DNA of 14,505 nt from Bacteriovoracaceae bacterium (GTDB lineage: Bacteria > Bdellovibrionota > Bacteriovoracia > Bacteriovoracales > Bacteriovoracaceae): NCBI GenBank assembly GCA_049599895.1, contig JBMYPC010000080.1, forward strand, positions 1 through 14,505, in the 5' to 3' direction. Both the position numbers and the translations under genes were made by a program. Positions 1 through 14,505 of this stretch are shown here, piece by piece. Position 1 is the first letter of the stretch, and each line of letters starts with the position of its first letter. The notes under the pieces were generated by a model. That model was not told the origin of the DNA and did no database searches. It was given only the letters and a program-made list of their open reading frames with translations.

Positions 1-1748
1 AGCTCTCTTGCCTTTGTCATACTCACATCTGGAGTTGTCACAGGCATATAAAGAATTTCTCCTTCATTTAGAGAAGGCATAAACTCTTTACCTAATTTTG
101 AATAAGCAAACATTCCAAGCATGAAAATGATTGTGGGAAAAATAATAAATATTTTTCTATTATCAAGCATCCAATTAAGTGCTGGTCTATACTTTTCAAC
201 TATAAATGTACTTACCTTGTTTTTCTCAATTGGTTTTAGCTCTCCTTTTAATAGATATGCTGATAATGCAGGAACTAAGATGATTGCTACAACGACAGAG
301 CCAAACATTGCAAGTGTTTTTGCCCAAGCAAGCGGCCCAAATAACTTTCCTTCACTTCCTTCTAGTCCAAACACTGGCAAAAATGTAACAATTGTTGTTG
401 CGACAGCAGTTAGAATTGCTGGCCCAACTTCACGAGCAGATTTAACGATGATTTCAATTCTATCTTTCTTGGATGCATTAGAGTTTTGAGCGAGATGAGA
501 ATATATATTCTCAGTCATAATGATACCCATATCAACCATTGAACCAATGGCAATAACAAGTCCAGACAAACTCATTACATTTGAGTCTATTCCTAAAAAC
601 TTCATTAGAATAAAGCTAATCCCTACACCGAATGGAAGAGTAAGAGAGACTAATATTGATGATTTAAAATGAAGTAGAAATAGTAGTATTACGATAATCG
701 TAATTATAATCTCTTGTCCAAGAGCCGAATATACTGTACCAATTGTTCGTTCAATTACCTCTGTTCGATCATAGAATGGTACAAGCTTAACCCCTTTAGG
801 AAGTCCTTTGCGGGCAATCGAAAGTCTTTCTTTTACATTATCAATAACTTCTTTTGGGTTCTCACCAAAACGCATGGTAACAACGCCACCAACAGATTCA
901 ACACCATTTTTATCAAGTGCACCTCTTCTAAATCCCGGCCCAATGTTTACACTAGCTAAGTCATTCACCCTTATAGGTGAATTATTCTTTACTGCAACTA
1001 CAACATTTTCTATATCTGAAATGTTTTTAAAGAAACCTTTACCACGAACAACGAACTCTCTATCGCCATCCTCGACTACTTCAGCGCCAACATCAATATT
1101 ACTGTTTTGAATTGACTTAATAAGTTTTGAGAAGTGAACGTCATAGGCAAATAGCTTATTTGGATCAACGTCTATTTGATATTCTTTTACGAATCCACCA
1201 ATACTAGCGACTTCACTTACTCCCTCTACTCCTTGGAGGAGATAACGGACATAAAAATCCTGTATTGATCTAAGTTCTGCTAGTGACTTTGGCTTTGAGG
1301 TACCTTTCTCATTTTCAAGCGTGTACCAAAATATTTGTCCTAAACCCGTCGCATCTGGCCCCATATTAGGAGTTACGCCTGATGGTAGTTCTGATGAAGC
1401 TGTTGATAACTTCTCTAAGACTCGGCTTCTACTCCAGTAAAAATCAACATCATCTTTAAAAATTACATAAATAATTGAAAAACCAAATGCCGAGGTTGCA
1501 CGAATATTTTTCACCCCAGGAATTCCTTGCATCATTACACTTAAAGGATATGTAACTTGTTCTTCAATATCTTTAGGTGATCTTCCGGCCCATTCAGTAA
1601 AAACAATTTGCTGATTCTCCCCAATATCAGGAATAGCATCAATTCTAGCTGTTTTAAGACTGAATATTGACAGCAACGCTATAAAGACAAACCCTATAAC
1701 TACAACAGCACGATTACGAATAGATAATTCTATTAAGTTCTGAATCAT
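1..1748 (-). CDS. cusA: CusA/CzcA-family heavy-metal RND permease, N-terminal ~582 codons; runs off the left edge
   Basis: Not in the ORF track, presumably because its stop lies outside the window. Manual translation from ATG at 1748 gives MIQNLIELSIRNRAVVVIGFVFIALLSIFSLKTARIDAIPDIGENQQIVFTEWAGRSPKDIEEQVTYPLSVMMQGIPGVKNIRATSAFGFSIIYVIFKDDVDFYWSRSRVLEKL, the CusA N-terminal signature. Starts 9 nt after the cusB stop. Confidence 0.93.
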   Translation of the reverse strand, partial: MIQNLIELSIRNRAVVVIGFVFIALLSIFSLKTARIDAIPDIGENQQIVFTEWAGRSPKDIEEQVTYPLSVMMQGIPGVKNIRATSAFGFSIIYVIFKDDVDFYWSRSRVLEKLSTASSELPSGVTPNMGPDATGLGQIFWYTLENEKGTSKPKSLAELRSIQDFYVRYLLQGVEGVSEVASIGGFVKEYQIDVDPNKLFAYDVHFSKLIKSIQNSNIDVGAEVVEDGDREFVVRGKGFFKNISDIENVVVAVKNNSPIRVNDLASVNIGPGFRRGALDKNGVESVGGVVTMRFGENPKEVIDNVKERLSIARKGLPKGVKLVPFYDRTEVIERTIGTVYSALGQEIIITIIVILLFLLHFKSSILVSLTLPFGVGISFILMKFLGIDSNVMSLSGLVIAIGSMVDMGIIMTENIYSHLAQNSNASKKDRIEIIVKSAREVGPAILTAVATTIVTFLPVFGLEGSEGKLFGPLAWAKTLAMFGSVVVAIILVPALSAYLLKGELKPIEKNKVSTFIVEKYRPALNWMLDNRKIFIIFPTIIFMLGMFAYSKLGKEFMPSLNEGEILYMPVTTPDVSMTKARE

Positions 1749-1757
1749 AGTTTGCCC

Positions 1758-3146
1758 TTAGTGGTTGTGACCTGAAGTTTTGGATTCTTTCATTTCTTCG
1801 TAGCCACCAAAAAGTTGTGCTTGAGCATCAAGTAAGAAGTTTCCTTCGATCACGACTTCTTCGCCTTCCATTAATCCATGTTTAATTTCAACGTAACCTT
1901 CAGATTCATAACCTGCATGAACAGTTTTTGCCTGAAAGTTCTTTCCAGAAACCTTGACCCAGACGACTTTTCTTTTACCGGTATCAATTACTGCCGTTCT
2001 TGGCACAACAAGAGGCATTCCTTCTATATCTACATTTAAAACTGCATTTGCGATCATTCCGGGCTTTAGCTTGCCTGAAGCATTTTCTATAGTAGCTCTA
2101 ACCTTTAATGTTCTTGATTTTTGATCTAAGACAGGGTTTACAAAATCTATTTCACCTACAAGCTTTTCCCCCGCAATAGCAGTAAACTCTAAGTCTACCT
2201 TTTGTCCGATCTTAATTAATGATGAATCATGTTCATATACATCCATCTCGACCCAAACATCTGCTAAGTCTGATAGTTCGAAGAAGTTCTGCCCTTCTTT
2301 AAAGTATTTACCAACAGTAGCATTTCTTGATCTAACAATACCTGTTGCGTTTGAATAAATTGTAATTTGTCTTGGAACCTTCCCTTTTTTGAACCAATTT
2401 TCAAATTGGAACCTCTTAATCCCCCAAAGTTTAAGCCTTTCAATACTCTGCTCTAACATATCTTTAAATTCTTTAGTTTTGCTTTTTGCATAACTTTTTC
2501 GAGCTAGTAAATATTCTTCTCCAGCAGTAATTAGTTTAGGGCTATATAGATCAATTACAGGATCGCCAACTTTAACCATACTACCAGTTGATTTAACATA
2601 AACCTTTTCGACTCTCCCACCAATTCGAGCGGGGATATTGCTCTCCTTCTCCTCTGACTGGAGAACAGAACCAAGTAATCTAATTTTCTTAGTCATTTTC
2701 ATCGTTGTTACAGGAAAGAAGTCTGGCTCAAAATGTTTGAACTGAGCTTTTCTTAGTTTTACTTTTGCTACAATTTCTGCGGCTTTCTTTTCCTTTGGCT
2801 TTTTGACCATCGGAGTACCATCTATAGGGCAAACATCTTCTGTCTCGCTTGTCACATCAGGAAAATCTTTACATTGCCAAATATCTTTTTCAGGAACGAC
2901 AGTCGCCGTTTTAATATCTTCCTCCTCGTCAACTTCAATCTTTGTTAAATTCATATGACATATTGGACATTTCCCCATTTCTTTTTCTTTAATTTGTGGG
3001 TGCATAGAACAAGTATAATAAACCTTCGTCTTAGAGTGTTCATGCCCTTCGTGGGTTTTGCTTAAATCACGAGAGCCTTCTTTTTGACATGAAACACCTA
3101 TAACAAGGAGAAACATTAAAAATATAACACTGATTAACTTATTCAT
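1758..3146 (-). CDS. cusB: CusB-family RND periplasmic adaptor with lipoprotein-like signal, His-rich linker and heavy-metal-binding domain(s)
   Basis: YYTCSMHPQI...GKCPICHMNL metal-binding motif; adaptor core ARIGGRVEKVY, LYSPKLITAGEEYL, DLADVWVEMDVYE, LKPGM, GNFLLDAQAQL; lies between the TolC-like gene and cusA. Confidence 0.92.
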   Translation of the reverse strand: MNKLISVIFLMFLLVIGVSCQKEGSRDLSKTHEGHEHSKTKVYYTCSMHPQIKEKEMGKCPICHMNLTKIEVDEEEDIKTATVVPEKDIWQCKDFPDVTSETEDVCPIDGTPMVKKPKEKKAAEIVAKVKLRKAQFKHFEPDFFPVTTMKMTKKIRLLGSVLQSEEKESNIPARIGGRVEKVYVKSTGSMVKVGDPVIDLYSPKLITAGEEYLLARKSYAKSKTKEFKDMLEQSIERLKLWGIKRFQFENWFKKGKVPRQITIYSNATGIVRSRNATVGKYFKEGQNFFELSDLADVWVEMDVYEHDSSLIKIGQKVDLEFTAIAGEKLVGEIDFVNPVLDQKSRTLKVRATIENASGKLKPGMIANAVLNVDIEGMPLVVPRTAVIDTGKRKVVWVKVSGKNFQAKTVHAGYESEGYVEIKHGLMEGEEVVIEGNFLLDAQAQLFGGYEEMKESKTSGHNH

Positions 3147-4338
3147 TTAAGGACTCACCTTTAACATACTTTAATGTTGCTCTCTTAATATCTCTTTTTG
3201 CTTCTAGCATTACTTTATGCATGAGGATTTTTTGTAATTTAAGCTCACTTTGAAGTAACTCAACATAAGTAGAGCTACCAAGGCCATAAGACTTAGCAGT
3301 TATCTCTCTTGAATTACGAGCAAACTTAATAGTTTTTTCTTTTAAAATACTTAATTCTCCTAAAAGTTTATCAATCTCTTTACTCAATACAGATATATCT
3401 CTATTTTTTTGCCTCTTATAGTTTTCAAAGTTTTTAACGGCCATATACTTCTCTTGAACCGCTTGCCCATGTTTAGAATACTTTTCTCCAGAGAACGGTA
3501 GAGGAAAGCTAATTTCAGCTCCAACAAAGTCTCCGTTCCCATCAGTATTTGATCTTTTTGTGTACCCTAGAGATATGGTTAAATCCGGAACATAGTTTTG
3601 CTTAGAGGCAGTTAAAGCTAAATCTTTAGCCTTTAGCTTTTCTTTTAAACTAAGCTCCTTATTATCTTTTAATTTATCTGAACTTGTTTTGAGAGACTTC
3701 CAAGGTATAGAAGTTTCTTCAACATCAGAAGTTCCTATTAAATACTTTAGCCGATCGTCTATTTGAGATAGTTCGTATTTCTTATTATTTAACTCACTTT
3801 CAATTTCAGACTTTCTAATTTGAATATCAAGAAGCGCTTGCTGAGATGTTTTTCCTGTAGAGTATAACCTTTTACTAACATTAAGGATTTTTGAAATCCA
3901 TATGTTGTTCTCTTTTAAAATCTCTAGCTCTTCGGATACTTTCCTTTTGATAATCAATATTTCCCAAAAAGCCTTAGTGAGAGCTTCTTTTTTATCATCT
4001 GCTTCAAACTGATATGCATTTGAAAGAGACTTAAATGCATCTTCAATATTTCCATATTTTGTCGTTAAAGCTATCTTCTGTGAAACACCAAACTCAATTC
4101 CAGTCATAGGGGTTTGGTCATCTTTCAAACTATCCTTAGGAAAATTCTTGGCAGCAATTTTAAACTTTGGGTCTCTCCATGATCCTTTTAATTCTGCTTC
4201 TTCACTTAAAGCTTTTGATTTAAAGTTCACCGAATCTACGCTCTCGTGTGCACTCAGGACTTTTATGGCCTTTTCAAAGGTAATAGCATTAGCTTCTACA
4301 GAGCCAATTAAGAAAAGAATAACTAAATACTTCATCAT
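3139..4338 (-). CDS. TolC/CusC-family outer-membrane efflux protein
   Basis: Signal peptide MMKYLVILFLIGSVEANA; DPKF, QTPMTGIEFGVSQ, YVPDLTISLGY motifs; operon position. Start moved from the track's 4368 to ATG 4338, which overlaps the upstream stop as ATGA. Confidence 0.85.
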   Translation of the reverse strand: MMKYLVILFLIGSVEANAITFEKAIKVLSAHESVDSVNFKSKALSEEAELKGSWRDPKFKIAAKNFPKDSLKDDQTPMTGIEFGVSQKIALTTKYGNIEDAFKSLSNAYQFEADDKKEALTKAFWEILIIKRKVSEELEILKENNIWISKILNVSKRLYSTGKTSQQALLDIQIRKSEIESELNNKKYELSQIDDRLKYLIGTSDVEETSIPWKSLKTSSDKLKDNKELSLKEKLKAKDLALTASKQNYVPDLTISLGYTKRSNTDGNGDFVGAEISFPLPFSGEKYSKHGQAVQEKYMAVKNFENYKRQKNRDISVLSKEIDKLLGELSILKEKTIKFARNSREITAKSYGLGSSTYVELLQSELKLQKILMHKVMLEAKRDIKRATLKYVKGESLNE

Positions 4339-4556
4339 TTTAATATCTCTTTTGATTCTCTTATCCACTTATCAACCTGCTTTACTTCATCTATATCATT
4401 ATCAATTAACTGCTTTACTCCGGGAACTTTATAATACCAAGGGTACACAGTTGTATTTCCATGACAGTCAAAACAAGATTTCTGAAAAATTGGCTTCACA
4501 GTCTTTAAGTATTCTTGATTTATTCTAAAAATAAAAAGCAATAGAAGAACTTTCAA
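4335..4556 (-). pseudogene. Internally deleted haem-binding-domain (Haem_bd-like, c-type CxxCH) protein
   Basis: VKPIFQKSCFDCHGNTTVYPWYYKVPGVKQLI matches the N-terminal half of the Haem_bd family. The LNF/MPP...H segment is absent and the sequence jumps to a KWI-type C-terminus. TTG start with a GGGGG RBS. Confidence 0.65.
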
Positions 4557-4587
4557 AAATCCCCCAATTAAATAGTCTTCACTTCCT

Positions 4588-4616
4588 ATTACGAGTGCCT
4601 TTTCATGTTTGTGACA
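4588..4616 (-). promoter_or_regulatory. Putative ECF sigma promoter for the efflux operon, TGTCACA-N16-CGTAAT
   Basis: Minus strand reads TTTTGTCACAAA-CATGAAAAGGCAC-TCGTAATA, with the same boxes and spacing as the plus-strand copy upstream of the sigma gene. Confidence 0.72.
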
Positions 4617-4661
4617 AAAAACTTACTTTTTTAATAAAACTGTTGTATTTTTAATTAGTTA

Positions 4662-4676
4662 TAACCCCACAGGGTA
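4662..4676. promoter_or_regulatory. Possible CsoR/RcnR-type operator (TAACCCC-ACA-GGGTA)
   Basis: C-tract/G-tract pseudo-palindrome in an AT-rich spacer between the two promoters. Resembles TAC-C-tract...G-tract-GTA CsoR sites. No csoR gene in the window. Confidence 0.35.
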
Positions 4677-4691
4677 CTTTTAAAAAGTTTT

Positions 4692-4720
4692 TGTCACAAA
4701 GTAGGCACGCTCGTCGTAAT
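4692..4720 (+). promoter_or_regulatory. Putative autoregulatory ECF promoter, TGTCACA-N16-CGTAAT
   Basis: TTTTGTCACAAA-GTAGGCACGCTCG-TCGTAATA; the CGTAAT box ends 12 nt before the sigma ATG. Confidence 0.72.
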
Positions 4721-4732
4721 AAGAGGTAGAGG

Positions 4733-5263
4733 ATGGGAAATCCATTTTCACATTTAGAAGATGAAAAGCTCATGGAGCTTTATAAGAATGGTGAAAATAT
4801 GGCCTTTGAAGTTATTTATTTGCGACATAAAGATCGAGTTTATAGCTACCTAGATAAAAGATTGTCCGATAAGAATATTATCGAAGATATATTTCAAAGT
4901 ATTTTTGTTAAGTTCCATAATTCACGACACCTATATAGTAGCAAGCACCCACTTTTAAAGTGGATATATACAATATGTAGGAGTGAGCTTCTTGACTCAA
5001 TCAAGAAGAATAAAGCTAAGTTTGTTCAGTTAAGTGAAGATCAATTGAGCGTAGAGCCAACTGAGCTTAATGACAAAATTGATCTTGATTCGAGTAAAAC
5101 ACTTTCAGAAAAAGAAAAACAGGCCCTGAAGCTTCGTTATTATTCCGAAGAAGACTTTATCGAAATCTCTAAGGCCCTTAAGACATCTGAAGCAAATTCA
5201 AGAAAGCTTGTTTCAAGAGGCATCAAAAAGCTTAAAGCAAAATTACTAGGAGAAACAACATGA
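4733..5263 (+). CDS. ECF (sigma-70 group 4) RNA polymerase sigma factor
   Basis: DEKLM...G...AFEVIYLRHK, EDIFQSIFVK, KWIYTICR (region 2); LSEKEKQALKLRYY...EISKAL...SRKLVSRG (region 4); 176 aa. Confidence 0.92.
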   Translation: MGNPFSHLEDEKLMELYKNGENMAFEVIYLRHKDRVYSYLDKRLSDKNIIEDIFQSIFVKFHNSRHLYSSKHPLLKWIYTICRSELLDSIKKNKAKFVQLSEDQLSVEPTELNDKIDLDSSKTLSEKEKQALKLRYYSEEDFIEISKALKTSEANSRKLVSRGIKKLKAKLLGETT

Positions 5264-5790
5264 TTGATCCTAATGATAAAAAAGACTTCCAAGATTTTAT
5301 GAACTCCAAAGGAGTTAATCCTCCAGAGGAATTAAGTAATAGAATATTGAGCTTTGTTCAAGCAGACTTAAACCCAGCTCATAAAGTTGTATTTTCAAAG
5401 CTTCTCGCCATTCAAGCGTTTATAGGTTTCTTGACTCTTACATTTTGCCCACAATTTAACCTTAGCTTAACTAATAACTTTGAAATTTTTCACTATTTTC
5501 ATCATAAGTTTGGAGAAAATATTTGTATGGCCATATGCGGTTCTATTTTTATGGGTAGTGGTGCCCTATTTGCGGCTTATCTTTTAAAACCTAGCGAAAT
5601 TAGAAAGATCAAAGAATCAAGATTCTTGTACTATACTTCCATATCAATAGTTGCTCTCTCGTTCTTTTTCTTATTAGGATCAGATATATACTTAACATTC
5701 GCAGCATTCTGGCTTTCAGGTTCTACAATTGGCGGCTTAGTTATATTTGAATTGAATAGGCTAATAAGAAAAGAAGTTTTCGACTATTAA
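5260..5790 (+). CDS. Putative membrane anti-sigma factor with Cys/His-rich loop
   Basis: ATGA overlap with the sigma gene; short soluble N-terminus then about 4 hydrophobic segments; FCPQF...FHYFHHKFGENICMAICG between TM1 and TM2. Confidence 0.68.
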   Translation: MIDPNDKKDFQDFMNSKGVNPPEELSNRILSFVQADLNPAHKVVFSKLLAIQAFIGFLTLTFCPQFNLSLTNNFEIFHYFHHKFGENICMAICGSIFMGSGALFAAYLLKPSEIRKIKESRFLYYTSISIVALSFFFLLGSDIYLTFAAFWLSGSTIGGLVIFELNRLIRKEVFDY

Positions 5791-5802
5791 GATTCAGTTG
5801 AC

Positions 5803-6203
5803 TCAATCATCACATAATTCACCAATGAAAAGATCAAGTTCGACATAACTGTTTTGTAACAGCTCATACTGTATGAACCCAATAGGAATTGTTTTAACTG
5901 AATAAATACTAGCATATCCCATAACTTTATTTTCTTTTATTAAAACTAAAATATAGTGACCATCTTGGGTTGTAGAATCCATTTATTTCGTACTGGCCCA
6001 AAGTCATCTCGACCTGTGATTTGTTCATAAGGACCAATCATATAACCATAGTCGTATTCATTACCTTCAATTAAAACGAACTTATTTGTCAGCATCTTTG
6101 CTACGTTCATGTCCGTATAGTTTTTAACTGGTGTAAAAAATATTTTTCTTGTAACTATCACCGTAATTATTAGCAATATAATTAAAACTGTCTTCTTAAT
6201 CAT
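5803..6203 (-). pseudogene. Frameshifted exported protein, paralog of 6228..6569
   Basis: Track ORF stops at 5946. A frame change near 5980 continues DSTTQDGHYILVLIKENKVMGYASIY...LCDD* (stop 5803-5805), which aligns with TSDGSVVIVLTKNKKVVGFVRI of the neighbour. Both share YDxGYxIxPYxxxxxRD. Confidence 0.72.
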
Positions 6204-6227
6204 TTAACTAAATCTCAAAAGATTGTT

Positions 6228-6569
6228 TTATTCTATCGATTGTAAAGGATTTTTAAGAGTGTCTGTTTCTTTACCGCGCAAGATACGAACAAAACCTACC
6301 ACTTTTTTATTTTTTGTAAGAACTATAACAACCGAACCATCACTCGTATTTCCATGCTCAAAAAGATTTCTTAACTCAGAGAAATCAACTCCATCTCTAT
6401 CCTTGAACTCATCGTAAGGCTGTATTACGTAACCTGAATCATATTTTTCGCTTCTAGGGAGCTTGGAGCTACGGATCAATGATTCCCTTATCACTTCTTT
6501 GTCAAAGCTGTCGTAAGGATCTAGCTGCATACAAGAAGTTAAAATCAATAAACTTATAACCTTAATCAT
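6228..6569 (-). CDS. Hypothetical lipoprotein (candidate immunity protein)
   Basis: MIKVISLLILTSC lipobox-type signal; ATGA overlap with the upstream DUF6973-like gene; paralog immediately downstream. Confidence 0.7.
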   Translation of the reverse strand: MIKVISLLILTSCMQLDPYDSFDKEVIRESLIRSSKLPRSEKYDSGYVIQPYDEFKDRDGVDFSELRNLFEHGNTSDGSVVIVLTKNKKVVGFVRILRGKETDTLKNPLQSIE

Positions 6570-7070
6570 TTTACTATTATCCTTAATTCATTTTTTTTGA
6601 TTGCCTCCAAAGCCTTTTGGCTTATCAAGTTTAAAAGATCTTTCTTCCCCCTAAGCTTCTCACCAACAATCATTCCCTTATTATTGTTATGCAAGTCCAT
6701 TTCTCTCTCAATTTTAGGTTGTCCTGGTTTTTCTTCATGAGCATCAAGAAATTTCTTTGCTCTTTCTTTTCCTAATCGAGCAGTAGAGATACCCGACCAT
6801 ACAAAATGTCTAAAAGCATCTACCTTATTATTACGGGCAAACATACCTGGAAAGGTTTTTGCCGTTAATTGGTAAGCATCTTTCATGCTGCGATACATTT
6901 GAAATGCGGCATATGGATCTTGCATTATAAGAATAGCTTCTTTCTTCATTTAAAACTATTTCTTCCCCATCTAGTTTAAACATGTTTCTAATTGCTGGGA
7001 GAATCTTGATTTCCATACTCTTTTCAATTCGTTTTGTAGATGAACTATCTTTACTCATATATACTTCCAA
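6566..7070 (-). pseudogene. DUF6973-like (DAFRH...DAHE...MDLHNN) protein, frameshifted near 6941-6947, 5' end degraded
   Basis: NKVDAFRHFVWSG, AKKFLDAHEE, EREMDLHNNNKG. Track ORFs 6831..7070 and 6566..6949 join as ...EEIVLNEE/EAILIMQDPYAA with a single-base shift in GAAGAAAGAAG. The 127-aa ORF from 6949 could still be translated alone. Confidence 0.68.
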
Positions 7071-7229
7071 TTCTCTTAAAGCTTTTCTTTATCTTTATTT
7101 ATCTAATATAGAAAAATACGACCAGAAACTATAGGTTTATAAAAACACCGCGATTTTAAGTAATTTTAGGCTATAATCAAAATGTAAACTCTCAAGGCAA
7201 ATTAAGAGGGTTCAAACGGTCTCAGAACC

Positions 7230-7372
7230 ACAGCACCATACAACACCATGACTTGTGGTTCAAAGTCTTTAATTTTATACACTTAAATGTCTTTCATGGT
7301 GCTGATTTTGGAGGTGAAACATGCTCTATAGAATCAAATATTTATCCAAAGAATGACGACAAAAATACTACA
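7230..7372 (-). repeat. att-like site, homologous to 11220..11307
   Basis: Minus strand 7316-7262 CACCTCCA-AAATCAGCACCATGAAAGACATTTAAGT-N7-ATTAAAGACTTT, then 14 nt, then GGTG-N6-GGTG (10-bp repeats at 7230-7249). TGTAGT/TGTCGT pair upstream at 7372-7356. Confidence 0.7.
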
Positions 7373-7447
7373 ATCTCTAACGATTTAATTTTAATGCACT
7401 TAAGGTCAATTTTTCACCATCTCAATTATTGAACACATGTTCTATGT

Positions 7448-7807
7448 TCAGTCGATATAGAAGCTTTTTATTATTTTAAAAACCTTATTTTTTCTAAAAA
7501 TAATCACTCTTTGATCATAGTCTGATGTCCCAGAATCTTGCTTTGTGTAGATCCAAGTTTCTTCAACAGCGTCATAATCCTTCACCAACTCTAGTGGCCT
7601 TCCTATAAGCTTGAGAACAACTTCGTCTTCCATGCCAAGCTTTATTTTACTAAAATTCTCTTCATTAAAGCTTTCTGCCCAAATTGTTCCTTCATCAATT
7701 GCCCAAACGACTCTCCAGAAGGCATCATTTATGCCATAGCCAAAGGTATACATATTACTTACAGTAGCCATAGAGAACATAACCGCAATCGCAAATAACA
7801 CCTTCAT
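7448..7807 (-). CDS. Exported/membrane-anchored SmpA/OmlA(BamE)-like domain protein (Y, copy 1)
   Basis: N-terminal hydrophobic segment; FNEENFSKIKLGMEDEVVLKLIGRP...WIY...IIF...V pattern; roughly 40-45% identical by manual count to 12673..13041; ATGA overlap with the upstream gene. Confidence 0.8.
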   Translation of the reverse strand: MKVLFAIAVMFSMATVSNMYTFGYGINDAFWRVVWAIDEGTIWAESFNEENFSKIKLGMEDEVVLKLIGRPLELVKDYDAVEETWIYTKQDSGTSDYDQRVIIFRKNKVFKIIKSFYID

Positions 7808-8388
7808 CCTCTACCTCGCTTTGAGAAGTTATTTAAAATTGATTTATCTCTTTTACTCCTGATATAGGGGTTCCCTCTTTGAGGGAAAACAGGCCTTGCG
7901 TTATCTATTTCATGATGACAAACCATTTTGAAAGTTGTCTCAAAATCAAGCCATCCATGATCACTCACATTATAGGCTATGGTTTTTTTCTTTGAATTTC
8001 TTTTGACATCAAGAATGACTGTGAGCCGTTCTCCCCACTTTCCTTTTAAATATCTAGGCTTCTTATTATTAAAATGTTTCTCTGAAACTGCGACTTTAGC
8101 AATCGCAGAAACTCTCAAGCCCCTTCCGTCTGTAGAGACTTCAACTGTTGTAAAGTCATAAAACTTCCACCAGTTCTTATGTCTCTGAATTGCCTTACCA
8201 TCCACTCTTTTAAATCCATCAAAGTCGACTCCTTTTGGAGTTTTGAAGCCTCCTGGTAGAACTCGAGCAACAGGCCCACCAGTTGTATCATTTTCAACAA
8301 CCCAAAGATCAATCTTGGAATAATTTTTAACACTCCCATTAATTCCAAGTTTTTTCCAAATACTTTTAAGATAAGAAAAAGTGCTCAC
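7804..8388 (-). CDS. Basic two-domain protein: unknown N-domain plus DUF3892-like C-domain (X, copy 1)
   Basis: GTG start after TAAGGG; C-terminal ARPVFPQRGNPYIRSKRDKSILNNFS resembles the DUF3892 YxRSxxD...NNL motif; about 120/190 identities by manual count with 12104..12676. Confidence 0.82.
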   Translation of the reverse strand: MSTFSYLKSIWKKLGINGSVKNYSKIDLWVVENDTTGGPVARVLPGGFKTPKGVDFDGFKRVDGKAIQRHKNWWKFYDFTTVEVSTDGRGLRVSAIAKVAVSEKHFNNKKPRYLKGKWGERLTVILDVKRNSKKKTIAYNVSDHGWLDFETTFKMVCHHEIDNARPVFPQRGNPYIRSKRDKSILNNFSKRGRG

Positions 8389-8400
8389 ATTGAACCCTTA

Positions 8401-9175
8401 TTACTTTTTAAGCTTTTTTACAGTCTTAAGTGTCTGCTCAAGTTCTTCAAGATATTCTGTTTCACCTTCATCTCGCAAATGCTCTCTTTTCTTTTTTTCG
8501 GACAACCTTTCCATCAAAGCTCGTAAGCCCCATGTTAGGTTTATTACTGTCAGCCCTTTCTATGATTAGTTCGGCTGCAGTTTTTCCAGTTTCAGCAAAA
8601 AGAAGTTTATTTTGGATACTGGAAAAAAACTCTTTTGTTTTTGGATGATCTTTGGAGTAGTCCACACTAGTCTCTTTAACAAGATCTCGCACTTTTTGAT
8701 AAAACCTCTTCTCAGAGGCCCTAATATCTTTAATGCGCTCAAGAAGTTCATCAAAATAATCCCAGCCACCCGGCTCTTTAAGACGTTTGTCGTTCATAAC
8801 AAAGCCTTTAACCAAGTAATCATTAAGATGATCTGTTGCCCATCTTCTAAATTGAGTGCCACGTTCTGAACGAACTCTATATCCTACCGCCAAAATAGCC
8901 TTGAGATTATAGTGGTTTATTTCTCTTTCTACTTCTCTTGACCCTTCTTGTCGAACTATCCGGAAATTCCGGATAGTTGCTTTTTCCCTAAGCTCAATCT
9001 CCTCATAGATGTTTTTCAAGTGCTCATTAACCGTTTTAACACTGACAGTAAAAAGCTCTGCCATCTGATTCTGGGTTAACCAAATTGTTTGATTTTCATG
9101 GTCTAGCTTGATCTCAAGCTCAACTTCTCCATCCTCCGTACTATAAAGAATAATCTCACCTTCATTTGCTCTCAT
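8401..9175 (-). pseudogene. rhuM: RhuM-family DNA-binding protein with internal deletion and frameshift
   Basis: TIWLTQNQMAELF, YNLKAILAVGYRVRSERGTQFRRWAT, YFDELLERIKDIRASEKRFYQKV, KPNMGLTSF. After GKVVRKK the usual AKNYL...LNR...DW segment is missing, and a tail KREHLRDEGETEYLEELEQTLKTVKKLKK* sits in another frame ending at 8401. Confidence 0.85.
8954..8978. repeat. Perfect 12-bp inverted repeat with 1-nt centre inside rhuM
   Basis: AACTATCCGGAA-A-TTCCGGATAGTT, encoding the ATIRNFRIV segment. Confidence 0.9.
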
Positions 9176-9519
9176 AAGTTTCTCCCAACACTCAGTAGGA
9201 CTTTTTGCTTCTCAAGGCCTAGAGACTTCACAAGCTTTATTAGTTGATCTTCAACACTCTCATCTGTGGTTTGCTTACACTTTGAGTTAAATAACCGTTT
9301 GCTCACGCCATATACATCTAAAATACTCTGCAAGTCTTCACCACTAGGCACATCAAGGCGACCCTTTTCAATATGGCGAAGATAGGCCTCAGACTTAGCT
9401 AAACGTCTTGCCGACTCTCTTATGGAAAATCCACTCAACAGTCTTAGCTCCTTAAGAACTCTTGCCTCTTTGGTCAATTTTATTTCTTCTGTTCGTCGGT
9501 GTCTAAGTTTCGTTTTCAA
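9172..9519 (-). CDS. Xre/Cro-family HTH transcriptional regulator
   Basis: LKELRLLSGFSIRESARRLAKSEAYLRHIEKGR HTH. TTG at 9519 preceded by GAGAGGAAAG is preferred over the track start 9570. ATGA overlap with rhuM. Confidence 0.82.
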   Translation of the reverse strand: MKTKLRHRRTEEIKLTKEARVLKELRLLSGFSIRESARRLAKSEAYLRHIEKGRLDVPSGEDLQSILDVYGVSKRLFNSKCKQTTDESVEDQLIKLVKSLGLEKQKVLLSVGRNL

Positions 9520-9535
9520 TCTTTCCTCTCTGAAA

Positions 9536-9611
9536 TGACTACAGTGCGTAGTCAAAAATACAAGACTCATTCGATAACTACAAGACTTTGTCGTTCGTCA
9601 CTACAACTACA
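9536..9611. promoter_or_regulatory. Palindrome TGACTAC-N5-GTAGTCA plus clustered ACTACA/TACAAGACT repeats
   Basis: Palindrome at 9536-9554; TACAAGACT at 9559 and 9579; ACTACA at 9538, 9577, 9600, 9606 and again at 9787 and 9797. Confidence 0.6.
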
Positions 9612-9709
9612 ATGATTTTGAATGATTTCCAGTGGTATGGCCAGATGCCGTAAAAATGGCGGACAGACTATCAATGGCTTATGATTAAAGGAGTTAGGGA
9701 GAAAGGGTG

Positions 9710-9733
9710 CCACCACTGAAAAACCAGTGGTGG
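9710..9733. repeat. 9-bp stem hairpin overlapping the tmRNA-type CCA end
   Basis: CCACCACTG-AAAAAC-CAGTGGTGG. Confidence 0.75.
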
Positions 9734-9750
9734 AGGTGGAGAGACCTCTC
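9728..9750 (-). other. tmRNA/tRNA-Ala-like 3' fragment (att core) with collapsed T-loop
   Basis: Minus strand GAGAG-GT-CTCTC-CACCTCC-ACCA: 5-bp T-stem, 2-nt residual loop, 7-nt acceptor strand, ACCA end. Confidence 0.62.
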
Positions 9751-9808
9751 TAAGTTTTAGTAATTGTTGATAGAGATTCAAAAAGAACTACAGATCACTA
9801 CAAATTCT

Positions 9809-10912
9809 CTATTTTGCAGTCGATGAATTCCACTTAGTTTTACTTAAGACAAAGTAGGTTATGAAACCAACCATCATACCAGGAGCAACCTCGTACATCG
9901 TACCTCCAAGCCCAAACTCACGCCAAAATAAAGTAACTCCAACTCCATTTACGACCATCAGTATAGCCGTAGTTTCTGAAACTTTTTTTCCTAATGCATA
10001 CACAAGCATTAATGGCCCAAAAGCCGCTGACAAAACTGACCAAGCAATAAGAACAAGTTCAAATACATTTTTACTTCCGAATAACGCAATTAAAAGTGCT
10101 ACTACCGTCACAAGACCAGTTGTTACCTTTGTAATAAGAAGGGTATCTTTCTCTTTAGGTAAAATATCTCTAGTAAAGGCTGCACTACAGCTCAGTATTT
10201 GAGAGTCTGCAGTAGACATTGTCGCTGAAAAAATTCCAGCAAGTACGACACCAATTGAATTATCTATAGCTAATCCTGTTGGAGTTACATCTAAAAAACC
10301 AGGAGAAACGGCGTTCAATTTTGCAATATATTGATCAAAACCACCAACTTCACTTACTCCAACAAAAAAGAGCATAGACATAGCAAAGATCATAACGATT
10401 GATTGGGCCGCATCTGTCCAAATAGAAGCTCTAATTCCTCCAGATAGACAATAAAGAAATACGATAACACTACCAATGATTGCACCAGTACTATAATCCC
10501 AACCAAAAAGAACATGGAGCGCTTTACTTCCAGCTCTGAATTGAGCTGCAGCATACACTCCTAAAAAAACCACAGTTATAATACCAACTAACAATCTTAG
10601 TTTTCTAAAATCAGATCCATGCTGCCATCTTGATAAGACACCACCAAAACTTAACAAATTTTCACTTTCGGTAATTTTTCTTAATTTTTTATGAACAAAG
10701 AAACTCATAATAAGGTCACCAAAAATCCATCCAACCAACCATAAGCCAGATAGATTGAAGCCCAGAAGTATACGTGTAACCAATCATCCCAATAAACATA
10801 TAACCACTATTACTAGTGGCAATGGCAGATAACGCAGCCAACCAGGGAGGTATATCATGTCCAGCTAAAAGGTAATCAGAGTTGCTTCCCTTACTCTTGA
10901 ATAAGGAACTAG
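9809..10912 (-). pseudogene. Sodium:solute (PutP/OpuE-like proline) symporter pseudogene
   Basis: SDYLLAGHDIPPWLAALSAIATSNSGYMFIGMIGYTY in the upstream frame; 4-bp duplication (TCCATCCA, 10726-10733) shifts the frame; in-frame loss of the GQPH...ELAL region near 10250 (NSIG/VVLAGIFSATMSTADSQ); no start codon or first TM. Confidence 0.85.
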
Positions 10913-11106
10913 AGCTACAAGTATTTTTAGTATTCTATTATCTTGATAAGAAAATTGATTACACCTCCCTAGAGGGATGGGAGCTTTATCGAGATATTGA
11001 TTATGATACTTCAAAACCTGTTAAAACCCGTTTGTTCAATCAAGGGCAGATAATTACTAGTATAGAAAAAAAGAGAAAAAAACTTCTTTCAAAAAATAAA
11101 AAGTAA
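10910..11106 (+). pseudogene. Probable C-terminal fragment of an unknown gene abutting the truncated symporter 5' end
   Basis: Open frame ...LQVFLVFYYLDKKIDYTSLEGWELYRDIDYD...KNKK*. The track's start lies inside antisense symporter sequence, consistent with a deletion junction near 10910. Confidence 0.35.
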
Positions 11107-11202
11107 AATAAAAATCTTCAACCCTGATATAATTAAAAATGTAGGCCACTCTTGTCAGTCTTATCTTTACAGTTTTCACTTCAATTTATGATATTACAGC
11201 GC

Positions 11203-11307
11203 GGGGTGGCGACGACAAGCACCTCCACCAAAATCGACACCAGAAAGGCGGTTTAAGTTTTTGTTATTAAAGACTTTTATCTTTTTGGTTGGGTGCCACC
11301 GGGTGCC
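11203..11307 (+). other. Collapsed tmRNA-like remnant / att core plus island-end motifs
   Basis: GGGGTG-G-CGACGACAA-G-CACCTCCACCA (11203-11230), then AAATCGACACCAGAAAGGCGGTTTAAGT-N7-ATTAAAGACTTT, and GGGTGCC repeats at 11291 and 11301. Confidence 0.6.
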
Positions 11308-11323
11308 GGGGTTTTGGTGGAAA

Positions 11324-11378
11324 ATCAAATGCTTATAAAAATAAGCACCCCTTGGAAAATAAAATATAAGCATTTGAT
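11324..11378. promoter_or_regulatory. 14-bp perfect inverted repeat with an extra internal half-site upstream of the PIN operon
   Basis: ATCAAATGCTTATA (11324-11337) / TATAAGCATTTGAT (11365-11378); additional ATAAGCA at 11341-11347. Confidence 0.6.
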
Positions 11379-11431
11379 ATTGGCCGTAGGTGACGGTCTG
11401 AATTAACTTTAGTAGTTAGTGAGGACTGGTT

Positions 11432-11899
11432 ATGAAAAAAATAAGAGTATTTGTTGATACGTCAGTTTTTGGCGGTTGTTTCGACGATGAATTTAGAAAA
11501 GATAGTGAGGCTTTCTTTAACTTGGTCAGGAAAGGTCGTTTTCAAGTTGTTGTCTCAGAATTGATTTTAGAAGAACTGAAAGGGGCACCTAGTGATGTCT
11601 TTGATGTTTTCTTTAACCTTCCGAATGAAAACAAAGAAATATTGATTGAGGGTGAAGAAGTTTTTGAACTTAAGGATGCCTATATTCAAGCAGGTGTTGT
11701 TACTAAAAAATCTGAAAATGATGCTTCTCATATTGCGATTGCCTCTATTGCCAAGGTTGACCTTATTGTAAGTTGGAACTTCAAACATATTGTCCACTTT
11801 GAAAAGATTCGAGGATACAACGGAATAAATATAATTAAGGGCTATCAGTCGATAAGTATTCATAGCCCAAGTGAGGTTATTGATTATGAAAAAGAATAA
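11432..11899 (+). CDS. PIN-domain (VapC-like) ribonuclease toxin
   Basis: RVFVDTSVFGG, VVSELILEEL, NDASHIAIA, DLIVSWNFKHIV; GAGG RBS. Confidence 0.9.
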   Translation: MKKIRVFVDTSVFGGCFDDEFRKDSEAFFNLVRKGRFQVVVSELILEELKGAPSDVFDVFFNLPNENKEILIEGEEVFELKDAYIQAGVVTKKSENDASHIAIASIAKVDLIVSWNFKHIVHFEKIRGYNGINIIKGYQSISIHSPSEVIDYEKE

Positions 11900-12083
11900 G
11901 AAGTTTGATTGTGTAAAAATGAAAAATGAAATTCAAGCTAAAATTCTAGAAGAGAAGAAAAAGTTCTCGTCAGAAGAAGAGTATAGAAAACATCGAATGG
12001 AAGAATTGATGAAAGATGAGCGCTTGAGCCAGCTTTTGAAAAATGCTAAAAAAATTGGTGATTCCAAAGGGGATGCGGCTTAA
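11886..12083 (+). CDS. Small charged protein downstream of PIN, probable antitoxin
   Basis: MKKNKKFDCVKMKNEIQAKILEE; ATG at 11886 overlaps the PIN 3' end and follows GAGG; 65 aa, predicted helical. Confidence 0.7.
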   Translation: MKKNKKFDCVKMKNEIQAKILEEKKKFSSEEEYRKHRMEELMKDERLSQLLKNAKKIGDSKGDAA

Positions 12084-12103
12084 TTGACATTAAGGGAAAA
12101 GAG

Positions 12104-12676
12104 ATGGGTTTATACAATAAGCTTAAGTCAATATGGAAGAAACTCGATATTAACGGGCAGGTGATAAATTATTCATCTAAAGAGTTGTGGGTTATTGAAA
12201 CAAAGAATGGCCCTGTCGCACGCATATTACGCCCTGGTTATAAAACACCGATTAAATTAGATATTGATGGATTTAAAAGAGTCGATGGCAAGGCTATAGA
12301 GAAGCATAAAAATTGGTGGAAATTTTACGATTTTTCAACAGTTGATGTATTTGATAATGGGGCGAATCTGAAGATTTCTGTTATTACAAAAATAGCAGTA
12401 GATGAAAATCATTTTAAAAAGCCTAAGTATTTGAAGGGACTATTTGGTGAACCTATTAGGGCCATTGTTGATATAAGAAGAAACAAAAAAGGCGTCATTG
12501 AGCAGTATAAAATATCAGATATTGGTTGGGTTAGCTTTGAGGATGCTTTTAAAATGGTTTGCTATCACGAGATTGATAATGCAAGACCTGTTTTTCCTAA
12601 AAATGGAAAACCTTATATTAGGTCAAAAAGAGATAAAAGTATTTTAAACAACTTGTCTCTCAAAGGAAAAGCATGA
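12104..12676 (+). CDS. Basic two-domain protein: unknown N-domain plus DUF3892-like C-domain (X', copy 2)
   Basis: ATG after TAAGGG; shares LKSIWKKL, GPVAR, DGFKRVDGKAI, HKNWWKFYDF, HEIDNARPVFP, PYIRSKRDKSILNN with 7804..8388. Confidence 0.82.
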   Translation: MGLYNKLKSIWKKLDINGQVINYSSKELWVIETKNGPVARILRPGYKTPIKLDIDGFKRVDGKAIEKHKNWWKFYDFSTVDVFDNGANLKISVITKIAVDENHFKKPKYLKGLFGEPIRAIVDIRRNKKGVIEQYKISDIGWVSFEDAFKMVCYHEIDNARPVFPKNGKPYIRSKRDKSILNNLSLKGKA

Positions 12677-13041
12677 AACTCTTAAAAGCATCTCTTGCCA
12701 TGAGCATAATATTTCTTTTTGGTGTTGGTATTAATATGTACAGATTTGGATATGGTTTTGAAGATGGTTTCTTTAGAACTTTGTTAGCGCCAATGGAAGG
12801 AACAGTGTGGGCCGATGGCTTTTCGGAAGAGGCTTTTGATAAAATAAGTATAGGGATGACAGCAGAGCAGGTTTTTTCTATTTTAGGTGAGCCCCTTGAA
12901 AAAGATAGTGATTGTCATAAGTTATGTTTTTGGACCTACTCATGGCAGGATACTCAGACTGCTGATTTTGACCAAAGGTGGGTAGTTTTTAATAGTCAAA
13001 ACCAGGTTATTGAAAAACGAAAGAGCTTTTTTATAGATTGA
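12673..13041 (+). CDS. Exported/membrane-anchored SmpA/OmlA(BamE)-like domain protein (Y', copy 2)
   Basis: Hydrophobic N-terminus; FSEEAFDKISIGMTAEQVFSILGEP...WTY...DQRWVVF; paralog of 7448..7807; ATGA overlap. Confidence 0.8.
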   Translation: MKLLKASLAMSIIFLFGVGINMYRFGYGFEDGFFRTLLAPMEGTVWADGFSEEAFDKISIGMTAEQVFSILGEPLEKDSDCHKLCFWTYSWQDTQTADFDQRWVVFNSQNQVIEKRKSFFID

Positions 13042-13351
13042 TTCTAAGTATTGCTACGCTTCATTTAGTGCCGTGGTGTTGTTGAGATTCCAGGTGGTTA
13101 AGCTGTATTGGCCCTATTTCAATGCTGAATGAATTGTTGCTCATGCAGGAGGGGAGAATCAAACCCACTGTGGGAACCGTACTCATTTCTTAAGTTTGTT
13201 TTTAGTTTGCTCCACAAGAGTGTGGTTCTTCCTATCTTGGAAAGTTCATAGATGTTTCGCTGTGAGGATTGACTTCTCATTGAAATATTCAATCGAGTAT
13301 TTGTGTGGTAAATAATTTTAGTACAAATTTTAAATTAGAGAGAAGATTTTG

Positions 13352-13689
13352 ATGAAGTTTGAATATCTTGAAAGAGGTGATCCAGAGATTTGTGAAGTAG
13401 TACTTCGCTCTGTTCCTGATTGGTTTGGGATAGAAGAATCAACGGTTGCTTACATAAATAAGTCTAAAGAACTTCCTATGATTAGTGCGTTTGAGGATGG
13501 AAAGGCTATTGGTTTTTTATCACTATTGCAACACAGTCAATATACCACCGAAGTGTATGTCATGGGAGTTGTTCCCGAATATCATCGTAAAGGTGTTGGG
13601 AAAAAGTTATTGATTGAGGCGGAAAAGGTTTTAGCAAAAAATGGAATAGAGTTCTTACAAGTTAAAACAGTAAGTGCTGATAGAGAGTG
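13352..13689 (+). pseudogene. GNAT acetyltransferase truncated by IS3 insertion
   Basis: VPDWFGIEES, EVYVMGVVPEYHRKGVGKKL (acetyl-CoA motif A), FLQVKTV. The track ORF's last residues EVPQKHWTFFL are IS-derived. Confidence 0.85.
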
Positions 13690-13753
13690 TGAAGTTCCCC
13701 AAAAACACTGGACATTTTTTCTGTAGCGGTTATAACTCTGGGAGGAGTAAACC

Positions 13754-14077
13754 GTGGAAACAAAACCTAAGAAGAATTCTTACAGTAAAGAGTTTAAAAT
13801 TCAAGCAGTTGAGCGTTGTAAAGTCGTTGGCATAAAGAAGGCCAGCGAGGAGTTGGGTGTCTGTACAGCTTCTCTTTCAAACTGGAAAAAGCTCTTTGAT
13901 CCATCATCGGACAAGTCAAAATCTAAAGACAAGCCTACTTACGAGGAGCTTCAAAAAGAAGTTATAAGACTCAGAAAAGAGCTTGGCTATGTTGAAGAGA
14001 TCAACGACATTCTAAAAAAAGTACGGCAATCTTTTCGAACGACAAGTTTCGAGGTTCGAAGTGATTTCTTTCGTTAA
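13754..14077 (+). CDS. IS3 OrfA (HTH transposase subunit)
   Basis: YSKEFKIQAV...ASEELGVCTASLSNWKK...LRKEL...NDILKK; GGAGG RBS, GTG start. The native-looking tail STAIFS is out of frame, suggesting one A was lost from the run at 14014-14020. Confidence 0.85.
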   Translation: METKPKKNSYSKEFKIQAVERCKVVGIKKASEELGVCTASLSNWKKLFDPSSDKSKSKDKPTYEELQKEVIRLRKELGYVEEINDILKKVRQSFRTTSFEVRSDFFR

Positions 14078-14505
14078 GACTGAGAGCTCGATAAACATTC
14101 CAACCCGCTTTCTCTGCCGTCATTTCAGAGTAAGCCCCAGTGGGTATTATCACTGAAAGAAACGTCACTCTGGGATCAGATTTGTGAATAAGGAATCAAT
14201 CTGTAAAAGGATCAAGGAGATCTTTGAAGAGAGTAAAGAAACTTATGGTTCTCCTCGAATCTTCGAAACCTTAAAAGATGAGAATTTATCAATCTCTTCC
14301 CTCAAGACCAGGAGAGCTTCTCGCTGGAGATATTACTTACCTGAGGCTTGGGAAGAGCTTTTTTTACCTCTCGGTTGTCATTGATCTTTTTAATCGAGAG
14401 ATTCTTGGTTGGTCGATGGGAAACAGTCTTGAGACGAAACTTGTTCTTGACTCGCTTGATATGGCGATGAAAAAAGTTGGTCCTGATGCGGAAGTGATTT
14501 TTCAT
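14020..14505 (+). pseudogene. IS3 OrfB (DDE transposase) with nonsense codon and internal deletion
   Basis: LCRHFRVSPSGYYH* (TGA 14154-14156 where W is expected); deletion and frame change near 14296 between ENLSIS and LPSRPGELLAGDITY. Confidence 0.85.

Follow-up and report, generated by a model that had tools for sequence, protein, structure and literature searches.

The 14,505-nt stretch of Bacteriovoracaceae DNA analyzed here (the window) is probably a decayed and rearranged piece of a tmRNA-targeted cassette stack, in which copies of the ssrA end and the arms beside them mark a likely serial insertion of islands and recombinase-free units, the latter likely moving as passengers of an autonomous island or by use of its integrase. 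A preliminary description of the same DNA had proposed small non-autonomous units mobilized in trans or, alternatively, relics of tandem islands that had lost their integrases.

Copies of the ssrA End in the Window

Three sites in the window, designated A, B, and C, carry all or part of the 3' end of the host tmRNA gene:

G000:C83:5920-6285, minus strand: host ssrA, ending in CACCTCCACCA

The last 11 nt of this gene are exactly CACCTCCACCA, in agreement with the earlier suggestion that a host RNA gene would end in the core. The 11-mer has three copies in the host genome (G000), one in ssrA and two in the window, at 9728-9738 (minus strand, site B) and 11220-11230 (plus strand, site C), as compared with 0.01 matches expected in the window from 200 shuffles; site A carries an 8-mer. 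The alignment of A with C that had been described, with ATTAAAGACTTT followed 14 nt later by GGTG-N6-GGTG, was recovered at 7234-7273 (minus strand) and 11266-11305 (plus strand) and arose in none of 200 shuffles; the two arms form an inverted repeat of 53 nt with 74% identity. The three sites are not copies of one repeat: the core is complete in B and C and shortened to CACCTCCA in A, and the left arms are of the TGTAGT type at B and of the GGTG type at A and C.

ARAGORN and Rfam found no RNA gene in the window, and a hidden tRNA or tmRNA at the sites was rejected on this ground. The GGGGTG...CACCTC pairing at C was likewise rejected as a mini-ssrA (z 0.62). A "T-stem" that had been noted at 9728-9750 differs from the T arm of ssrA, which in the host reads GCGAG-TTCGATT-CTCGC, and corresponds instead to the core-proximal part of a right site found throughout the family. 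The host ssrA lies on a separate contig (C83), and its linkage to the window is possible rather than proven, since in the relatives G021 and G138 such sites follow ssrA on its own strand at a distance of 46-180 kb.

As had been claimed for the units, no integrase family was detected by Pfam among the 22 window proteins scanned. The integrase family of relatives' islands is absent from the G000 assembly, which is 97% complete (best match 61 bits vs. 430-610 bits for full-length members; no match at 1e-40). A tyrosine integrase of 441 aa with R-H-R motifs is located at the host ssrA on C83, but it is unrelated to the island family at the phmmer level, and its arm matches neither left-arm model. 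Promoter and terminator scans stayed at chance level, and PADLOC matched the RhuM and helix-turn-helix (HTH) genes only.

Site B and the Symporter Unit

9728..9807, minus strand: site B, intact right site of ~80 bp with TGTAGT at 9802 and 9792, an IHF-like box, and the core CACCTCCACCA at 9738-9728
9540..9727, minus strand: TGTAGT-type left arm behind B, with a hairpin at 9710-9733 overlapping the core, a CACTGGAAATCA box, and TGTAGT at 9611, 9605, 9582, and 9543
9809..10920, minus strand: pseudogene of an SSF sodium:solute (PutP-like) symporter, closed by site B

Site B consists of a right arm, a core, and a TGTAGT-type left arm. It was the sole significant match in G000 (49.8 bits, E 1.3e-12) of a hidden Markov model (HMM) built from 59 sites outside the window, and an ungapped weight matrix, which missed A and C, scored it at 39.8 with the next match at 17.8. 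Its predicted folding is ordinary (z 0.16 and -0.06), while the hairpin at 9710-9733 gives z -3.0. Within the left arm, 9644-9572 scored 20.3 bits (genome-wide E 5e-4) with a subfamily model of five ssrA-adjacent arms, the only model to find it, a broader 13-sequence model having missed it; over its first 35 nt the arm matches the G024 ssrA end at 89% identity.

The site is positioned 7 nt after the stop codon of the symporter gene, which has lost its 5' end and carries a 4-nt insertion near 10745 and a 267-bp in-frame deletion near 10255. Intact SSF proteins of relatives are 470-492 aa long, their genes have no right site in the loci examined, and in four genomes (G023, G003, G015, G004) the gene runs into a partner gene of ~290 aa. 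In the preferred explanation, the symporter gene and B constitute a right-site-only unit that is now a pseudogene. A plus-strand ORF at 10882-11106 has no Pfam or tblastx match.

The Segment from Site B to Site A

9172..9570, minus strand: XRE helix-turn-helix regulator (Pfam HTH_31/HTH_3)
8390..9175, minus strand: RhuM-family gene with an internal deletion; a 235-aa ORF at 8468-9175, the C-terminal tail remaining out of frame
7448..8388, minus strand: two-gene unit, a DUF3892-like protein (7804-8388) and a BamE-like small lipoprotein (7448-7807)
7309..7372, minus strand: left half of site A, an eroded right arm (single TGTAGT at 7372) and the shortened core CACCTCCA at 7316-7309
7219..7307, minus strand: right half of site A, a GGTG-type left arm with an IHF-like box and GGTG-N6-GGTG
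5946..6949, minus strand: cargo behind A, a DUF6973 protein (6566-6949) and two small ORFs

The XRE gene has homologs in G013 (48%), G046 (32%), and L315 (52%), and is the gene found behind the left arm in relatives' ssrA islands; in five cases (G015, G022, G066, G076, L156) an integrase gene follows it directly. Because this module of left arm and XRE gene precedes the integrase in relatives' autonomous islands, the B-to-A segment is traced to an XRE-integrase island and is regarded, in the preferred explanation, as such an island minus its integrase and most of its right arm. The RhuM product covers Pfam positions 1-164 of 252, matches PADLOC PDC-S05, and is 83% identical across 229 aa to a 342-aa protein of G046. 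The pair at 7448..8388 is a paralog of 12104-13041 (67% DNA identity), and in L269 this gene pair stops 10 nt short of an intact right site, whereas in G050 it ends ahead of a TGGCTA-type site.

The core of site A is 3 nt short of the full core. A TGTAGT-type pair had been reported upstream of both minus-strand cores; the pair is present at B, and at A only the copy at 7372, 50 nt before the core, has the family spacing. The right arm of A scores 1.5 bits (E 6.9 within the window), which is not significant alone, and the left half of the site is a candidate eroded right site only by its position and by the intact hybrids of right site and GGTG arm in G021, G233, and L300. The GGTG arm of A scored 66.8 bits (E 4e-18) with a model from the G021, G014, and G233 arms and is 82% identical to G021 over 127 nt. 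The right-site HMM found no right site after the cargo behind A.

Sites C and D and the Inverted Orientation of C

11220..11336, plus strand: site C, exact core (11220-11230) and GGTG-type left arm, in the orientation opposite to A and B
11432..13041, plus strand: cargo behind C, a PIN toxin, a putative antitoxin, and a second pair of DUF3892 and BamE-like genes
13064..13346, plus strand: site D, the distal half of a left arm of the GGTG type, lacking a core but with its leader, upstream of a GNAT gene
13349..14505, plus strand: GNAT gene and then an IS3-family element (Pfam Acetyltransf_1, HTH_Tnp_1, HTH_21)

The GGTG arm of C scored 37.0 bits (E 7e-9), and in G014 ssrA is followed directly by an arm of this type, with no integrase detected over the 5.5 kb up to the contig end. 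No right arm was detected upstream of C, the right-site HMM matching the core only, and no right site closing the unit behind C was found. Folding of the GGTG arms is weak and not significant (z -1.7 and -1.9). As previously described, co-oriented genes follow each of the cores at A, B, and C. Site D is a fourth arm, overlooked in the preliminary description; it is 89% identical over 57 nt to the arm of L300 (E 4.6e-14 against G000), and the similarity runs on to the first gene. The IS3-family element continues into contig C112, with a 55-nt end overlap. A search for the GGTG-arm pattern at two mismatches gave hits in 19 of 238 genomes but also 10 control hits, so that only five exact matches (two in G000 and one each in G021, G014, and G233) and a second G021 copy were kept. 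In the preferred explanation, A, C, and D represent the left ends of another type of element, the second in the window, with GGTG arms.

The inversion of C is unexplained by the normal model, because every locus with at least two right sites (82 of 82) has all of them on one strand. An artifact of assembly in the metagenome bin, which would remove the head-to-head arrangement around C, is highly improbable. Among the sequencing runs, the window region was present in X1 only (the share in X2 was 0.06), and the listed X1 contigs leave a gap over the C core, at 11205-11237; this gap proves nothing, as there are breaks elsewhere in the window too. At even depth, the X1 contigs cover 5486-8878, including site A, and 8853-11204, including site B, the symporter gene, and the change of strand near 10920, X1 being possibly the source sample of the window and its coverage thus not independent. 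Circular junctions had been suggested as a check, and contigs of four runs gave no joint at any window site. Only single genes or sites of the window were matched in 11 of 40 relatives, and no close relative with the region was found.

Right Sites and Cassette Stacks in Relatives

The right-site pattern GTAGT-N4-6-GTAGT-N47-53-CACCTCCA was present in 38 of 238 genomes of the class, with no match to the reversed control, and in 1 of 200 other genomes of the phylum outside the family. An IHF-like box, scored at one mismatch or fewer against the consensus, occupied one of two fixed offsets in 26 of the 59 sites (mean 3.6 and maximum 9 in 200 spacer shuffles). Most distinct right sites with upstream context (88 of 101) follow a co-oriented gene, 65 of them within 30 nt of its stop codon. 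Folding of the attC kind was rejected (mean z -0.1 on both strands, attC boxes in 0 of 59 sites), and a single match in a viral collection, below the site-HMM threshold and inside a phage gene region, was read as chance.

In relatives, the islands behind ssrA carry a tyrosine integrase family of 350-380 aa, and TGTAGT arms occupy both ends of the integrase islands of G020 and G069. Right sites with the TGTAGT pair, IHF-like box, and core close integrase islands and small units without integrase or left arm alike, and stacks begin directly behind ssrA in G009, G041, G178, and L274. The 54 distinct units running from right site to right site measure 136-4441 bp (median 1271), in loci of up to 20 kb, many of 6-8 kb, so that long island-sized units are under-sampled; the count includes near-duplicates from the same strains. 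None of the 54 contains an integrase match or a left arm. The 52 unit ORFs scanned gave GNAT, glyoxalase, SnoaL, nucleotidyltransferase, ORF6N, peptidase, and transporter matches (Pfam) and no recombinase family, under conditions in which two island integrases did match PF00589. An 8.9-kb element of G046, from left arm through XRE and RhuM genes to a right site, keeps both ends and has no integrase among its eight ORFs.

Several comparisons bear on how such units are gained and lost. Between close strains, a one-gene unit of 3,058 bp that two cores enclose in L268 is absent from that core in G041, with flanks 94-97% identical. Between genera, G178 and G170 share a cupin/TetR unit that has 93% identity over its core-to-core length, and their flanks are unrelated. 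Both cases fit excision or insertion of a single unit and also accretion or repeat-mediated deletion; for L268/G041, deletion between 13-nt repeats could be the alternative. In the metagenome assemblies L271 and L278, the last right site of the G069 stack is joined to the ssrA-side left arm of the island. This junction appears to show cassettes carried with an integrase island, i.e., in cis, although it could alternatively represent a tandem duplication. No exact terminal repeats indicative of circles were found in L270/L271, L276/L277, or 57 loci.

It is unlikely that all right-site-only units of the family are eroded ends of large islands, frozen or passively moved, their integron-like look being a by-product of deletion. 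The B-to-A segment plainly came from an XRE-integrase island, G124 and G178 share, at 96% identity, a gene and its right site whose upstream boundary is not a core, and accretion alone can explain the differing neighbors of the G178/G170 unit. Against this reading, right arms remain intact with left arms missing in all 54 units, and the sites lie close behind stop codons. Homologous units also start at a core with the same leader (the epimerase unit of G020 and G075; ORF6N units), and an internal unit was gained or lost at a core in L268/G041.

Relic Status and Proposed Mechanism

The window fits a relic better than live units, because only B is intact, two cargo genes (SSF and RhuM) carry internal deletions, the B-to-A segment starts as an XRE-integrase island, C is inverted, and G000 has no integrase of the family; of the two readings first proposed, tandem-island relics are favored. 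That the B-to-A and C-to-D units are live non-autonomous cassettes mobilized in trans is quite unlikely. In its favor, site B has remained intact and the two left arms show good conservation, the G046 element demonstrates that integrase-less elements with two ends exist, and the host ssrA has its tyrosine integrase. Against this, damage affects the right arm and core of A, the units behind A and C lack a closing right site, the RhuM and SSF genes are broken, and the C83 integrase is unrelated to the island family and has a dissimilar arm. The parts of the relic are probably immobile except through B. More generally, the preliminary description is supported as regards ssrA-type att cores with arm repeats at fixed spacing and integrase-less units in an integron-like layout, and stacks of such units are family-wide. 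The sole junction (L271/L278) is apparently in cis, and hitch-hiking in cis is better supported than mobilization in trans.

Mechanistically, the island integrase family would bind the TGTAGT repeats via its N-terminal domain, IHF would bend the spacer, and strand exchange would take place on double-stranded DNA, in the terminal 11-14 nt of ssrA; the putative pairing of integrase and arm is suggested by their co-location only. An island landing before a stack would excise through a distal right site and take the units along, as in the junction seen in relatives, and a single unit of core, gene, and right site may also be excised between two cores.

Comparison with Known Systems

The ssrA islands of Dehalococcoides lie in tandem behind ssrA, with copies of the 3' end of the gene as their boundaries; they use the serine recombinase DsiB in a six-gene module and a 20-bp repeat, and 15 of them without an integration module were proposed to be cis-mobilizable (McMurdie et al., 2011; PMC3146451). 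In contrast, the integrases of the present system belong to a tyrosine family, its core of 11-14 nt is accompanied by arm repeats and an IHF-like box, and its units are mostly of one or two genes with the site directly after the stop codon. Streptococcal CIMEs are defined as decayed ICEs or IMEs with retained att sites and transfer by conjugation; lacking an integrase at a shared 3'-end target, they leave with a neighboring autonomous element, and hybrid sites form between tandem elements (PMC7563491). The B-to-A segment, left arm kept and right arm eroded, and the G046 element with both arms resemble CIMEs, and neither the window proteins nor the family units scanned include recombination or conjugation genes; most units here differ in having a bare core on the left, no left arm, and a right site only.

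Islander-type tRNA and tmRNA islands have tyrosine integrases at tDNA 3' ends and displaced fragments marking their ends, and tandems are counted only if each member has its own integrase, as the method is outlined (PMC4383910). The tycheposons of Prochlorococcus, as presented in the preprint, carry integrases, with island filler that has no regular site behind each gene (bioRxiv 10.1101/2020.12.28.424599). In both, as here, new elements displace older ones and remnants accumulate, to the extent that these accounts describe (PMC4383910; bioRxiv 10.1101/2020.12.28.424599). The available text of PMC5812530 covers ICE tandems only, and that on Bacteriovorax As-1 reports no integron (PMC12642874). 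A literature search of openly accessible main texts found no ssrA cassette stacks described for Bacteriovoracaceae. Features of a tmRNA island present in the window are the ssrA 3'-end fragments (11-mer at B and C, 8-mer at A) and arms that occur at integrase-bearing ssrA islands (TGTAGT in G020 and G069) or behind ssrA (GGTG in G014); it has no integrase of its own, ssrA is on another contig, and C is inverted.

Integron arrays consist of co-oriented units of one or two genes, in which a recombination site follows the stop codon closely and ends the unit, with GNATs, glyoxalases, toxin-antitoxin pairs, and small secreted proteins as cargo, and their attC sites are palindromic and form single-strand hairpins with RYYYAAC/GTTRRRY boxes. 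The likeness lies in co-oriented arrays of small units with a site behind the gene, seen across the family and, in the window, in the symporter gene with B. However, the sites described here are conserved in sequence, non-folding, and without attC boxes; the anchor is ssrA, the array requires no resident integrase next to it, and the integrases are not IntI (three island integrases and the C83 integrase scored 21.7-36.8 bits with TIGR02249, cut-off 265). The stacks are like CIMEs and the Dehalococcoides ssrA islands, and are not an integron.

Implications

A bolder reading is tentative and somewhat less probable than its converse: Bacteriovoracaceae may possess an integron equivalent with lambda-type double-stranded att sites, in which one-gene, right-arm-only cassettes with the site behind the stop codon would be moved singly to any ssrA core by a transient island integrase in trans, giving an ordered, family-wide gene pool of which the window would be a fossil that includes a captured host-type symporter gene. 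If single right-site-only units do recombine alone, gene capture of the integron kind would have evolved a second time, independently, by a route invisible to IntegronFinder, which needs attC or IntI, and to Islander, which needs an integrase per island. The 80-bp site and the target of this route are defined, its named integrases are open to assay in E. coli, and it would provide a tractable case for cassette genesis, where the question is how a recombination site arrives directly after the gene that has been captured. If accretion alone is at work, it would be a clean, family-wide CIME-like system in predatory bacteria. Throughout this family of likely predatory marine bacteria, tmRNA-end sites close small recombinase-free gene units, to which the window contributes one decayed case as well as a second type of arm.

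Core and Genomic Setting

The host ssrA gene (contig C83:5920-6285, minus strand) ends in TCTCGC-CACCTCCACCA, and its last 11 nt are identical to the core, bearing out the preliminary description, which had taken the core for a tmRNA 3' end. This 11-mer occurs three times in the genome, at the ssrA end, 9738 (-) and 11220 (+), with 0.01 copies expected by chance in the window; none of the tRNA genes found ends in it. The T-stem described near the third core (site B) differs from the ssrA T arm. The assembly (3.27 Mb, 266 contigs, 97.45% complete), in which contig C80 is the entire window, provides no linkage between C83 and C80. Its features are as follows.

Left part: heavy-metal efflux cluster
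7219-7372 (-): site A, right arm eroded
7448-8388 (-): DUF3892-like and BamE-like lipoprotein gene pair
9540-9807 (-): site B
Ending 7 nt before B (-): pseudogene of a PutP-like symporter, missing its 5' end and carrying a 4-nt insertion and a 267-bp deletion
11220-11336 (+): site C
12104-13041 (+): second copy of the gene pair, 67% DNA identity
13064-13346 (+): site D, a fourth, coreless piece of GGTG-type left arm
Right end: IS3 element, continuing into contig C112

At 11200-11211 (minus strand), in a GC-rich patch 8 nt before core C, 8 nt match the ssrA end in inverted orientation (TCGCCACC); seen post hoc, this may be what remains of a second, head-to-head core. Within the site D leader, 21 of 28 positions (13140-13167, minus strand) agree with the T arm and terminal part of ssrA genes of the family, a match that is missing from the leader alignment of locus L300 and may be due to chance. 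Elsewhere in the genome, C13 (35 kb; phage-like in appearance, with an integrase) and C100 (11.3 kb) are circular, both ends of each sharing 55 nt, and C83 and C68 open with an identical 55 nt upstream of unrelated genes.

Right Sites and Their Distribution

Sequence behind ssrA was inspected in 30 family loci, and up to 20 kb was taken for 40 more stretches. Additional core copies downstream of ssrA have a TGTAGT pair ~50 nt upstream; this pair, an IHF-like box and the core make up a right site of ~80 bp. The box occurs at fixed offsets in 26 of 59 sites (shuffle mean, 3.6). A profile of these 59 sites, window sites left out, has B as its sole significant match in the host genome (E 1.3e-12), scoring 1.5 bits at A and matching the core alone at C. 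The TGTAGT pair, described upstream of both minus-strand cores, is intact only at B.

Of the 238 class genomes, 38 contain the pattern (none in the reversed control); outside the family, 1 of 200 phylum genomes does. Searching 185,579 species genomes with a stricter form of it gave 63 stretches, some overlapping, with the titles Bacteriovoracaceae (42), Halobacteriovorax (4), Bacteriovoracia (1), Bdellovibrionales/Bdellovibrionota/Oligoflexia (6), Delta- or Epsilonproteobacteria bacterium (8) and Succinivibrionaceae genera (2). From these titles we infer that the window's own family is Bacteriovoracaceae. The same geometry in the two Succinivibrionaceae records (L202:136-212 and L247:479-555, both minus strand) may extend the site family beyond Bdellovibrionota.

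Left Arms and Hybrid Junctions

The stretch behind core B resembles the post-ssrA sequence of six relatives (G024, G020, G046, G013, G065, G069), which, with the profile match, identifies B as a right arm, core and TGTAGT-type left arm; such hybrid junctions also occur in L156, L263, L269, L313 and L315. What follows core C is what directly follows ssrA in G014. The arm shared by A and C, with fixed 14-nt and 6-nt spacings, is present as first described, and a GGTG-type model (from G021, G014 and G233) scores 66.8 bits at A and 37.0 at C. An intact right site followed by this arm is found in G021, G233, G059 and L300. At C75:5633-5712 (-) in the host, among many small cassette-like genes, there is an orphan left arm of the TGTAGT family (E 3e-7), which has a hairpin resembling a terminator and lacks the ssrA core.

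Stacks and Islands in Relatives

Islands behind ssrA of relatives carry a tyrosine integrase of 346-381 aa (PF00589) that, when tested, was not IntI; the order left arm, XRE, integrase recurs in G015, G022, G066, G076 and L156. None of the seven PF00589 matches in the host belongs to this family. The integrase at the host ssrA is divergent (441 aa, PF00589 at cut-off) and its arm fits neither left-arm model; its island (C83:1-5920) also contains XRE genes and small ORFs.

Right-site stacks lie behind integrase islands or where no island is present, with six sites in G075, five each in G059 and G178:C200, and three each immediately behind ssrA in G009 and G178:C140. Right sites can also be far from ssrA: on the ssrA strand they occur as much as 150 kb behind the gene in G021 and 180 kb in G138, and in G021 they adjoin czc genes too. 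Among 104 distinct sites, 101 with upstream context, a co-oriented gene precedes 88 and an opposite-strand gene 13; 65 of the 88 lie within 30 nt of that gene's stop codon (median, 13.5). Downstream, six of the 98 sites with enough sequence fit a broad left-arm model, one of these owing solely to the proximity of the next site (136 bp); three fit the GGTG model.

The 54 distinct site-to-site units, a few of them near-duplicates, span 136-4441 bp (median, 1271), long units being under-sampled because loci span 20 kb at most. None contains an integrase match or left arm, and no recombinase was found among the 52 of 53 listed ORFs scanned, which include GNATs, glyoxalase, SnoaL, nucleotidyltransferase, ORF6N, peptidases, a BCCT transporter and many unknown secreted proteins. 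ORF6N one-gene units appear many times over within single stacks (L163, L164, L165, L274, L284; 52-76% protein identity). Empty micro-units, which resemble microCIMEs, occur in L156:13610-13825 (two right sites 136 bp apart, ahead of an XRE-integrase island) and L083:698-777 (a right site ~250 nt behind the ssrA core). In G059 (L105/L072), four consecutive units each include a pair of small toxin-antitoxin-like genes that lies on the opposite strand, an arrangement known from large integron arrays.

Decay Within the Window

On the minus strand, B is followed by its left arm, XRE, RhuM, the DUF3892 and BamE-like genes and the eroded A. The RhuM gene, with an internal deletion, sits at the integrase's expected place behind XRE. 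In G046, an 8.9-kb element combines a left arm and XRE with a complete RhuM gene (83%) and an intact right site; none of its eight ORFs encodes an integrase. In L269, the DUF3892/BamE pair and the intact right site behind it are 10 nt apart; the pair recurs in islands of G050, G024 (twice) and L269, and looks like a mobile two-gene module. No right site was found behind an intact symporter gene in relatives' loci, nor one closing the short cargo runs behind A, C and D, those of C and D being on the opposite strand. Because all 82 loci with at least two right sites carry them on one strand, the back-to-back join near 10920 would be a later rearrangement.

Possible Movement of Units and Proposed Mechanism

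A 3,058-bp one-gene unit lies between two cores in L268, where G041 has the same core without it (flanks 94-97% identical); the unit's own right arm is degenerate, and the sequence behind the core differs by 2-4 nt. G178 and G170 share a cupin/TetR unit at 93% identity, beginning 10 nt upstream of its start and continuing 6 nt beyond its end, with different right-site types upstream. In G020 and G075, an epimerase unit opens with a common leader. These three comparisons suggest that units move as units. A gene and right site common to G124 and G178 (96%) start away from a core, which counts against a purely site-bound origin. In metagenome contigs L271 and L278, the G069 stack's final right site is joined to the left arm behind G069 ssrA, as expected if the island excises with two integrase-less units; a tandem copy would look the same. 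At the window sites, contigs of four runs contained no joints.

The island integrase would bind the arms, probably with IHF at the sites, and double-strand exchange would occur within the last 11-14 nt of ssrA, allowing units to hitch-hike with the upstream island. The layout is integron-like, as first proposed, but the stacks are not an integron: the integrase is not IntI, and neither folding nor attC boxes were found in the right sites. Our literature search found no description of ssrA cassette stacks in Bacteriovoracaceae. Excision and insertion of single units in trans is a tentative reading, to which we give slightly less than even credence. The stacks probably work like CIME accretion at ssrA (PMC7563491, PMC3146451).

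What the first reader, a model, noticed from the sequence alone, without database searches (positions are those of the whole stretch)
7448..13041. Duplicated, intact two-gene module: DUF3892-like basic protein plus exported BamE-like protein
Seen: two copies (7448-8388 minus; 12104-13041 plus), both ATGA-coupled and preceded by TAAGGG. Identity by manual count is about 63% for X and about 43% for Y. Each copy is the distal pair of a four-gene operon that starts after an att-like core (Xre+rhuM; PIN+partner). X has no signal peptide, an amphipathic LKSIWKKL start, a conserved DxDGFKRVDG...HKNWWKFYD block that I cannot assign, and a DUF3892-like tail. Y is exported. Both copies are intact while many neighbours are broken. 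Inference: selection keeps the pair. Candidate roles are a toxin/immunity pair with diverging specificity or an envelope-linked anti-phage/anti-predator system.
Basis: partly seen in the sequence, partly recalled or inferred. Interest (0 to 1): 0.78.

Follow-up and report, generated by a model that had tools for sequence, protein, structure and literature searches.

The report
Swappable-head envelope toxin–antidote cassettes
Bacteria of a predatory phylum carry a small mobile gene pair, present twice here, in which a protein of an undescribed family sits directly before one of two unrelated membrane proteins; it is likely a cell-envelope toxin with its antidote, and its tail is shared with lysozyme-like proteins that also sit beside exported partners.

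Summary
In detail: two intact X–Y pairs (63% and 45% identical), each behind a tmRNA-type att core and a toxin-antitoxin (TA)-like pair. They are probably not a local duplication: the two Y genes are not sisters.

X is an undescribed ~105-aa beta-sandwich head plus a DUF3892 tail. Of 39 distinct X genes, 24 are followed by Y (BamE-like, membrane-anchored) and 14 by an unrelated multi-TM protein Z; 1 lies at a contig end. The partner changed 3–5 times. Y and Z both end in aromatic-aromatic-hydrophobic-Asp (background 2 of 3234).

In the same phylum the tail also carries a signal-less lysozyme-like head; 23 of 28 such genes abut an exported-looking gene (control 30%). dN/dS is mostly 0.06–0.17. 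X is broken with an intact partner in 8 loci, the reverse in 1.

Best reading (0.5): an envelope-attacking effector with a periplasm-facing antidote, working like colicin M/Cmi, with DUF3892 as a shared handle. Toxicity, target, binding and export route are untested; no T4SS or T6SS marker was found in the genome. Rival: inward anti-phage suicide (0.22).

The parts
12104..12676 (+). X2, 190 aa: amphipathic helix (3-12), undescribed beta-sandwich head (~15-119), DUF3892 tail (~120-190); predicted effector
12673..13041 (+). Y2, 122 aa: N-terminal membrane anchor, BamE-like domain with a Cys pair, ends FFID; predicted immunity protein
7804..8388 (-). X1, 194 aa, GTG start; second subfamily, 63% identical to X2
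7448..7807 (-). Y1, 119 aa, ends FYID, lacks the Cys pair; 45% identical to Y2 and not its sister in the tree
9172..9570 (-). Xre-family HTH gene, first gene of cassette 1
   Evidence: HTH_31 E 3.6e-11
8468..9175 (-). RhuM-family gene, truncated (covers 1-164 of 252 Pfam positions), 79 nt before X1
11432..11899 (+). PIN-domain gene, first gene of cassette 2
   Evidence: PIN_3 E 1.1e-9
11886..12083 (+). small unassigned partner of the PIN gene (antitoxin by position, inferred), 20 nt before X2
9728..9738 (-). att-like core identical to the tmRNA 3' end, upstream of cassette 1
11220..11230 (+). att-like core identical to the tmRNA 3' end, upstream of cassette 2
7262..7316 (-). degenerate att-like stretch downstream of Y1, 74% like 11225-11277; closes a 2.4-kb islet around cassette 1
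   Evidence: (I3)

Best explanation
X is likely a small toxin that acts on the cell envelope from the periplasmic side, and the membrane protein encoded directly behind it (Y here, the unrelated Z elsewhere) is likely its antidote. X belongs to a modular family: a constant C-terminal DUF3892 tail carries either this beta-sandwich head or a lysozyme-like head (shown), and each head has its own partner families (shown). Inferred steps: (1) the pair is read from the promoter of the TA/Xre genes it often follows, so it would be made under stress; (2) lacking a signal peptide and any detected T4SS or T6SS, X would leave by lysis or leakage, with DUF3892 as the handle for release, uptake or targeting; (3) the basic head with conserved D53, D55, D61, H68, W71, W72, K73 would bind an anionic envelope target such as lipid II or undecaprenyl phosphate; (4) the partner would block the head with its periplasm-facing free C-terminus (FFID in Y, WFLD in Z).
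For: Linkage: 38 of 39 distinct X genes have Y (24) or Z (14) directly behind, the other is at a contig end; gap at most 15 nt in 35 of 35 measured. Reverse: in 401 phylum genomes 9 of 12 strong Y matches and 10 of 13 Z matches follow X or an X remnant.

Partner exchange: Y and Z are not detectably related (hhalign probability 0.1%); the label needs 5 changes on the X tree, 3 forced by starred branches. Both end in aromatic-aromatic-hydrophobic-Asp: 38 of 38 Y in alignment A2, 19 of 21 and 10 of 10 complete locus partners, against 2 of 3234 genome ORFs.

Second head: the tail is shared (hhalign 99%) with a protein matching PDB 9vvp Gp29 (E 3.5e-12) and 7q47 endolysin (E 3.6e-7) and PHROG endolysin. 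23 of 28 such genes abut a gene with a hydrophobic N-terminus against 77 of 257 control ORFs; none has Y or Z. Y identity tracks the head (rho 0.56) more than the tail (0.29).

Decay: X broken with intact partner 8, X intact with broken partner 1. X basic, Y acidic.

Print: membrane-anchored BamE-like proteins are the commonest predicted immunity proteins of lipid-head-group toxins (PMC12419801 passages); colicin M toxins use either an anchored two-Cys periplasmic protein or a 3-4 TM protein, with key Cmi residues at the C-terminus (PMC5821083 passages); 36 of 38 Y have a Cys pair.
Against: No toxic or catalytic fold was found for the head: best Z 4.8-4.9 among generic beta-sandwiches, nothing at Z 5 or more, no PDB sequence match. 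Beta-sandwiches are often binding modules, and the head also occurs in proteins with a weak hydrolase-like match (P0206) and behind hydrophobic leaders (9 of 81 tail-less sequences). No export route: no VirD4, VirB4, TssC or sheath match in a 97%-complete genome, and no lysis gene recognised beside the pair. The family is conserved, not hypervariable (mean identity X 55%, Y 45%). The decay asymmetry is weak after length correction (p 0.08), and the one counter-case is L033. Z's topology is only weakly supported by charge counts. 16 of 30 loci have no Pfam-recognised TA-type gene upstream. Kin are not independent in any tally.
Confidence: 0.5

Rival explanations
1. Inward defence. X stays in the producing cell, DUF3892 senses phage infection (RNA or altered ribosomes), and the head then damages the cell's own envelope to abort infection. 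Y or Z only mops up leakage.
For: Min-Wnt-DUF3892 fusions are proposed to work this way (PMC12419801 passages). DUF3892 operons lie under CapP/CapH DNA-damage regulators (10.1101/2022.04.27.489752 passages). TA/Xre-type genes lie upstream in 14 of 30 loci against 1 of 20 random regions. No secretion system was found. Periplasmic immunity can serve against self-intoxication (PMC10933484 abstract). The tail is basic, as an RNA binder would be.
Against: No PADLOC match for X or Y. A constitutive antidote on the far side of the membrane would oppose suicide at the place it acts. The same head occurs behind hydrophobic leaders and at the C-terminus of an eCIS-core protein, which points outward.
Confidence: 0.22
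2. Non-toxic ligand and receptor. The head is a binding module that docks on the conserved C-terminus of a membrane partner, for kin recognition, anchoring or signalling.
For: Beta-sandwich with no enzyme match. Strong purifying selection with little diversification. The shared C-terminal motif fits a docking site as well as an inhibitor.
Against: The same tail carries a lysozyme-like enzyme with the same gene layout. Y and Z have no cytoplasmic output domain. X decays more often than its partner. The pair is patchy: 10 of 401 genomes, often 2-4 copies.
Confidence: 0.15
3. Selfish addiction module. X and its partner stabilise small tmRNA/tRNA-linked islets by post-segregational killing, as an unusual toxin-antitoxin pair with a membrane antidote; there is no outward target.
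For: It sits on att-bounded islets with TA genes, with tRNA genes in 12 of 43 loci scanned, multiple copies and frequent decay.
Against: The antidote is anchored and predicted to face the periplasm while X is made in the cytoplasm. No X relative was found in plasmid or phage records or viral contigs.
Confidence: 0.1

Closest known systems
Colicin M family bacteriocins with Cmi / BmiB / BmiA / PmiA immunity (PMC5821083 passages; PMC4661593 abstract)
   Same: Small toxin gene beside either a membrane-anchored periplasmic protein with two Cys or an unrelated 3-4 TM protein with a short conserved loop motif; importance of the immunity C-terminus; often no lysis gene.
   Different: X has no ColM domain match, an all-beta head, the putative effector at the N-terminus, and a DUF3892 tail. 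No killing has been shown.
Min-Wnt (lipocone)-DUF3892 fusions (PMC12419801 passages)
   Same: Signal-less N-terminal head on a DUF3892 tail; the published head is predicted to attack lipid II.
   Different: Different heads here. The passages I saw describe intracellular antiviral action and mention no exported partner; here each head has a coupled envelope partner.
Xanthomonadales T4SS effectors X-Tfe with XVIPCD tail and X-Tfi immunity (PMC10933484 abstract; listing)
   Same: Variable N-terminal effector including lysozyme-like ones, cognate immunity gene adjacent; the constant C-terminal XVIPCD tail is partly recalled.
   Different: The tail is DUF3892, and no VirD4 or VirB4 was found in this genome.
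Broken-hairpin-tailed toxins (PMC12419801 passages)
   Same: Short C-terminal domain fused to many toxin heads without a signal peptide, proposed to be the trafficking device itself.
   Different: Those are said to lack immunity genes and the paper treats that tail as a separate domain from DUF3892; I did not compare the two tails.
BamE/SmpA
   Same: Y shares the fold family (Pfam 27.5 bits, PDB E 0.007).
   Different: Far under the NCBIfam cut-off (17.6 vs 93), no lipobox, patchy distribution; ordinary BamE-like lipoproteins score much lower and lie elsewhere.

Membership tests
Colicin M family | ColM catalytic domain by sequence | tested here: not met
   No Pfam family other than DUF3892 at E up to 0.05
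Colicin M family | ColM fold by structure search | tested here: inconclusive
   Best Z under 5; listed rows are beta-sandwiches
Colicin M family | Adjacent inner-membrane immunity gene, anchored two-Cys type or 3-4 TM type | tested here: met
   By sequence only: 38 of 39 X genes; Cys pair in 36 of 38 Y; hydropathy
Colicin M family | Lipid II cleavage and killing of related strains | not testable with these tools
   Needs assays
Polymorphic toxin systems (general) | Constant module with interchangeable effector heads, each with cognate partner genes | tested here: met
   Two heads on one tail in this phylum, partners follow the head
Polymorphic toxin systems (general) | Identifiable export route | tested here: inconclusive
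   No signal peptide; four secretion-system markers not found in a 97%-complete draft; other routes not searched
X-T4SS effectors (X-Tfe) | XVIPCD tail and a VirB/VirD4 system in the genome | tested here: not met
   Tail is DUF3892; no PF02534 or PF03135 match
T6SS or eCIS effectors | TssC or contractile sheath in the genome | tested here: not met
   No PF05943 or PF04984 match; draft genome
Min-Wnt-DUF3892 antiviral effectors | DUF3892 tail | tested here: met
Min-Wnt-DUF3892 antiviral effectors | Helical Min-Wnt (lipocone) head | tested here: not met
   Head is predicted all-beta at pLDDT 95; no DUF6973 or wnt match in X
Catalogued anti-phage systems (PADLOC 2.0) | Match to a system protein model | tested here: not met
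   0 families for X1, X2, Y1, Y2 at E up to 0.05
Catalogued anti-phage systems | Protection against phage | not testable with these tools
   Needs phage challenge
BamE (Bam complex lipoprotein) | Equivalog score and lipobox | tested here: not met
   17.6 vs cut-off 93; no N-terminal lipobox Cys in alignment A2

The most novel reading that the evidence does not exclude
DUF3892 is not an intracellular phage sensor but a general trafficking or uptake tail that defines an undescribed class of bacteriocin-like, envelope-attacking toxins (lysozyme-like, lipocone and this new beta-sandwich head), hitched to TA promoters for stress release. X's head is a new lipid II or membrane toxin fold, and two unrelated antidotes converged on one mechanism: plugging it with a free aromatic-aromatic-hydrophobic-Asp C-terminus. 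In predators that enter the prey periplasm these could be weapons against rival predators.
Probability: 0.28. Interest if true: 0.86.

Novelty: new variant of a known kind. Interest (0 to 1): 0.66.

Why it matters
It gives a testable alternative to the published guess about DUF3892, a domain met in defence-linked operons but not assayed in the papers I saw. It names a candidate new envelope-toxin fold and a possible case of convergent immunity through a four-residue C-terminus. It would also show toxin-based competition in Bdellovibrionota, for which my searches found no description. All key tests are small E. coli experiments.

Tried and rejected
Complex prediction of X with Y was not available, so binding is untested.

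Fold searches of whole X and of the head alone gave no match at Z 5 or more or E 0.001 or less. Weak rows for cholesterol-dependent cytolysin domain 4 and aegerolysins (Z 2.6-4.3) are tied with unrelated sandwiches and are not used. ESM Atlas: no usable feature hit for X; best score 0.89 for a stand-alone head, a lead only. No PHROG or NCBIfam match for X, no PDB sequence match for the head profile, no Pfam match for Z.

No X or Z relative in viral contigs, plasmids or phages. A by-eye pore-former likeness in the N-terminal part of P0207 was not confirmed. The promoter/terminator scan is at chance level. No RNA holder was listed; contigs laid on the window showed no joint across either cassette.

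Local tandem duplication was rejected for Y. Housekeeping BamE was rejected. Burroughs and Aravind 2020 could not be read and is known only as cited. Neighbourhoods of tail-less head proteins outside this phylum could not be fetched. Earlier scan findings had nothing on X.
Full report
**1. The observation.** The window is one whole contig of a 3.27-Mb, 97%-complete draft genome. A genome labelled 'same family' carries the locus that titles Bacteriovoracaceae, so the host is inferred to belong to Bdellovibrionota. Cassette 1 reads att, Xre-HTH, truncated RhuM, X1, Y1, degenerate att; cassette 2 reads att, PIN, small partner, X2, Y2. The 11-mer core equals the tmRNA 3' end and occurs 3 times in the genome, twice in this window. 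The tmRNA on another contig is followed by a 441-aa ORF that looks like an integrase by eye.

**2. Anatomy of X.** An 86-sequence alignment (86 of the 99 hits, mostly leaving out partial or over-long ones) folds at pLDDT 88.8 into an N-terminal helix, an all-beta head and a DUF3892 tail. The head alone folds at pLDDT 95 and has no clear match to a family or solved structure. It is a mobile domain: a profile search found 193 representatives at E up to 0.001. Among 205 head sequences in hand, 124 have the tail and 81 do not (fragments included). G18, N22, S24, P49, D53, D55, W71 and K73 are at least 90% conserved in both groups, H68 98% and 83%. Tail-less heads occur alone, behind hydrophobic leaders (9 of 81), and at the C-terminus of larger proteins, among them an eCIS-core protein and an LRR protein.

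**3. The partner.** I fetched 18 genome loci (16 of 18 titles are Bdellovibrionota-type), 35 metagenome loci and loci from 401 genomes of the phylum. After collapsing identical sequences, 39 X genes have head and tail in one frame, including the two window copies and one near-identical pair. 24 are followed by Y, 14 by a second protein Z, and 1 ends at a contig edge. Z is a ~120-aa (or ~165-aa) multi-TM protein with a GxWP..PDPK loop. Its profile was seeded from these loci, so I also searched in reverse: 10 of 13 Z matches and 9 of 12 strong Y matches in the 401 genomes follow X or a remnant of it; the others are 3 Z and 2 Y without X and 1 Y at a contig edge. Y and Z show no detectable homology, yet the label changes 5 times on a 35-row X tree, 3 of them forced.

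Both partners end in aromatic-aromatic-hydrophobic-Asp (Y: FFID or FYID; Z: WFLD, WFYD, WFFD), a pattern seen in 2 of 3234 genome ORFs. Distant Z relatives, whose neighbours I could not see, keep W-x-x-D. Y's positive N-terminus, single anchor and Cys pair (36 of 38) put its domain in the periplasm (inferred). Z's charge counts only weakly favour its loop and C-terminus facing the same way.

**4. The tail carries a second head.** In the same phylum most DUF3892 matches are ~220-aa proteins with an RNNNPGN motif. They match phage endolysin-type sequences, share the tail with X and lack a hydrophobic start. 23 of 28 distinct loci abut a same-strand gene with a hydrophobic N-terminus, often DUF4431, against 77 of 257 control ORFs under the same rule. 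The 5 misses are two with little upstream sequence, one under the threshold, one with a partner-like gene on the other strand and one broken gene. These partners are never Y or Z, and Y identity tracks X's head more than its tail (rho 0.56 vs 0.29, length-matched, 21 loci). So the partner follows the head. A few short stand-alone DUF3892 genes have no such partner.

**5. Evolution and context.** The head is in 10 of 401 genomes, often in 2-4 copies. dN/dS for X is 0.03-0.17 in 11 of 13 pairs; one pair is saturated and one very close pair gives 0.48 on few changes. The partner is usually the faster gene. The window's copies belong to different subfamilies: sisterhood is rejected for Y, not for X, and synonymous sites are near saturation; separate acquisition is likelier than local duplication. 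X is broken beside an intact partner in 8 loci, the reverse in 1; p 0.02, or 0.08 after allowing for gene length.

A TA/Xre/Fic/AbiE-type gene lies upstream on the same strand in 14 of 30 loci at E up to 1e-4 (10 of 30 at 1e-6), against 1 of 20 random 4-kb regions of this genome, for which 80 of 96 ORFs were scanned at 1e-6 (Fisher p 0.03 at matched threshold). Counting HVO_A0114, DUF6932 and DUF4258 as TA-type rests on recall. Several X genes follow ordinary genes, so this link is common, not required, and may only reflect shared integration sites.

**6. How it likely works.** Shown: a modular head-plus-tail family, tight coupling to interchangeable envelope partners, a shared partner C-terminus, purifying selection, and a lysozyme-like alternative head. 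Inferred: X is toxic at the outer face of the inner membrane; Y or Z neutralises it, probably through the C-terminus; DUF3892 serves release or uptake; expression rides on TA promoters. The target (lipid II or a related anionic lipid) is the weakest step and rests on analogy. No T4SS, T6SS or sheath marker was found, so lysis or leakage is the default exit. I give the effector-plus-antidote frame about 0.7 overall, and the outward, bacteriocin-like version 0.5.

**7. What is known.** DUF3892 appears in 7 papers of the library, 6 listed; I read passages of two works. One reports DUF3892 operons under CapP/CapH control (10.1101/2022.04.27.489752). The other proposes Min-Wnt-DUF3892 as an intracellular antiviral effector and lists membrane-anchored BamE-like and 4-TM proteins as immunity to lipid-attacking toxins (10.1101/2025.01.14.632903 and PMC12419801). 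In its supplements DUF3892 appears only as a network label; one PDF was unreadable and figure source data may hold more. Colicin M shows the same two-type immunity pattern (PMC5821083 passages; PMC4661593 abstract). X-Tfi proteins show that periplasmic immunity can guard against self-intoxication (PMC10933484 abstract). DUF4431 is in no paper of the library. Searches found no description of this head, of Z, or of DUF3892 fusions with exported partners; subscription journals and Burroughs and Aravind 2020 were not seen.

**8. Verdict.** A real, selected, undescribed module. It works like a colicin M-type toxin-immunity pair but is not a member of that family by sequence. New variant of a known kind; interest 0.66.

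Noticed in passing
window 6566-6949 (-), 6228-6569 (-), 5946-6203 (-): A signal-less DUF6973/Wnt-like (lipocone) gene (E 1e-23) is coupled to a lipoprotein-like gene and a second small membrane gene that are weakly alike (E 4e-7 in a single comparison). It looks like another envelope toxin with two immunity candidates, 500 nt downstream of Y1.
   Followed up: partly
L065-L083, L093, L182-L193: Lysozyme-like-DUF3892 family in Bdellovibrionota, more common than X, with DUF4431 and several other unassigned exported partners, often beside TA genes. DUF4431 may be a lysozyme inhibitor.
   Followed up: partly
window 8468-9175 (-): RhuM is cut at 235 aa; another frame stays open from about 8510 to just before the X1 ribosome site. 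It matches PADLOC candidate PDC-S05.
   Followed up: partly
G000 contig C83, 4463-6285: tmRNA followed by an integrase-like ORF (by eye) and small phage-like genes; tmRNA seems to be an active integration site in this genome.
   Followed up: partly
proteins P0196, P0202, P0324: Tail-less head proteins with hydrophobic leaders occur in Nibrella saemangeumensis and a Z relative in Flavobacterium akiainvivens, so both parts reach Bacteroidota; their neighbours were not seen.
   Followed up: no
protein P0251: A 4575-aa NRPS gives four weak matches to the X profile; possibly spurious.
   Followed up: no
window 1758-5790: Efflux-type genes (1758-4368, assigned by eye) and an ECF sigma factor (4733-5263) with a coupled membrane gene (5260-5790).
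   Followed up: no
window 9809-10783 (-), 13349-14384 (+): A partial sodium:solute symporter lies between the two att cores; a GNAT gene and a broken transposase follow Y2.
   Followed up: no
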